From: a virus
Strand: one strand, 5' to 3'
Virus record (IMG/VR): IMGVR_UViG_3300042886_000261
Coordinates: 1-64,000 of that record
DNA: 64,000 nt
The notes below the pieces were generated by a model. It was not told where the DNA came from, ran no database searches, and was given only the letters and a program-made list of their open reading frames with translations. Shown here one piece after another: positions 1 through 64,000 of the stretch (position 1 is its first letter; each line of letters opens with the position of its first letter). Position numbers and translations under genes: made by a program.

Positions 1-196
1 TTTTTCCACCAAAAGAAGACAACTGGTATAAAGGCATTTCAACTTTTTGAGCCATAGCCCATAAGTCTACTGGACCTAAATCCATTGGTTCTGCATCTTT
101 TAGCATGTTTTGTAAATGGTAAGAATCTACATGTGAACTAGCATTGTATGCCGTATCACGCAAGAAAATCCCATTATTTAATACTGGAGTTGCCAT
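1..196 (-). CDS. Major capsid protein, crAss-like (5' part only; runs off window)
   Basis: Not in ORF track. ATG at 196 reads MATPVLNNGIFLRDTAYNASSHVDSYHLQNMLKDAEPMDLGPVDLWAMAQKVEMPLYQLSSFGGK, open to the window edge. Position after TerL-portal-acidic gene matches the crAss-like capsid module. Confidence 0.75.
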   Translation of the reverse strand, partial: MATPVLNNGIFLRDTAYNASSHVDSYHLQNMLKDAEPMDLGPVDLWAMAQKVEMPLYQLSSFGGK

Positions 197-231
197 TTGT
201 ATTTATTTATTTGTTTATTTATAATACTTTT

Positions 232-1485
232 TTAAAATCTTTTAAACATGTTGTTACCACCTGTTCTTGAGACTGTGTTATTTGATCCTGTTTTTCTAGT
301 CTGTGCTCTTTCCTCATGTGGAATAGATGAAGCAATTTTTTTACCTTCTTCAGTCTTTAACATTCTTACAGTTTTTTCAGTAGCAAGTTTAGTACCTTGA
401 TCTTTAATCTTATTTTTATACCCTTCTGGATCTGCTAATAGCCAAAGAGCTTCAGCAATAAGATCATGTCTTGGTTCTACAAACTGATACTTCTCTAATA
501 AGTGTCCAAGTAAGTTAGTAGGTTTACCTGATATAGAAGGATAAGCTGGTTGAACTAATCCACTGTATAACATGTTTTGTACTTTCTTATCTAGTTTAAC
601 ACCATCTAATTCACCTACTGATAATACATTATATACATTATCTGTATATACTTTAGCAGCTTGTACTTGTTGTTCCTTTTTGTTTTCCTGTTCTGCAAGT
701 TTTCTAGATACTATCTCTTCTTGCATTCTGTCTAACTTAGGTTTAAACTGTCTAGCTTTTTGTCCTAACTTATCTACATCTGCCCAGTCTTCAATCTCTG
801 ACTCTATTTCTTCTGGTGTACCAAAATTAGTAGCCCAAAGATATTGTCTTGCAATTTCTGCTTGGTGATTCTCATCATCTGCATCAAGTTCAAATACTTC
901 TTCTACTTGAGCAAGAGTTCTGAATAAACCTTTAAGATCTTGTCCACCATCTGCTACATACTTAGCTGCAGTTTTCAATTCATCAGGTAATGCATTAAAG
1001 AAATCTTTAGGAGCTGCCTCTTTAATCTTTCTCTCTTTCTCTTGAAAGTTGGCTTCAAATAACTCTCTAAAGTCTTTAGTAGTATAATCTTCTAAATCTT
1101 TATCATCATCAAATCCAAATAGAGTACCTTCTTCTATCATCTTAGCTGCTAACTCATGAAGACCTGACTTATCTATCTTTGGTCTTCCTTTGTTACCTGC
1201 ATCTTCTTCCTGAGCAATAAGTCCATCTAACTCATCAATAGTTTCTTGGACTTCTTCCTTAGTAATAGTTTGCTCTGCCGTATCTGGTTTACTTGTTACA
1301 CCAGTTTTGCTGTCAAGGAACTCATAATCAGTTTTTTTATCCTTAGTAAAAAGAGATTTCTTTTCCTCTTCTTCTTCTGGTAGCATCACGTTTTCTGCCC
1401 CAGGCATTCCAAATAATTCATCCAAGTTTACATCTACTTGTGATACAGTAGTGTTTTCTTGAGTTGTTTGTTCTTCAGTATTCAT
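232..1485 (-). CDS. Conserved crAss-like protein between portal and MCP (acidic, scaffold-like)
   Basis: 417 aa, very acidic N-terminus, coiled-coil C-half; synteny portal-X-MCP. Confidence 0.65.
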   Translation of the reverse strand: MNTEEQTTQENTTVSQVDVNLDELFGMPGAENVMLPEEEEEKKSLFTKDKKTDYEFLDSKTGVTSKPDTAEQTITKEEVQETIDELDGLIAQEEDAGNKGRPKIDKSGLHELAAKMIEEGTLFGFDDDKDLEDYTTKDFRELFEANFQEKERKIKEAAPKDFFNALPDELKTAAKYVADGGQDLKGLFRTLAQVEEVFELDADDENHQAEIARQYLWATNFGTPEEIESEIEDWADVDKLGQKARQFKPKLDRMQEEIVSRKLAEQENKKEQQVQAAKVYTDNVYNVLSVGELDGVKLDKKVQNMLYSGLVQPAYPSISGKPTNLLGHLLEKYQFVEPRHDLIAEALWLLADPEGYKNKIKDQGTKLATEKTVRMLKTEEGKKIASSIPHEERAQTRKTGSNNTVSRTGGNNMFKRF

Positions 1486-1598
1486 ATGTTGGTCTTTATG
1501 TTACTATAAATAATATAACTATTTTAATGCAAATAAACTTCAAAAATTTAGAATAGTGCAATTTTATTTTTTCATTTTTGGCATTATATGGCTAAGTA

Positions 1599-4349
1599 TT
1601 ATTTTTTGTTATCAGATTTTCCTTTAACATCAAATTTATTTTTGTTTTCTCTAGCTATTTGCAATTGTTTATCAGCAATATTTTGTTGAACCATGAGTTT
1701 TTCTCTCTCTAATCCTGCTTTTTGATTATTGCTAGAAGTCCTATTAGATTCTTTTTGTCTCTCTAAACTCATTTGACTAGTAAACTGTTCTGAGTTTTGT
1801 ATTTCTCTTAGAGTATCATTGTAATCAGATTGTTGATTTTGATTAATATCTTGTGTAGCACCAAACCCAGCGGATCTAATTTCAGCAACAAGGATATCTC
1901 TCTGTCTATCTTTTTCTCCTCTAATGTCTTCTGAATCTCTTTTAAGTTTTTCATCTTCCGCTCTTGCTTTTAATGCTTGATCTTGCATGTCTTGTTGATG
2001 TTTCATTTCTGCATCTTTCTGTGCTTTAACTTTTTGCTCAGAATCTTTAAGTACACTATTTAATTCAGATATACTTTCTGACTGCATTAATTTTCCTAAG
2101 TCATATATTGAAGCTCCTGTAGTATTATTAGATATTGCCATGTTTTTCAATTGCTCTAATACTGCTCTATAGTTAGCTTTAGTAGTTGCAAATATATTAA
2201 GATCTCTCATTAATAAATCTGTACCATTAATCTGGAAGTTTACTTTTTCATCTGCAGAAGTCATATATGATAACCTAGCAGAAGGTTTAGTAGATTGATA
2301 AAACTGTGCAAGATCTGTTCTCATCTGATGTACTCTTGGCATTAAGTAATCTGAGTGTTGTATAAAGTACATTTCTGTTTGAGCATAAGATGATCCAACT
2401 GCTTGTTCTACACCTGTTGCAGTTTGTTGAGATAACTGCTGACCCATTCTTTGTGGATTAATACCTATAACTTCATATGCTTGTTGTTTCATATATGTAG
2501 CTAATTGTATTCTTGACATTAACCTATTAGTCTGTTCTAGGTCTAATTTCTGAAAGTGTTGGAAGTTAAGAGCATTCTCTGTATTAGTAATACTGGTATC
2601 TAAAGGAAGCATCTGAAAATTCTTCATTGCTACATAAGCTTTAGCTAAATTGTTTTTACCCCAGTCTTCACCCATAGAGTGTCTTGGTAATGCATTCTGA
2701 TCTAATAAGATAACTGTACCTAACTCATCTACTAAGATATCTGCTATTTGATTATTAACAATGTTATATCCTATCTGGAAAGGTTTCATTAAATCTATTA
2801 ATGCAGTTGACTTAGTATTTCTATCTGAGAATACTGCACCTTCTACTGGTAGTTTACATCCGTATAAACTATTATCACCTTTAAATTGAAATCTAAGTGG
2901 TCCTATATTTTGTTTATCAACACCAATATATATAGGAGTAAATCCACCAGGGTTATTCATACCCCAAAAAGAAGGAATATTTGGTCCAACTTTAATACCA
3001 CCCCATACCTCATTAATCCAAATCCAGTCTATATGCTCACCATATACAATATTGTCTTTAGTTTTATTTTTAAAGAGTCTTGTATCATACACGGGTGAGT
3101 CTGTTACTTTATAGTCTTCAGTAATAATTTCTGTAATTACTTCACCTGAGTCAGTAACTTTAGTTAAGTGACCTACTTTTCTTTGAGATTTCCAATATGC
3201 TGTAGTACAACGTAATAGATATGCAGTACCTTGATCATAATAATCTTCTCCTTCTCTAAGTATGTAATTAACAATATCTCCTCCGTTGAATATACTATTA
3301 GCTGCTGCAGTAGAATATTGTCTGAATCCTAATGAAGGCATATTAGTATTCCACTCATGTGATTTAGTAGCATCATAAAATGATCCGTCATTCTGAGTAC
3401 CACCAATATTATATCCTGCAGATCTGATAGGATAGATAGCTTCTAATGATGCCATCTGATCTTCATTCATCATATATCCATACTTGTCAATAACATCTGC
3501 TACTGTAAGCATGTCAGTTTTACCAACCCAGTTAGATTGTGATATGTATCTTGCATCAGGAGACTTATGATAAAATGTTAATACAGGATTCCATAATTCT
3601 ACATCATAATCATCTTCCATCATACGCATGTGCCAGAACTCTCTATCAGTAATAAGCATATCTCTGAAACCTCTTTCTTCTAACTCATCCATTCTGAATC
3701 TTTCAGTATCAACTTCATGTTGATGAGTAGCCCATTGTTCTACTATAGATCTATAATCTTTTTTAAAGAATTTTTCTATTTCAGGTAGTGTTTTAAGTTT
3801 TTCTGGATTTAATTTTTCTTGTGCTTCTGGAGATTCTGGATTAAGACCTTGTTCAATTAATGCAGATGTTATCTTCATCTGTGCATCTTGCATTAAGGTG
3901 TCTTCTACCATTTGTCTTTTTTGCTCCATCATATCATTATATGATCCTTCATCAACAGCACGGTAAGATAATTTACTTGATCTTTTAGCAAACTCAGCTA
4001 CAAGAACATTAATTACATTGGGTATAATTGGATAAAATTTAAGTTCAAGTGCAGAAGAATCTTCTTTAGTAAGAGTCTCAATTATATCTCTATAATCATT
4101 ATCTTCCTCTACAATGTAGTCAGACTTATCAATAACACCTTTAGCTAACTTATAATTTTTCATTAACCTACGGGCATTTCTCTTAATCTGTTTAAGACCA
4201 TTCCACTCTAACCAGTCAAGATTCCAAGCTGCCCACTTATCATCTTTTTCTGCTTTAGGAATAAACTGTAAAGGTTGAGTTATACTACCTAACCTGTTGT
4301 GTTCTGTCTTTGCTCCTTTTTTTAACTGTAGTGCATTATATACTTGCAT
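1599..4349 (-). CDS. Portal protein (crAss-like)
   Basis: 916 aa directly downstream of TerL; YPIIPNVINVLVAE and LMKPFQIGYN segments and a long C-terminal coiled coil typical of crAss-like portals. Confidence 0.85.
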   Translation of the reverse strand: MQVYNALQLKKGAKTEHNRLGSITQPLQFIPKAEKDDKWAAWNLDWLEWNGLKQIKRNARRLMKNYKLAKGVIDKSDYIVEEDNDYRDIIETLTKEDSSALELKFYPIIPNVINVLVAEFAKRSSKLSYRAVDEGSYNDMMEQKRQMVEDTLMQDAQMKITSALIEQGLNPESPEAQEKLNPEKLKTLPEIEKFFKKDYRSIVEQWATHQHEVDTERFRMDELEERGFRDMLITDREFWHMRMMEDDYDVELWNPVLTFYHKSPDARYISQSNWVGKTDMLTVADVIDKYGYMMNEDQMASLEAIYPIRSAGYNIGGTQNDGSFYDATKSHEWNTNMPSLGFRQYSTAAANSIFNGGDIVNYILREGEDYYDQGTAYLLRCTTAYWKSQRKVGHLTKVTDSGEVITEIITEDYKVTDSPVYDTRLFKNKTKDNIVYGEHIDWIWINEVWGGIKVGPNIPSFWGMNNPGGFTPIYIGVDKQNIGPLRFQFKGDNSLYGCKLPVEGAVFSDRNTKSTALIDLMKPFQIGYNIVNNQIADILVDELGTVILLDQNALPRHSMGEDWGKNNLAKAYVAMKNFQMLPLDTSITNTENALNFQHFQKLDLEQTNRLMSRIQLATYMKQQAYEVIGINPQRMGQQLSQQTATGVEQAVGSSYAQTEMYFIQHSDYLMPRVHQMRTDLAQFYQSTKPSARLSYMTSADEKVNFQINGTDLLMRDLNIFATTKANYRAVLEQLKNMAISNNTTGASIYDLGKLMQSESISELNSVLKDSEQKVKAQKDAEMKHQQDMQDQALKARAEDEKLKRDSEDIRGEKDRQRDILVAEIRSAGFGATQDINQNQQSDYNDTLREIQNSEQFTSQMSLERQKESNRTSSNNQKAGLEREKLMVQQNIADKQLQIARENKNKFDVKGKSDNKK

Positions 4350-4355
4350 ATTCTT

Positions 4356-6566
4356 TTATTTTAAATTTTTAAATGGTGATCTGTTAAATTTTTGATTTTC
4401 ACCTAATCCACTTCTACCCATATGTCTAAAAGGACTACTCTTTAAGGTATACAAATTTTTTGAATTTTCCAATTTTTTACTTGCCTCATCTCTTACAATT
4501 CTTTTTGTATAACCCATATTAGCTTGTTGGATTTTAAGAAATGAAACTAATGCAGAAAAAGCTACTAACCTATCCACGTTGAGTCCATCTTGATAAGCCT
4601 GCATTTCTTTCATTAACATTATATCCGGTATTCTTTCTACACCATAATGTATCTTTACAGTAGTACCATCATCTTTCTGTATATGATCTATCTCTTCAGT
4701 TAAGAAATCTTGAGTATAACTGATCATATGATTCTTAAATAGTACTCCTGTATTTCTCCATCCGTATTCCTGGAATACATTTGCATTAGAACCTAAATCT
4801 TTTAAGAATACTATTTTGTTTCTTGGTACCAGATATCTTTGTTTCTTTCTTGATATCATGTGGTTTATAAATTGAGATATATTATTCTCTACTATAGTCC
4901 ATGCATTATACCATTCTATTATTAACTCTAGTCTCTCATGTGTTTTATTGATATCATCAAACCTTCCACACCATGCTGCTACAATTTTATCTCTTTCTAT
5001 AAATGTCTCAGCCTCACCATTAGTAACCTTAGTTACTTCAACTGGAGCTTTCATTATATATATGGAACATAGTGAGTCTGAGGTAGTTGTCTTTCCTTCT
5101 GCAACAGGGTCAATACTACCATAGTACATACCAAATGTAGGATCTGGTACTGGTCTTTCCCATACTACTAATGTACCTGTTTTATCTTCTGTCTTCTTAG
5201 ATATAGGGAATTCTGCTATTGGTAATTTATTAGTAGCTTTTACTTTTACTTTACCGGTTTCATCTCTAGATATATCAAGAAACTCTGAAGAGTATTCTTT
5301 TTCTTCTATTCTTTTTATCTGAGCATTTACAAGATGTGGTGGGAATTTAGCCTCTTTTCTAAATGCAAATGCCTCTTCTATATTTCTTGGATGCTGAGAT
5401 ACCTCAAGTTGATAATCTTTAGGTTCTTTATTTTTCTTGATTTCCTCAAAGTATTCATCTAAAGCAATTAATGCTTCTTGGACAAGTGAATTACCATAGT
5501 CATCTATATATGGTGGCATAGACCATTGTTCCGGTATAAACAATCCTGATTCTCCCCATGTATTATCTTTATCAATTAGATTAGTTTTAACTGGGTATAT
5601 ATCATTACTAATTGGATCAAGTATCATTTTCTTTAAAGGACCACATTGATCAAGATCCCCTACTGATCCTGCAGCAATAAATAATCCTGTAGTAATCATA
5701 CCAGACTTAAGTGCTGGCTTGATATATCCAAAAGTTGTATCCATCTTGGGAGCAATTCCTGCTTCCTCATGAAAGAAGAACTTAACTGGACCCCCTACAC
5801 CATTTGTTGGATCTTTCTCAAAAGACATACCTTGCATAGTACCTTTAAGTCCTATTTCAGCTTTTCTATCACCTTTTCTTATTTCAATTTTTTGTTGCCA
5901 CATCATTATTTTATCTGGAGACATAGGTCTATACCATGCAGTATGTTCATTTAAGAATGCTGCATACTCAGATAAAAACTTCCATGTACCTTTCTCATTG
6001 ATGTAATCTTTAAGTGAGGCACCCATTTTTAATGTGACCCCTGCTTCAAACCATAACTGATTAATGAGTTTACCTGCATGAAAGTATGAACTAGCTATCT
6101 GTCTTTTTTTAAGAATAGCCACGTGCATGTAGTTTATCTCTGCAAGTATCTCATATAAAGCCATGTGATATTGTGCATCTCTTATCTTAGCAAATCCAAA
6201 CTTTTGCTCTTCCTTATCAAAGATAGGTAAGAAGTTTAACCACATATAATAATCTCTTGTAAGGAACCAGGTTTTAGGTCCTGATTTAATTATTACACCT
6301 AATCTGCATTTAGCTTTTTGGTCTTCCCAATAGTTAATAAAATCTTTAGATTTAAAGGGAGCTACACAATATACTTTATCTATATTGAATTTTGTTGATT
6401 CAGATATAAATATTTTATTACTAACATCATCAAATTCATATTCACCTGGCTCTTTAAATAATGCAAACACAAACTCACCAAATTCTTTTCTTGTATCAAA
6501 AGATGTAGTAGTCCATGTTCCATTATCCCAGGTGGGGATATCCGTGTACATATTTTCCATAATCAA
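4356..6566 (-). CDS. terL: Terminase large subunit
   Basis: ATPase motif LKKRQIASS, Walker B FFHEEAG, nuclease-domain GSIDP and DRLVAF; adjacent to portal. Confidence 0.92.
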   Translation of the reverse strand: MIMENMYTDIPTWDNGTWTTTSFDTRKEFGEFVFALFKEPGEYEFDDVSNKIFISESTKFNIDKVYCVAPFKSKDFINYWEDQKAKCRLGVIIKSGPKTWFLTRDYYMWLNFLPIFDKEEQKFGFAKIRDAQYHMALYEILAEINYMHVAILKKRQIASSYFHAGKLINQLWFEAGVTLKMGASLKDYINEKGTWKFLSEYAAFLNEHTAWYRPMSPDKIMMWQQKIEIRKGDRKAEIGLKGTMQGMSFEKDPTNGVGGPVKFFFHEEAGIAPKMDTTFGYIKPALKSGMITTGLFIAAGSVGDLDQCGPLKKMILDPISNDIYPVKTNLIDKDNTWGESGLFIPEQWSMPPYIDDYGNSLVQEALIALDEYFEEIKKNKEPKDYQLEVSQHPRNIEEAFAFRKEAKFPPHLVNAQIKRIEEKEYSSEFLDISRDETGKVKVKATNKLPIAEFPISKKTEDKTGTLVVWERPVPDPTFGMYYGSIDPVAEGKTTTSDSLCSIYIMKAPVEVTKVTNGEAETFIERDKIVAAWCGRFDDINKTHERLELIIEWYNAWTIVENNISQFINHMISRKKQRYLVPRNKIVFLKDLGSNANVFQEYGWRNTGVLFKNHMISYTQDFLTEEIDHIQKDDGTTVKIHYGVERIPDIMLMKEMQAYQDGLNVDRLVAFSALVSFLKIQQANMGYTKRIVRDEASKKLENSKNLYTLKSSPFRHMGRSGLGENQKFNRSPFKNLK

Positions 6567-7078
6567 CTATCATAAGATAAACCAATTCCTCCTCTAACTT
6601 TACTAGATTGTTCTTCCTGTAAATCTTTATATACTCCTTTAAAAGAAGCTCTAATAAGATCAAAGTTCTTTGCTGCAGCAACTAATGAATTTATATTACC
6701 ATCTCTTCCTGCAGTAATTGGAGTAGTCTCCATATATCTAGCTAATCTATCTAACATAGATGCCATACCTTTATATGCTCTATATGTAGGAGTCTCATAT
6801 AATCTTTGACAGAATACTAATGCTTGATATATTGTTTTATCTTCAGTAGAAAATTCAGCTTTTATTTCAGCTAGAATTAAATCTTCTTTATCTATCTCTG
6901 GTGTGTGAAAGAATGGATTCATATCAGGATTAGGACATGTCATATAAAACAAGTACTGATATATCTTAATGTAGTTTTCCGGATATTCATCCATAACATC
7001 CTTAAGTGCATGTAGGGTATAACAATGTTCAGTTGGTATTACTACATTATTTTGTACATCAAATAATTTTATTAACAT
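6563..7078 (-). CDS. Conserved protein immediately upstream of TerL (candidate small terminase/packaging accessory)
   Basis: Overlaps TerL start; helical; function inferred from position only. Confidence 0.45.
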   Translation of the reverse strand: MLIKLFDVQNNVVIPTEHCYTLHALKDVMDEYPENYIKIYQYLFYMTCPNPDMNPFFHTPEIDKEDLILAEIKAEFSTEDKTIYQALVFCQRLYETPTYRAYKGMASMLDRLARYMETTPITAGRDGNINSLVAAAKNFDLIRASFKGVYKDLQEEQSSKVRGGIGLSYDS

Positions 7079-7079
7079 G

Positions 7080-7373
7080 TTAAAAAGGATTTATTACTTT
7101 TGGTTTAGATTTTATTTTAAATAGTTTTTTAAAACCATCAATAAATCCTGTAGCAAGATAAGGATTAAGAAATAAATGATCATTGTTAACTACAACATAT
7201 CCTTTTAAATATTCTTCTTCAATTTCTGAATAGTTTTTACCTAGTTTTTGATTAGGTTTAATCTTTACAAGTATCTTACCTTTATATCTAAATAATACTA
7301 AGCCTGAATAACCTAATATAATTGTTCTACCTGGATAGTTCTTGTCATAATGTCTTATTTCATAAAATTTCAT
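7080..7373 (-). CDS. Hypothetical protein
   Basis: 97 aa ORF tightly packed in operon. Confidence 0.6.
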   Translation of the reverse strand: MKFYEIRHYDKNYPGRTIILGYSGLVLFRYKGKILVKIKPNQKLGKNYSEIEEEYLKGYVVVNNDHLFLNPYLATGFIDGFKKLFKIKSKPKVINPF

Positions 7374-7375
7374 AA

Positions 7376-8182
7376 TTATAAGTTTTTAATTATTGCTATA
7401 ACTTCTTCTTTTAAATATGGTATTTCCATTGGTATTACTTGTTTAATTTCTGGATCTCCTTGATCAGTATATTTAGTAATAGGATATCCCCATTCATCTA
7501 CTCCATCTAAGTCAAATGTAACATGATGTATAAACAATTTACCCGGTTTTAATTTTGGGTTATGCTTTAACATAATATACATATATATACTTAATTGTAG
7601 TGCATAGTGGTTAAAATTACAGTCATCCAAATGTGATACAGGTTCCTGTAATTTGTCACTAATCCCATCCCAATCCTTATATGATTCAACATCAATCTTC
7701 TTATTTGTCTTGTAATCAATGATATTTATCCTATCATTAACTACTTCTACTAAATCTGATTGACCACATATACCTGCAGACTTTAAATAAACCATATGTT
7801 CAGGATATACACCTTGTTCTAATTTTTGAGAAGGAGCATACTTTAAATTGTTTACTTCAGGTACCGGAGTTATTATTGGTATTATCACACCATCTACTTC
7901 CAATGAAGATAGACTGCATAGATCTGATTCTCTTTGGTTATGATAAAAGGTCCCTAATGATGTAGCTCTTAGTGCTTCACTATCCCAGATTTCAATTATC
8001 TTTTCTGGTGCTATACCAAACCATTTTGATTTTTTTTGTTTGGAGCATTTAGCAGCTACTTTAACTTTATCAAATGGCTTTTTTAATTTTGATATAAGAC
8101 TTGTTACACTAGTCCATTTGATAGATTCTTCACCTTCAATACTAGTATAACTATGATCATCTGCTTTAAATACTATACTCAT
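7376..8182 (-). CDS. PD-(D/E)XK (RecB/Cas4-like) nuclease
   Basis: SVT...GTFYH...GQSDL...IIDYKTNK...YALQLSIY motifs. Confidence 0.85.
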   Translation of the reverse strand: MSIVFKADDHSYTSIEGEESIKWTSVTSLISKLKKPFDKVKVAAKCSKQKKSKWFGIAPEKIIEIWDSEALRATSLGTFYHNQRESDLCSLSSLEVDGVIIPIITPVPEVNNLKYAPSQKLEQGVYPEHMVYLKSAGICGQSDLVEVVNDRINIIDYKTNKKIDVESYKDWDGISDKLQEPVSHLDDCNFNHYALQLSIYMYIMLKHNPKLKPGKLFIHHVTFDLDGVDEWGYPITKYTDQGDPEIKQVIPMEIPYLKEEVIAIIKNL

Positions 8183-8184
8183 TT

Positions 8185-8484
8185 TTATAATTTTTCTAGT
8201 TTATCTTCATCTTCTTCTGTGATAACTGCTTTCCATCTTAAGTCTGGACAGTCTGATGATAATGATCTTGTTTTAAATGTAAGTGAGCATCCGCATAAAT
8301 TACAACATGGTTGCGTCCCTGGCATTACACATGATTTACCTTTAGTATCTTTTCTTACACACACATTACATAACTCCATTCTGTCTGCTGCAATTTTTTC
8401 TACAAAGGCATCTCTTATTACAGAGTTCTTAATACCCTCCATAATCTGTTTTCTATTGTTCCAAATTTCCTTTAGCTTTACCAT
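8185..8484 (-). CDS. Cys-rich zinc-binding protein
   Basis: RxxxCxxC...CxxCGC.L..K.R.....CP...W pattern common in phages. Confidence 0.65.
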   Translation of the reverse strand: MVKLKEIWNNRKQIMEGIKNSVIRDAFVEKIAADRMELCNVCVRKDTKGKSCVMPGTQPCCNLCGCSLTFKTRSLSSDCPDLRWKAVITEEDEDKLEKL

Positions 8485-8842
8485 CTGCTTTATCCTTTAA
8501 AAATTTATCTTTAATTTCTTTATCTGTTTTTAGCATTTTATCTACTTTCTCTAATAATATAACTTTAGCTTCTATTCTTTTCTTATAGTTATAATTGGCC
8601 ATAGTATCAGTATTTAGTGTTTCAATACTATTATGATACTTGTCCAAGAGTGCAGTAACTAATCTAGGTTTAATTGACATGATTCCTAAACCATCTAAGT
8701 TTATTCTGATATGATTTAACTCAGTTAAATTTTTTCTTATCTCTTTATAGTAGAAAGTCATGAAATTATCTACAAGTGTTTCTGAGACATTTAAATCTTC
8801 AGCAACTTGTTTATATAATATATTAGGTTTTTTTGGAATCAT
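8453..8842 (-). CDS. HU/IHF-like DNA-binding protein
   Basis: YKQVAEDLNVSETLV...INLDGLGIMSI resembles the HU/IHF fold; IHF homologues are typical of crAss-like capsid modules. Confidence 0.6.
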   Translation of the reverse strand: MIPKKPNILYKQVAEDLNVSETLVDNFMTFYYKEIRKNLTELNHIRINLDGLGIMSIKPRLVTALLDKYHNSIETLNTDTMANYNYKKRIEAKVILLEKVDKMLKTDKEIKDKFLKDKADGKAKGNLEQ

Positions 8843-9201
8843 CTTCCTAGAAATTTATAATCTAATAATATATCTCCTTCTGTTTGTACTTGCAAGGTAG
8901 GATTTAATCTGATAAGTTTTTTATCTACATCATCTTTAATTACTAACATTGTCTTCATTGCTTTATTAACCGCATTTCTAACTGTTTGTGGAGACTTAAA
9001 TATCATCTGTTCATCAGAAGAAGCATCATAACAAAAATGAGTTAATTCAATAGGTCCTGACATGCTCAATAATGTTAAACAGTTTAAGTCAGAATCACTC
9101 ACCACTATATGATTAATATAGCAGTGAGATAATATCTGAAACTTAACAATTTCCCATTTTGGCATTACAGCACGTTTCTGTACTTGATTTACTAATGCCA
9201 T
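8839..9201 (-). CDS. Hypothetical protein (possible winged-helix DNA-binding)
   Basis: FKSPQTVRNAVNK helix-like motif; operon packing. Confidence 0.5.
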   Translation of the reverse strand: MALVNQVQKRAVMPKWEIVKFQILSHCYINHIVVSDSDLNCLTLLSMSGPIELTHFCYDASSDEQMIFKSPQTVRNAVNKAMKTMLVIKDDVDKKLIRLNPTLQVQTEGDILLDYKFLGR

Positions 9202-9207
9202 AAGTTC

Positions 9208-9483
9208 CTATTGAGTTTTAAGTTTTCTTTCTTGTTCTGGTGTTGGTGCATCAATTTCTTCTTCACCTTCAGTAGGTGGGTTCATCATCATTGCAAGTTG
9301 ATAGTTAATACTTGTTCTTTTGAATCTAGCCTCATCAATTTCACATAGTACTTTCTCATACTCTAATTGTGCTGTTAAATAAGGAATTGATTCTGTGTAA
9401 AATTTAAGCATATCAGCCTTTCTTTCTGCTAATTCTTCTGCTGTTAATTCTACTTCTTCTTGATGTTGGTTTTCTGTACTCAT
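9208..9483 (-). CDS. Hypothetical acidic coiled-coil protein
   Basis: 91 aa; preceded by a TATATTTG promoter motif at 9507-9514. Confidence 0.65.
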   Translation of the reverse strand: MSTENQHQEEVELTAEELAERKADMLKFYTESIPYLTAQLEYEKVLCEIDEARFKRTSINYQLAMMMNPPTEGEEEIDAPTPEQERKLKTQ

Positions 9484-9506
9484 GATATATATTTTATATG
9501 TTTACG

Positions 9507-9514
9507 CAAATATA
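9507..9514 (-). promoter_or_regulatory. Bacteroidota sigma-A -7 element (TAnnTTTG)
   Basis: Minus strand TATATTTG about 25 nt upstream of ORF 9483; same motif at 24502-24509, 24797-24804 (TATCTTTG), 24887-24894 and 25035-25042. Confidence 0.6.
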
Positions 9515-9544
9515 CAAAATAAGTTTAAACTTCTAGTATTTAAA

Positions 9545-9578
9545 ATAAAAAACTCAGATACGTTAATTACCTGAGTTC
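9545..9578 (-). terminator. Intrinsic terminator after lysis operon
   Basis: aactcag/ctgagtt inverted repeat followed by a U-run on the minus strand. Confidence 0.55.
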
Positions 9579-9599
9579 TAAATTATAGATGCGTAGTTA

Positions 9600-9758
9600 T
9601 TATCTATTTTTAATTGTAAAGTTTAATATAGTCAACATATAAAAATTTCTATCTATATCAAATTCAATAGTGAATAAGTCTAAAGCTCCAAGACGGATTC
9701 TTACACAGGCTTTATCCCATTGTTTATTCTTTATTTTCCAGGCATTTCTTAATTTCAT
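9600..9758 (-). CDS. Small hypothetical protein (52 aa)
   Basis: Not in ORF track; MKLRNAWKIKNKQWDK...TIKNR*, start overlaps the stop of 9755..10357. Confidence 0.6.
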   Translation of the reverse strand: MKLRNAWKIKNKQWDKACVRIRLGALDLFTIEFDIDRNFYMLTILNFTIKNR

Positions 9759-10357
9759 ACTGCTACTATATCTTTAGATTCAATTAATGTGTAAGAGAAT
9801 TTGTTACCATGTATTTTTGCTGCTATTCTACAGATCTTCATGAACTCATCAAAGTCTTTTACTCTTTTAAATACTTGACATCCTTCTGACCAGTTCTCTA
9901 CCCATGTAGAATCTTGACCTGCTTTGTGGATATTAATACCAAACATACCATTATCTCTAGTTATATCATCAAAGGTCATGTCTTTATTATTATCTCTAAA
10001 GATTGCTACAGCACCATTTCTTTGACATAGGGCTTCATATTTACCTTGATGCTTATCAATAGACCATACACCTCTGTATTGTCCAGGAATAAGTCTTGCT
10101 ACACCTTTAGGATTATGATACTGCATTACACCTTTTTTACCTGGTTCAGTTGTATTCATCCATTCATGGTATTGCCATATACCTTTATCATCTTTATATG
10201 ATATTGTGATAACATCATCAAATACATTAGTAACTTTTCTACCAGTAGCACTATTACGTACTCCTACTATATTAACATCATAACTTTTGTTTGCTGCATC
10301 CTCAAACCACTTGTAGCCTTTAGAGTTAACTGCATTTCTTATTTGACTTAATATCAT
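9755..10357 (-). CDS. L,D-transpeptidase (YkuD)-like cell-wall enzyme / endolysin
   Basis: GINIH...WSEGCQV (H...S.GC) catalytic signature; lysis-cluster context. Confidence 0.65.
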   Translation of the reverse strand: MILSQIRNAVNSKGYKWFEDAANKSYDVNIVGVRNSATGRKVTNVFDDVITISYKDDKGIWQYHEWMNTTEPGKKGVMQYHNPKGVARLIPGQYRGVWSIDKHQGKYEALCQRNGAVAIFRDNNKDMTFDDITRDNGMFGINIHKAGQDSTWVENWSEGCQVFKRVKDFDEFMKICRIAAKIHGNKFSYTLIESKDIVAV

Positions 10358-10400
10358 AACTTATTATTTATTGGTTAAACCTGATTATAAAAATACAAAT

Positions 10401-10886
10401 TTAAATTACAATTTCATAAAAGAAATTCTTTTTACACCAATCATGTAAATCTTGTGGTGTAAAGTTATATACTTTCTCTATACAATATATCCATGCAATA
10501 TACTCTGAACAGTATAAACTTTCATATTTTTTCTTTCTCCACCTGCCTGTAAGTAATTGAAAAGGTTTCTTCATAATAATTTCTTCAAAACTATATGCTG
10601 AACAACCTACTCTGGAGAGTGCTCTTTGAGCAAATGTTTTCTCATTAGTGACTGTACTTGATCTATGTATTATAATATCATATTCATATTCAAGTAACCA
10701 GTCTGCCCATGCTCTTAAATTTACACCATCTTTTTGTGCATCTAAGACATAGGGTTCTCCCCATACTTCTATGAATACTGCAGAATGTGTAAATTTTGAT
10801 TTAGTAAATTTCTTAACTAATTTACTATTTAAATTTTTTCCACTACAATGTAATATATCTCCCGTTTTTAAAAATGTGGGATTCAT
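10401..10886 (-). CDS. Permuted papain-like NlpC/P60 amidase (YiiX/YaeF, C92-like)
   Basis: LKTGDIL...FTHSAVF...LYCSEYIAWIY: His before Cys, the permuted arrangement. Confidence 0.8.
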   Translation of the reverse strand: MNPTFLKTGDILHCSGKNLNSKLVKKFTKSKFTHSAVFIEVWGEPYVLDAQKDGVNLRAWADWLLEYEYDIIIHRSSTVTNEKTFAQRALSRVGCSAYSFEEIIMKKPFQLLTGRWRKKKYESLYCSEYIAWIYCIEKVYNFTPQDLHDWCKKNFFYEIVI

Positions 10887-11194
10887 TTTACATTTTTAAG
10901 TTGAATGGTAATTAGTTTACCAACTGTATCAGATAACTCACCAATTTTAGTAGCCATATTCTTAATCTCTTGTTGAGTTGTTTCTGTGATCAACTGATAT
11001 TTAAGTCTATGCTCTTGTTCAAGTAATTCTATTTTGCCTTTTAATCTACCCTCTTCTTCTGTGTGAGCTTGATCATTAGATTTAAGAACTGCAACATCTG
11101 CAATTATTGATGTGTGTGTTGTTTTTAAAAAGTACCCTATAACTGTAATAATAAAACCTATACAGAATAAACCTATTGTAAGTATTGTATTCAT
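10883..11194 (-). CDS. Membrane-anchored coiled-coil protein (holin/spanin-like)
   Basis: N-terminal TM helix plus coiled coil; lysis cluster. Confidence 0.5.
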   Translation of the reverse strand: MNTILTIGLFCIGFIITVIGYFLKTTHTSIIADVAVLKSNDQAHTEEEGRLKGKIELLEQEHRLKYQLITETTQQEIKNMATKIGELSDTVGKLITIQLKNVK

Positions 11195-11267
11195 AGTAAT
11201 AAAAATAAAAAATAATATATATTCTAATATAGTTATATTTTACTAGATACAGCGCACTTTTTTAAAA

Positions 11268-11480
11268 TTATTTTGCTGGTTCTATGGTTAACTGTGATAA
11301 TGTGGCAGTTACAGTTCCAGCTAATATTAAGTATCCACTAGCTGATACCAATATTGCAGGTAATGCTACAGGAGAAGCAATAATTATTCCTCCTATTGTT
11401 CCTGCTATAATACCAATTTTTTGTACTTTTTTCCAAAATGTTGGAGTTTTAGCATTCCATCTTTTTTTTAAATTTTTCAT
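11268..11480 (-). CDS. Putative holin
   Basis: Basic N-terminus, two TM helices, immediately downstream of lysozyme. Confidence 0.6.
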   Translation of the reverse strand: MKNLKKRWNAKTPTFWKKVQKIGIIAGTIGGIIIASPVALPAILVSASGYLILAGTVTATLSQLTIEPAK

Positions 11481-11484
11481 AATC

Positions 11485-11931
11485 TTATTTTTTAATGTAT
11501 AAATCTGCTTCTTTTTTTCTTCTTTTTAATAATCCAGGAAGTATTTTATTTCCACTAGATACATAATGGTTTATCCACCAATCATGTATAACTGCATCTG
11601 TAGCTTTTTTATTTATTAAACCAAATAAATCTTTTGAGCTACCACAATTCCAGCAAAAAGATACTAGTGCATCAAATTGATTTTGGTTTAAAGTAACCTT
11701 TATATTCCTATCTACAGTAGCTTCATACTTAGGTAGTAACTCTATAAATAATTCATTAGCTCTTTCTTGAGTAATCTTATCACCCAATTTAAACTTGCTA
11801 CCATCCTTTCTAGATGTATTTCCATACCCAATAGTTATTGGTAATCCACCAGTTCCAGGATCAACATAAGCCTTTAACTTACATCCTTCAAATCCTTTAA
11901 TCAGGTCTATGCCTTGTTGTGAAGTTTTCAT
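11485..11931 (-). CDS. Endolysin, GH24 phage lysozyme
   Basis: FEGCKLKAYVD...TIGYG, QNQFDALVSF, GLLKRRKKEADL. Confidence 0.93.
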   Translation of the reverse strand: MKTSQQGIDLIKGFEGCKLKAYVDPGTGGLPITIGYGNTSRKDGSKFKLGDKITQERANELFIELLPKYEATVDRNIKVTLNQNQFDALVSFCWNCGSSKDLFGLINKKATDAVIHDWWINHYVSSGNKILPGLLKRRKKEADLYIKK

Positions 11932-11933
11932 AA

Positions 11934-12176
11934 TTATAATTCAAATTGGTTTCTGATTTCTAAGGGCACATTATCCATTAACTGAAATTCTATAAACAGT
12001 AATGGTGTCATCTCAGTAATAAAAGCTGGTGTTTCAGCAATTGCTATAGCCTCATTCTCAAAAGTTTTATATGTTGCTATATAGTTTTCTATTAATGGAC
12101 TTGAAGGTTTTAAACATACATTAGCTTCTAAGTCTTCTTCAACAAAAGTAGTTGCTATTAAAATAAATTTTTCCAT
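11934..12176 (-). CDS. Hypothetical protein (tail-fibre associated)
   Basis: 80 aa, operon packing. Confidence 0.55.
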   Translation of the reverse strand: MEKFILIATTFVEEDLEANVCLKPSSPLIENYIATYKTFENEAIAIAETPAFITEMTPLLFIEFQLMDNVPLEIRNQFEL

Positions 12177-12178
12177 AA

Positions 12179-12952
12179 TTATAATTGTGAGTATACTCCT
12201 AATTTCATTAAATCAAATTGTCCTGTATTTGTTACAGAGGTTGCTGACATACATCTACTTGCAAATAAATTTAACCCTTGTGATGTTGCTGGTAAATCTG
12301 TTGTAAGTATTCCCGTTGCAACCACTCCAGTTTCATTATTTACTACTCTATATGTAACACTTGTAGAACTAGGTTCATTATATAATACTATACTATAAAC
12401 AGTTGTTGAGATTGCACCTGCGGTTCTATTTGCAGGAAAGTCAACTCCTAAATCTATTTTACTAGCTGTACCTGTAGCATCATTATAAAATACTTGTAAA
12501 TTAGTATCTCCAACTTCATTACCAACACCAATTATATTAGTTAATGTACTAACTAATGTATTAGATACTCCACCATAAGCTAAATCAGTAGTTTGACCAG
12601 CCATTCCATAAAATTGTTGACAACCTGCTGAATATGCAGTATCAGAAATATTAAAATCACATATGTATTTAAAACCACCGTGTATATACCAATATAAACC
12701 AGTTGTTCTTGTTCCTGTGTATCTTCCTCCAGATACTACCGATGCATAATATCTTAATCTTATTTGTTTTGTTGCAAAATTAGTAGATGCAACAGATTGT
12801 GATGATGTTGAAGCTGAAGATGACATTGACATACCACCATCAACTACAACTGTTGTAGTATTATTATTTATTGAAATACCTCTGTATGTTACAGATGGCT
12901 TTAAATATAATACATTTAAAACATCTTCAGTCCAATATGATCCTCCTGCCAT
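12179..12952 (-). CDS. Putative tail/structural beta-sandwich protein
   Basis: S/T/G-rich, beta-rich; tail-fibre block. Confidence 0.55.
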   Translation of the reverse strand: MAGGSYWTEDVLNVLYLKPSVTYRGISINNNTTTVVVDGGMSMSSSASTSSQSVASTNFATKQIRLRYYASVVSGGRYTGTRTTGLYWYIHGGFKYICDFNISDTAYSAGCQQFYGMAGQTTDLAYGGVSNTLVSTLTNIIGVGNEVGDTNLQVFYNDATGTASKIDLGVDFPANRTAGAISTTVYSIVLYNEPSSTSVTYRVVNNETGVVATGILTTDLPATSQGLNLFASRCMSATSVTNTGQFDLMKLGVYSQL

Positions 12953-12957
12953 AATAT

Positions 12958-13305
12958 TTAGTTTAAAATTATTTCTATTTCACTTACTTCTATACCAAAT
13001 GTTATAGCCATTTTTATTCTGAATCCTAAGTAGTAAAGATATGTAGTAGCATCAGTATAACTTAAATCTGTTGGTACTTCATCTTTAACTTGAACATACA
13101 AAGCATTTGTTTCTTCTTCTGTAACAGGATATAAGTTAGATGTAATAACTTGACCTAATTCAGATACGTATTGAAACATATACATAGAATTAAATGAACC
13201 TCCTAATTGTTGATTACAAGTTGATAAAATTCCTTCTACTATTGAAGTCTCTTGTCCTGCTATCCCATTGTTATAAGTTACAGGTACTAATGTTTTTAAT
13301 TTCAT
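12958..13305 (-). CDS. Hypothetical protein (possible fibre chaperone)
   Basis: 115 aa downstream of a fibre gene. Confidence 0.5.
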   Translation of the reverse strand: MKLKTLVPVTYNNGIAGQETSIVEGILSTCNQQLGGSFNSMYMFQYVSELGQVITSNLYPVTEEETNALYVQVKDEVPTDLSYTDATTYLYYLGFRIKMAITFGIEVSEIEIILN

Positions 13306-13317
13306 ATTATTTTATTT

Positions 13318-14559
13318 TTATGCATAAATATTTTCTACTGTATCTAAAACCGCAAACCATTGTATGTTTGTTGCTATTACTCCTGTAATTGTTATTAATA
13401 AACCACCAACATTTACACTTGTGTTTGCAGCTAAAGTAGGAGTTACCCAAGCAGGTATGTTTGTAACAACATTTACGTTACCTACCGTTAACACAGTACT
13501 AGCTGCATTTGCTCCTCTTACAATTACTCCATCAATATCCCATACAGCTATATCAGTTGTTCCACTTTTCTTAGCTGTAATAGAACCTTTAAACCTCATT
13601 ACTTGTTGATTTCGTAAAGCTAATTGTGAACCAGCATTATCATTAAATGCAACTGCATTATTTGTTGTTAATATTGTAGGTGTGGCATCTGTAGTTAATT
13701 GTCTATATTGAATTATACCTTTTTGTGCTTCTCCTGTGCCTCCAGCTACTCCACCAATTGCTATTCTACCAATTGTACTGAAAGTATTAGCACTATAACC
13801 AATAGCAGTTGCTTGAGCACCAGTTGCAGTTACAGAAAAACCTAAACCTAAAGAATATGTTCCACCTGCAGACCCATATCCAATTAATGTTGAATTAGCA
13901 CCACTTGCAGTAGAATCAGCAAAAAAATAACTTGCTAAACATATGGAAGAATCTCCTGTTGCTTTAGCTCTATTACCCATTGCAATAGCATTAGCATTAG
14001 ATGCTGTACAACTACTTCCAAATGAAAATGAAAATGTATTACTAGCTATATTTCCATAGCCAATAGCTGATGAATAAGTACCACTTGCAGTATTTAAATA
14101 ACCAATAGCAGATGAATAACTGCCATTTGCTGTACTTCCATTTCCAGCCAAAAAAGAACTTATACCACTTGCAACTTGGGAATTAGAACTTCTAATACTC
14201 TGCAAATCTACTGCATTAGTTCCACGTTTATTACCTCCACTTGCAAGGTTATCTGCAACTGCTAAAGTAAATGCTCCTGTACCTTTAGGAACTATTGCAA
14301 CATCTCCATTGGTTGTTGCTGTTACTGCTGTTAAAGTATCTACAGGAACAGTAGCATTAGGTGCTGTTGTGTTTTGTGCTTCTGTAAAGTAAGTTAAACC
14401 ACCACTTAATGGCATTAAATTCCATATTGTAGTATATTGATACGTATTACCATTTGCTGTATCTGTATATCTATCTCCTGCAACTGCTGTATGTACAGGT
14501 GCTCCTGTTCCTGTTGCAACTGTTAATCCTTGGTCAGTTTTTGTATATACTATTGCCAT
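13318..14559 (-). CDS. Tail fibre/adhesin with YadA-head-like repeats
   Basis: ~14-aa repeats ANGSYSSAIGYLN / ASGTYSSAIGYGN / ATGAQATAIGYSA; GGNKRGTNAVDLQ motif. Confidence 0.75.
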   Translation of the reverse strand: MAIVYTKTDQGLTVATGTGAPVHTAVAGDRYTDTANGNTYQYTTIWNLMPLSGGLTYFTEAQNTTAPNATVPVDTLTAVTATTNGDVAIVPKGTGAFTLAVADNLASGGNKRGTNAVDLQSIRSSNSQVASGISSFLAGNGSTANGSYSSAIGYLNTASGTYSSAIGYGNIASNTFSFSFGSSCTASNANAIAMGNRAKATGDSSICLASYFFADSTASGANSTLIGYGSAGGTYSLGLGFSVTATGAQATAIGYSANTFSTIGRIAIGGVAGGTGEAQKGIIQYRQLTTDATPTILTTNNAVAFNDNAGSQLALRNQQVMRFKGSITAKKSGTTDIAVWDIDGVIVRGANAASTVLTVGNVNVVTNIPAWVTPTLAANTSVNVGGLLITITGVIATNIQWFAVLDTVENIYA

Positions 14560-14562
14560 CTT

Positions 14563-14886
14563 CTAACTATTTAATAATTCTGTACATATAACTCCTACCT
14601 TATCTACTATTGCTTTATCTTCAGGACTCATTTCAGAAACAATTAAGCATACTACCTCATTATCTTCACCTTGTATATCCAATCTATTTACATCAGTTGT
14701 ATAAACTATATATACTAATGGGTCTTTTTGTGTTAAACAAAATGCTTCAAGTTCATAGAATGATGCTTGTTGTTCTACTGTTAATTCATTTACAAATCTT
14801 GGTACTACTTGAAGTTCCTCATTTTGTGGTATAATCATCAGAGCTTTATCTGATTGTCTATATACTATTTGTTTAAAATTTTCCAT
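14563..14886 (-). CDS. Hypothetical protein (possible fibre chaperone)
   Basis: 107 aa acidic, follows large fibre gene. Confidence 0.5.
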   Translation of the reverse strand: MENFKQIVYRQSDKALMIIPQNEELQVVPRFVNELTVEQQASFYELEAFCLTQKDPLVYIVYTTDVNRLDIQGEDNEVVCLIVSEMSPEDKAIVDKVGVICTELLNS

Positions 14887-14889
14887 AAA

Positions 14890-17800
14890 TTAATAATTAT
14901 ATGATGAACTTAATAATTCTGTTCCACCACCCAACACAGTTCCTACAAAACCACCACCACCTGCATAAGTACCAATAGAACCAATATTTGTAGTTACCGT
15001 AAAAGTTGCCGTAAATCCTGCTCGTGGTATAAATATTACAAATCCATAAGCAGAAGCATAAGAACAGTTTTGAAATAGTAAAATACTAGCTTTAACTAAT
15101 GTTACTATTTCAGCAGAAATAACTGCAATTGATTTCCCTGCACCTACAACAGAAATTATAACTGTATTAGTGCCATCAAATATTGTTAAACTTGTATCTG
15201 TATTTGCTAAAGAAACACCAAATCTATTTATATCCCCTGTTCCACTTGTAGAGTTACCATATACATTTCCATTAGACATTGCATAAGCTAAAATAACTTC
15301 CTTTGAAACAGATGTATTAGCACCATATTTAACATACATATTACACGGATTGGACATTCTCCCATTACTAACAAGTACACCACTTGTTTTTTCTATTAAT
15401 GGACAGTAATCTACTGTGTTGTCAGAAATTAAATCTTTATTATTTATGAATTTTCCTGCATTTGTTATTTTAATGGGAGCAGAGGTATTTGTTGCACCAC
15501 TTGTTATAATCGTACCATCATTTACAAATTTTCCTGCACCTGTATATGTTAATGCTATTAATCTTATAAGACCATTATTAATAAATGTACCTGCTCCAAT
15601 AATAACAGTCATATATCTTGAAGGATGTGTACCTTCTTGATTTCCATTAAATTTTACACTACCTGCATTTACTGTTATAGTACCGTTTATTGAACCATTT
15701 ATAACACTTCCCATTGTAGAAGCTAATCCATTAACAATTACATTTCCTGTAATATCCCCATCTAATATTACAGGAGAACCTGCTAAAGTTGTTGTTGTTA
15801 CAGTTAAAGAACCGTAAACATTTACAGATTTAACACCATCTCCGCCATCTATTAAAGCTGTTGTTCCTACTATATTAGCATATAAATTAACTATTCCACC
15901 ATGAGTATAACTTCCTAAGATAGTTCCGTTTATATTGCCACGTGTAGCAGTTCCGTTTATAGCTAAAATACTTGCAGGTGTTGTTACTTTTGTGTTTACG
16001 TCAGCATATCCAGCTACATATCTTAAACCTGCTAACAATCCATAAGCATTACCGTTCCAAGTAAAATTACCTGATACTGTAATAAAAGAAATAGAACCAA
16101 ATCTACAATCAAACATTTCTGTATTGATACTTAAATTTGTAAATGATAAATAGTTAGTTCCTGTTGGATGCCCTAATTGAATTACAGTACCAATTGAATA
16201 GTAATTTCCTAAATCTAAAAATCCATCAATTGCAGTAAATCCTGCTGGATTAATTAATCCTGAATTTGTATGAGTTCCAAAAGTTTTACCTAAGCTTAAA
16301 TAAAAAGGAATTACAATATTTGCAGTAAAAGTAAATAAAGATAAATTACCATAAGATATTGTAGCTCCTAAACTTTTACTGTTAATATAGAATCCTGTTT
16401 TATGTATATTACTTGTTACAACAAAATTACCGTTTAATATAACTTCATAAATAGTCCACCATGTTGCAGTAATTGTAGCACTTGCTGTACACGCTTTACT
16501 TAATACAATTGTATTAGACGTTTTACTTACAACTATTGTGTTATAAGGTATTCCTGTTCCTGTAATAAATTGTCCTATAACTATATTAGCTGTAGAACTT
16601 ACCGCTGTTAATGTAGCACTTAAATTTGCTGTAGTTGCTGTTACTGTACCTGTATTAGTTATATCTGATAAAGCATATTCAACTGTTAAGTAAGGATTAT
16701 TAATATTACCTCTACCTGTTGCATTAACTCCATTAAGTGAATCTACGTAAATTTTATTAGCTTGTGGAATACTTGTTGATAGTGCAGCCCATTGTGCCTT
16801 ACCATCTGCTGTCATTGAAGTAAGAACCTTGCCTATTCCTTCTGTTCCATCTTGTAATTGTACTGAATAGTTTGTAGTAGCTAATATTGCACTAAATTTA
16901 CCACCAACATTTTCAGCACTTGCACCAGTTGCTTGACCGTAAACACCAATGTTTAAAGCAGTTGAACTTTGTGCTGTACCTGATGTACCATAATTAGTAG
17001 ATGCACCTACACCTTGATTTACTCCTGCAACACCAACTGCCCCATTAACTGTAGTATTACCATAAATGTTATAGTTCTCTCCAGGAGTTGTACTATATAC
17101 AGCAAATTTATATGCTGATAATATTGCACCATTAACTGCTATATTAGCACCATCATCTTGAGTTTGACTATTACCTATAGTTCCAGTTCCAGTAAATTTA
17201 GATAAATAATTAGTAGTACCACTACCTCCTACTTTAGCATTAAATACTGCAAAGTCTGAAGAAGATAAATATCCATCTGCTATTGCTGATGATTGTGCCA
17301 TACTAATAGCTGGTGTTGTACCTCCTGAAGATACTACTGGAGCTGTTCCTGTTACAGATGTAACTGCTGATGGATTATATGTTGGATTTAAAGTAGTTGT
17401 TGCTACTGAGTAATGCTGAGATCCTTCTGTTCTAAATGTAACGGTTTGAGATACACCAGTAGTATTTTCCATTGAAATCCTTACTACTAATCTATCTGTT
17501 GTAAGTAAAGTAGTTGCAGGAAATACACCATCAGAAAGATACATTGTAGTTACTGTAGCCATATTAGTTACTACAATAGGATCTGAAGTAAATAGTAATG
17601 TTTCAATACCACCTAAATCTCTTTTCCATACAGTAGGTCTTATTATCCAATTTTGTCCTGCAATAGCAGCATTAAAATGTAAATAAAGAGACCATAGTCC
17701 AGCTGCTATTTGAGTAGACCCTGGTACTCCTACTGGAGTTTGATATTCTGCAATAACTGATGTTACTCCTCCTGCTACTGTTAGTGGAACTAATTGTTCT

Positions 17801-18033
17801 GCTGCTGTAGTTACTATAGAAGAAAATTCTTTATAAGGAGTTTGTGTAACTGTTTGATTTAAATAATAAGTTATAGCACCTACACCACCACCTATTGTAA
17901 CAGTAACATCATCTCCTATTGTAGATGCAACTACACCTGCTCCTACAAAATCAATACTATTAACATCTTTAGTTAATATTGCAGATTCCTCTAGTATTGT
18001 AATTCTTTTTTTTATGTTTATATCTGTACTCAT
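14890..18033 (-). CDS. Large tail fibre/spike protein with beta-helical C-terminal region
   Basis: 1047 aa, G/T/S/N-rich; VTSVTGTAPVVSSGGTTPAIS and IYVDSLNG...G..NNPYLT modules. Confidence 0.75.
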   Translation of the reverse strand: MSTDINIKKRITILEESAILTKDVNSIDFVGAGVVASTIGDDVTVTIGGGVGAITYYLNQTVTQTPYKEFSSIVTTAAEQLVPLTVAGGVTSVIAEYQTPVGVPGSTQIAAGLWSLYLHFNAAIAGQNWIIRPTVWKRDLGGIETLLFTSDPIVVTNMATVTTMYLSDGVFPATTLLTTDRLVVRISMENTTGVSQTVTFRTEGSQHYSVATTTLNPTYNPSAVTSVTGTAPVVSSGGTTPAISMAQSSAIADGYLSSSDFAVFNAKVGGSGTTNYLSKFTGTGTIGNSQTQDDGANIAVNGAILSAYKFAVYSTTPGENYNIYGNTTVNGAVGVAGVNQGVGASTNYGTSGTAQSSTALNIGVYGQATGASAENVGGKFSAILATTNYSVQLQDGTEGIGKVLTSMTADGKAQWAALSTSIPQANKIYVDSLNGVNATGRGNINNPYLTVEYALSDITNTGTVTATTANLSATLTAVSSTANIVIGQFITGTGIPYNTIVVSKTSNTIVLSKACTASATITATWWTIYEVILNGNFVVTSNIHKTGFYINSKSLGATISYGNLSLFTFTANIVIPFYLSLGKTFGTHTNSGLINPAGFTAIDGFLDLGNYYSIGTVIQLGHPTGTNYLSFTNLSINTEMFDCRFGSISFITVSGNFTWNGNAYGLLAGLRYVAGYADVNTKVTTPASILAINGTATRGNINGTILGSYTHGGIVNLYANIVGTTALIDGGDGVKSVNVYGSLTVTTTTLAGSPVILDGDITGNVIVNGLASTMGSVINGSINGTITVNAGSVKFNGNQEGTHPSRYMTVIIGAGTFINNGLIRLIALTYTGAGKFVNDGTIITSGATNTSAPIKITNAGKFINNKDLISDNTVDYCPLIEKTSGVLVSNGRMSNPCNMYVKYGANTSVSKEVILAYAMSNGNVYGNSTSGTGDINRFGVSLANTDTSLTIFDGTNTVIISVVGAGKSIAVISAEIVTLVKASILLFQNCSYASAYGFVIFIPRAGFTATFTVTTNIGSIGTYAGGGGFVGTVLGGGTELLSSSYNY

Positions 18034-18695
18034 TAGTATACTTTTTGTAATGTAAAGTTATATGATTTAATAGTGTTTCCTGCATTAGCTGTATTAAATT
18101 GAGCAGTAATAACTAATTCATTATTCACTGTTGTATCAAATGTAGTAGCATTAATAGTACTTAATACAAATCCTTCAAATTGAGTTCCTCCATTTCTAAT
18201 ATATGAAAATAAACCACCTGATGAAATTGATGCAACACCTACTCCTCCTAATGTTCTAACTGTAAAGTATAAATTTAATATCCAAGATTTATTAGTTGCT
18301 GCAGCTAGTGACACTACACCTGTATCAGCAAGAATTGCACCTGCTACTGTTTTTACATAAATATGTATTGTTGCTGAACTTATACATGAAATTATTCCAT
18401 CTAATGCTGCAGTAAAAGAATCACCAATTGAAAAAGCATTTGCAGGAACTGATAAAGTACCTACTCCTGCACCTATTATACTTTGTTCTGCAATACCTGT
18501 TACATTTGGTCCAGTTACTGTTTGAGCATATAACCCATAACTTGTAGATGGAATATTTCCAGGAATATCTACTGTAGCTGCACCTCCTACATTACTTACA
18601 GTAACACCAGATCCGGTAAAATTTATAATGTCATTAGAAAGTACAGTTGTACCTTCATCTTGTACAATTGTTTTTGTAGAGATTTGAGTACTCAT
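18033..18695 (-). CDS. Tail/structural protein
   Basis: N-terminus similar to 14890..18033 (MST.I..K...E....L..D...I.F.G.GV..S..G....V.I). Confidence 0.6.
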   Translation of the reverse strand: MSTQISTKTIVQDEGTTVLSNDIINFTGSGVTVSNVGGAATVDIPGNIPSTSYGLYAQTVTGPNVTGIAEQSIIGAGVGTLSVPANAFSIGDSFTAALDGIISCISSATIHIYVKTVAGAILADTGVVSLAAATNKSWILNLYFTVRTLGGVGVASISSGGLFSYIRNGGTQFEGFVLSTINATTFDTTVNNELVITAQFNTANAGNTIKSYNFTLQKVY

Positions 18696-18700
18696 ATGTA

Positions 18701-19306
18701 TTATGAATTATAAGTAATAAGTAATTCAGTACCAGTTCCATCATATGTAAATGTAGAAGCAGCATAAGAATTATTAATACCATCAGCTCCAAAATTTACT
18801 GATTCACCTGGTTTAATTGTATCACCTAAGAAAGTTCCATTACCTGTTCCTACATTTGCTATAGAAAAGCTATATGTTACTGCAGCTATTGTACCTGATG
18901 TAGTTGTTCTAAAGTAAACTGGAGTTCTACTAACAGCTGATGTATTATTTACTATTTGAGCTAAGTAAGTATTAGGATTGATATAAGTAATTGGTGCAAC
19001 TGGTGTACCTGGAGTATTTGTTCCTGCTAAATAATAAACTGGTGGATCAAATGTTCCCGTACCTGCATTATAAATTCTTATCTCTAACCAAGTAACATCA
19101 TTAGCATCAATAACTAAGGCTGCTTCATATTCAGTTCCTGCTTGAATTGCAGTTAATATTTGGTTAAGTAATGAGTCAACATTAACAGTATTATTATTAA
19201 TATCAACTAAATTGTCACAGGTACACTCTTGACCATATAACATTTTTAATTGCCATGGCATATTGGTACCTTTGCCACCATATGTTTTTAAATTTCCTAC
19301 AGACAT
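18701..19306 (-). CDS. Structural protein (tail-associated)
   Basis: MSVGNLKTYGGKGTNMPWQLKML start, T/G-rich; first gene after a TATATTA promoter. Confidence 0.55.
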   Translation of the reverse strand: MSVGNLKTYGGKGTNMPWQLKMLYGQECTCDNLVDINNNTVNVDSLLNQILTAIQAGTEYEAALVIDANDVTWLEIRIYNAGTGTFDPPVYYLAGTNTPGTPVAPITYINPNTYLAQIVNNTSAVSRTPVYFRTTTSGTIAAVTYSFSIANVGTGNGTFLGDTIKPGESVNFGADGINNSYAASTFTYDGTGTELLITYNS

Positions 19307-19405
19307 AATAATTTGATTTTATATATAATAATATACGCAAAAGATTCTAGATATACAAATATAAAAAAGAAAAGCCACATTACTGTGACTCTTACTTTTT
19401 AATTT

Positions 19406-19723
19406 TTATTCAGCAAAGCTGTGTGTATTAACTTCTAAAATTACTTTTTTAATCTTAGTTGGAAGATCATTAAAATTAATTTCAATTGGTATTGTATTTT
19501 CAACTGAATCAATTGAACTAATTAAATCTATAAATGCCCAGTATGGAGCATCTAAAATTACAGTAAAAAAATTAGTACTAAAGTAAGCAATAAAATCAGT
19601 TAATGCTTTTGCATCTGTTTTATTTTCTAAAGATGGTTTTATTACTACTTCTTGAGCACCTAAGTCAACTACAATTGTTTCCTCAATTTGTGTAGAAACA
19701 TTATTTGTTATTTTAATATCCAT
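19406..19723 (-). CDS. Hypothetical protein
   Basis: 105 aa following spike gene. Confidence 0.55.
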   Translation of the reverse strand: MDIKITNNVSTQIEETIVVDLGAQEVVIKPSLENKTDAKALTDFIAYFSTNFFTVILDAPYWAFIDLISSIDSVENTIPIEINFNDLPTKIKKVILEVNTHSFAE

Positions 19724-19726
19724 GGT

Positions 19727-21376
19727 TTAAAAATTTGGTAATGTTAATAATGGTTCTATTTCTAAATTATTTGTTGCATATTTATATAGAACTACATTTG
19801 AAACCGCAACATTTGAAATACTATTTTTTATTCCTAATGAAGGAGTAAAAGCATTAGAGTTAATTAAAAATCCACCTAATCCTGTTAAAACACAATCTGT
19901 TCTTAATAAATTTACTTCAGTTGCTGTTGCACTAACATTTATCATATCAATAGCAGCAACATCTTCTTGTAAAAATTGACATCCAATCATGTTTAATTTT
20001 GCTGAATTTCCAACTTGAAAAGCTGCTGTTACAGTACCTAATTGTTTAATGATTCTACATTTATTAAATAATATTTGTAAAGATTGAACAGCACTCATAA
20101 GAGTAGTAGTTCCTTTAAATGTAGGACTATTAAATATAATTTTTGTACTACTACTATTAAGTGCAGTACCACCATTACCACCTCCTAGATTTATATTACC
20201 ATTAAATGTAAGTGTATCATCATAACCTAATAAAATATAACTAAGCAAAGCTGTATTATTTCCTGCTTCAAAAAGTACATCCCCATTAACTATACATTCA
20301 AATCCTAAAGCAGAACCTTGTATTCTAAAAGCATATTTAGGATATGAAGCACCTGCAGTTTTAAATAACCATGATGGCGCAGTCATAACAATTTTACCAA
20401 TTGATGGTTGAGCTCCATTTGCAACAACAGCAATAATTGCATAAGTAAATTCAACTTGTGTTTTACATGTAAAATTAAAATTTGTAAGACCTCTAGTTGT
20501 AATATCATAAGCTGTAGTACCAAATATACATTTATCTAGTACAACAGTAACTGTAGACCATCCATTACTTGGTATAACACTAATACCCCTATTACCATAT
20601 CCTGCAGTTTTAATTAATGAATGAGCTTCAATATAAACATCTGTAGCGTAAAGACCAGTGTAAAGTGTAGCATTTTGAATAAATTGTCCATATCCTAACA
20701 CTATTGCTTTAACAGTAGTAATCTCATCAAAAAAACCACCTGATGTGAATATTACTCCTGGTTCACAATAAGTAATTATATTAGTTCTTAAAGTTACAGC
20801 TACTCCATATTCACCACTTCTTAAGTATATACAACCTGGGGAGGTTTCAGATACTCCAAATGCAATTAATGCTAATTGAGCTTCAAGAATATTGAAGAAA
20901 GGTTTACCTTCATTTCCTAAAACAGCAGTTGAATCATCACCATGTACTAAATCTACAAAAGCATAATGAGTATGAAGAACTGCACTAACTGAAACTAAAG
21001 GATTTCCAGAAGTTCCATCTCCTGTAACTGTAACTCCATCAACTGCAATATTAACTATTGGGTTTAAAGGATCTGTGTTATCTGTATCTAATCCAGTAAC
21101 TGAAGCAACACCAGTACTAGTATAATTAGGAATGTTTAATACTGTACCAATTAATGTTGATACTCCTGATGTACCTGTTGTAGTTAAAGTAAAAGGGAAT
21201 GGTAATAAAGGAGCAATACTATTAGCTAAATTAGTTGTAGTAATTAATGCTGGCTCATAGTGTCCACCAAAGTTTGGATTTCTAACACCAATGGTAAATA
21301 AATCACTTGCTTCTAAAAGTGTTTTTATTTTCCCTGCTTTAATCAGTGGAGAAAAATTAGTTAAATTATTTAACAT
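19727..21376 (-). CDS. Tail spike/fibre with parallel beta-helix-like region (likely start MLNNLTNF at 21376)
   Basis: FVDLVHGDDSTAVLGNEGKPF...IYLRSGEY beta-helix cap motif; A-rich leader favours the internal ATG over the track start at 21412. Confidence 0.65.
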   Translation of the reverse strand: MLNNLTNFSPLIKAGKIKTLLEASDLFTIGVRNPNFGGHYEPALITTTNLANSIAPLLPFPFTLTTTGTSGVSTLIGTVLNIPNYTSTGVASVTGLDTDNTDPLNPIVNIAVDGVTVTGDGTSGNPLVSVSAVLHTHYAFVDLVHGDDSTAVLGNEGKPFFNILEAQLALIAFGVSETSPGCIYLRSGEYGVAVTLRTNIITYCEPGVIFTSGGFFDEITTVKAIVLGYGQFIQNATLYTGLYATDVYIEAHSLIKTAGYGNRGISVIPSNGWSTVTVVLDKCIFGTTAYDITTRGLTNFNFTCKTQVEFTYAIIAVVANGAQPSIGKIVMTAPSWLFKTAGASYPKYAFRIQGSALGFECIVNGDVLFEAGNNTALLSYILLGYDDTLTFNGNINLGGGNGGTALNSSSTKIIFNSPTFKGTTTLMSAVQSLQILFNKCRIIKQLGTVTAAFQVGNSAKLNMIGCQFLQEDVAAIDMINVSATATEVNLLRTDCVLTGLGGFLINSNAFTPSLGIKNSISNVAVSNVVLYKYATNNLEIEPLLTLPNF

Positions 21377-21457
21377 GATATTTATTTTTAGTTTAATGTA
21401 AAAATACCACAAACATATTATATCTGTGGTATTTATATTTTTTTATTTTTTTTTTAA

Positions 21458-21694
21458 TTACGGTACTATTGGTGCAGGTACTTTTGTAGTTAAAATATCA
21501 CCTGATATACTATCACGGAAATATACTCCTAATCCAAATTCATTGTATACGTCAGTATTATTATATGAATTAACAAAAAAATCATATATTGCAGTTAATG
21601 CTACTGCTTTTTCATCTAATGATACTGAGTTATTCATCAATACTGATGCGTATACTTTAATATCTGCTTCTTTTAATGCTATTGGTGCTGCCAT
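21458..21694 (-). CDS. Hypothetical protein
   Basis: 78 aa with A-rich leader; preferred over the antisense ORF. Confidence 0.6.
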   Translation of the reverse strand: MAAPIALKEADIKVYASVLMNNSVSLDEKAVALTAIYDFFVNSYNNTDVYNEFGLGVYFRDSISGDILTTKVPAPIVP

Positions 21695-21725
21695 TTTATT
21701 TATTTTTTATAGTTAATTAATTTAT

Positions 21726-21848
21726 TTATACTTTATCTTTTTTAATATATTCACTTTGTTTTTGTTTAAAAACTTCCATAGCTTTTTTTGTCACATCTGC
21801 TCCATACTTTTTTAATAAAAAAGCGGTTACTCTATTTTCTTTTTCCAT
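21726..21848 (-). CDS. Small basic protein (40 aa)
   Basis: Not in track; MEKENRVTAFLLKKYGADV...KDKV*, preceded by AAAAATT leader. Confidence 0.5.
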   Translation of the reverse strand: MEKENRVTAFLLKKYGADVTKKAMEVFKQKQSEYIKKDKV

Positions 21849-21863
21849 AATTTTTAAGTTTTA

Positions 21864-22493
21864 TTAATTAATAAATTCTACTGTTTCATCTTCAGGTATT
21901 GCTATTGTAAAATCAATATTTACTTGAGCTTTAAATGGAGTAGCTGCTGCCATTACTAAAGTATACCAATGATCTTGTATAGTACTAATTGTATTATCAT
22001 CTGCTATAAGAGCATTTGTTGTTGAAATTAAATTACCTGCATTATTAGCTACTAAAACATTAAAGTTCATTGCAGAAGCAACAGTGTCATATATATTAGT
22101 ATTTTCTGCTAAGATTACTGTATCTTCTCTTACTCTAAATGAAGTATTAGAACCTGAAACAACTCCAATAAGCAGAGCATATGAACTTGAACCTGTAAGA
22201 TCAGCAATACCTTGTATTCTATATCTTTTAAGTACAGTACCATTTTTCTTAGTTATTGTACCACCTATTGCAGTCATAGTAGCTTGAACTGTTGGTTCAA
22301 TTGAACCTTGTACAAAGGTTACTGAAGGATCTGAAACTACAGCAGCAAAGTCAGCAACTGAAATAGTACCAGCTAAGTAGTCATCATCTCTACGTCCATC
22401 TTTAAGACCTAATGGTATTACTGTTTTAGCAGGGTCTACTGTTGTTACTATTCTCTTACCTTTAATCCAACTTATAAAATTTAATATATCCAT
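21864..22493 (-). CDS. Structural/decoration protein, paralog of 22698..23369
   Basis: Shared N-terminus MDILNFISWIK.KR..TT and RDD.YL. Confidence 0.6.
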   Translation of the reverse strand: MDILNFISWIKGKRIVTTVDPAKTVIPLGLKDGRRDDDYLAGTISVADFAAVVSDPSVTFVQGSIEPTVQATMTAIGGTITKKNGTVLKRYRIQGIADLTGSSSYALLIGVVSGSNTSFRVREDTVILAENTNIYDTVASAMNFNVLVANNAGNLISTTNALIADDNTISTIQDHWYTLVMAAATPFKAQVNIDFTIAIPEDETVEFIN

Positions 22494-22509
22494 GTTATTT
22501 ATTTTATGT

Positions 22510-22680
22510 TTATGCTCTAGTAAATAAATTTGCTTTTATTTCATTAGCTTTTTTTCTAATTTCTGCTTGACGTTTTTTGTCTCCTTTTACTTCTTCTTTA
22601 GCTGCTTTAGCTGCTTGAGCTTTAGTAAGTTTTACAGCAACTGGTTTACTCCATCCTGCTAGTTTATTAAATAATCCCAT
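22510..22680 (-). CDS. Small K/A-rich basic protein (56 aa)
   Basis: Not in track; MGLFNKLAGWSKPVAVKLTKAQAAKAAKEE...TRA*. Confidence 0.55.
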   Translation of the reverse strand: MGLFNKLAGWSKPVAVKLTKAQAAKAAKEEVKGDKKRQAEIRKKANEIKANLFTRA

Positions 22681-22697
22681 GATTAATATTTTTTAAA

Positions 22698-23369
22698 TTA
22701 GTATATAATAAAATTTATTTCTTCACCTTCAATAGTTAAGAACTCATATTCAAATGAAACTTTAGCATCAATACCATCAATACCAGCAGTAGCCGCATCT
22801 ATTACTAAATACAAATCTACTTCAGTTGGAGAATAATTATCTAATGCAATAGTCATATATTCTGCAGGAATTCTAGCACCACTATTATCATCTGTTACAA
22901 ATGCACCATTTGCAAAAGCAGATGCAAGTGATGATGGTGTTAATCCATTAGAAGTTACTGACCCAGATGTTTTCCATGGCAAATTAAAATTAAGACCATT
23001 AAGACATTGTATTGTACCAATGTATTCTACAATACTATTATCTGCAATAAGATCATATGATCCACCTATTTTTTGACCAACTAGATTTGCTGCAAATGCT
23101 GTAGGAAAAGCAGGAGTATCTTCAATTCTTGTACAAGTTTTAATCATTGATGGTGTAATGATCCAAGGATAATCATCTAAGATACCTGTTTTATAAGTAC
23201 TATTAGCTTGACAACCTGCAGCAACTGCATCATTTAATGTCATTGCTACTGTAAGATATTTGTCATCTCTTTTTCTTGAGGGCGCACCTACAGCAACTAA
23301 AGATCCATCTGGAGGTGTAGTAGTTACACGCTTTGCTTTGATCCAGGAAATAAAATTTAAAATGTCCAT
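22698..23369 (-). CDS. Structural/decoration protein, paralog of 21864..22493
   Basis: Shared N-terminus; first gene behind a TATATTA promoter. Confidence 0.6.
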   Translation of the reverse strand: MDILNFISWIKAKRVTTTPPDGSLVAVGAPSRKRDDKYLTVAMTLNDAVAAGCQANSTYKTGILDDYPWIITPSMIKTCTRIEDTPAFPTAFAANLVGQKIGGSYDLIADNSIVEYIGTIQCLNGLNFNLPWKTSGSVTSNGLTPSSLASAFANGAFVTDDNSGARIPAEYMTIALDNYSPTEVDLYLVIDAATAGIDGIDAKVSFEYEFLTIEGEEINFIIY

Positions 23370-23396
23370 GATTATTTTTTTTATATATATATACTA

Positions 23397-23403
23397 TAAT
23401 ATA
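23397..23403 (-). promoter_or_regulatory. Putative late promoter motif TATATTA
   Basis: Found about 23-31 nt upstream of structural operon heads: 1511-1517, 11225-11231, 19329-19335 and 23397-23403. Confidence 0.45.
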
Positions 23404-23417
23404 CAAAATAATTATAT

Positions 23418-23505
23418 AAAAAACAAAATCCCAGATTAATTTTCTGGGATTTCCTTACCTAGCTAGTCGAATAAATAGTCTAATACTGAGAATAATAGTT
23501 TAGCT
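23418..23505 (-). ncRNA. Putative small RNA A
   Basis: TATATTG-like promoter at ~23510-23516, no ORF, ends in UAGGUAAGG plus a 10-bp terminator hairpin and U-tract shared with sRNA C. Confidence 0.45.
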
Positions 23506-23531
23506 GTTGCAATATATAAATAATATTTTAA

Positions 23532-23753
23532 TTAGATATACTTTTTTAATTTTTTATTTCTAATTTTTTTTGTCTTATGTATACTTTTTCTAGCAGAGGT
23601 TCTAGCATTAACCATTTTGTTTTTAACTCTTAGGTCTTCCTTGAATACAATCTTATTACGCATTGCCATATCATCATTGTGACTCCCTCCTTGATTATAG
23701 TTAGGACCAACTGATGCACATGAATACAATAATAATATCAAGAACCATTTCAT
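23532..23753 (-). CDS. Small lipoprotein
   Basis: MKWFLILLLYSC lipobox; basic tail. Confidence 0.55.
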   Translation of the reverse strand: MKWFLILLLYSCASVGPNYNQGGSHNDDMAMRNKIVFKEDLRVKNKMVNARTSARKSIHKTKKIRNKKLKKYI

Positions 23754-24064
23754 TTCTTTAACTCAGCTATTCTTCTTTTTAAATATACTTCAGCTTTTTC
23801 CAGATCCTCTAACTCTTTAGTAGCATCTTTTTTTCCAGCACGTGCCAGATATTTAATTACATTACCTAAGTAAAAATCTTTATCAAGTCCCCATGCTTCT
23901 AGTACGTTGAATACTTCATATACATTTCCATCACCACCATAGTGTTCTGGTCTTAGTACAGGCTTAGGAGTTGTGTACTTAAAAGAGTTTGGTAATGCAT
24001 TATCATAATATCTATTCTTAGATTTCTCATTATAGAGATCACAAAGTTTATTCATATCTACCAT
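23750..24064 (-). CDS. DUF3310-like phage protein
   Basis: PEHYGG...FYLGNVIKYLARAGKK...EDLEKAEVYL. Confidence 0.85.
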   Translation of the reverse strand: MVDMNKLCDLYNEKSKNRYYDNALPNSFKYTTPKPVLRPEHYGGDGNVYEVFNVLEAWGLDKDFYLGNVIKYLARAGKKDATKELEDLEKAEVYLKRRIAELKK

Positions 24065-24348
24065 ACTATTGCAATGTCATATTCACTTACCATCAACTTA
24101 ATACCTCCGTCAACTTCAATAGCTTCTGCATTCTTGATAGCATTAACACCAATGTAAACTACATCACCTGCCTCTAAAGTTTTAACTTCTTCACCAACTG
24201 CATACACTGTTAACTTGGTCCACTTCTTCATGTCCTCAGCATCCATGTGTGCTTTGTCAGCTTCACTTAATTCAATCACAGATTCTTTTCTTTCTGGCTG
24301 ACTGATTAATACTCTACGTCCTTTAAGACTTTTAATTGCTTTACTCAT
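24058..24348 (-). CDS. groES: GroES-like co-chaperonin
   Basis: LKGRRVLI...VYAVGEEV..LEAGDVVY...MVSEYDIAIV resembles Cpn10. Confidence 0.75.
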   Translation of the reverse strand: MSKAIKSLKGRRVLISQPERKESVIELSEADKAHMDAEDMKKWTKLTVYAVGEEVKTLEAGDVVYIGVNAIKNAEAIEVDGGIKLMVSEYDIAIVW

Positions 24349-24409
24349 AATACTATGTTTTAATTATCCAGTAAAGATAATAAATTTATTAAACAATTAA
24401 AGTTTAAAC

Positions 24410-24497
24410 AAAAAAATAAGTCTAGAATTTTACATCTAGACTTACCCTGATAACCAATCAAAACAATAACCATTATAAATCGCAAAACAATAATGAT
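24410..24497 (-). ncRNA. Putative small RNA B
   Basis: TATATTTG promoter 24502-24509; GGUAAG running into a 10-bp terminator taagtctaga/tctagactta plus U-tract; no ORF. Confidence 0.5.
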
Positions 24498-24513
24498 ATC
24501 ACAAATATAAGTA

Positions 24514-24777
24514 TTATTCAAATACCTTATACATCCTATTAAATTTTTTTTCTGGCATGAGTGAAAATGTACCGGCCCAATCCTGTATCACATAGTCCCC
24601 CGGTACTAATCTAATTTCACCATTATCAGTAGTGAGAAAAAAGCTATCAAATTTATGATTGATATAATTAATATGTCCCTCAAAATTCTCATATCCGGAA
24701 ATCTTAATAGCACATTCTTCTGTACCATCATACTGTATAGCCTCAATACTCTTAGGCCTTTCTCTATATAACTGCAT
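24514..24777 (-). CDS. Conserved phage protein (IEAIQYDG...PGDYV family)
   Basis: Motif pattern common in phages; own TATCTTTG promoter. Confidence 0.7.
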   Translation of the reverse strand: MQLYRERPKSIEAIQYDGTEECAIKISGYENFEGHINYINHKFDSFFLTTDNGEIRLVPGDYVIQDWAGTFSLMPEKKFNRMYKVFE

Positions 24778-24809
24778 AATAAATAATTTTAAGATACAAA
24801 GATAATAAT

Positions 24810-24882
24810 AAAAACAAAATCCCCAGACATGTGCCCAGGGATTTCCTTACCTAACTAAATAAATTTAAAAAAATTTATGATA
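24810..24882 (-). ncRNA. Putative small RNA C
   Basis: TATATTTG promoter 24887-24894 right behind a terminator; no upstream ORF; 3' end shares 16 nt (TAGGTAAGGAAATCCC) and GGGATTTTGTTTTT with sRNA A. Confidence 0.55.
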
Positions 24883-24898
24883 CATGCAAATATACAAT

Positions 24899-25030
24899 AA
24901 AAAAACCCAGGTAGTAATTCTTGATCAGAGAAACTTTCCTGGGGGTAGTAAAGTTATAGACATTGTCCTTTCCCTTACTAAGAAGTCCAAACCTGGGACG
25001 CTGATCTTACGGGAAGCGTGTCTGGCACCT
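24899..25030 (-). ncRNA. Putative structured small RNA D
   Basis: TATATTTG promoter 25035-25042; GC-rich stems AGACA/TGTCT, CGCT/AGCG, TCCC/GGGA; CCCAGG/CCTGGG terminator plus U-tract. Confidence 0.55.
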
Positions 25031-25221
25031 AATACAAATATAAAACAATTCCCCGGGAATACACCTTACCTATAATAAATAAATACGGAGGTAGATTTAG
25101 TATATGCAGTAAGATGTAGTGGACCCTCCATAGCAAACCCCCCGGCCCTTCAGGCCTAGCTGGTACCCCCCATTGTTTAAAGGAATTCAGCTCACAACCA
25201 TTATGAAAAATACTAAAAATT

Positions 25222-25419
25222 ATGAGAACAGATATTAGAATTGTACTTGTGTTGGTGGATCCAACACTTGCTACTGCTGCACCTGAAGGTGCTAGAGTTA
25301 TTGCTATGAGCCAAGCTCAAGCAATGATCAACACCTGGATAACACAAGGTGTTCTTGTTAAATATAAAGTTGGCCCTTGTAATGACCACTTATTATTTGA
25401 GATTATAAGAACTAAGTAA
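25222..25419 (+). CDS. Early hypothetical protein
   Basis: A-rich leader; followed by terminator taagggt/accctta. Confidence 0.6.
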   Translation: MRTDIRIVLVLVDPTLATAAPEGARVIAMSQAQAMINTWITQGVLVKYKVGPCNDHLLFEIIRTK

Positions 25420-25433
25420 GGGTTATACCCTTA

Positions 25434-25488
25434 TTTTTTTCTTGCCTGCGGCAGCTTTTATTTATTCAGCTCTAAACTATTAGGGATA
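25434..25488 (+). repeat. Early-region repeat copy (triloop hairpin + CAGCT..ATTCAGCT..AAACT..GGGATA)
   Basis: Near-identical to 25953-26004; partial copy at 25144-25193. Confidence 0.8.
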
Positions 25489-25517
25489 TAAATGTTTAAT
25501 TAATTAAATTTAGAGTT

Positions 25518-25844
25518 ATGGAAACTGTTAAAGACCCAATTGCGGTTTGTACTATTAAAAGTATAGACGCAGAAATCAGTATCAATACCAATGGTAAAAG
25601 ATACAAAAAAGTAACTTTAATCACTGCTTCAGGGAAACCTGCTAGAGGAGTGATTTATGAAGTTGTGTGGGATAAAGTATCTCAGGGAGATGAAGTAAAT
25701 GTGGCGTTATCCTTAATGGATGATAACAAAACACTTATCCCAAGTGTATTAGGATTACCAATGGAATCATTATCATATGATGATTTTGGTATCACTGCAC
25801 CTGCACCTGCTGTTAAAGATGATATGGAAAACCCATTCTCTTAA
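25518..25844 (+). CDS. OB-fold/SSB-like early protein
   Basis: Beta-rich (NGKRYKKVTL) with acidic DDMENPFS tail. Confidence 0.5.
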   Translation: METVKDPIAVCTIKSIDAEISINTNGKRYKKVTLITASGKPARGVIYEVVWDKVSQGDEVNVALSLMDDNKTLIPSVLGLPMESLSYDDFGITAPAPAVKDDMENPFS

Positions 25845-25855
25845 CACGGAAGAAT

Positions 25856-25892
25856 AAACCCTTACCTTAATAGGTAGGGGTTTATTATTTTT
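25856..25892 (+). terminator. Intrinsic terminator
   Basis: aaacccttacc/ggtaggggttt hairpin plus T-tract. Confidence 0.7.
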
Positions 25893-25952
25893 ATTCCCAT
25901 TGTAGTTAAATGTATTACTGTGTTTGATATACTGTGTATGATGCACTATGTA

Positions 25953-26004
25953 TTTTTTCTTGGCTTTGCCAGCTTTATTATTCAGCTTTAAACTGTAGGG
26001 GATA
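25953..26004 (+). repeat. Early-region repeat copy
   Basis: Matches 25434-25488 with a covarying hairpin stem. Confidence 0.8.
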
Positions 26005-26470
26005 GTAGTGTTGGTAAATTATGTGGTCTATTGATATAAAGATATAATGTCATTTAACTACATGGTCTTATTATATATACTTAGTCAGATGCATTAAGTA
26101 TAAGTTGACAGTAATGTTGTATTTATATTAATCATATTGACAGTCTCACACCGGTACTTGTAGTCAAATTGATTATATTATAGGTGATGTTAGTTATGTT
26201 GTAGGTAATGTTGTAACATGCTGGTAGTTAAATAGTTATGTGGATATAATTTGTGTGAGAATGTGTGAGATAAAGTAGTTGACAGTCAAACACCCACCTA
26301 AACTAATGCTTTAACTCACATCTGTAACTACCTGATTAGGCTATATCTATATTAATATATGGCTAAATCATGAACTTAGTCTACTCACTCACATTACAAT
26401 ACTATATTCTTATCTATTAGTTAGTAGGAGAGTATAATAGCTATTGAATCCGGAATCTTAATAAATTTAA

Positions 26471-26683
26471 AATAGTAATGTACCATTCTCACTTCCCAAG
26501 GGTGAGCAGTTGTAATACACATATAGACTCAGTTGAAACCTCCAAAGGCTCCCTTAAAAAGCCCAATAGAATATTTGGTAAATACTGTTTAAAATGGTGT
26601 ATGTAACATGTCTGTGATAGACTCTTTAATTAGAGAACTAAAACATCAGCTTATGTATTACAACTGAGTACAGAGGGATTATT
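26471..26683 (+). ncRNA. Twister-like self-cleaving ribozyme (type P1) with ~135-nt insert in P5
   Basis: P1 aatag/ttatt; UAA cleavage loop 26476-78; P2 tgta/taca; P4 ctcac/gtgag with loop (t)TCCC-AA-GG; T1 TCCC/GGGA; T2 CC/GG; GA after P2'; 13-bp P5. Confidence 0.65.
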
Positions 26684-26684
26684 A

Positions 26685-27225
26685 CCGTGATGTCCTGTTT
26701 GGGTTCTTGAATACACGTAAAAACTGAAGAACATCCTATCCAGTAAGTTGCTGGCGTTGGCTCACCATAACAGACAAGTGAGAAATTAAATGTAGGTGAC
26801 AACCATTAACCAAAGAGGATCTTTGGGGTTACGCTGAACAGATTGACAAAGTCTTTAGTATCATAAATCGGGGATGCCCAGTTCAGTATTGATACACTAC
26901 ATTTTAATAACATAGTCCTATGCACCTTAACCAATAAAAGCTAAGGGACTTAATCCGTTAAACAAAGGTGGTTAGCAATAACCAGTATATAAGGAGTGTT
27001 ATTATTATATGATTCAAGACAATCAATCCTGAAGAGGATTTGTCAGGAGAAATTCATAAGGCTGAACAATAGTTCAGTATATAAACTTATGATGTCTAGC
27101 CTGATATAAACAAGCAGAGTACATTGTACTAACTTATCTGTGCTTTTGGAGTTAGCTACCAAGGGTGGGAACGGGGAACAGAGTGTGTAGATATTCCATG
27201 GGTCTACACCTGCTTGTTTATTTTT
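26685..27225 (+). ncRNA. Multi-domain structured non-coding RNA region
   Basis: No ORF in the track, GC-elevated, many nested inverted repeats (e.g. 26788-95/26897-904, 27054-60/27086-92, 27106-17/27210-21). Confidence 0.55.
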
Positions 27226-27265
27226 ATTAACTGAAAAATTATTAACTGAAACTAAAACTGAAAAG

Positions 27266-27406
27266 ATGAAAGAATTAACATGTAGTCAATGTGGTAATAT
27301 TATTATAGAATCTTATGTAACAAAAGGAACATATATACAATGTTTTGATTGTTATGCACAAGAAGAATATGATTTTGAAAACCCAAATCTTAATGATTAT
27401 GAATAA
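27266..27406 (+). CDS. Small zinc-finger protein (46 aa)
   Basis: Not in track; MKELTCSQCG...QCFDC. Confidence 0.55.
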   Translation: MKELTCSQCGNIIIESYVTKGTYIQCFDCYAQEEYDFENPNLNDYE

Positions 27407-27644
27407 AGAAATAGTATATTGGACAATGAGAAATGGTCAGCAAATAGATGTTGACCTAATGGATGAAAAACATTTAAGAAATACTCTTAAAATGATTATT
27501 AGAAACTCTAATAAACAAGTAGTTAAACCTGTTAAAGAGTTTAAATTCAATGGTGAGATTGCACAAGAAATGCATGATAATATGATCATTGAAGAAATAA
27601 TGGGAGATATGATGGATGAATGGTATGATATAACTGAAAATTAA
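27399..27644 (+). CDS. Early hypothetical protein (start MNKEIVYW)
   Basis: W....G....V..M...HL.N.LKM motif common in phages; ATG at 27399 preferred over the track start. Confidence 0.65.
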   Translation: MNKEIVYWTMRNGQQIDVDLMDEKHLRNTLKMIIRNSNKQVVKPVKEFKFNGEIAQEMHDNMIIEEIMGDMMDEWYDITEN

Positions 27645-27658
27645 AAACTGAAAAGATT

Positions 27659-27961
27659 ATGAAAGCAATTAGATTTGGTAAGTTAAAAAGTACAACTATT
27701 GTTGAATTAGTAGCAATGATTGGTGTAGATACAAACCCTAACTCAAAGGTTTATATTAGCACAGAAAAACCTGCAAAACAAGCATGTGAATATACCATTG
27801 AAGAATTAGCAAATATGTTAATGATGGCAAAACAAGCCAAGTTAGCAGAAGATGCAAGAACATTTGAGTTTAATAACCGTGAATTATATGAGTATATAAA
27901 ATACAAGATTAAACTTGAATATGATAAAGAACAACAAGAAGAAGATTATAATTTTAACTGA
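27659..27961 (+). CDS. Early hypothetical protein
   Basis: 100 aa, AACTGAAA leader. Confidence 0.6.
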   Translation: MKAIRFGKLKSTTIVELVAMIGVDTNPNSKVYISTEKPAKQACEYTIEELANMLMMAKQAKLAEDARTFEFNNRELYEYIKYKIKLEYDKEQQEEDYNFN

Positions 27962-27980
27962 AAACTAAAAACTGAAAATT

Positions 27981-28097
27981 ATGAGTGAAGAAGAGTATGA
28001 TGCATTTATGCTAGCAGTAGAAGATGTAAAAAAGAGATTGTATTATTATGATCCAGAAGCTCCAGAGGATCCAAATCCATTTGGAGTATTTGATTAA
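27981..28097 (+). CDS. Small acidic protein (38 aa)
   Basis: MSEEEYDAFML...PFGVFD*; AACTGAAA leader. Confidence 0.45.
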   Translation: MSEEEYDAFMLAVEDVKKRLYYYDPEAPEDPNPFGVFD

Positions 28098-28104
28098 TAA
28101 TAAA

Positions 28105-28229
28105 CAGATTGACCCAAAGGCATGGGTTGCAAATTAAGGTTAGTGTCCGCGCGTTGAAGATCATGAGAGGGTTATTGCGTGGTAGACTATTTAATTTGTT
28201 CTTTACAATCTGAACAGGTGCTTCCTGTT
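28105..28229 (+). ncRNA. Structured intergenic RNA element
   Basis: cagattg/caatctg enclosing gaccca/tgggtt and gcaaattaa/ttaatttgt with ccgcgc/gcgtgg, then aacagg/cctgtt. Confidence 0.5.
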
Positions 28230-28253
28230 ATTTTTAACTTAAAACTAAAAATT

Positions 28254-28520
28254 ATGAAACTAATATTAATAGCATTAAGCTTCTTTGGATATAATACTCC
28301 TAAAGATAGCAGATCAACAACCAGGTTTACTAAAAGTGAAACAGAATTCATTAATAATATTATTAAATTAAATGGTGAACCTAATGAAATATATCACTCA
28401 GGTAAAAATATTCAAGTTAATTATTCAAATCAAAGATTAAGCTTAGGTCAAGATGGATTTATCCATGAACTTGAAGTTTTAGTTGATGGACAATGGATCA
28501 ATGCTGGTCCTGAATTTTGA
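28254..28520 (+). CDS. Hypothetical secreted/membrane protein (start MKLILIAL)
   Basis: ATG at 28254 with A-rich leader; the upstream GTG lies in structured RNA. Confidence 0.55.
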   Translation: MKLILIALSFFGYNTPKDSRSTTRFTKSETEFINNIIKLNGEPNEIYHSGKNIQVNYSNQRLSLGQDGFIHELEVLVDGQWINAGPEF

Positions 28521-28762
28521 TTACTGAAAATTGTTTAGTGGGATGTAATGAGATTACACACCATAGAAACTGCAGTGAATATGTATTACAGAAGATAAGT
28601 ATAAGAGAGATAACCTGTAAAGAGGGTTATCTTAATTTATTATCATATCATAAGGAATATGCAGTATTAGGAGAATCGGCTATATCATACACAATAATGT
28701 GTGATAATGGTCACGTAAAAAAATTAAGTAAAAAGTTATTTTATGGAGGAAATGATAAATGA
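28517..28762 (+). CDS. Hypothetical protein
   Basis: 81 aa, overlapping stop/start. Confidence 0.45.
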   Translation: MITENCLVGCNEITHHRNCSEYVLQKISIREITCKEGYLNLLSYHKEYAVLGESAISYTIMCDNGHVKKLSKKLFYGGNDK

Positions 28763-29010
28763 ACTGAACAGTCTGAGAGAAAGTCTCAAGGATGTAGACT
28801 CTTTAAATGCATCATGGGATGTAAAAGAGTATATGAAAAATGAAATTCAATATGCAATTATGTGTATTGAATTCACAATAACTAACTGATATGGAAACAT
28901 TAATAGTAATAAGTTGTTCAATACTAGTAGTAATGGTCAGTGTAATGATCATAATCAGTATTGATAAAAATAAATAACATTTTGGTCAATGTATATAATT
29001 CAGAAAAGAT

Positions 29011-29232
29011 ATGGAAAAAGATTTAATTATGTCAGTGATAGGTTTTGATAAAGCTTGTCAACTTGAGGTAGACGGTAAAGTACTTACAGGAGGTGTAACT
29101 AGAACAGTTATGCCACCTGTATATGGTATTGCAAGTGAAGAATGTATTAACAATACCCTTGATGTTAAGGTGTTTGACCACTTTAACTGGGAGTTATTCT
29201 TTAGGTTAAGGTCAGTAAAACATTCATTATGA
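29011..29232 (+). CDS. Hypothetical protein
   Basis: 73 aa. Confidence 0.55.
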   Translation: MEKDLIMSVIGFDKACQLEVDGKVLTGGVTRTVMPPVYGIASEECINNTLDVKVFDHFNWELFFRLRSVKHSL

Positions 29233-29654
29233 GTAAAATAAGAATAGAAGTGGATGAAGAGAAATTAGTAAATGCATTAGATGGTTTTATTGGTGCTGGT
29301 GGAGTTAGAGATCTTATAAAAGATATGTTTAATCATACTCAAAAAGCAAAAGAAATGCTTGGTCAACTATTATTAGGTGAAGAATTACCTATAAAACCAA
29401 CTGTTGGTCAAATGGGTTATGTCAAAATGGAACACATGTGGTTTACTAATAAAGAATTTACACAGAATACTAATTTAGATGTAAAAGGAACTTTATCTTG
29501 TAAAGTAGTAAGAATTAATGGATATACTGAGTATTCACAAGTATCAATAGAATTTCCAACATATGATTCTGCAGGTGAAATACAAATTATATCAAATGGA
29601 GTTGCTTTTGATCAATTTATTTGGTTACAAGAGGATTTAAAAGATAGTATCTGA
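29229..29654 (+). CDS. Hypothetical protein
   Basis: 141 aa; terminator-like hairpin at 29677-29700. Confidence 0.65.
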   Translation: MSKIRIEVDEEKLVNALDGFIGAGGVRDLIKDMFNHTQKAKEMLGQLLLGEELPIKPTVGQMGYVKMEHMWFTNKEFTQNTNLDVKGTLSCKVVRINGYTEYSQVSIEFPTYDSAGEIQIISNGVAFDQFIWLQEDLKDSI

Positions 29655-29786
29655 GTATACTACATGACCAATAATTTGGGGAGTATTTATATTCCCCATT
29701 ATTATTTAGCCATATAATGCTGAAATAAATGATAAACTGTTGAATTATTTATATATAAAGTCTAAATTTAGACTTATTTATAAAAC

Positions 29787-30068
29787 ATGCAATATCAGTT
29801 ACCTACGGGACGTGTAATTTACATTACTATAGAACAATATTTGTCTATGACTGATAATGATATACAGTATCTTATATCAACAAATGCAGGTGAATCAATT
29901 CACAATCCCTTCACTAGATCTGCACTAGATGAAAACTCCACAGAAAAGCACAAAAACAAAGAATATGATTTCTCATTTATTTCACCAGATGATGAGAATG
30001 TAAGAGAAATATCATTTGAGGATTTAACTCAAGATGATTTAGATAGAATAGATAGTATGGATATGTAA
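29787..30068 (+). CDS. Conserved hypothetical protein
   Basis: MQYQLPTGRVIYITIEQYL start, acidic tail. Confidence 0.65.
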   Translation: MQYQLPTGRVIYITIEQYLSMTDNDIQYLISTNAGESIHNPFTRSALDENSTEKHKNKEYDFSFISPDDENVREISFEDLTQDDLDRIDSMDM

Positions 30069-30161
30069 AACTTAACTTGGAAGAGTAGGCCAAGGAATAG
30101 CTAAAATTATACTCAAATCAATTAAAAAACAAAACAAGTATTAATCGCAAAAACACAAGTT

Positions 30162-30632
30162 ATGAGTAAAGTAAGAGTAATTGGAGATGAAACAGGAAAT
30201 GTTATCAACCAGTCAGCAACTAATCCAGATTATGGATATGTAAGAGTAGAAAGTGTAAAAACTACCATTGATGATAATGGATTTTTAAGAAAAAGATCTA
30301 TTAGTACCTTGATTCAAGGTCATTTAACTGATTTAAAATCAGAAGGTTATTACAGTGGACAAGAATTAAATGGTAAAATTGTAGTATTGGAGGCATTAAC
30401 TCCATTTAACAAAAAGAATCCTGAAAGAGATATTAAACAAGCAGGTAACACTGGTATTGTTTGTACTCTTGGAGGTGAACCAATTTACAGAAAAACTCTG
30501 TACACATTATCATCAAATGCAGAAGATGTATTTATTAAACATGATAATGTAGAGCAAATCAGAAATGCATTTGGAGGTGTTCAAAAAACATCTGCAGTAA
30601 ATGCTGAAACATCTGATGAATTCAATTTTTAA
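30162..30632 (+). CDS. Putative single-stranded DNA-binding protein
   Basis: Beta-rich body, flexible linker and acidic/aromatic tail ETSDEFNF; own terminator at 30648-30677. Confidence 0.5.
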   Translation: MSKVRVIGDETGNVINQSATNPDYGYVRVESVKTTIDDNGFLRKRSISTLIQGHLTDLKSEGYYSGQELNGKIVVLEALTPFNKKNPERDIKQAGNTGIVCTLGGEPIYRKTLYTLSSNAEDVFIKHDNVEQIRNAFGGVQKTSAVNAETSDEFNF

Positions 30633-30694
30633 GTATTAAATGTATATAAGGGATAGTGTAACAGCTATCCCTTTTTTATTAATTGTAAAAACTA

Positions 30695-31195
30695 ATGGTC
30701 ATGGAGTTACAACAGAACAACAAATTAGAGTATAAAGGTAAGTTAGAGGCTTATCAATTGTATAGAGGTAATACTTATACAGAATATGAAAAAGATAACT
30801 ATAACGGTTATCAAAATCATTTATATAAAAGAGCATTATATGGTCTAAGTGCATTTACTCAAGATGAAATTGCTACTATGTGTAGTAAAAAGAAACAAAG
30901 AGTAAACAAAGTGTACATGAAAGGTCAGAATGTTATTAACCTGTATAAGCAAAAGGTAACTAATGCTTATAGTAATTTTATATTCAAGACATTATTCCCA
31001 GAAAGTCCTATAACACAGTTCTTTATTGAAACTGAGGAAACAGATGTAGATTATAAAAATACACTCTCTTTTAAAGATCTTAATATCAGTAAAGACCAAA
31101 TAGTTGGTGTATTTATTACTGAAGGCATATTACCTAAAAACTTTCATGAGTTAGACAGGGACTTTAATGCTTTACCAAGATTAAAGAAAGCATAA
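30695..31195 (+). CDS. Hypothetical protein
   Basis: 166 aa; terminator at 31203-31228. Confidence 0.65.
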   Translation: MVMELQQNNKLEYKGKLEAYQLYRGNTYTEYEKDNYNGYQNHLYKRALYGLSAFTQDEIATMCSKKKQRVNKVYMKGQNVINLYKQKVTNAYSNFIFKTLFPESPITQFFIETEETDVDYKNTLSFKDLNISKDQIVGVFITEGILPKNFHELDRDFNALPRLKKA

Positions 31196-31240
31196 TATTA
31201 ATGGGTAGATGTAACAGTCTACCCTTTTAAACTACTAGAT

Positions 31241-31738
31241 ATGAACAGAAATGTAATTATAGAAATAATTGTTGTAGTATTAATGTTATCATTATTAATT
31301 TTATTAGTCACACATAAAAAGAAATCAGTCTTTGATTATAAAACATACAATTATGAAAAGTATGATTTAATATTAGGTAAAGATGCTTGTCAAGTATTTT
31401 ATGCATATAGAGTATCTGAAATGCATGGACTGTCTGTAGAAGGTGCAAAGAAAAGAATATCTCAAGGAGGATCTTATATTGATGGTTTAAGTAATTACCA
31501 TCCTAAAGATAAAAAATTGGATATGAAACTAAAACCTTTTATATTCTTAAATCTGGGTTCATTAAATAAAAACTATTCATTAGATGAAATACATACAGCT
31601 GTAATGCATGAAACTATGCACATGGCTATTAAATGTTTTAACTATGATTTAGAAAACCATGAAGAAGATATGATTACATGGGCTGAGTCTGAGGCTAATA
31701 AGATAATTAAACTGTTAAATAAAGAAAAATACATATGA
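31241..31738 (+). CDS. Membrane-anchored HExxH metallopeptidase-like protein
   Basis: N-terminal TM; MHETMH...EED. Confidence 0.6.
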   Translation: MNRNVIIEIIVVVLMLSLLILLVTHKKKSVFDYKTYNYEKYDLILGKDACQVFYAYRVSEMHGLSVEGAKKRISQGGSYIDGLSNYHPKDKKLDMKLKPFIFLNLGSLNKNYSLDEIHTAVMHETMHMAIKCFNYDLENHEEDMITWAESEANKIIKLLNKEKYI

Positions 31739-31944
31739 AACAGACAGCAGTAGAATGGTTTTATCAAAGAATCCTAGCAAAAGATATTGAATCAGTATTC
31801 AAACAAGCCAAAGAAATGGAGAAAGAGCAGATAAGAGATGCTTTCAATGCTGGTGATTTAGATTCTGATACTTATTTTATTCCATTTTTAAAAGAAAGTG
31901 ATGAATCAGAAAACTACTACAATGAAACCTTTAAATCAGAATAA
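31735..31944 (+). CDS. Small protein of the 'MKQTAVEW...YYNETFKSE' type
   Basis: Stereotyped termini seen in Bacteroidota-phage small ORFs. Confidence 0.65.
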   Translation: MKQTAVEWFYQRILAKDIESVFKQAKEMEKEQIRDAFNAGDLDSDTYFIPFLKESDESENYYNETFKSE

Positions 31945-31945
31945 G

Positions 31946-32086
31946 ATGAATGAAGTAGAATTTTTAAAAAAAATATTAAATGAATTAAGTGATGCCAAAT
32001 ATGGTGAAGGTTTAACATTTAATATTTCATATATTGAAATGCTAATTAGCAAAAGAATAAAAGAATTAAAAACTAAATCAGAGTAA
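31946..32086 (+). CDS. Small hypothetical protein (start MNEVEF)
   Basis: Ends in KSE* like the preceding gene. Confidence 0.5.
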   Translation: MNEVEFLKKILNELSDAKYGEGLTFNISYIEMLISKRIKELKTKSE

Positions 32087-32111
32087 AATGAAACCTTTAA
32101 AAATAAAAAAA

Positions 32112-32360
32112 ATGAAAAAGATAATAATACTGATAACAATAGTAACAGCAGGCTTCACTTATAGTTGTAAGAAAAATAATCCTACACCTAATAAGCCCTG
32201 TAATTGTGGTATAATACAGTCAGATAATGTATCCAACTACTCAGTAGATATAAAGAATGACTGTTCAGGTAATGTAAAGACATGGACCTTATCACAGTCT
32301 GATTGGATGACAGCCTATGTAGGCACCCACTATTGTATTACTAATACCACAAGCTGGTAA
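32112..32360 (+). CDS. Cys-rich lipoprotein
   Basis: MKKIIILITIVTAGFTYSC lipobox; CNCG motif. Confidence 0.6.
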   Translation: MKKIIILITIVTAGFTYSCKKNNPTPNKPCNCGIIQSDNVSNYSVDIKNDCSGNVKTWTLSQSDWMTAYVGTHYCITNTTSW

Positions 32361-32752
32361 TGGAAAAGAAAAAGAAATACTGTTCAGGTTGTGAATCTGA
32401 GCAATATATCTGGAAAGCACATGAAGGAAATAAGTATTGTAAAAATTGCTGGGGTAAGATCCAGTCTAAAGATCCTGATCATAAGGTGATACCACAAGTT
32501 TCTGCAAAAAGAAAGAAACTTGATGTTGAGTATCTTAAATTAAGGGCAAAACATATGGAAAAGTTTCCGTTATGCCAAATTAAAGTTGCTGGCTGTACTA
32601 ATATGGGTACAGATATACATCATACATATGCAGGCTCTAATAGAGATGCATTTTACTTGATTCAGTCAACTTGGGCTGTAACATGTAGAAATTGTCATAA
32701 TTATGTGCATGAAAATCCAGCAAAAGCAAGAACAATGGGTTGGTTAAAATAA
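32360..32752 (+). CDS. Zinc-finger/HNH (NinG-like) nuclease
   Basis: CxxC pairs, TDIHH, VTCRNCHNYVH. Confidence 0.7.
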   Translation: MEKKKKYCSGCESEQYIWKAHEGNKYCKNCWGKIQSKDPDHKVIPQVSAKRKKLDVEYLKLRAKHMEKFPLCQIKVAGCTNMGTDIHHTYAGSNRDAFYLIQSTWAVTCRNCHNYVHENPAKARTMGWLK

Positions 32753-32765
32753 AATACAATTAATT

Positions 32766-33017
32766 ATGAATACAAATAATATAACTAAAAGACCATGTGT
32801 ACTTGTAGCACATGCTCATTTTTGTGATAGTCCTCATTATTATATTACTGATAAAAAAACTAAAAAAGTAAAGTATTTTACTGATGAAAAAGCTGAACAT
32901 TATATAGATAAACACAGTGAAAAAGGGTATGATGAAACTTTAGTAAAAAATTATACCTTTAATCCAGATTTTCCTGAGTATCAAATAAATGGTAAAGGGC
33001 CTGAAGTATACGGTTAA
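32766..33017 (+). CDS. Hypothetical protein
   Basis: 83 aa. Confidence 0.55.
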   Translation: MNTNNITKRPCVLVAHAHFCDSPHYYITDKKTKKVKYFTDEKAEHYIDKHSEKGYDETLVKNYTFNPDFPEYQINGKGPEVYG

Positions 33018-33028
33018 AATAAATTGAT

Positions 33029-33391
33029 ATGAAAACATTAAGACATGCTAAAGGTATTGAATGCAATCATCCACATGTCATTGAGGTTATTTTAAGTAAA
33101 TTTGTTACTTGTCCTCATTGTAAGATATTGCTAAGAGATCCTGATATTAAAACTAAATTTGAACAGCAAAGAATATCTGAAATTGAAAATGAAAAGTCTA
33201 AATTAGAAGACTTGGATAAAAAATTAATTGAAGAAAAACAAGTTATTTTTTCAGGTAATACTTTTAAATGCCCAAAATGTAATTCATTTATGGTACAAAG
33301 AATAAATAGTAAAACCAGTGAAATATTTTTTGGGTGTAAAGCATATCCAATATGTAAAGCAACTAAAAACGTAAAAATTATAAAAAGATGA
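33029..33391 (+). CDS. Protein with topoisomerase-I C4 zinc ribbon
   Basis: CPKCNSFMVQR...FFGCKAYPICK. Confidence 0.75.
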   Translation: MKTLRHAKGIECNHPHVIEVILSKFVTCPHCKILLRDPDIKTKFEQQRISEIENEKSKLEDLDKKLIEEKQVIFSGNTFKCPKCNSFMVQRINSKTSEIFFGCKAYPICKATKNVKIIKR

Positions 33392-34488
33392 AAAGAGAAG
33401 AGATACAACAGTTAGCACTTGATGCTACTGATAAGAAAAAAAGATCTGGATTATCATTAGCAACAGGAATTGGCAAGACTTTAGTAGCCCTATTACACAT
33501 GGAGAAAAACATAACTCCATTGATGAATGTATTAGTGGTAGCACCTAAGTTAAGTATCTTTACATCTTGGAGAGCTGAAGCAATAAAGTTTAAAAAGTCA
33601 CATCTTATGGATAATGTAAAGTTCACAACTTATTTAAGTTTGAATAAACTTGATCCTAGAGAGTATGATATGATATACTTTGATGAGGCTCACTCATTAT
33701 TACCTACACATAAAACATTTTTGGATGAGTATACCGGTAAAATCTTAGGATTAACCGGTACTCCTCCTAAAAATACACATAGTGAGAAAGGTGAGATGAT
33801 GCAAGAGTTCTATCCTATATGTTATGAATATCTTACTGATGATGCTGTTAATGATAATATCTTAAATGATTATAAAATCATTGTACATGAGATTAAACTA
33901 GACAACATCAACAAAAATGTAAAAGCAGGTAGTAAGTATAAACAATTCTTTACTACTGAAGTAGCTAATTATCAGTACTGGTGTAATAGAATAGATATGT
34001 CTAGACCAGGTAAAGAACAACAGATAGCTAGAATCATGAGGATGAAAGCTATGATGGAGTATCCAAGTAAAGAAAAGTATACTAAACTATTGAGTAATTC
34101 AATTAGTTCTAAGTGTATAATATTTGCTAATACTCAAGAACAGGCTGATGTGTTATGCACAAATAGCTATCATAGTACTAATCCTGAGTCTAATGAGAAT
34201 CTTAATATGTTTAAGTCAGGTGATATTACCAGACTATCATGTGTATTGCAGTTAAGTGAGGGTATTAATATTCCTGAGTTAAAGCAATGCATTATTCTAC
34301 ATGCATATGGTAATGAGCGTAAGGCCTCACAACGTATTGGGAGATGTTTACGTCTTGCAGTTGATGAGACAGCTACTATTCATATACTATGTTATGTAGA
34401 TACTATTGATAAGAGTTGGGTTACTGAAGCATTATCAGGATTTGATCAGGATAAAATAGAGTGGAAAAATTTTAATATTAAATTATGA
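33388..34488 (+). CDS. Superfamily 2 (DEAH) helicase
   Basis: ATGIGKT, DEAH, GLTGTP, LSEGINIP, QRIGRCLR. Confidence 0.92.
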   Translation: MKREEIQQLALDATDKKKRSGLSLATGIGKTLVALLHMEKNITPLMNVLVVAPKLSIFTSWRAEAIKFKKSHLMDNVKFTTYLSLNKLDPREYDMIYFDEAHSLLPTHKTFLDEYTGKILGLTGTPPKNTHSEKGEMMQEFYPICYEYLTDDAVNDNILNDYKIIVHEIKLDNINKNVKAGSKYKQFFTTEVANYQYWCNRIDMSRPGKEQQIARIMRMKAMMEYPSKEKYTKLLSNSISSKCIIFANTQEQADVLCTNSYHSTNPESNENLNMFKSGDITRLSCVLQLSEGINIPELKQCIILHAYGNERKASQRIGRCLRLAVDETATIHILCYVDTIDKSWVTEALSGFDQDKIEWKNFNIKL

Positions 34489-34703
34489 AACCAAAAGAAA
34501 AAGCAGAAGAGTTAGTTGAAAAGTTCTATTCAAGAGCCACATCCTATTCTTTAGATAGAAAAAATCAGAATGAAAATGCTAAACAATGTGCATTAATTGC
34601 AGTTGATGAGATAATGAAACAATGCTATGATTATAGAGATATTGATTTACAAGCATCTTATGATTATTGGGAAGAAGTTAAATCTGAAATAGAAAAATTA
34701 TGA
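34485..34703 (+). CDS. Small protein of the 'MKPKEKAEEL...YWEEVK' type
   Basis: AKQCALIAVDEI motif. Confidence 0.65.
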   Translation: MKPKEKAEELVEKFYSRATSYSLDRKNQNENAKQCALIAVDEIMKQCYDYRDIDLQASYDYWEEVKSEIEKL

Positions 34704-35074
34704 CAGCAAAATTAGTTAAAGATAGTAATGGTTATTGGTTAGATTCTAATGATGAAGTTATTAAAGATTTTTTACAAGAAGGTAAATTATCTAAAGAGAA
34801 CTGTGATGAGATATTTGGAGTAGTTGATGTTGATAAGTTGGCAGAAGAAGAAACAAGAAAATATTTACCAGGTTGTCCTGAAAATATAATGAATTTCATA
34901 GCACATAAAAGATTCTTTAAAATAGCTTTTGAACAAGCAATGGAGTTGTATCAACCAAAAGTAATTAATGTTGATGTAAAAATGAAAATTGTAAAAGAAG
35001 AGTCTACAAAAAATTCACCAGCTAAAACATTTAAATTAGATGAAAATGATTGTTTAATACTTAAAAAAATATAA
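34700..35074 (+). CDS. Hypothetical protein
   Basis: KLSKENCDEIF...LDENDCLILK. Confidence 0.6.
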   Translation: MTAKLVKDSNGYWLDSNDEVIKDFLQEGKLSKENCDEIFGVVDVDKLAEEETRKYLPGCPENIMNFIAHKRFFKIAFEQAMELYQPKVINVDVKMKIVKEESTKNSPAKTFKLDENDCLILKKI

Positions 35075-35075
35075 G

Positions 35076-35282
35076 ATGTATAAAATAACAAGAACAGTGA
35101 TAGATTTATCTTCTATCCCAGTAGAATTAAGATGTCATCCTTTAATACCTACAATTAAGCATTCATATGCTGAGTTTCACTATAGTAAAGAAGGAGATGA
35201 TGATTCTTTAACAACTTATTTAATTGAGACATATCCTAGTCTTAGACGTAAAATATCATTTTTAATTTATATAGATATATGA
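35076..35282 (+). CDS. Hypothetical protein
   Basis: 68 aa. Confidence 0.5.
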   Translation: MYKITRTVIDLSSIPVELRCHPLIPTIKHSYAEFHYSKEGDDDSLTTYLIETYPSLRRKISFLIYIDI

Positions 35283-35360
35283 AAAAAAGAATTGTAGAAA
35301 TAATTATATTTTTAATTGGATTTATAGGTGGAAGTGCAATTTTACATTATATATTAAATT

Positions 35361-35873
35361 ATGGCAGAATATGATCAAGACAATGTCAAATTCATAAGAG
35401 CACTGGTAAAAATATCTAGTGCTCTTTATGATATTGATGAAATGAAAAAGAATAAGAAGTTTAAGTATGCATTAAAGAAAGATGTATCTGAATGGCATGA
35501 ATGGTCTGAAGAGTATATTAAAGAACCAATGAGTGTATTTGGTGATACTGATGCTAATGCTTTAATGACGCTGATACAGATTTTTGATGATTATAGTCAT
35601 AAAATTCACATAAAAGATGAATTTAATACTAGATTAAACTTATTTTTGGCTAAAATTGCATCAGCAAGATGGGATTTAATCCAGCTTGAAGTTGATAATA
35701 AATCAAGAATGAGCTTATTGATTAAGAATATAGAAATATTAACTAGTAAAGGTTACTTTAAGTCTTATACAGACTATATAGATCCTTATGGTAAAGGTTT
35801 TACTGATATTGTTGATTCTATGAATAAAGTAGGAAACACAATAATAGTAGGAACTGAAGAAAATAATTTGTAA
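35361..35873 (+). CDS. Hypothetical protein
   Basis: 170 aa helical. Confidence 0.6.
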   Translation: MAEYDQDNVKFIRALVKISSALYDIDEMKKNKKFKYALKKDVSEWHEWSEEYIKEPMSVFGDTDANALMTLIQIFDDYSHKIHIKDEFNTRLNLFLAKIASARWDLIQLEVDNKSRMSLLIKNIEILTSKGYFKSYTDYIDPYGKGFTDIVDSMNKVGNTIIVGTEENNL

Positions 35874-35889
35874 ATTAATATATAAAAAC

Positions 35890-36138
35890 ATGGTTTTGGA
35901 AAAGACACATAAAATAACATTGTATAATGATGACAACCATGATTTTTTATATATCATAGCTTGTCTCATTAAAATATGTAAGCACTCACCTGATCAAGCT
36001 GAGCAGTGTGCTATAATAGTAGATAATAAAGGTTCATATGATATTATGTCTGGTGCATTTAATGATATCTTTGATATATATAACCAATTATCTGATCTAG
36101 AATTAAATGTAGAGATAGGTGAAAGTCAAGTTCATTAA
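35890..36138 (+). CDS. clpS: ClpS N-degron adaptor homologue
   Basis: HKITLYNDDNHDFLYII..L.KIC.H...QAEQCA..V..KG matches Bacteroidota ClpS. Confidence 0.85.
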   Translation: MVLEKTHKITLYNDDNHDFLYIIACLIKICKHSPDQAEQCAIIVDNKGSYDIMSGAFNDIFDIYNQLSDLELNVEIGESQVH

Positions 36139-36140
36139 GT

Positions 36141-36407
36141 ATGATCAAGGTTATTTGCATTAACTCAAAAAATAAACCCAATAAGATTCCTTTAAGTCAA
36201 TGGCCAGTAGAAAATCAATTCTACACAGTGGTGAAAGTAATGAATATGGGTATTCAAGCTAACACATATGGATATGAGTTAGAAGAAATAAATCTTGATG
36301 GATGTTTTCCTTATGAATATTATAATGCTAATAGATTTGCTGTAGTAAGTACAAGCAAGACTAAGAAAGCAGAAGAAATTCTTGAAGAAGATTTTGCATT
36401 AGTTTAA
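36141..36407 (+). CDS. Hypothetical protein
   Basis: KVICIN...YTV...Y.LEEI...RF pattern. Confidence 0.65.
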   Translation: MIKVICINSKNKPNKIPLSQWPVENQFYTVVKVMNMGIQANTYGYELEEINLDGCFPYEYYNANRFAVVSTSKTKKAEEILEEDFALV

Positions 36408-36417
36408 CTTAAATAAA

Positions 36418-36780
36418 ATGAATAAAACAGAATTAGAAGAAGCTGCTGAAAGATATTACATAAACTGTATCCCATCAGATAGACATTCATTTATTAATGG
36501 TGCTTTATGGCAAGCTAAAAGAATGTATAGTGAGGCAGGATTTATTACTAACAATTTAATTATAAACACTATGGAAACAATTGACATAAAAGAACTATTA
36601 AAGTATTTAGTTCTAAACACTAACCAAAGCAGTCCTTTTCTCTCCCCTGAAATAACACATACCCTCGATCTTTATCCTTTATTAAATAAGATTGCAGAAC
36701 TAAGAGGTATGACTCCAGAAGAAAATGGAGAACAATACAACGCAATAGGTGATGAATTATTTCCACCTAAAATAATTTAA
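36418..36780 (+). CDS. Hypothetical protein (LEEAAE...WQAKRMYSE N-terminus, possibly chimeric)
   Basis: Stereotyped N-half fused to a segment with its own METIDI start. Confidence 0.5.
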   Translation: MNKTELEEAAERYYINCIPSDRHSFINGALWQAKRMYSEAGFITNNLIINTMETIDIKELLKYLVLNTNQSSPFLSPEITHTLDLYPLLNKIAELRGMTPEENGEQYNAIGDELFPPKII

Positions 36781-36886
36781 AAAGAAATAATTATGACTAC
36801 ACTAACATTATTAATAATTCATATAGGTTTTGTCTTATGGTTTTATGTAGGATATAGATTTGGTAAACAATTTAAAAAAAAATAGT

Positions 36887-37060
36887 ATGAAAAAAGAAAA
36901 TGTATTTGCTACAAGCTTATTTATATACATAGCATGTACTCAGTTATTTAGCATGCATTTTTGGTATTTATGGGCTCAACATCATGGGTTCTTAAGTACT
37001 GTATTTGTAGGTCCTATAGTAGCTGAGATTAAAGGATTCCTGTTTCCATTTTTTATTTAA
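36887..37060 (+). CDS. Small membrane protein
   Basis: Start MKKENVF; two hydrophobic segments. Confidence 0.5.
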   Translation: MKKENVFATSLFIYIACTQLFSMHFWYLWAQHHGFLSTVFVGPIVAEIKGFLFPFFI

Positions 37061-37063
37061 ACT

Positions 37064-37516
37064 ATGGAGTACACTAAAGATGATGTTATACAAGAGTTAA
37101 GAGATTTTTGTAATACACATAAAACCAAAGAAAGACATGTAACTGATAGGAGAAACTATTTAATTGCTATACTTTATTATGAATTTGCAATGGCAGAAAC
37201 AGAAATTGTTTCACACACAAATTTAACTAGTAGAAGTACAATTAATCATGCAAAAAGATCTGGGTATGAGTTATATATGACAAAAGATAAAGGTTATCTT
37301 GAAAACATTAAAGATTTAGTTATTAAGTATCCGTGTAAATTTAAAGATCTTAATGTAAAAACAAGAACATGTTTACCGTCAACAACAATGTCTGTATCAT
37401 TATCACATCCTAATATTATAATACTTAATAATTATATGAAAGCAAAAAATATTGACAATGTTGATGATGCAGTTAAAAAATTAATCATATCAGTCTTAAA
37501 GTTATGGGAAGAATAA
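37064..37516 (+). CDS. DNA-binding protein (DnaA C-terminal-like HTH)
   Basis: RH.TD.R.Y...L......E..I.......RSTINHA pattern. Confidence 0.55.
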   Translation: MEYTKDDVIQELRDFCNTHKTKERHVTDRRNYLIAILYYEFAMAETEIVSHTNLTSRSTINHAKRSGYELYMTKDKGYLENIKDLVIKYPCKFKDLNVKTRTCLPSTTMSVSLSHPNIIILNNYMKAKNIDNVDDAVKKLIISVLKLWEE

Positions 37517-37779
37517 AAGAAATATATATTGATTTAATTAATCAGTACGGACATGTGGATGATATTCCACTAGATGTTGAAATTGGAGATTATATAGCTA
37601 AAAAAAGAGAAAATGAAGAAGAAAGAGAAGAAAAGAGAGATCAGTGATATAAAAACTGCATGTTGTAATGCAGATTGGTATATAAGATCAAGAGGTAATT
37701 ACAGATGTGAAAAATGTGATGGTGACATTGCATTACAAATCCTATATTATGGTATGCTAATTAATGACTCTAAAAAAAA

Positions 37780-37974
37780 ATGAAGCATTTTCTAAAATAT
37801 CTTACAGTATGGATTAGTCAAAACTTGGCTATTCCATTCTGGACAATTGGACATTTACATCTTATGGTAAATGTTTATGAAGATATTATAGAAGTTATTG
37901 CATCATGTGGCATGAATTTAATAGTTGCCATAGGATTTATTATTGATTATATAGATCAGAGAAAAAACCGTTAA
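37780..37974 (+). CDS. Small membrane protein
   Basis: WISQNLAIPFW..GH.HL. Confidence 0.6.
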   Translation: MKHFLKYLTVWISQNLAIPFWTIGHLHLMVNVYEDIIEVIASCGMNLIVAIGFIIDYIDQRKNR

Positions 37975-37984
37975 CTTAAATAAT

Positions 37985-38212
37985 ATGGGTTTACAGGAAG
38001 AATGGAATGAAAGAAGAAATACTGTAAAGATGCATAATCAAGTGGTTAAAAAGAATATTGTAAAAAAAAATATTATTATTAATCAGACTGATTTAGATAA
38101 ATGTTTTATACATTTAGGCTGGAAAAACACAACTGATGCTTTTTATAATCTTGATTACACACCTTTTATGGGAGTTCTTAATGATTATATGGCAAAGTTG
38201 ATTAAAAAATAA
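37985..38212 (+). CDS. Hypothetical protein
   Basis: 75 aa. Confidence 0.5.
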   Translation: MGLQEEWNERRNTVKMHNQVVKKNIVKKNIIINQTDLDKCFIHLGWKNTTDAFYNLDYTPFMGVLNDYMAKLIKK

Positions 38213-38519
38213 ATATTATGAAAACATCATTAGTTATCACATGTATAGTAATTTGTATTATTTATTATCAAATTAGAAACAGTGATTGATATGGAAGATT
38301 TATATGGAATTGAGTTAATGTTAAAATGGATTAAGTATAAAGTGACAAATAAAACAAGTATGCTAAGAAAAAGAAAAATAATAAAAAAGTCACCTATAAA
38401 TAATTCTATGATAATTAAAAAGCATAATCATAGAAAATTATATAGAGAATACATAGAAAAGAAAGCAAGCACAGGATTTTACACACAAACAATTAATTAT
38501 TAACTTGGTCAGTAGTAAT

Positions 38520-38726
38520 ATGAAGACAAAATATAAAATATTAAAATCACAGTACTCATATGGTGGGTATTTTGTACAAACTAAAGAAGGCTTTTTTGGC
38601 TTTTGGAGATATAGTAAAGATCCACAAGGATTTATTATATTATTCTCAACAGCAATGGAGGCTGAAGACTATATTGATAACATAATAGAAGAAAAATTAA
38701 AAAATGAAGCAGCAAGAACTAACTGA
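38520..38726 (+). CDS. Hypothetical protein (start MKTKYKI)
   Basis: Y.VQ.K..FFGFW pattern. Confidence 0.55.
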   Translation: MKTKYKILKSQYSYGGYFVQTKEGFFGFWRYSKDPQGFIILFSTAMEAEDYIDNIIEEKLKNEAARTN

Positions 38727-38961
38727 AGCAGGATTTGATAAAGTAATTGTTACTAAGGAAGAATCTGGTGATAAAAATGATTATTACTATTACTCATATG
38801 AAATAAACTCTGATGTAATACTGATATCAAATGAAAGTGATGAGATAAATAATAATCAGTGGAAAGTATATGAGCACTCTTGGGGTGTTGCTATGACAGA
38901 TATTGAAGATGTAGTATTACTTATTGACTTATTTAAAAAGTGGAGTAAAATACCATTATAA
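38704..38961 (+). CDS. Hypothetical protein
   Basis: 85 aa, EL..AGF motif. Confidence 0.6.
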   Translation: MKQQELTEAGFDKVIVTKEESGDKNDYYYYSYEINSDVILISNESDEINNNQWKVYEHSWGVAMTDIEDVVLLIDLFKKWSKIPL

Positions 38962-38980
38962 CCTTTAAAACAAAACCAAT

Positions 38981-39367
38981 ATGTTTAGCGCAAAATTTAT
39001 TAAGAAAAATGGAAAACTCACCTACAAAACTGAAAAGGAAAGTTTAGCTTATGCTGAATTTGTAAAATTAGTAGAAGAAGATGAGGAATTAGAAATGTTT
39101 ATTAGCATTCAAGGTAAATCTGGATCTTATGCACAAATCTCAAAAATACATGTATGTATTAGAGAAATGGCAAAAGAATCAGGATATACATTTGATGAAA
39201 TGAAAAAACTTGTCAAAACACAAGCAGGATTATGCTTTGATGTAAATGATGAAGGTAGAAAGCTTGAGATGTGCAAATCATTTGCTGAGTGTTCAAGTGA
39301 TGAGCTATCCCAAGCTGTTCAAGCATGTATAGAAATAGGAGCAGAGTACAATATTAATCTAGCGTAG
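38981..39367 (+). CDS. NinB/DUF1367-like protein
   Basis: S.AQ...IH..IRE.A.E.GYT.DEMK...KSFA.CS..EL. Confidence 0.55.
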   Translation: MFSAKFIKKNGKLTYKTEKESLAYAEFVKLVEEDEELEMFISIQGKSGSYAQISKIHVCIREMAKESGYTFDEMKKLVKTQAGLCFDVNDEGRKLEMCKSFAECSSDELSQAVQACIEIGAEYNINLA

Positions 39368-39674
39368 GTTCTACATAACCTTCATCTCCTGGTTCAAGAA
39401 CTTCTTTCTCATCAAAAAGATTTTGCTCTACAGAAAGTCTTTCAATTTCAGCTATCATTAAAGTAACAGTGTAAAAAGATTGCTCAACTTGAGACATCTT
39501 TGAGTAATCTGCAGCTTTAATAGTTTCAAATGACTTTTCAGAAGCTTCTGGACCAGCCAATTGAATTTGATTGTATAAGTAAAACAAGTTATTCTTTAAC
39601 ATAAAGTAATATGCTTTGTTTACTGGGACACTGATTTGAGCATCATCTTTTAATTCTTTTACTTTTATAGCCAT
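39354..39674 (-). CDS. Hypothetical protein (lone minus-strand gene in early block)
   Basis: 106 aa filling the gap between 39367 and 39695; normal composition. Confidence 0.65.
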   Translation of the reverse strand: MAIKVKELKDDAQISVPVNKAYYFMLKNNLFYLYNQIQLAGPEASEKSFETIKAADYSKMSQVEQSFYTVTLMIAEIERLSVEQNLFDEKEVLEPGDEGYVEPTLD

Positions 39675-39694
39675 GGCTTAAAATTTTAATTAGT

Positions 39695-40408
39695 ATGACA
39701 ACAAATATAAACATAAATGAAATAAAAGAAAAATTAAACGCAAAATTAATTGAATCAGGATGGGCAAGAGTTCTCAGAGGGTTTATATTTAGTAGTGAGT
39801 TTGATACTATTTTATTGACATTGATAAAAGATTCACAGGAAGATAGACGGTTTACTCCATTTATGAAGTATGTGTTTAGAGCATTTGAAGAATGTCCATA
39901 TGATGAACTCAAGGTAGTGATAATTGGACAAGATCCATATTCTGGAATTGAACAAGCTGATGGACTTGCTTTCTCATGTGCTTTTGAAAAGAAACCATTA
40001 CCAGCATTGGAATATTTATTACAAGCTGTTAATGATACTGTATATGAGTCTGAGAGCATTTCTAATGACAAAGACTTAAAGAGATGGAGTAACCAAGGTA
40101 TTCTAATGCTAAATAGTGCCCTTACTACAACAATAGGCAAACCAAATTCACATATAGAATTATGGAGACCAATGATGGCATATGTATTAGATTACCTTAA
40201 AATCTACAATCCTGGATTATGTTATATTTTGATGGGAAGAACTTCAGAACAGTTAATTGATTACTTATCTGAAAAAGATCCTTTATTTATTTTAACACAT
40301 CCTATGAATGCTATATCTTTAGGTAAAAAGAAATGGCCATGTGATGATGTATTTAGAAAAGTATCTGAGATTACAAAAAAGAATTATAATTTTGATATAA
40401 AGTGGTAA
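39695..40408 (+). CDS. ung: Uracil-DNA glycosylase (family 1)
   Basis: KVVIIGQDPY, ADGLAFS, WSNQGILMLNSALT, HP motif. Confidence 0.93.
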   Translation: MTTNININEIKEKLNAKLIESGWARVLRGFIFSSEFDTILLTLIKDSQEDRRFTPFMKYVFRAFEECPYDELKVVIIGQDPYSGIEQADGLAFSCAFEKKPLPALEYLLQAVNDTVYESESISNDKDLKRWSNQGILMLNSALTTTIGKPNSHIELWRPMMAYVLDYLKIYNPGLCYILMGRTSEQLIDYLSEKDPLFILTHPMNAISLGKKKWPCDDVFRKVSEITKKNYNFDIKW

Positions 40409-40409
40409 T

Positions 40410-41000
40410 ATGGATGAAATTTTTAATTTATTAATAAAGAAACAGTTGAGTCCAAATCAATTGTATATACTCTATTGTATTAAGCATAAAATTAAAACTA
40501 ATGATTTTATTAATGATGCATTAGAGGTAAAACGCTTACAGTCAACAGACTGGTTAGAAGCTGATATGAAACTAGCAGGTAAGGCAATAATTCTTTTACA
40601 AGAACTAGAATCTTATTTTAAGAATAGTAAGAAAAAAACAAGTACAACATTGATGGGTGATAATTTTATGGAAAATATTGATGTTTATTTAGATATTTTT
40701 CCTAAATTTAAGCTACCAAGTGGTAAATATGCAAGGTCAGATAAAAAGAATCTAGAGAATAACTTCAGATGGTTTTTTGAATCACATACTTATACATGGG
40801 AAACAGTAATTAATGCTACAAAGACATATGTTGATGAGTATGAAGCAACAGGATATAAGTATATGAGAACATCTCAATACTTTATTAGAAAACAAGGCTC
40901 AGATAAAACTTATGATTCTGAATTAGCAAATTATTGTGATATGTTATTAAATGGGTCAGATGATCCGTCACAAACACATTTTAAAGAAAAAGTAGTATAA
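40410..41000 (+). CDS. Replication protein upstream of DnaB (candidate initiator/loader)
   Basis: F...FP...P.G...R...ATK.Y....E...Y.YM pattern; synteny with DnaB. Confidence 0.5.
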   Translation: MDEIFNLLIKKQLSPNQLYILYCIKHKIKTNDFINDALEVKRLQSTDWLEADMKLAGKAIILLQELESYFKNSKKKTSTTLMGDNFMENIDVYLDIFPKFKLPSGKYARSDKKNLENNFRWFFESHTYTWETVINATKTYVDEYEATGYKYMRTSQYFIRKQGSDKTYDSELANYCDMLLNGSDDPSQTHFKEKVV

Positions 41001-41176
41001 TGTATAAATTACCCAAATTAATACTAGGGTGTTGTGCCATAGTAGGAATTCTATTAGGTTATTTAGTAATTAATACATTTGTTATTTCTATTACTGCAAT
41101 TCAGTTTATTGTAGTTGAAGTAGTGATTAGTGTATTACATGCTACATATAATAGAGTAAAAGTAAAAATTATTTAA
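41000..41176 (+). CDS. Small two-TM membrane protein (58 aa)
   Basis: Not in track; MYKLPKLILGCCAIVGILLGYLV... Confidence 0.55.
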   Translation: MYKLPKLILGCCAIVGILLGYLVINTFVISITAIQFIVVEVVISVLHATYNRVKVKII

Positions 41177-41185
41177 TTATTGTAT

Positions 41186-42190
41186 ATGGCACTTAAGCAA
41201 ACAGTTAATTCTAAGTGGGTTAGCCAAAAAGAAGGTTTTCAGGAATCATTACATTATTTAAAAGGCAGAATGGTAGGTGAGATTAAAAGTCTTAGAACAC
41301 CGTGGCCTAAGTTTAATGATGCAATGACTGATGGTATTGAATGGAATACTATGACTGTAATTGGAGGAAGACCTGCAAGTGGTAAAACTTTAATTGTTGA
41401 GCAGATAGTAAGGGAATCTTTTATTCTTAATCCCGCAGAAGATTTTAGAGTTTTACAGTTTCAATTTGAAATGTTAGCTAGGTCATCTGCAATTAGAGAG
41501 TATTCAAGTATTATTGGTAAGTCATATAAGTATTTATGTAGTGCAGATGGTCAATTATCAACTGAAGATCTACAAAAATGCTATGATTATGCAAAGCAAA
41601 AGATTAAGTATCCCATTGATATAGTAGAAAAACCATGTACAGTAGATGAATTTATCAGAACTATACATGAGTATATGTCACATCATTCTGAAGTAGATGA
41701 AGAAGGTAAAAGGAAATATAAAAAGACTTTAATTTCCCTAGATCACTCCCTACTTGTAAAAAAAGCACAAACTGAAAGAGATAAAAATGAAACTTTAAAT
41801 AACCTTGGTGAAGCATTAACAAATCTTAAAAGAGTTTACCCGATAGCATTCATTATATTAAGTCAATTAAACAGAAATATAGATAATCCTGAGAGATCAG
41901 AAGATGGAAAGTATGGTAATTATGTATTAGAATCAGATATATTTGGTGCTGATGCTTTACTACAACATGCAGATACTGTAATTGGTATCAATAGACCTGC
42001 TAAACAAAAAATCAGATTCTATGGTCCTGATAGATATATAATAGAAAATGATAGGGTAATGGTATTACACTTTCTTAAATGTAGAAATGGTGATACTAGA
42101 TTAAGTTTCTTTAAAGCTGAGTTTGAAAGAATGAGTATAGCAGAAATGAATACTCCAGCACAACAAGAAAAAAGAATTGGAACCAAATAA
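41186..42190 (+). CDS. dnaB: DnaB-like replicative helicase
   Basis: GGRPASGKT, FQFEM, ISLDH, ILSQLNR, LKCRNG. Confidence 0.92.
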   Translation: MALKQTVNSKWVSQKEGFQESLHYLKGRMVGEIKSLRTPWPKFNDAMTDGIEWNTMTVIGGRPASGKTLIVEQIVRESFILNPAEDFRVLQFQFEMLARSSAIREYSSIIGKSYKYLCSADGQLSTEDLQKCYDYAKQKIKYPIDIVEKPCTVDEFIRTIHEYMSHHSEVDEEGKRKYKKTLISLDHSLLVKKAQTERDKNETLNNLGEALTNLKRVYPIAFIILSQLNRNIDNPERSEDGKYGNYVLESDIFGADALLQHADTVIGINRPAKQKIRFYGPDRYIIENDRVMVLHFLKCRNGDTRLSFFKAEFERMSIAEMNTPAQQEKRIGTK

Positions 42191-42197
42191 TTAATAT

Positions 42198-42749
42198 ATG
42201 GCATTAACAACAAAAGATAGCAGCAGTGCTAGTTTTAACAGAAAAGAAAAAACTGAAGAGATGGTGAAGTACCATCAAAAAGTATTTGACGCATTAGGTG
42301 TAAGTAGTCCACTATATATTCCTAAATGTGCTTATAGACCATATGGTAAAGATGATTTATATATGGGATTCTTTAAGAGTGAATTATCAAGAGGAGAAGA
42401 CATCTATACTGAATACGTAAGTATTACACTAGAGTCTGAAGACCCAACAAGAACACTGTATAAATGGAGTTATAATTCATTTTATGATGAGGAGTATGAA
42501 ACTACAGATCCTAATGCAAATGGGCATGTAAGATATCTGATTCCTGTATCTGAACTGACAGCAATTAAAACTGAAACTAAAACTGAAACTAAGAATACTG
42601 AAACGCAAGGGTTATTTCCTGATTTTGATGATTTAATGGATTCAGATTTAGATGCTCCTTTAAGCAGTTTAACTGTAAGGGATCTAGCTGCCATTCTATT
42701 ACAGAAGCCAGTAAGTAATAAAAAATGGTTAAATGATTTAATAAAATGA
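42198..42749 (+). CDS. Conserved hypothetical replication-region protein
   Basis: LTVRDLAAILLQKPVS.K.WLN C-terminus. Confidence 0.65.
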   Translation: MALTTKDSSSASFNRKEKTEEMVKYHQKVFDALGVSSPLYIPKCAYRPYGKDDLYMGFFKSELSRGEDIYTEYVSITLESEDPTRTLYKWSYNSFYDEEYETTDPNANGHVRYLIPVSELTAIKTETKTETKNTETQGLFPDFDDLMDSDLDAPLSSLTVRDLAAILLQKPVSNKKWLNDLIK

Positions 42750-42753
42750 AAGT

Positions 42754-43482
42754 ATGAGTGAAGGATTAGTATTGCCCACTAAGAAAGTGAGTGCAACAAG
42801 AGTCAATCCAAAAAGATTAATTATTTATTCTAAGCCAAAGACAGGTAAAACTACTGCATTTGCTGGTCTAGAAGATAATTTAATTATTGATTTGGAGAAT
42901 GGGACTGATTATGTAGATGCATTAAAGGTTAAAGCAAGTAATCTTAAAGAGTTGCTAGCAATTGGTAAACAAGTAGTTGAAGCTGGTAAACCTTATAAGT
43001 TTATTACTATTGATACTGTAACTGCATTAGAAGAAATGGTAATGCCATTAGCTGTCAAAAAGTATAAAGCCACTAGTATGGGTAAAAACTTTGATGGAGA
43101 TAATGTAATTACTTTACCAAATGGAGCTGGTTATTTATATGTAAGAGAAGCATTCTTTGATGTTTTAAACTATGTAGACACATTAGCTGACCATATTATT
43201 CTATCTGGGCATATCAAAGATAAGCAAGTAGATGATAAAGGTGAAATGGTTATGTCTGCTAATATAGATTTAACTGGTAAGATCAAGTCTTTAATCTGTG
43301 CTAATGCTGATGCAATTGGTTATATGTTTAGAAAAGGTAATCAAGTATTCTTATCATTTAAAACTAATGAAGAGACAACTTGTGGTGCAAGACCTGAGCA
43401 TTTAAGAAATGCAGAAATAGTTATTAGTGAAGCTAATGACAAAGGAGAAATAGTTACTCACTGGGATGAGATATATAAATAA
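42754..43482 (+). CDS. AAA ATPase (Sak4/AAA_24-like recombination protein)
   Basis: YSKPKTGKTT, IIDLENG, ITIDTV, DAIGYM. Confidence 0.85.
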   Translation: MSEGLVLPTKKVSATRVNPKRLIIYSKPKTGKTTAFAGLEDNLIIDLENGTDYVDALKVKASNLKELLAIGKQVVEAGKPYKFITIDTVTALEEMVMPLAVKKYKATSMGKNFDGDNVITLPNGAGYLYVREAFFDVLNYVDTLADHIILSGHIKDKQVDDKGEMVMSANIDLTGKIKSLICANADAIGYMFRKGNQVFLSFKTNEETTCGARPEHLRNAEIVISEANDKGEIVTHWDEIYK

Positions 43483-43501
43483 TAAATAAAAAATAAGAAA
43501 A

Positions 43502-44182
43502 ATGGCAATTGGAACAAAAGATGTAGGAACAGGTGGAAGTGGAATACCAAAAACAATTACTCCAGGTAATCACAAATTAAAACTTAATAGTTTAGTAGGT
43601 GAAGATTTTAAATTTATCCCAGGTGGTATAAGTTTAATACTTAATGTTGAGACTGAGCCTCTTGAAGGATTTGAAGGATTCATGTTAGATAAAGAAAATC
43701 CAGATGCTGGTCATTATAAAGGTCAAATTGGTAGAGTAAAATCTGGTCAATATGCATTTGCAGATGGAGTAACTAAATCAGGTGTACAAATCTCTAGAGA
43801 TAATAGTATATTAGTATTTATTAAATCATTATGTACTACATTAGACATAGTAGATTGGTTTGATGCTCAAGATAATAAGCACAATACAATTGAAGAGTTT
43901 ATCACTGCATTTGATAAAACAGCACCTTATCAAGATAAGTATTTAGATTTCTGTATTGCAGGAAAAGAATATGAAGGTAAAACAGGTTATACAAATTATG
44001 ACTTATATTTGCCAAAATCTTCTAGAGATGGTTTTGCATATGCTAAACTTGGATCTGGTAAACAGTTACTATATTCTGAAGCTCTACATCTTAAAAAATT
44101 AGAAGCTAAGAAAGTAGAAGCATTTGGTGAAGATGATTTTGAGGTATCAACTAAGGTTGGCTCAGACTTTGATTTAGACTAA
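43502..44182 (+). CDS. SSB-like protein
   Basis: Follows Sak4-like ATPase; I.PG.H motif, acidic tail GSDFDLD; terminator at 44192-44222. Confidence 0.6.
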   Translation: MAIGTKDVGTGGSGIPKTITPGNHKLKLNSLVGEDFKFIPGGISLILNVETEPLEGFEGFMLDKENPDAGHYKGQIGRVKSGQYAFADGVTKSGVQISRDNSILVFIKSLCTTLDIVDWFDAQDNKHNTIEEFITAFDKTAPYQDKYLDFCIAGKEYEGKTGYTNYDLYLPKSSRDGFAYAKLGSGKQLLYSEALHLKKLEAKKVEAFGEDDFEVSTKVGSDFDLD

Positions 44183-44239
44183 CAATAGTTTAAAGGGGAG
44201 TCAGGAAATGGGCTCCCTTTTTAATTAAAGTTAAAAGAT

Positions 44240-45226
44240 ATGATTTCAACTAAAAATGTGATTAGATTCCAGGATGTACCAACAATCTGGATTTTTGAGA
44301 ATTACTTAAATCTTACTGAAAAATTAGACGGACAGCAGATAAAAATTAAATCTGTATTTAAAACTGAAAAGACTCCATCAATGATTATTTATATGGATGC
44401 TGCAACAATGACATATAAGTTTAAAGATTTTTCATCAGGTTATGGAGGAGACTCTATAGCATTAGTACAATATATATTTGGTATTAAAGATAGAGGAGTG
44501 GTTTCTTATAAGATAGTTAATGACTATGTTAAATACTTAGATGATCATAAATCTTACAAAGCTCCTGAAATTAAAACTTATGAGAACTATAAAGTAACTG
44601 ATTATACTATTAGGCATTGGTCTAACTTTGATCAGAAATACTGGGGACAATATCATATTGGTTCTAAGATGCTAGAAATATATAATGTATCTGCATTAGA
44701 GTATTATAAGATGACCAGACTTGAACTTAATGGTACTACATCTGAAATTATTATTACAGGTTTAAATCTGTATGGTTATTTCAAAAAAGATGGCACATTG
44801 TATAAGATTTATCAGCCTAAGAATATGAATAAGAAATTCTTAAAGTTAGGTAATCATATACAAGGGTCACAACAACTATCACTTACAGTAGATTATTTAG
44901 TTATTACTTCTTCATTAAAAGATATAATGGCTTTTAATAAGCTTGGCTTTAAAGATATAGAGTGTATTGCTCCGGATAGTGAAAATACTATGATTAAAGA
45001 GCAAAACATAAATAAACTTAAAGAGAAATATAAAAAGATATGTGTACTATTTGATAATGATGAAGCAGGTATTAATTCTATGAAGAAATATAAAGAAAGA
45101 TATAATCTTGATTTTATTATTCTTGATATGGAGAAAGATGTATCAGATTCTATTAAAGTGCACGGTATTGAAAAAGTAAAAGAAGAAGTATTAAAATTAC
45201 TTAATGAAACATTATATGAAAGGTAA
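44240..45226 (+). CDS. dnaG: DNA primase (Toprim)
   Basis: EKTPS, FKDFSSG.GGD, ITSSLKD, LFDNDEAG, KDVSD. Confidence 0.85.
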   Translation: MISTKNVIRFQDVPTIWIFENYLNLTEKLDGQQIKIKSVFKTEKTPSMIIYMDAATMTYKFKDFSSGYGGDSIALVQYIFGIKDRGVVSYKIVNDYVKYLDDHKSYKAPEIKTYENYKVTDYTIRHWSNFDQKYWGQYHIGSKMLEIYNVSALEYYKMTRLELNGTTSEIIITGLNLYGYFKKDGTLYKIYQPKNMNKKFLKLGNHIQGSQQLSLTVDYLVITSSLKDIMAFNKLGFKDIECIAPDSENTMIKEQNINKLKEKYKKICVLFDNDEAGINSMKKYKERYNLDFIILDMEKDVSDSIKVHGIEKVKEEVLKLLNETLYER

Positions 45227-45449
45227 GATTAAAATAAATTATGAGTTTGATGAAAAGTCACCAGAAAAATTTACTACAAGTTTAAAGATACATGGAGTTA
45301 CTCCTGCACATCTTATACATGCAGTAGTATTATTAATAGAGACTATTGAGAAAGAAGGTGGTATCAATGTAAAAGAAACATTAACTGAGGTATTCTCAGG
45401 TAAATTTATACAAGAACGTAACAGTATTATACCACAGGGTGATGCTTAA
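45218..45449 (+). CDS. Hypothetical protein
   Basis: Likely start MKGKIK; track ORF 45204..45449. Confidence 0.5.
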
Positions 45450-45460
45450 ATTTTAAAATT

Positions 45461-45880
45461 ATGAGTTGGATATACAAGGGTAAAATTTTTACTGAAGATA
45501 TGATTCCTGAAAATGCAATAGGTTTTATTTATAATATGACTGCAATAATAGACGGAAAATCAATTAGTTATATTGGTAAAAAGAATTTTTATGCAGATAT
45601 TAAAACAAAACTGAGTAAGAAGGCTATGCCAACTGATAAGAGATTAAAGACATATAAAAGAGTAAAGAAAGCTACTTATCAAAATTATTACAGTAGCAAT
45701 GAAGTACTGAAAAAAGCACACAAAGACAATATAAAAATTAAAAGAGATATACTAATGATATGTACTACTAAATTAGAATTGTCATACCAAGAAACTAAAC
45801 ATCAATTTGTATTAGGAGTACTTGAGTCTGATAAATATTTAAACGGTAATATACTGGGACGTTTCTATAAATTTAAATAA
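45461..45880 (+). CDS. GIY-YIG endonuclease
   Basis: GFIY...YIGKK, Y.SS, E...Q, YLN.NI. Confidence 0.8.
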   Translation: MSWIYKGKIFTEDMIPENAIGFIYNMTAIIDGKSISYIGKKNFYADIKTKLSKKAMPTDKRLKTYKRVKKATYQNYYSSNEVLKKAHKDNIKIKRDILMICTTKLELSYQETKHQFVLGVLESDKYLNGNILGRFYKFK

Positions 45881-45904
45881 TATAAGTTTAAATAATAAAA
45901 AGTT

Positions 45905-46297
45905 ATGGATAAAAATAGTTTAGAAAAAATAATGTTTGGCTTAGTCAGTCATGGTATTAAAAAAGTTGTAGTACATTATGAAGGTGGTGGAGATAGTGGA
46001 GCAATTGAATATGTTAATGCTACTCAAGATCCATATATAGATTATGATGAATTAGAAAATTGGGATCAAGAATACTTATTAAATGATATTGATAGTGGAT
46101 TAAGTACTTTAATTGAAGATTACTGTCAAGAGATGTTATTAAATGATATAGAAGACTGGTGGAATAATGAAGGTGGCCGTGGTTATGTTCATATTGATGT
46201 AGAACTTGGTACATATACAATTAATAATAGTATCAGAATTGCTGATTGGGAAGAATATACTCATGAAGGTAGTTTAAAAGATAAAAATAAAAAATAA
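45905..46297 (+). CDS. DUF6878-like protein
   Basis: GI..V.V.Y.GGGDSGAIE...DWWNNEGG.G. Confidence 0.75.
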   Translation: MDKNSLEKIMFGLVSHGIKKVVVHYEGGGDSGAIEYVNATQDPYIDYDELENWDQEYLLNDIDSGLSTLIEDYCQEMLLNDIEDWWNNEGGRGYVHIDVELGTYTINNSIRIADWEEYTHEGSLKDKNKK

Positions 46298-46302
46298 TAA
46301 CT

Positions 46303-46704
46303 ATGGAAGAATTAAAAATGACAAGCCTCTTACTTAAATTGGCTGACCGTGGTATTACAGGTATTAAAGTACAATATAATGGTGAAGGAGACTCAGGTGC
46401 TATAGACTGGATTGGTTATACAAATGAGCCTTGTGCAAGTACAGCAGATGTATTTAATAATATTGATGCTTGGGACAATAATAATAATGCTTTAGAAGAT
46501 AAAGAATTATATGACTCAATTGAAGATTTTGCACAATCTAAAATTCTTGATGATATAGAAGATTGGAGAACTGATGAAGGTGGTTTTGGTAACTTATGTA
46601 TACTTGTTCCTTCAGGAAATTATAGTATAAACAATTATATAAGAATCATTGAACTTGTAGCTTATCATCATGAAGGTAATTTAATTGATAAAAGTTTAGA
46701 ATAA
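46303..46704 (+). CDS. DUF6878-like protein (tandem paralog)
   Basis: Y.G.GDSGAID...IEDW..DEGGFG; same C-terminal HEG.L.DK. Confidence 0.75.
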   Translation: MEELKMTSLLLKLADRGITGIKVQYNGEGDSGAIDWIGYTNEPCASTADVFNNIDAWDNNNNALEDKELYDSIEDFAQSKILDDIEDWRTDEGGFGNLCILVPSGNYSINNYIRIIELVAYHHEGNLIDKSLE

Positions 46705-47108
46705 TGAATAAAAAACAAGAAATAGAAAAAATGGAAATTGATACTGGATATCTTAATTATGAGTTTTCAAAAAAATTAAAAGATTTAGGCTATGACGGAA
46801 TGAGCCTTATGTTGTATATTAAAGATGCTCATGTTGGCTGGTATTCAAAATACATAACAAATGAAATTATTGACAAGTTAGAAAACACAACTGAAGAATC
46901 TTGTGTTGCGGCACTTAGACCTTTTGTATTTAATTGGTTTGATGAAAAAACAGATTGGTTAATTTCAATACAACAAGTTGGAAAAACAGAATTTGGATTT
47001 ACTATTTCTTTTGATAAAGAAAATGTAATAAAAAGTTTTTCCTATTCTAATAGAAAAATAGCTGAAGAAACTTGTTTAAAAGAACTTATTAAAAAATACA
47101 TTAAATAA
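46704..47108 (+). CDS. Hypothetical protein
   Basis: YE.SKKLK.LGYD...F.WF...AEE..L..LI pattern. Confidence 0.65.
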   Translation: MNKKQEIEKMEIDTGYLNYEFSKKLKDLGYDGMSLMLYIKDAHVGWYSKYITNEIIDKLENTTEESCVAALRPFVFNWFDEKTDWLISIQQVGKTEFGFTISFDKENVIKSFSYSNRKIAEETCLKELIKKYIK

Positions 47109-47109
47109 A

Positions 47110-47451
47110 ATGAGTCATCCTTTAGAGCATTGTAAGTCCTCAGTAAGAAAATGGGGTGGAGAATGGAGTGATTACATTGCAATTCATAATTGGTTTGATG
47201 AAACTAAAAAATGGATTGGGCATAGTAAACACAGAATGTTTAGACATCATAGTGAAGGTATATTTGAATGTGAAAAGATATTTGGAATGTCTTTTGTCAA
47301 CTCAGATGGTAAAACTGTATATACAAGATATGTTGGAGAACAACATGTAAAAGAGGATTGTAATAATTATATCCCAAGTGCTAAAGAATGGGTTCAGAAT
47401 TTAGATAAACCCACAGAATGGATGATTAAAACACTTAAAATAGAAGACTAA
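47110..47451 (+). CDS. DUF6915-like protein
   Basis: HP..H..SS..KWGG...DY..IH.WFD.TK...HR..RHH.EGIF...EQHV.ED. Confidence 0.8.
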   Translation: MSHPLEHCKSSVRKWGGEWSDYIAIHNWFDETKKWIGHSKHRMFRHHSEGIFECEKIFGMSFVNSDGKTVYTRYVGEQHVKEDCNNYIPSAKEWVQNLDKPTEWMIKTLKIED

Positions 47452-47738
47452 TGGAAAAAATAACACATGAAACTTTACTAGAACATGATTGGAAATGTAC
47501 TGATATAGGAAATCAAAGGTATGAACATACTTTTTATCCAAATTTAACATTGTTTTTAAGCAAAGATTATGGTATTGATAATAACTATATGATACAAATA
47601 TTGGCAATAAGTTCTGATTTTGATACATTAAAACTTAATATAAATTGCATTACAATTAATGATTTAAGAGGACTTGAAGCTTTACTTCAAAAAGCAAGTG
47701 CTGTAGGTTTAATTAAAAGACTATTGATTAATTATTAA
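47451..47738 (+). CDS. Hypothetical protein
   Basis: 95 aa. Confidence 0.6.
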   Translation: MEKITHETLLEHDWKCTDIGNQRYEHTFYPNLTLFLSKDYGIDNNYMIQILAISSDFDTLKLNINCITINDLRGLEALLQKASAVGLIKRLLINY

Positions 47739-47749
47739 ATATAAGACTA

Positions 47750-48088
47750 ATGGAAGAAGTAGAAAAAACAATTAAAATAGAAAATGAGAAAATCAAAGTG
47801 GTTTTTACAAATGAGGTAAATTCTGATGAGCCAAGTTTAGAAGTAGAATTTATTTTTACAAGAAACAGTGAAGGTGAAAAAATAACTGAAGTGTCAATTG
47901 ATAAATCTATTTTTACTAGAGAGCAATCATTTATGAGTGAATTGTATATGAATACAGTTAATTCTTTATTAATGGTAAAAGAAATATTTGATAAAGGTGA
48001 AGTGTATGAAGGTGTACATACAATAACTAGAGAACAATACAAGCAGTATTTAATAAAAGTAAGAGGTGTTGATCCAACTAAATTATAA
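47750..48088 (+). CDS. Hypothetical protein
   Basis: 112 aa. Confidence 0.6.
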   Translation: MEEVEKTIKIENEKIKVVFTNEVNSDEPSLEVEFIFTRNSEGEKITEVSIDKSIFTREQSFMSELYMNTVNSLLMVKEIFDKGEVYEGVHTITREQYKQYLIKVRGVDPTKL

Positions 48089-48094
48089 AGACTA

Positions 48095-48268
48095 ATGGAA
48101 AAGATGAATAAAGAAGCAGAAACACAAGTAGTAAACTTGTTAAATCAATTAGAAGTACTAATTTCTAATAATATGGAATATGATGATGAAAACCCAGAAA
48201 CATGTCAAAAAACTGAAGTTTTAGGGTTATTAGGTTATATATCTGATGAACTTTTAGAAATAAACTAG
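48095..48268 (+). CDS. Small acidic protein (57 aa)
   Basis: Not in track; MEKMNKEAETQVV...LLEIN*. Confidence 0.5.
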   Translation: MEKMNKEAETQVVNLLNQLEVLISNNMEYDDENPETCQKTEVLGLLGYISDELLEIN

Positions 48269-48370
48269 AATTATGGAAATGCAATTATTTATAATAGATG
48301 GCTATAAAATCTGGGCATTTACATATGAAGATGCATATGCAAATTACTTAGTGATATCAAAATTATAAAA

Positions 48371-48778
48371 ATGGAAAAAGTAGTACTGAATAGAGAAAGT
48401 GTTGAAAGTATATATGAAATGTATAATTCTCCTGATAAAGAGAATCATGTTGTTGCAAATGAAATACTAAATAATTGTGATATTGATGCATCTGAAGGAT
48501 GGTTAATTATATTTTATGGTATGAGTTTAAAAAGTGATGATTATTGGTTAGAAAATATGCCTAATGTTTTTGTTAGAGTCCGTGAATTAGGTATTCAAAG
48601 TGATCATAAGTTAAGTGCAGCACAACTTGTTAATGCTTTAATTGTTGCAAAAGTAGAACCTGGGATTATGGATTACTATTTAGAAATTCATGTTGAAGAT
48701 TTAAAAAGAGCAATGTCAAACTGGGGTTATCCAGTTAATAAATTAAATTACTCAATAACATTAAAAAATGAAGAGTAG
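48371..48778 (+). CDS. Hypothetical protein sharing a domain with 51244..52497
   Basis: ESIYEMYNSPDKENHVVANEILNN versus DSLCEMFNSSDTDNHTMAMEIMAN. Confidence 0.65.
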   Translation: MEKVVLNRESVESIYEMYNSPDKENHVVANEILNNCDIDASEGWLIIFYGMSLKSDDYWLENMPNVFVRVRELGIQSDHKLSAAQLVNALIVAKVEPGIMDYYLEIHVEDLKRAMSNWGYPVNKLNYSITLKNEE

Positions 48779-49958
48779 AGAAGATAGTTTAGCAAAAACC
48801 AGTAAAGACTTGATGTTAAAAGAGCCCTATTATGGGTTCTTTTTAATCATGTTAAATAAAGTATGGAATAATAAAATAGTTCCTACTGCTGGTGTAAGTA
48901 AAAATAATATTAATTATCAACTTACAATTAATGAAGATTTCTGGACAAGTTTATCTGAGGATCATAGATTAGGTTTACTTAAGCATGAGTTACTTCATAT
49001 AGCTTTTGGTCATCTTACTATGTATTTTAAGTTTAGTGATAAAAAACTGGCTAATATAGCTATGGATATGGAGATTAATCAGTATATTTCAGATGAATTA
49101 CTACCAGAAGGTGGTATTAATATTGATGATTATCCTGATTTAAATCTTGATAGAAAAGCAGGTTGTAGATATTATTATGATAAACTACAACAGGCTAAAG
49201 AAGATAAAGACAAAAATGGCACAAGTGGTGATGATAATTTTGATAAGTTAGCTGATCAAATGGATGCTGGAGATGAAATGGCCAGTGATCATCCTACTTG
49301 GGCTGATTTTGAAGATATGACTGAAGCTGAGCAAAAGCTAATTGAGAAACAATTAAATAAAATTCTTAATGATGCTAAGGAGATGACTGAAAAGAAAAGA
49401 GGTAATATCCCTGGAGAAATTGAGGGTTTACTTGAAATGGAAGAAATTAAGCCTGCTAAATTTGATTGGAGAGGATATATCAGAAGATTTACTGGTGTAT
49501 CATCTAAAGTGTATACTAAAAAGATAAGGAGAAAAGAGAATAAAAGATATTCTGAGAATCCTGGTCTTAAGATTAAAATGAAACAACACATGTTGTTGGC
49601 TATTGATACTTCAGGATCAGTATGTGATCAAGAGTTACATGAATTTATGAATGAAATATTACACATCTATAAACAAGGTGTTGATATTACCATAGTACAA
49701 TGTGATACTGCTATCAAAAGCATAGAACCTTATAAAGGTAAAAATGAAATTGAGATATATGGAAGAGGTGGGACAGAATTTGATCCCGTCCTTGAATATT
49801 ATAATGAGAATATAAGAAAATATACTAGCTTAGTGTATTTTACTGACGGTGAGTGTTATACTAATGTAAAGCCAAAAGCTCCTATATTGTGGGTGCTGTC
49901 TGAGCAATCTTATATGAACACGGAACTTCCCGGAAAAGTTATTAAGTTAGAAATTTAA
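48768..49958 (+). CDS. Metallopeptidase-VWA protein (DUF2201-like)
   Basis: HELLH, NIAMD.EINQ, MIDAS DTSGS, GRGGTEF, YFTDG. Confidence 0.88.
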   Translation: MKSREDSLAKTSKDLMLKEPYYGFFLIMLNKVWNNKIVPTAGVSKNNINYQLTINEDFWTSLSEDHRLGLLKHELLHIAFGHLTMYFKFSDKKLANIAMDMEINQYISDELLPEGGINIDDYPDLNLDRKAGCRYYYDKLQQAKEDKDKNGTSGDDNFDKLADQMDAGDEMASDHPTWADFEDMTEAEQKLIEKQLNKILNDAKEMTEKKRGNIPGEIEGLLEMEEIKPAKFDWRGYIRRFTGVSSKVYTKKIRRKENKRYSENPGLKIKMKQHMLLAIDTSGSVCDQELHEFMNEILHIYKQGVDITIVQCDTAIKSIEPYKGKNEIEIYGRGGTEFDPVLEYYNENIRKYTSLVYFTDGECYTNVKPKAPILWVLSEQSYMNTELPGKVIKLEI

Positions 49959-49971
49959 AAAATTAAAAAAG

Positions 49972-51147
49972 ATGAGTCAAGTTCAATTAAATGTAGAAGA
50001 ATTAAAAGGGTTTTTAAAACACATAGTTGGTAATAATCAATACATCCAAGCTGAAGGTAAAGTACCTGTTGCAATAAATGTAGAAGGTGATGCAGGTCTT
50101 GGAAAGACTTCAGCTGTTAAGCAATTAGCAATTGAAATGGGTATGAATATTATTAAATTAAATCTTTCACAGATTGAAGAGTTAGGTGATTTAATTGGTT
50201 TTCCATTTAAAGAATTTGAGATGGTTAGAGAAGATGGTGCTACTAAATGGGTTCAAGAATCTTTAATGGAAACTTATATTAAGAATAGATATAAACCTAC
50301 TAATAGTAGTAGAATGTCACATGCTGCTCCAGAATGGATACAAGGGCAAGGTGAAGGTGGTTTCTTGATTTTAGATGATTATACTAGAGCTGATCATAGA
50401 TTTATGCAAGCAACTATGGAGCTTATTGATCAGCAAGAATATATTTCTTGGAAATTGCCAAAGAACTGGCACATAATATTAACTTCAAATCCAGACAATG
50501 GAGATTATAATGTAACTGCATTAGATGTAGCTCAAAAGACTAGATTTATCTCAGTTGAAATTAAATTTGATATTAATGTATGGGCTAAGTGGGCTGAGCA
50601 AGTAGGAATTGATGGTAGATGTATCAATTTTATGTTGATGAATCCAGAAGTAGTAACTCAAAAAGTTAATCCAAGAGCTATTACTACTTTCTTTAATGCT
50701 ATTAGTTCTATTGAGAAGTTTGAAGAACAGTTACCGTTAATTCAAATGATTGGAGAAGGTTCAGTAGGACCTGAATTCTCTAGTATGTTCACTATGTTTA
50801 TTAATAACAAGATGGATAAAATTATATCTCCAGCTGATATTATGACTAATGTAAATGAAGCATATGTAGTTGGAGCATTAAATGGAGCAATAGGTACTGG
50901 AGATGAATTTAGAGCTGATATCAGTAGTATTATTACTACAAGACTTATAAATTATTCATTGACACATGCAGCTAATCATTCTATAAGTGATGCTATGATA
51001 AACAGATTAGTAAAACTTACTACAGACTGTGACGCATTCACTAATGATCTTAAATACTATTTAGTGAAAGAGTTACTAGCAGGCAATAAACCAAAATTTT
51101 CCAAGCTCATGATGAATCCACAAGTAGTGAAGATGGCTGTCAAATAG
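49972..51147 (+). CDS. MoxR-like AAA+ ATPase
   Basis: GDAGLGKT, ELGDLIGFP, LILDDYTRA, TSNP, LD.AQKTRF. Confidence 0.85.
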   Translation: MSQVQLNVEELKGFLKHIVGNNQYIQAEGKVPVAINVEGDAGLGKTSAVKQLAIEMGMNIIKLNLSQIEELGDLIGFPFKEFEMVREDGATKWVQESLMETYIKNRYKPTNSSRMSHAAPEWIQGQGEGGFLILDDYTRADHRFMQATMELIDQQEYISWKLPKNWHIILTSNPDNGDYNVTALDVAQKTRFISVEIKFDINVWAKWAEQVGIDGRCINFMLMNPEVVTQKVNPRAITTFFNAISSIEKFEEQLPLIQMIGEGSVGPEFSSMFTMFINNKMDKIISPADIMTNVNEAYVVGALNGAIGTGDEFRADISSIITTRLINYSLTHAANHSISDAMINRLVKLTTDCDAFTNDLKYYLVKELLAGNKPKFSKLMMNPQVVKMAVK

Positions 51148-51204
51148 TAAAAGCATAAAACTGTTTCCCATAAAAAGGAGCATAAACACAATTAAAACAA
51201 ATAT

Positions 51205-51230
51205 AAAGCGGTGTAAAAGCCGCTTTTTTT
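51205..51230 (+). terminator. Intrinsic terminator
   Basis: aaagcgg/ccgcttt hairpin plus T-tract. Confidence 0.75.
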
Positions 51231-51243
51231 AAAATTAAATTAT

Positions 51244-52497
51244 ATGAAAGAGACATTATTTATAGAGATGGAGATTGCAAATGGTGATTGGTATGATAAT
51301 CATGATATAAACTCTTTATCTTTTAGGTTTGATATAGATACTAAAATATGTGATTTTGATAATGTGAATGATAATAAAATATTTAACACAGTATCAACAG
51401 GTTATATACCTACATTAAATGATAAATTATATTTTGCAAAAGGAGTTAATATTCCAAGAGTAAAACTTAAAAATCTTGCAAAAGATTACAAAATTAAATC
51501 TACTACTAATTTAACAGATGCATCAGCAATTTTTGTTTCAGAAAATAGTAATTCAAAATACACAACTTGTCAATGGACATATACTGTTGATACTGTTGAG
51601 TTTAAACAATATTTTGAAAATTATTTAGCTTTAAACTTAGGTGATGATTATTATAATCAAAAAGTAATAGATGCATTAGAATTTTATACTGAAGAATCAA
51701 TTGGAGTTTCATATAATACAAGAGGTTTTCTTGAAAGTTCACATATTCCATTTAGATTAACATCTGGTACTAGTTATTCTTCTAAAAGATATAATAAAAT
51801 ACAAGATGAATATCTTAGTGCTTATAATGAAATAAATAATTCAACTCTACCAGTATATGATGAATCAGAATTACTAAAACACCTTAATGGAAATGAGGCA
51901 TTAGGTATTGATTCTGATATGTATGATAGCTTGTGTGAAATGTTTAATAGTTCTGATACTGATAATCACACAATGGCTATGGAAATCATGGCTAATTCAA
52001 ATTTTGAAGACAGTGTGTTATATCTTAGTTTACTATTTTATTCATACTCTGGTCAAATGCAGCAATGTAGAAGTAAAGGACATGTAAATTTTAAATCATT
52101 ATTATCTCTAATGACATTACCAAGTTCATATTTTAGAATGAATATTGATGATGTTATGGATAAACTGAAAAAGCATAAACAATTAACTAAAGAAAATGTT
52201 GACATAGTGCTAAAGCTCCACGGGGATGATATAACTGATGGAGGTAATTCTTTATATTTTAGAGTAAAAACTATTACTTTATGTACTGAATATCTTGAAG
52301 TTATGGATTTTAATTATACTTTTGTAGTGCAAGAAGATTTTGTTGCATCATCCCCAGAAATTGAATTACCTGATTTAGAAGAAGAAGCAGTTGTTGCATC
52401 TATTGCAACAGAACCTGAAAAGATAGATAAAGTCTTAATTGACTTTGATAATGTGAATCTAGAATTAAAAACAAACACTGATGGCTATTTCTTATAA
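51244..52497 (+). CDS. Hypothetical protein, possible BRCT-like N-terminal domain
   Basis: KLYF..GVNIPR.KL......KI.....LTDA..IFV resembles BRCT. Confidence 0.5.
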   Translation: MKETLFIEMEIANGDWYDNHDINSLSFRFDIDTKICDFDNVNDNKIFNTVSTGYIPTLNDKLYFAKGVNIPRVKLKNLAKDYKIKSTTNLTDASAIFVSENSNSKYTTCQWTYTVDTVEFKQYFENYLALNLGDDYYNQKVIDALEFYTEESIGVSYNTRGFLESSHIPFRLTSGTSYSSKRYNKIQDEYLSAYNEINNSTLPVYDESELLKHLNGNEALGIDSDMYDSLCEMFNSSDTDNHTMAMEIMANSNFEDSVLYLSLLFYSYSGQMQQCRSKGHVNFKSLLSLMTLPSSYFRMNIDDVMDKLKKHKQLTKENVDIVLKLHGDDITDGGNSLYFRVKTITLCTEYLEVMDFNYTFVVQEDFVASSPEIELPDLEEEAVVASIATEPEKIDKVLIDFDNVNLELKTNTDGYFL

Positions 52498-53488
52498 TGA
52501 AGAATTAAATCAATTTTATAATAGTGACTTTTATTTTAGTTACTCAAGTATTAATAAGCTGCTGTATTCACCGGCAGCTTTTTATAGACACTATATCTTA
52601 AATCAAAGAGAAGATATGGTTGATGCTCATTTAGTAGCAGGGAAAGTAGTACATTGTTTACTACTTGAACCAAAGAATTTTGATAAAGAATTCATAGTAA
52701 TACCTGGTAATCTTCCAAAAGATAACAACAGGTTATTAGTAGATGAAGTCTTTAAGGTTTATCAATCACAACCTGATACTGATTTAACATTAACTGATTT
52801 CTCTGATTCAATAATTGATGTACTTGCAGGTATTAACTTGTATCAGTCATTAAAAAATGATGAAGGTAGAATTGCAAAAATGACAACTGAACAGAATATG
52901 CAGTACTTTGAATTTTTAAAAGTAAAGCAAGGTAAAACTATTGTGGATCAAACCACACTAGACACAGCAAAAGAATCTGTAGAGTTATTAAGAAAGCATC
53001 CAATTGTGAGTGAGTTGATGCAACTTAATGGTGATATAGATGAGAATGTTAAGATCTTTAATGAAGAAGGTGTACAGATAAAATCAAGTAAGTATAAATT
53101 TGGTTTTAAAGGTATCTTAGATAATGTAGTCATGGACTATAATACTAAGACTTTATTTATTAATGACTTAAAAACAACTGGTAAACCTATTCAGGATTTT
53201 CCAGACTCAGTGCAATATTATAAATATTGGATACAGGCCGTCATGTATAAACAGTTGAGTTTGGGTAAATATCTTAAAGGTTTACCTGATATGGCTGAAT
53301 GGAAAATTGTTATTACTTTTATTGTGATTGATAAAGCTAATTTAATTTATCCTTTTCAAGTATCAACAGAAACATTAAAGGTGTGGGAAGAAAATTTTAA
53401 AGAGATATTGACAGTTGTAGACTATCATTATACTAATAAGGATTTTACTCTTCCATATCAATTAGCAACCGGTAATGTAAAACTATAA
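52481..53488 (+). CDS. PD-(D/E)XK exonuclease (RecE/DUF3799-like)
   Basis: FSYSSI, GKVVHCLLLEP, KGILD, INDLKTT, Y.IQA.MY. Confidence 0.85.
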   Translation: MAISYNEELNQFYNSDFYFSYSSINKLLYSPAAFYRHYILNQREDMVDAHLVAGKVVHCLLLEPKNFDKEFIVIPGNLPKDNNRLLVDEVFKVYQSQPDTDLTLTDFSDSIIDVLAGINLYQSLKNDEGRIAKMTTEQNMQYFEFLKVKQGKTIVDQTTLDTAKESVELLRKHPIVSELMQLNGDIDENVKIFNEEGVQIKSSKYKFGFKGILDNVVMDYNTKTLFINDLKTTGKPIQDFPDSVQYYKYWIQAVMYKQLSLGKYLKGLPDMAEWKIVITFIVIDKANLIYPFQVSTETLKVWEENFKEILTVVDYHYTNKDFTLPYQLATGNVKL

Positions 53489-53493
53489 CAATT

Positions 53494-54063
53494 ATGAGTA
53501 TTAGTGCGCTTTATAAAAATTACTTTCAAAAATCCAAGATATTTGTATATCCACTCTTGGGCATTAAAAAAGGTTCAAGTGTTACTCCAGTTCAAACATA
53601 TTTTGGCTGGAATGATTATGTAAAACCTGAGGATATGAAATTAGTAGCAATTTTTCATGAAAGAAAAGATCAAGATTATCTGAATTTTGAGAAAAATGTA
53701 CTATTAAAACACAATAGACTAAGTGATTATATTAAACTGAATGATACTGAGGTATTATATACATTTGATTTTTCTGACATGAAAGATGATTGGATGCATT
53801 TAATCAATGGTAAATACAGTAAGATGAATCCTACAGTTAAGCGCAAAATAAGAGACCATTTTGATAAGAATGGCAGCAATTTCATGTATATGGATAGTTT
53901 TTTATTTCCTGAAAAGTATTTTAATATTTATTCTGAGTTACTTGGTATATCAGAAGAGACATTAAGAGATGTAGGAGAATTATGTACTATACCAGACATG
54001 GAAAAAGAAATATTAATAGTAAATGTAGAAGAATTACAAAAGTTAAATAAAGATTTAAAATAA
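53494..54063 (+). CDS. Conserved hypothetical protein
   Basis: F..PLLG...NGKYSK. Confidence 0.65.
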   Translation: MSISALYKNYFQKSKIFVYPLLGIKKGSSVTPVQTYFGWNDYVKPEDMKLVAIFHERKDQDYLNFEKNVLLKHNRLSDYIKLNDTEVLYTFDFSDMKDDWMHLINGKYSKMNPTVKRKIRDHFDKNGSNFMYMDSFLFPEKYFNIYSELLGISEETLRDVGELCTIPDMEKEILIVNVEELQKLNKDLK

Positions 54064-54068
54064 AAATT

Positions 54069-54455
54069 ATGACAGGAGAAAACACAATGACATTAATTAG
54101 TTCAGAATGGAATGGTCACAGTACATTTAGAATGATACCAGTATCTAATGATTCACCTTATGTAGAATGTATTTATGATTTGACATCAGGGTTATTTGTT
54201 ATTATAGGTAAAGTAACTAAAACTACATTACACATGTTACCAAAACTAGATGAAAATGGAGACCCTACTGCTACTAAAGCATTGAGACCTAATGGTAGAA
54301 ATGTAAAAGAAGAAAGAGTGTCAAGTGAAACATTTCAAGAGTACTACTTAGATAACAAGTTAGATATTAAAAATCTTATTAACTTTATAGGTATTAATTC
54401 TAAAGAGTTTGACTTTCAGACTACACTTGATAAAGCAGTACAACCTGCAAAATAA
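54069..54455 (+). CDS. Conserved hypothetical protein
   Basis: 128 aa; terminator-like hairpin at 54467-54498. Confidence 0.65.
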   Translation: MTGENTMTLISSEWNGHSTFRMIPVSNDSPYVECIYDLTSGLFVIIGKVTKTTLHMLPKLDENGDPTATKALRPNGRNVKEERVSSETFQEYYLDNKLDIKNLINFIGINSKEFDFQTTLDKAVQPAK

Positions 54456-54535
54456 TTAAATAATTCACAGAGTGTCATTACTGATGCTCTGTGTTTTTAA
54501 CTAAATAGGGGAAACAGCTTAACTGAATAATAAAT

Positions 54536-56536
54536 ATGGGAGAGATTACAAAAACACATTGGGTCATGGACCTAGAAACTCTTAGCAATTGCTTTATAGC
54601 TTGTTTTGAAAGTGTTAAATCAGATGAAAGATATGTATTTGTAATGCATGATTTACAGAATGACTGGGATGAGTTTATTGCATTTTTAGAAAGAAATATA
54701 TTATATGATGAATGGCATGTATCTTATAATGGATTAGGATTTGATGGTCAGATAACTGAATATATAATTCAGAATGCTGAAAGTTTATCTTATATGTCAG
54801 GTAGTGAGATTGCAGAATGGGTTTACAGTAAAGCACAACATGTAATCAATAAGCAAAGTAATGGAGAATTTCTAGATTTTTATGAAAAGACTATGAGTGT
54901 TAAGCAAGTAGATGTCTTTAAGTTAAATCATTGGGATAATCCTGCTAAAAGAAGCTCACTAAAGTGGATTCAGTATAGTATGGATTGGGAAAGCATACAG
55001 GATATGCCTATACACCATACTACCAAAGTGACCACATTTGATCAGATTGATGAGATAATTGGTTATTGTTGGAATGATGTAAAGTCAACTAAGCGTATAA
55101 TGATGCTTAGTAAAAGTCAAATTGCTTTAAGGAAAACATTAACTGAGGAGTATAATATTCCTTTATTCAGTGCATCTGAGCCAAGAATTAGTAAAGAGTT
55201 ATTTTTACATTTCTTGAGTGAGAGTACTGGTATTAAAAAGTATGACTTAAGACAATTAAGAACTAAAAGAGAAAGTATTACAGTAAAAGATATAATACTT
55301 GATTATACTGAATTTAAAACTGCAACATTTCAAAAACTATTAACAAGATTTAATGAAATAATTGTATATCCAGAAAACACAAAAGGAGGATTTAAATATA
55401 GTCTGAACTATAAAGGTGTTAAAACTGATTTTGGTTTAGGTGGTATTCATGGTGCAAGGAAGAGTGGTATATATGAGTCTAGTAAGGATGTTATTATTAT
55501 GTCAAGTGATGTAGTATCATATTATCCCAACTTAGCAATCAGAAATGGTTGGTCTCCAGCACATTTACCAAAAGCAGAATTTTGTGAGTTATATGAATGG
55601 TTCTTTAATGAAAGAAAAAAGATAAGTAAAAAAGATGTAAGGAATTATGTATATAAGATTATTCTTAATTCAACTTATGGATTAAGTAATGATGCTAATA
55701 GTTTTCTGTATGACCCAGAGTTTACTATGCAAATTACAATTAATGGCCAGTTAAGTTTATGCATGCTATATGAGATGATATGTGAGGAGATTCCTGATGC
55801 ATATCCTTTGATGCAAAATACTGATGGTCTAGAAACTATTATACCTAGAGAATATCAAGATAAGTATCTAGAGATTTGCAATAGATGGGAAAAGATAACT
55901 AATCTTCAATTAGAACATGATACTTATAGTAAAATGATTCTTGGAGATGTAAATAACTACATAGCAATACATGATTATAAACTTGTTGATAAAGATAGAT
56001 ATAATGAAATGAAGCAAGAGAATCCGCATTATCTTTTTAAAGAAGGAAATGGTACGTTCTATTATGCTGCAACTAAGTGTAAAGGTAGATTTGAGTTTAA
56101 TAATCTGGCCTTACATAAGAATAAAAGTTTTTTAATTATACCAAGAGCAATATATTATCATTTTGTACACGGTATTAAACCTGAAGCTTTTCTACTTACT
56201 CAGACTAATGTGTATGATTATTGTGGAGGAGTTAAGATAAAAGGTGACTGGGAATTTATTGAAGAAAAAATAGAAATGTCTGAATATTCAGCTACAAAAC
56301 TACAGCAGACTATTAGATATTATATATCTGAGAAAGGGTCTAAAATTATTAAGACAAATAAAACTGATGGTAGAAAGATACAAGTTGAAAGTGGTAAGTG
56401 GATGCAAACTGTATTCATTAACTATGTAGAGAAACCTTTTGATGAATATTTAATTAATAAGCAATTCTATTTACAGAAAATCAATAAAGAAATTAACCAG
56501 TTAGCACCAAATAGTAATCAATTAAAATTATTTTAA
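54536..56536 (+). CDS. polB: DNA polymerase family B
   Basis: Exo motifs DLE, YN...FD, YC.ND; polymerase motifs SDVVSYYP, KIILNSTYG, NTDG, KCKG. Confidence 0.92.
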   Translation: MGEITKTHWVMDLETLSNCFIACFESVKSDERYVFVMHDLQNDWDEFIAFLERNILYDEWHVSYNGLGFDGQITEYIIQNAESLSYMSGSEIAEWVYSKAQHVINKQSNGEFLDFYEKTMSVKQVDVFKLNHWDNPAKRSSLKWIQYSMDWESIQDMPIHHTTKVTTFDQIDEIIGYCWNDVKSTKRIMMLSKSQIALRKTLTEEYNIPLFSASEPRISKELFLHFLSESTGIKKYDLRQLRTKRESITVKDIILDYTEFKTATFQKLLTRFNEIIVYPENTKGGFKYSLNYKGVKTDFGLGGIHGARKSGIYESSKDVIIMSSDVVSYYPNLAIRNGWSPAHLPKAEFCELYEWFFNERKKISKKDVRNYVYKIILNSTYGLSNDANSFLYDPEFTMQITINGQLSLCMLYEMICEEIPDAYPLMQNTDGLETIIPREYQDKYLEICNRWEKITNLQLEHDTYSKMILGDVNNYIAIHDYKLVDKDRYNEMKQENPHYLFKEGNGTFYYAATKCKGRFEFNNLALHKNKSFLIIPRAIYYHFVHGIKPEAFLLTQTNVYDYCGGVKIKGDWEFIEEKIEMSEYSATKLQQTIRYYISEKGSKIIKTNKTDGRKIQVESGKWMQTVFINYVEKPFDEYLINKQFYLQKINKEINQLAPNSNQLKLF

Positions 56537-56537
56537 A

Positions 56538-57728
56538 ATGGCAATAAGAACTAAAGACTGCACAAAAGAATATTTAACTAGTGTAGCATTACCAAATCAT
56601 GCAGAGTCATATACTGTTATCTCACATGAATTTATTATTAATCATACCATGGAGCAATTAACTCTCCATGGTTTTACTGTAGAGAAAGAGACATACAGAT
56701 CTAATTCTGATGGCTCTATTGCTCAAGGCATATATTATATTAACTATGATAAAGATCCTGAGATAGGATTAATGTTTGCATGGTCTAATAGTTATAATAA
56801 ACTAATGAGATTTAAGTGTGCAATGGGAGGTTATGTATTTATATGTATGAATGGTATAGTATCCGGAGATATGGGTTCATATGGAAGAAAACATCTTGGA
56901 ACTGCAGACACTGAAACTGTCAAAGCAATCATTGAGCAAATTAGTAATGCAGATATATACTTTGACAGAATTGTAGCTGATAAAGATACAATGAAGAAAA
57001 TTACTATTACTGAAAGAAAACAAGCTGAATTATTGGGTATATTATACGCAGAGTATGAACTTCTTACTAATGAGCAGATAAGTATTGTAAAACAACAAAT
57101 GGATAAACCAAGTTATGACTACAACTGTGAGATAAATTCATTGTGGGCATTCTATAATCATGTTACTTATGCATTGAAAAAATCACATCCTAGAGACTGG
57201 ATGGATGACCAGAGAAAATTTCACTGGTTTGTTGCATTTGAATTTGATTTAGCTAACTTTATTGAAGGTGCTGAATTAGTTCCTGTAGATCAATTAGAGT
57301 TAAACTATGGGCAACCTGAGAATCAGTTAAATATTCTTACTGAAATAGAAAAAGCTGAAGAAGAAGCTGAGTTATTACAAGTTGTTGAAGAAAGAGAAAA
57401 AGCTGAAAGAGATGTTGTATGGTATGAGGATCCAGCAGGTAATACTTTTGAAGCACCTATAGTAGAAACTCAAGTAGAAAGACTATCTTTAGATGATATT
57501 ATTATCAGGATACCAAATGCTGAGAAAAAAGCACTTGAAGCAACACTTGAAGTAGAAGAGGTTAAACCTGCTGAAGCTAAAGAACTTATACAGTTACAAG
57601 AAAAGTTAGATAAAAGAGAAATTGAAGTTATAGCAAAAAATATATTAGATGATGATGATTTTAATTTTGATCTTGATTTTGATGATGCTAATAAAGATGA
57701 CACATTAGGAGGAGAATTCTTCTTATAA
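56538..57728 (+). CDS. DUF932-like protein with long acidic tail
   Basis: NSYNK...G.YVFIC.NG..S...RKH...SLWAFYN.VT. Confidence 0.7.
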   Translation: MAIRTKDCTKEYLTSVALPNHAESYTVISHEFIINHTMEQLTLHGFTVEKETYRSNSDGSIAQGIYYINYDKDPEIGLMFAWSNSYNKLMRFKCAMGGYVFICMNGIVSGDMGSYGRKHLGTADTETVKAIIEQISNADIYFDRIVADKDTMKKITITERKQAELLGILYAEYELLTNEQISIVKQQMDKPSYDYNCEINSLWAFYNHVTYALKKSHPRDWMDDQRKFHWFVAFEFDLANFIEGAELVPVDQLELNYGQPENQLNILTEIEKAEEEAELLQVVEEREKAERDVVWYEDPAGNTFEAPIVETQVERLSLDDIIIRIPNAEKKALEATLEVEEVKPAEAKELIQLQEKLDKREIEVIAKNILDDDDFNFDLDFDDANKDDTLGGEFFL

Positions 57729-57837
57729 AGACACTTGCTCCAAGGGAGTATAGTTAAACAAATATATCAATTAAGGGATGCAGAAATGTGTCCCTTTTTT
57801 AAACTTGATATATTTAAATTAAAAAGATTTAAACTTA

Positions 57838-57872
57838 TAGGAGAGGGCCACAACGGCTCTCTCCTTTTTTTT
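57838..57872. terminator. Terminator at convergence of early and cargo blocks
   Basis: aggagagggcc/ggctctctcct hairpin; second hairpin at 57773-57800. Confidence 0.7.
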
Positions 57873-57873
57873 C

Positions 57874-58008
57874 CTACTTGCCTTGACCTCTATATCCTTT
57901 TTTATAGAGCTTTGATTTCTTAAGCTTAGATGTACCATTCTTAGAGTGTACACCTGGTCTTGATACTTTTGCTGAAGTACCTGCACTTCCTGTTGCTTTA
58001 TTAGCCAT
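57874..58008 (-). CDS. Small highly basic protein (44 aa)
   Basis: Not in track; MANKATGSAGTSAKVSRPGVHSKNGTSKLKKSKLYKKGYRGQGK*. Confidence 0.65.
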   Translation of the reverse strand: MANKATGSAGTSAKVSRPGVHSKNGTSKLKKSKLYKKGYRGQGK

Positions 58009-58015
58009 TGTTAAT

Positions 58016-61000
58016 TTATTTTAATAGTGTAGATTTGAATGATTTAACTGCTGCTTCTGGAGTAAAGTTATATCCAGAGAAACCCATTAGTTTAAGAAAG
58101 TATGCCCAAGATTTATTATCACCTTTATTCCATACACCTTCTTTTCTTTGATAATTTAATTTTTCAGGATCCCATGTTAGGAAAAATTGACTAACAAATT
58201 TTGTCATTCTTTCTACTGTACTAACCATAGCTGATGGAGATTTAACAGTACGGTAAGCATCTTGAGGAGATATATATGCTGCAGTCTCAGATTGCATTCT
58301 AGATAATTCATATAGCATAAAGTTATATGCATATCCTTTTTTCTCATCATCATCATCACCAAATGCATGCATTAATAACATTATAAAAGCAGTTGTTCCA
58401 AATATGATTACTGTTTCAGCCATTACTCTTTTAATTTGTGCTTTTTCAAAAGGAGTATATGTTGACCAGTTCTGCATCATGTTAAGTTTCATTTTAGATA
58501 AATCTTTTAACATTGTATTATAAAAAGTCATATAGTAACCTTCAGTTACAGCACCAAGTTCTTGATCTGCTTTAAGTCTTCCCCATCTTCTTTTATAACC
58601 AGGTAAAAGATGTTTTCTATACATGATAGCTAATCTACCTACTGAATATCTTTGTGCTGTACCTTTATCAAATTCATTATAAACCCCGTGTAATTTTTTA
58701 CTTATTGCATGTATTCTATCTTGTAAATCAAGTTTCTTTTTATTAGTAAAATCTGTATTTTTTTCAATTTCTTCAAGACCATATTTAGTATATGCTTCTA
58801 AAAGAGAAATTGTTTCTCCAGTATTAGTATCAGTAACTTTAGTTGCTTCCATTAATGCAAACATTGCAGATACTTGTATCTCATGCTCACCAAAATGCTG
58901 ATTAAAGAATAGTGTATCAGTTCTCATTAACTTAGCAAATACACTACCTGAAACATTTTTACCATACTGATCCTTATAGTTACCTTGTAATGCATCATAA
59001 TGATTTACAAGATTACCTACTAGTGATTCAGCTGTTGGTTTACCAAAATCAGAAAGAAATGAGGTTAAGTTTTTTGCATAATACAATTTACCTTTTCTTA
59101 AATCTTTTTTGCTAAAAAATTCAGATGAGTTAGCTTCAATAATTAATTGGATATTACCTTGTAAATTATTTGCCATACCTTTAAGTAAATCTGCAGCAAT
59201 ACTTGTTATAGCAGAATAACCTAATGCAAGATTTGTTAATTTACCCATAGAGTAATTCCCAAGTATCTCAGCATTTTGCATTTCATTATATAATTGCATA
59301 TTTATAAATGCATCAACATGTCTTTTAGAATTTGCTTCACCTTGTTTTTTAATATTAGATTTAATTCCAAGTTTATTTGCAAGAGAATCTAATACAGCAA
59401 CACCTTTAGAATTAGTTTCAGCAACTTCTCTATCTCCTATTATAGCTTTAAACATTGATGTTTCTGCTGAGATATTATTTACTGCTTCATATTTATTTGC
59501 CATTTGAGAGTAAAGTTCTACAGATCTTATTAAATCTAAACTTACTTCATCAGCATCCATATCTTGAGTGTAGTATACAGGTATAAACTTTGCACCTTCA
59601 TCAGCTAAATTTGAAAGATTAAAATCAGTTTCATCACCTCTTATAGATGTCACATCTTTAATTTTATCTTTTATAACACTTTTAATACTACTTCTTTCTA
59701 TACTACGTTTATGTATTGATGGTAATATATAACCTCTTTTTTGAGCATCAGGTACCTTTTCTTGAGCATCAAGATATAGATTTAATAAAAATGAATGATA
59801 TTCCCCTTTAGCATTTTTAGGTTTATCATTTTTATCATATAGTGCTTCCCATTTTTTATTAAGATACATATCAGCTGGCTCACTAAATTCTTTCATATAA
59901 ATCTTAGTACCATCTTTTTTAATCTGTAAAACAGATTTATGCCATTTATCATAATCCTCTTGATTCCAAATACCATTATTTACTAATTTATTTTTTTCAA
60001 GCAGAATCTTATCAATTTCCTCATCACTTTTCTTTTGTGCATTTTTAGCATACCAGTCTCTTAATATAGTAGATTTATTTGCTTCAAAATTAGAGTTTGC
60101 TATTATTTCTGCATCAGTTGGATTAGGTCCTAATTTAGTAGCACTATATAATTTATTTTGTGCTTCATTATATTTATTAATATCATATTTTTGTACAAAA
60201 GCCATTCTTTTAGTAATTGTTGGCTCACCATTATTATTTTTACCATGAGATATTAATTCTTCATATAATCCTTCATTAAATTTAGCTGGAGTATCTCTAC
60301 TTTCTGATTGACTATCTTTATATTTTGTAAATTGCTTACCTGCAAGTTTTGCTATATCTATATCTAATTGTCTTGCTCCTTCAAATTCTGTTTTAATAGC
60401 TTTTGCAAATAACCCTAGTGAAGCATCTTCATTAGATATTAATGGGCCAAACCAAAATTCTAAAGCACCTTCATCTCTAGATGCAAATTTTAACAATTCT
60501 TCCATTGACTCTTGAGTCTGTGTAAAAGATTGAAATTTAGCAATTCTTTCTGTTATAGCCTTAATTTTTTTATCATTAGGTTTTGCAGATGTTTTTTCAG
60601 CTTCTAATTTTTTTACTAATTCAACTAATTCTTTATTGATTGCATCATCTATACTTAGTGATTTATAATTAAGTAAAAATGAGGCCATTAAAGGTATACC
60701 TTGTTTTATATATTGTTCTTTAACTGCTTTTCTTATTGAAATTGCATCTGTCAACATTTCTCTTATAGTCTTACCTGTTTTTTCAGAGACTTCTTCTTCT
60801 CCTTCTTTTGCAGTAAAGAAACTATATATGTCAGCTTTAGAGATTTCATCAAGAATATTATAACTATTAGCAAAAGTATTTAAATTAGTAAGTTCAACAA
60901 TTCTATCTTTTTTAAACTTATCTGTACCATCATCTTTTTTATTAATGATAGCTTTCATTAATTTTTCAATTTCTAAAGCTTTATCATAGCTGTCTTTAAC

Positions 61001-61333
61001 AAACATGTTAATAGAATTAATACCTTCTAGATGTCTAAATTCATCAGTTAATTTTTTTTGTCTTTCTTCTTTTGCTGTTTGATTAATTAATTTTTGACCT
61101 TGAAGTATTTTTAATTGTTTTTCTAAATGCACCCAAATTTTATCTACCATAGTAGATATATCATCTTTTTTTACTTCAGAAGTATCAGCTAATTCAACAT
61201 CAGGTATATAATTTAAATCTTTATTTAAATCAAAACCCTGTCTAATCCACTCTTCTTCAGCTCTAGTATCATTACCATTTGCTTCATTAAGTATTTTTAT
61301 ATACTCCTTACTGGTTTTAATTGGGCAATACAT
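58016..61333 (-). CDS. Large putative virion cargo/ejection protein
   Basis: 1105 aa helical, C-terminal hydrophobic helix; large minus-strand genes convergent on replication genes as in crAss-like phages. Confidence 0.6.
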   Translation of the reverse strand: MYCPIKTSKEYIKILNEANGNDTRAEEEWIRQGFDLNKDLNYIPDVELADTSEVKKDDISTMVDKIWVHLEKQLKILQGQKLINQTAKEERQKKLTDEFRHLEGINSINMFVKDSYDKALEIEKLMKAIINKKDDGTDKFKKDRIVELTNLNTFANSYNILDEISKADIYSFFTAKEGEEEVSEKTGKTIREMLTDAISIRKAVKEQYIKQGIPLMASFLLNYKSLSIDDAINKELVELVKKLEAEKTSAKPNDKKIKAITERIAKFQSFTQTQESMEELLKFASRDEGALEFWFGPLISNEDASLGLFAKAIKTEFEGARQLDIDIAKLAGKQFTKYKDSQSESRDTPAKFNEGLYEELISHGKNNNGEPTITKRMAFVQKYDINKYNEAQNKLYSATKLGPNPTDAEIIANSNFEANKSTILRDWYAKNAQKKSDEEIDKILLEKNKLVNNGIWNQEDYDKWHKSVLQIKKDGTKIYMKEFSEPADMYLNKKWEALYDKNDKPKNAKGEYHSFLLNLYLDAQEKVPDAQKRGYILPSIHKRSIERSSIKSVIKDKIKDVTSIRGDETDFNLSNLADEGAKFIPVYYTQDMDADEVSLDLIRSVELYSQMANKYEAVNNISAETSMFKAIIGDREVAETNSKGVAVLDSLANKLGIKSNIKKQGEANSKRHVDAFINMQLYNEMQNAEILGNYSMGKLTNLALGYSAITSIAADLLKGMANNLQGNIQLIIEANSSEFFSKKDLRKGKLYYAKNLTSFLSDFGKPTAESLVGNLVNHYDALQGNYKDQYGKNVSGSVFAKLMRTDTLFFNQHFGEHEIQVSAMFALMEATKVTDTNTGETISLLEAYTKYGLEEIEKNTDFTNKKKLDLQDRIHAISKKLHGVYNEFDKGTAQRYSVGRLAIMYRKHLLPGYKRRWGRLKADQELGAVTEGYYMTFYNTMLKDLSKMKLNMMQNWSTYTPFEKAQIKRVMAETVIIFGTTAFIMLLMHAFGDDDDEKKGYAYNFMLYELSRMQSETAAYISPQDAYRTVKSPSAMVSTVERMTKFVSQFFLTWDPEKLNYQRKEGVWNKGDNKSWAYFLKLMGFSGYNFTPEAAVKSFKSTLLK

Positions 61334-61351
61334 ATTGTTTAGAATTTTTAA

Positions 61352-62137
61352 TTAACACAAATTTTTAAGTACTTTAACCATTATTTTGACTAACTGAGAT
61401 TCAGTAGTAATTACTTCTAATTCATCAAATATATCATTAATGTCAATACCTTTATAAGCAAGTTGTTCTTCTGTAAATAGATTTAACATAGTATCATTTA
61501 CAAAAGAATTATATGCTTTTTGATCATATGGCTTTAAAGATACTGGTTCTTTTACTAATTCCATGGTATCCAGATTAATATTTTTTAATAATATTATTTT
61601 ACCTGATAGATCTGTTATATCATATGTACCAGTAATATTATTTAAAATAGCTTTTGAGCCACCAATTATAACTGATCTTGGTTTTTTACCAGTTTTTTCA
61701 AGTTCTTTTTTATACTCAGTTTGAATTGGATATTCTTCCTCAACCTCTACAATATCTTCTACTTCTGGTATAAAGATATCTTCCTTGTTTTCTTGATCAA
61801 ATAAAGCTTCATCATCATTATAAAAACTAGTATCTTTTTCATCAAAATCTTTTTCATCAAAATCTCTTTCACCAGACATTATTGCTAGTTCTTCTTCTAT
61901 ATCTAATTGAGCATCATATTTCTCATCAACAACACTATCAAGAACTTTTTCAGAGATATTTATTATAACTCTATCTTTATCAATAGTACTTTTACTAGCT
62001 AAATTAGAATACTTATCATTAATATCTTTTATGATTCTTTTAGCATTAAAATCACTATGGGTAGTATTTCTATACCCACCTAATTTGTCATCAATTTCCT
62101 TATTTAAATCTTCTTTAATTTGTATTTTACAAGCCAT
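61352..62137 (-). CDS. Hypothetical acidic protein (cargo block)
   Basis: 261 aa, starts MAC, ends C. Confidence 0.6.
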   Translation of the reverse strand: MACKIQIKEDLNKEIDDKLGGYRNTTHSDFNAKRIIKDINDKYSNLASKSTIDKDRVIINISEKVLDSVVDEKYDAQLDIEEELAIMSGERDFDEKDFDEKDTSFYNDDEALFDQENKEDIFIPEVEDIVEVEEEYPIQTEYKKELEKTGKKPRSVIIGGSKAILNNITGTYDITDLSGKIILLKNINLDTMELVKEPVSLKPYDQKAYNSFVNDTMLNLFTEEQLAYKGIDINDIFDELEVITTESQLVKIMVKVLKNLC

Positions 62138-62147
62138 GATATTATTA

Positions 62148-64000
62148 TTAACAAGATTTTTTATAAAGTGAAGCTGCTTCTAATATTCTTTTTTTAGTTA
62201 AAGGATCAGATACTGTTTCTTTAGCTAAGTTAGTTGTTCCTGAACCTAATATAGTATTATCTGAAAGTACATAGTAATTAAATTTAGTAGCTGGATCAGT
62301 AGACACTCTTAATGTACCATCTTGTAATTCTTTTCTAATATACACTTTATTTTTAATAGTTTGCTCAGTTAATTCTTTACCATTACCAAAATATATTTTA
62401 CCATCTGGTTTAATTGTAAAAGTATATTGATCTACTTTTATATTTCTTTCTTCTGGTTCAGATTTTTTAACTATAACTTCTCCAGTTTGTCCATCAGGAA
62501 CTTCTTCTTGTAGTTGTTTTACTATTGGTGCAACATTAGAAACATCAGATGCTTTATTAGTATAAACATAATCCATTTTAGATGTTCTACTTAAACCAAC
62601 ATATCTTAACATATTTCTTTCATTACCGTATGGTTTACCATTATAACTAATAATTTTATTATTAGCTGGGTTATCCATATTTTCATAATCTACAAATACA
62701 TTATCATATGTAGAACCTTGAGCTTTATGTGCTGTTACAGCATAACCATAATCAATATTTTTACTAAAAAATGCTTTAATATTTAATTTTTCATATTGTG
62801 ATGTACCATCTGCTTCTATTTTAAATAACTCAGGTCTTTCTTTTTTAAGAATTGACATTGTAGTAGGCTCATTTTCAAATAATAGTACATCATCTGGGAA
62901 TTGATATTTACTAAATAATGCATCTAATTCTGAACTAGCTTTAGCTCTAAATTTCCAAGCAATAGTATTATTATTAATAGCTTTTTTTACATCTAAAAAT
63001 TGCATTAATATATTTAAATTATTAGAATCACGTGGATTTATAATAAAAACTTTTTGAGGTTTTAATAATTGAGGACTGTGTGTTTTTATTAACTCAGTAT
63101 CACTTTCATTAAAAACTCTTTTAACTTCTATATTCCATCCAGAAAGTTTTCCTTTAATAATATGTGTTGTATTTAAAATACGCTCATTATATAATGAAAC
63201 TTCTTTTGATTCTTGATACTCATTACTTATTACAGTATAATCTTGTCCATTATTAATTATACTATCAGCACTTGATTGCTCATATCCCATAAGAGTTGAT
63301 CCTACACCATATGATTCATCAATATTCATACTTGAAAAAATTTGTTGATTATAAAGAGCAACAGATATATTTGAGTATGTAATTATTTTAGCATATGCTG
63401 GATCTTTTTTATACTCTTCTGAAGTAAAAGCATCAAACATTTTATTTTTAAATTCAGTTTTATCTTTTATAAAGTTAACACCTTCACCTTCACTATTTAT
63501 TTCTGTATCAAAATTAAAATTTTCATTTATGTCTAACATATTATTTCTAACACCAGTAATAATTTTTAAAACAGGGTTATCTTCTTTTTGTCTCATGATT
63601 TCTGTTAACTCATATCCTTCATTATCTTTAGTGTATGTTAATGCTGGACTTAATGAACTATTTCCTACAGGAGGTAACTGAGCAGGATCACCCATGAATA
63701 TTACTGTAGTGTTTTCATCTTGTGCTAAATCATAAATATCTTTATAATCAGAATTATCAATCATAGATGACTCATCTATTATTAAAATTCCATTACTTGG
63801 TACTGCATGATTAGGGCCTGGTTGAAAAACACCATTAATTTTACGTTTATTTAAAAGTTTAGCAGTTGTTATAGGTTTTTTAGTAACACCTCCTCTAATT
63901 AATTGTACTAATAAATTTATAGATGCTTTATGTGTAGGAGCTGCATATACTATTTCTTTCATACCTCTATGTTTAGTATTTACATAAAGTTGAATAAATT
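62148..64000 (-). CDS. Protein with SF1B (Dda/RecD-like) helicase domain; 5'-truncated by window
   Basis: APTHKA, IIDESSM, GDPAQLPPV, LTEIMRQ, YAVTAHKAQGSTY, YVGLSR; frame is open to the window edge and Walker A is absent from the window. Confidence 0.85.
   Translation of the reverse strand, partial: FIQLYVNTKHRGMKEIVYAAPTHKASINLLVQLIRGGVTKKPITTAKLLNKRKINGVFQPGPNHAVPSNGILIIDESSMIDNSDYKDIYDLAQDENTTVIFMGDPAQLPPVGNSSLSPALTYTKDNEGYELTEIMRQKEDNPVLKIITGVRNNMLDINENFNFDTEINSEGEGVNFIKDKTEFKNKMFDAFTSEEYKKDPAYAKIITYSNISVALYNQQIFSSMNIDESYGVGSTLMGYEQSSADSIINNGQDYTVISNEYQESKEVSLYNERILNTTHIIKGKLSGWNIEVKRVFNESDTELIKTHSPQLLKPQKVFIINPRDSNNLNILMQFLDVKKAINNNTIAWKFRAKASSELDALFSKYQFPDDVLLFENEPTTMSILKKERPELFKIEADGTSQYEKLNIKAFFSKNIDYGYAVTAHKAQGSTYDNVFVDYENMDNPANNKIISYNGKPYGNERNMLRYVGLSRTSKMDYVYTNKASDVSNVAPIVKQLQEEVPDGQTGEVIVKKSEPEERNIKVDQYTFTIKPDGKIYFGNGKELTEQTIKNKVYIRKELQDGTLRVSTDPATKFNYYVLSDNTILGSGTTNLAKETVSDPLTKKRILEAASLYKKSC

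What the first reader, a model, noticed from the sequence alone, without database searches (positions are those of the whole stretch)
26685..27225. About 540 nt of densely structured non-coding RNA directly behind the ribozyme
Seen: consecutive closed domains. 26689-26782 has GTTCTT/AAGAAC, CCAGT/GCTGG and CTCAC/GTGAG. 26788-26904 is a multiway junction closed by AAATGTAG/CTACATTT. ~26914-26970 has crossing AGTCC/GGACT and CACCTT/AAGGTG, i.e. a pseudoknot. 27018-27104 has hairpins. 27106-27221 is closed by a perfect 12-bp helix. The helix GCTGAACA...GTTCAGTAT occurs twice (26833/26881 and 27061/27072). Inference: with the twister, a ~750-nt ribozyme-processed large ncRNA or string of RNA modules made at the very start of infection, perhaps an anti-defence decoy or scaffold.
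Basis: partly seen in the sequence, partly recalled or inferred. Interest (0 to 1): 0.8.

Follow-up and report, generated by a model that had tools for sequence, protein, structure and literature searches.

The report
Modular structured RNA behind phage twister
A lake crAss-like phage carries, just behind a self-cutting twister-type RNA, a 545-base removable cassette of five folded non-coding RNA domains; it turns up in environmental RNA libraries, and its function is still unknown.

Summary
Window 26685-27229 has no credible ORF, no Rfam match and no Pfam match. It consists of five domains (D1-D5).

- **Structure.** D4 and D5 are supported by compensatory changes. In D5, 10 of 38 pairs changed on both sides across 5 homologues, and 0 of 500 shuffles did as well. 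Of 20 substitutions against a 94.5 % relative across D2-D5, only 2 break a pair of the window-only fold (10.2 expected, P = 0.0002). G·U pairs favour the + strand.
- **Cassette.** It is absent where L150 joins the twister directly to the gene leader. It is replaced by unrelated non-coding DNA in close relatives. D4 alone is missing in some variants. In L161, D2-D5 stand alone behind a promoter-like hairpin, without a twister.
- **RNA.** Contigs from three metatranscriptome studies hold 26681-27003 joined to 27107-27198/27201.
- **3' end.** D5 is a conserved three-way junction closed by a 12-bp helix plus a U-run.

Best reading: a stable, accessory early ncRNA with its 5' end set by twister cleavage and its 3' end set by D5. 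A decoy role is untested. Precedent exists in the abundant early lncRNAs of phage phi14:2. This scan has already noted the same twister family on other phage genomes. Folding energy alone is weak evidence here.

The parts
25953..26004 (+). Promoter-like hairpin repeat (context). It is a candidate start of the transcript that contains the twister and the cassette.
   Evidence: Repeats at 25434-25488 and 25953-26004 have covarying 5-bp stems and 3-nt loops. A homologue of this element lies directly in front of the stand-alone D2-D5 unit in L161:3083-3132. Promoter activity is not tested.
26471..26683 (+). Twister-like self-cleaving ribozyme, with a 135-nt insert in P5 (26520-26654). Predicted cleavage is between U26476 and A26477.
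   Evidence: The conserved halves 26476-26517 and 26655-26684 recur in about 145 loci. In 120 distinct cores, P2 covaries (UGCAC/GUGCA 70 cores, UGUAC/GUACA 41 cores), P4 has 6 fully complementary stem versions, and P5 is paired. There is no Rfam hit. RNA contigs begin at 26487/8.
26685..26741 (+). D1a, the 5' part of the cassette. It holds the hairpin GUUCUU/AAGAAC around a copy of the leader word AAAAACUGAA. It is weakly structured.
   Evidence: D1 as a whole has z = +0.35. No homologue was found. It shares an 11-nt word with the gene leaders at 27642 and 27966.
26742..26789 (+). D1b, a conserved 48-nt block with two small hairpins (CCAGU/GCUGG and CUCAC/GUGAG).
   Evidence: The block is nearly identical in L088 and L146, where it lies between two tandem twisters. 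The single change is U·G to U-A. A DNA variant diverges at 26783.
26788..26904 (+). D2, a multi-way junction closed by AAAUGUAGGUG/CACUACAUUU.
   Evidence: z = -2.46. L161 is 94.5 % identical. Its changes fall in loops or give G·U pairs, and the GAUG loop becomes GUGA. It is held in RNA contigs.
26905..27003 (+). D3, which folds either as a pseudoknot or as a nested long-range helix.
   Evidence: z = -0.96 without the pseudoknot. All five L161 substitutions are unpaired or wobble-compatible. It is held in RNA contigs.
27004..27106 (+). D4, three hairpins. It is an optional module.
   Evidence: z = -3.86. The homologue in L149 is 80 % identical, with changes on both sides in the 27041-47/27100-06 stem and in the apical GCUGAAC/GUUCAGU stem. 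Exactly 27004-27106 is replaced by TATT in contigs of three RNA runs and one DNA run.
27106..27226 (+). D5, a conserved three-way junction closed by a 12-bp helix (27106-17 with 27210-21) and followed by a U-run. It is the probable 3' end and terminator of the RNA.
   Evidence: There are five homologues at 75-95 % identity: the window, L161, L149, L193 and L194. The structure has 38 pairs, 10 with changes on both sides, and 98.4 % of cells paired. 0 of 500 shuffles and none of the slid controls come near. 19 G·U cells favour the + strand. All five copies keep the U-run. RNA contigs end at 27198/27201 in adapter sequence.
27229..27264 (+). A-rich gene leader with three AACTGAAA(A/C) words. The cassette is inserted just in front of it.
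   Evidence: There are 9 copies of AACTGAAAA in the window against 2.1 expected, six of them in front of the first three early ORFs. L150 joins GAGGGATTATTA directly to ACTGAAAA.
27266..27406 (+). First ORF behind the cassette: 46 aa with a CxxC...CxxC pattern.
   Evidence: There is no Pfam family. It is replaced by other sequence in a DNA variant that keeps D5, so it is not linked to the cassette.

Best explanation
**What it is.** Window 26685-27229 is an accessory, exchangeable cassette. It encodes a highly structured non-coding RNA on the + strand of a freshwater crAss-like phage, at the head of the rightward (early-type) gene block.

**How it is made (mostly inferred)**
1. Transcription starts upstream, at the promoter-like hairpin near 25953-26004 and/or the TTGACAG sites at 26105-26285.
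2. The twister-like ribozyme cuts between U26476 and A26477. This removes the upstream leader and leaves a 5'-OH end inside a compact pseudoknotted fold.
3. The RNA runs through five self-contained domains.
4. It ends at D5, a conserved three-way junction whose 12-bp closing helix is followed by a U-run.

With both ends buried in stable folds, the roughly 750-nt product should be long-lived and should accumulate far above the neighbouring mRNAs.

**Modularity (shown).** The domains are separate modules that recombine between phages.
- D2-D5 is an autonomous unit elsewhere.
- D4 is optional.
- D5 also serves alone behind an ORF.

**What it does (inference, about 30 %).** It acts in trans as a protein-binding decoy or sponge for a host factor, such as a ribonuclease, an RNA-binding defence protein or a part of the translation machinery. 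This would be a dispensable host-takeover or counter-defence accessory, not a core function.
For: **Non-coding**
- No ORF exceeds 54 aa under table 11.
- Only scattered frames open under TAG=Q or table 4.
- No Pfam match.
- A 1-nt indel separates the window from L161.

**Structure under selection**
- D5: 10 of 38 pairs changed on both sides, 98.4 % of cells paired, 0 of 500 shuffles as good.
- D4: compensatory changes against L149.
- Of 20 substitutions against L161, 11 are unpaired, 7 keep the pair and 2 break it. Random placement would break 10.2 (P = 0.0002), judged on a fold of the window alone.

**Strand**
- 19 G·U cells in D5, and several A-U to G·U or C-G to U·G changes, fit only the + strand.

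**RNA**
- Contigs of three metatranscriptome studies hold 26681-27003 plus 27107-27198/27201.
- These contigs are short (448-536 nt), and two of them run into Illumina adapter.
- A DNA contig of the same variant continues for 4.8 kb into the genes.
- In run X8 the contig's depth figure is 121, against 2-9 for flanking contigs. This is a hint only.

**Cassette nature**
- L150, L087 and L171 join the twister to the leader directly.
- L002, L005, L012 and L161 hold other non-coding DNA in the same slot.

**Autonomy**
- L161:3134-3570 sits behind a terminator plus a promoter-like hairpin.

**Precedent**
- In the crAss-like phage phi14:2, two long intergenic regions of the early block are transcribed above most genes, from the earliest time point, and persist through infection. 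Their function is unknown (10.1101/2020.03.07.982082).
Against: - Folding energy is unremarkable for D1 and D3. A sliding scan does not set the region apart from coding DNA. The 750-nt whole has z = -1.59.
- D2 and D3 have only near-identical relatives, so they show no pair changed on both sides.
- Self-cleavage is unproven, and Rfam twister models do not match.
- Contigs cannot give strand, ends or level of an RNA, and an RNA library can carry DNA.
- Nothing indicates a binding partner or any trans activity.
- No complementarity to the rest of the phage genome exceeds chance.
- In four of five cases D5 lies 30-45 nt in front of an ORF, which also suits a cis-acting role.
Confidence: 0.6

Rival explanations
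1. It is a cis-acting leader or attenuator. The folded domains, and above all the D5 helix plus U-run, set how much transcription reads through into the early genes from 27266 onward. They might do so in response to a protein or a small ligand, like a very large riboswitch or an antitermination leader.
For: - The region lies between the promoter region/ribozyme and the first ORF.
- In the window, L149, L193 and L194, D5 ends 30-45 nt in front of a start codon.
- In one RNA run, the contig depth figures are 121 for the contig over 26681-27198 and about 3 for the contig at 27240-27259 just beyond D5. This is a hint only.
Against: - The genes behind D5 differ in every case.
- Relatives run the same leader and genes without the cassette, for example L150 and L087.
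- D2-D5 form their own unit in L161, followed by another RNA module.
- No known aptamer matches.
- Five domains and 545 nt far exceed known leaders.
Confidence: 0.2
2. It has no function. The stretch would be debris of recombination and decayed genes in a hypervariable slot, and the helices would be chance or hitch-hiking terminator remains.
For: - Presence/absence polymorphism, and unrelated occupants of the same slot in close relatives.
- D1 folds no better than shuffles.
- No homologues of D2 or D3 beyond near-identical copies.
Against: - Compensatory changes in D4 and D5, and a substitution pattern that spares pairs.
- D5 is kept at 75-95 % identity in different phage backgrounds, with an invariant 26-nt core.
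- The region is held in RNA contigs of three studies.
Confidence: 0.08
3. It acts as DNA. The stretch would be an origin of replication, a packaging site or a protein-binding region at the point where the two divergent gene blocks meet, with cruciform-forming inverted repeats.
For: - It lies in the 1.4-kb gene-free gap where GC skew changes sign.
- Both strands fold about equally well.
Against: - G·U pairs and wobble substitutions fit one strand only.
- Modules recur between ORFs and between ribozymes in other phages, away from any strand switch.
- The cassette is absent in relatives.
- It is held in RNA contigs.
Confidence: 0.05
4. It encodes small proteins, possibly under a reassigned stop codon as in some crAss-like phages.
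For: - Table 4 opens a 104-aa frame (26593-26907, +) and a 120-aa frame on the - strand.
Against: - Those frames need 2-5 recoded stops.
- The neighbouring genes read normally under table 11.
- No Pfam hit for the ORFs called under table 11.
- A 1-nt indel against L161, and the substitutions follow RNA pairing rather than codon position.
Confidence: 0.02

Closest known systems
Early long non-coding RNAs of the crAss-like Cellulophaga phage phi14:2 (intergenic g004-g005 and g005-g006; Drobysheva et al., bioRxiv 10.1101/2020.03.07.982082)
   Same: - A long ORF-free stretch at the head of the rightward early gene block of a crAss-like phage.
- It ends in a hairpin plus U-run.
- It is followed by a repeated A-rich leader word and small genes.
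- There the RNA is more abundant than most mRNAs, and its function is unknown.
   Different: - No sequence or model similarity: R1 finds nothing in L195.
- No twister motif was found in phi14:2 by simple motif searches.
- One of the two phi14:2 regions holds a tmRNA gene by ARAGORN. The window has none.
Twister self-cleaving ribozyme, type P1 with optional P5 (Rfam RF03160 and relatives; Roth et al. 2014, from my own knowledge)
   Same: - The element in front of the cassette has the twister order of helices.
- It has a UCCCAAG-type P4 loop, the GAGGG strand and a U-A site.
- P2, P4 and P5 covary.
   Different: - It concerns the flank, not the 545 nt themselves.
- Rfam models do not score it.
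- P1 is missing in most copies.
- P5 holds inserts of 50-290 nt.
Ribozyme-associated structured RNAs (RAGATH motifs) and the large phage-linked ncRNAs GOLLD and ROOL (Rfam; from my own knowledge)
   Same: - Structured RNAs of unknown function.
- They lie next to self-cleaving ribozymes or in phage genomes, with several domains.
   Different: - None of these Rfam models matches the window, even at E up to 10.
- This RNA is a chain of exchangeable 50-120-nt modules rather than one conserved architecture.
Intrinsic (factor-independent) terminators
   Same: - The D5 closing helix is followed by a conserved U-run, with an A-tract in front.
- It stands at the end of a transcription unit.
   Different: - The 'loop' is a conserved 91-nt three-way junction with an invariant hairpin and linker.
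- The standard scan, which allows loops of 3-8 nt, does not list it.

Membership tests
Twister ribozyme (flanking element 26471-26683) | Helices P2 and P4 (and the optional P5) in the twister order, kept by covariation | tested here: met
   In 120 distinct cores, P2 reads UGCAC/GUGCA in 70 and UGUAC/GUACA in 41. P4 has 6 stem versions, all 5 of 5 paired. P5 is paired for 7-9 bp beyond CAG/CUG in most copies.
Twister ribozyme (flanking element 26471-26683) | Score against the curated covariance models of the twister clan | tested here: not met
   No twister model matched at gathering score or at E up to 10 in the window. None matched at E up to 1 in eight relatives, including copies with short P5 arms.
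Twister ribozyme (flanking element 26471-26683) | Double pseudoknot T1/T2 and the conserved loop nucleotides | tested here: inconclusive
   UCCC/GGGA and CC/GG are present by eye. One variant (L194) changes UCCC/GGGA to UCAC/GUGA on both sides. My wider scripted test failed for technical reasons.
Twister ribozyme (flanking element 26471-26683) | Self-cleavage at the U-A step | not testable with these tools
   There is only a weak hint. RNA contigs of two studies begin at 26487/8, 10-11 nt behind the predicted site, while a DNA contig runs through.
Intrinsic terminator (D5) | Stable helix directly followed by a U-run | tested here: met
   The 12-bp helix plus UUUUU is kept in all five homologues, with one G-C to G·U change.
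Intrinsic terminator (D5) | Simple hairpin with a short loop | tested here: not met
   The helix encloses 91 nt folded into three hairpins. The consensus scan does not report it.
Intrinsic terminator (D5) | Transcripts end there | tested here: inconclusive
   RNA contigs of two studies end at 27198 and 27201, in the last hairpin loop, and run into adapter sequence. Contigs cannot define RNA ends.
Known large or ribozyme-associated ncRNA families in Rfam (GOLLD, ROOL, RAGATH, OLE, HEARO, raiA, tmRNA, tRNA) | Match to the family's covariance model | tested here: not met
   There were no matches in 26685-27225 at E up to 10. ARAGORN finds no tRNA or tmRNA in the window.
crAss-like phage early long ncRNAs (phi14:2 type) | Long ORF-free stretch in the early block, on the strand of the early genes, present as RNA | tested here: met
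   See for the absence of a gene. See for the + strand. See for contigs in three RNA libraries.
crAss-like phage early long ncRNAs (phi14:2 type) | Made from the earliest time point and persisting through infection | not testable with these tools
   This needs an infection time course. Neither host nor phage is cultured.
crAss-like phage early long ncRNAs (phi14:2 type) | Homology to the phi14:2 RNAs | tested here: not met
   There is no hit of model R1 or of the twister motifs in L195. There is no BLAST match in the phage collection.
Riboswitch or cis-regulatory leader | Constant linkage to a regulated gene or pathway, and a conserved aptamer | tested here: not met
   The downstream genes differ in all five D5 contexts. 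The cassette is absent in front of the same leader in L150. No aptamer family matches.

The most novel reading that the evidence does not exclude
The cassette is one sample of a large, recombining repertoire of structured RNA modules that lake crAss-like phages place at the head of their early genes. The repertoire would include:
- inserts in the twister P5 arm;
- inserts in the ACUCUCA...UGAGAGUAC scaffold;
- free-standing domains such as D1b, D2-D3, D4 and D5.

Self-cleaving ribozymes and structured terminators would cut these into stable pieces. Together they would form an RNA-based host-takeover or counter-defence arsenal, the RNA counterpart of the protein anti-defence islands of other phages.
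Probability: 0.2. Interest if true: 0.85.

Novelty: new variant of a known kind. Interest (0 to 1): 0.6.

Why it matters
crAss-like phages are among the most abundant viruses known. The only transcriptome of a cultured relative (phi14:2) showed unexplained, very abundant early non-coding RNAs.

This locus gives that phenomenon an anatomy:
- a ribozyme-defined 5' end;
- a chain of exchangeable folded modules;
- a conserved three-way-junction terminator module.

The natural variants already act as deletion and swap experiments, and environmental RNA data hold the RNA.

It also offers a concrete biological context for twister ribozymes, whose natural role is still open. Here they would produce stable 5' ends for phage RNAs and mRNAs.

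If the modules turn out to bind host factors, this would be a new layer of phage-host conflict fought with RNA.

Tried and rejected
**Searches that found nothing useful**
- Rfam at gathering score on the whole window, and at E up to 10 on 25800-27400, gave only chance-level hits outside the region. Rfam on 19 and on 8 related loci gave no twister and no other family in the cassettes.
- BLAST of 25900-27300 against 50,697 phage records found no match.
- BLAST of the 541 nt against the whole genomes of four relatives and of the phage itself found nothing above chance.
- Exact-word scans of IMG/VR with D2 and D3 words returned only chance hits.
- The D5 word found two true homologues and one chance hit.
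- The D5 core is absent from 185,579 species genomes.
- Covariance model R1 (D5) over about 0.9 Mb of fetched loci and over phi14:2 found nothing beyond the five training copies.

**Analyses that did not help**
- The sliding 120-nt z-score scan was not discriminating. Coding DNA nearby scores as low.
- Complementarity of the RNA to the rest of the 106.7-kb genome stops at 13-16 nt, which is chance level. This includes the 11-nt AACAGATTGAC word shared with 28103.
- Alternative genetic codes gave no convincing frame.
- Pfam on the small ORFs gave nothing.

**Readings considered and dropped**
- Splicing of D4 is rejected, because the 27003/27107 joint also stands in a DNA run.
- Parts of the window without cover in the RNA contigs are not used as evidence.

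**Tools or scripts that failed**
- A scripted test of T1/T2 covariation failed because of my pattern design.

Full report
**Setting**

The window is part of a 106,750-base IMG/VR virus record. Its portal, terminase and DNA polymerase match phage families. Runs that hold the sequence come from lake and other freshwater metagenomes.

Leftward genes end near 24.8 kb. Rightward small genes start at 27266. A rightward ORF (25518-25844) with a canonical terminator lies in between. The stretch 25895-27265 has no credible gene.

**The observation**

Against dinucleotide shuffles the 541 nt fold with z = -2.98 on the + strand and -3.40 on the - strand. I name the domains D1 to D5.

| Domain | Coordinates | z-score |
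|---|---|---|
| D1 | 26685-26784 | +0.35 |
| D2 | 26786-26906 | -2.46 |
| D3 | 26907-27003 | -0.96 |
| D4 | 27004-27106 | -3.86 |
| D5 | 27105-27226 | -3.05 |

A 120-nt sliding scan from 24 to 30 kb shows equally low scores inside coding DNA. The full 750 nt give only z = -1.59. Thermodynamics alone is therefore weak evidence here.

The stretch is not coding:
- No ORF exceeds 54 aa.
- Recoded stop codons open no convincing frame.
- There is no Pfam match.
- There are no tRNA or tmRNA genes.
- No Rfam family matches at E up to 10.

**The ribozyme in front**

Relatives found through neighbouring proteins keep 26476-26517 and 26655-26684, but not what lies between or behind them. A word from the 3' strand and a word from the 5' half retrieved about 145 loci from viral and metagenome collections.

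In 120 distinct cores:
- P2 covaries: UGCAC/GUGCA in 70 cores and UGUAC/GUACA in 41.
- P4 has six stem versions, all fully complementary.
- P5 is paired and carries inserts of any size.
- P1 is mostly absent.

No Rfam twister model scores these elements, so I call the element twister-like. Earlier notes of this scan describe the same family on other phage genomes.

Across 90 distinct loci the median distance from the last twister to the next ORF of 40 aa or more is 100 nt, and a quarter lie at 30-37 nt. The window's 589 nt is among the five longest. 17 of 145 loci have two or three twisters in tandem.

**The 545 nt are a cassette**

- In L150 the strand GAGGGATTATTA is joined directly to ACTGAAAA, the gene leader that follows the cassette in the window. 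TATTA stands at both borders of the window's cassette (26680-84 and 27225-29).
- L087 and L171 are alike.
- The closest relative upstream (L005, 88 % identical over 25851-26519) and L002, L012 and L161 hold other, unrelated non-coding DNA of 340-1080 nt in the same slot.
- The whole genomes of four relatives contain nothing like the cassette.

**Modules**

- **D1b (26742-26789).** It recurs, almost unchanged, between tandem twisters in L088 and L146.
- **D2-D5.** They recur at 94.5 % identity in L161:3134-3570. There they follow an ORF, a terminator and a homologue of the window's hairpin repeat 25434-25482, which is a promoter-like element with covarying stem. No twister precedes them. D5 closes the unit.
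- **D4-D5.** They recur at 80 % identity in L149, behind a twister and a different scaffold RNA.
- **D5 alone.** It follows an ORF in L193 and another RNA module in L194.
- **D4 (exactly 27004-27106).** It is replaced by TATT in contigs of three RNA runs and one DNA run. This is a DNA variant, not splicing. Another DNA variant diverges at 26783.

**Structure under selection**

D5 has five homologues at 75-95 % identity:
- The consensus is a 12-bp closing helix around three hairpins, 38 pairs in all.
- 10 pairs changed on both sides, and 98.4 % of cells are paired.
- 0 of 500 shuffles reach this, and slid controls give 0-2 such pairs.
- A 26-nt core, including the first hairpin, is invariant.
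- All copies keep the U-run.

D4 shows changes on both sides in two stems against L149 (and by eye for the apical stem, which shifts register).

For D2-D5 I folded the window alone and then placed the 20 substitutions seen in L161. Eleven are unpaired, seven keep the pair and two break it. Random placement breaks 10.2 on average (P = 0.0002).

Nineteen G·U cells in D5 and several changes to G·U fit the + strand only.

D2 and D3 have no distant relatives. Their folds, including the proposed D3 pseudoknot, remain predictions that are compatible with the few substitutions.

**RNA evidence**

Six of the 24 listed runs that hold part of 26400-27300 are metatranscriptomes. I laid three RNA runs and one DNA run.
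- Each RNA run has a short contig (448-536 nt) covering 26681-27003 joined to 27107-27177/27198/27201.
- Two of these contigs run into Illumina adapter at 27198 and 27201, in the loop of the last hairpin.
- The DNA contig of the same variant continues for 4.8 kb through the genes.
- In run X8 the depth figure of this contig is 121, against 2-9 for contigs on the flanks.
- RNA contigs of two studies begin at 26487/8, 10-11 nt behind the predicted cleavage site, while a DNA contig runs through.

Contigs cannot prove strand, ends or level. I take these results as consistent hints of an abundant, discrete RNA.

**Precedent**

In the crAss-like phage phi14:2, two long intergenic regions of the early block are transcribed above most genes, from the first time point, and do not decline. 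The authors left their function open (10.1101/2020.03.07.982082).

The phi14:2 locus has the same layout: a long ORF-free stretch, a hairpin with a U-run, a repeated A-rich leader word and then small genes. It has no sequence likeness, no such twister by simple motif searches and no D5.

**Reading**

*Shown:*
- The cassette is a non-coding, + strand, structured, exchangeable set of modules.
- It is held in RNA libraries.
- D5 is a conserved structured element with a U-run at the end of units.

*Inferred:*
- Twister cleavage sets the 5' end, and D5 sets and protects the 3' end. Together these give a long-lived RNA of about 750 nt, or about 440 nt for the stand-alone D2-D5 unit.

*Open:*
- What it does. 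Its dispensability, its mobility, its place at the head of the early genes and the phi14:2 precedent make an accessory trans-acting RNA the best guess, such as a decoy or sponge for a host factor.
- A cis role in read-through control is the main rival.

**Novelty**

No catalogued family matches. The general kind, an abundant early ncRNA of a crAss-like phage next to phage ribozymes, is already known, and this scan has met the twister family before. I rate the finding as a new variant of a known kind, with moderate to high interest.

Noticed in passing
L005:3441-3555; also L149, L024, L194, L193:9903-10058, L220 and others: A second conserved RNA scaffold. UACUCUCAUCCAAGCAGG and CAAGG(G/A)UUGCAACCUUGUGAGAGUAC flank a hypervariable insert of about 60-150 nt. 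There are 19 distinct instances, three of them 2-3 nt behind a twister. The outer helix ACUCUCA/UGAGAGU shows one change on both sides (L194: ACUCUUA/UAAGAGU). No Rfam family matched L005. It is a candidate new scaffold or ribozyme motif.
   Followed up: partly
window 27229-27264, 27632-27654, 27956-27978: The word AACTGAAAA occurs 9 times in the window against 2.1 expected. Pairs or triplets of it lie 5-12 nt in front of the first three early start codons. Related phages use their own repeated leader words (AAAGAACTTAAAACT in phi14:2, ATCTTTAAAACAAACAAT in L193). One copy, AAAAACUGAAGAAC, sits inside the D1a hairpin.
   Followed up: partly
L195 (phi14:2, NC_021806) 4031-4500: ARAGORN calls a tmRNA gene (tag GSSVQKLAMVA) inside the long intergenic stretch 2905-4601, where the phi14:2 paper reports highly expressed long ncRNAs of unknown function. 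One of those RNAs may simply be a phage tmRNA.
   Followed up: partly
L010:1111-1268: A tRNA match (36.7 bits) with an 85-nt insert at the anticodon loop ends directly in front of a twister-like element. The usual UAAUGUACC strand of that element is replaced.
   Followed up: no
L146:751-1326, L094, L088, L117 and others: Two or three twister-like ribozymes stand in tandem in 17 of 145 loci. They are either back to back or separated by 100-1000 nt of non-coding modules.
   Followed up: partly
L194:830-700 (- strand): A diverged twister-like copy reads UUUCACAAGG and GCAGAGUGA where the family has UUCCCAAGG and ACAGAGGGA. This is a matched change in the two strands of the proposed T1 pseudoknot.
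   Followed up: no
L220, L221, L251 (also L232, L237, L238): Complete twister-like elements of this family occur in contigs binned into MAGs of Chitinophagaceae, Sediminibacterium and Bacteroidia (one contig is 117,852 b, the size of a phage genome). They also occur in an unclassified bacterium MAG and a Phycisphaerales MAG. This is a weak hint at Bacteroidota hosts.
   Followed up: no
window 26105-26111, 26137-26143, 26279-26285: TTGACAG occurs three times in the non-coding stretch between the promoter-like hairpin and the twister. In phi14:2, middle promoters resemble the sigma-70 -35/-10 consensus. These sites could therefore be host-polymerase promoters feeding the same RNA.
   Followed up: no
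L161:3590-3670 and L194:1300-1245 (- strand): A further shared module (...AACATTCATATTGTCTGATGTATCAGAAATGTTCTACCC...) lies behind D5 in L161 and in front of D5 in L194.
   Followed up: no
window 25434-25488, 25953-26004; L161:3083-3132, 3996-4045: A hairpin repeat with a covarying 5-bp stem and a 3-nt loop is followed by CTTTA..TTATYCARCTC. It stands in front of an ORF and, in L161, in front of the stand-alone D2-D5 unit. A partial copy of its downstream part follows D5 in L161.
   Followed up: partly
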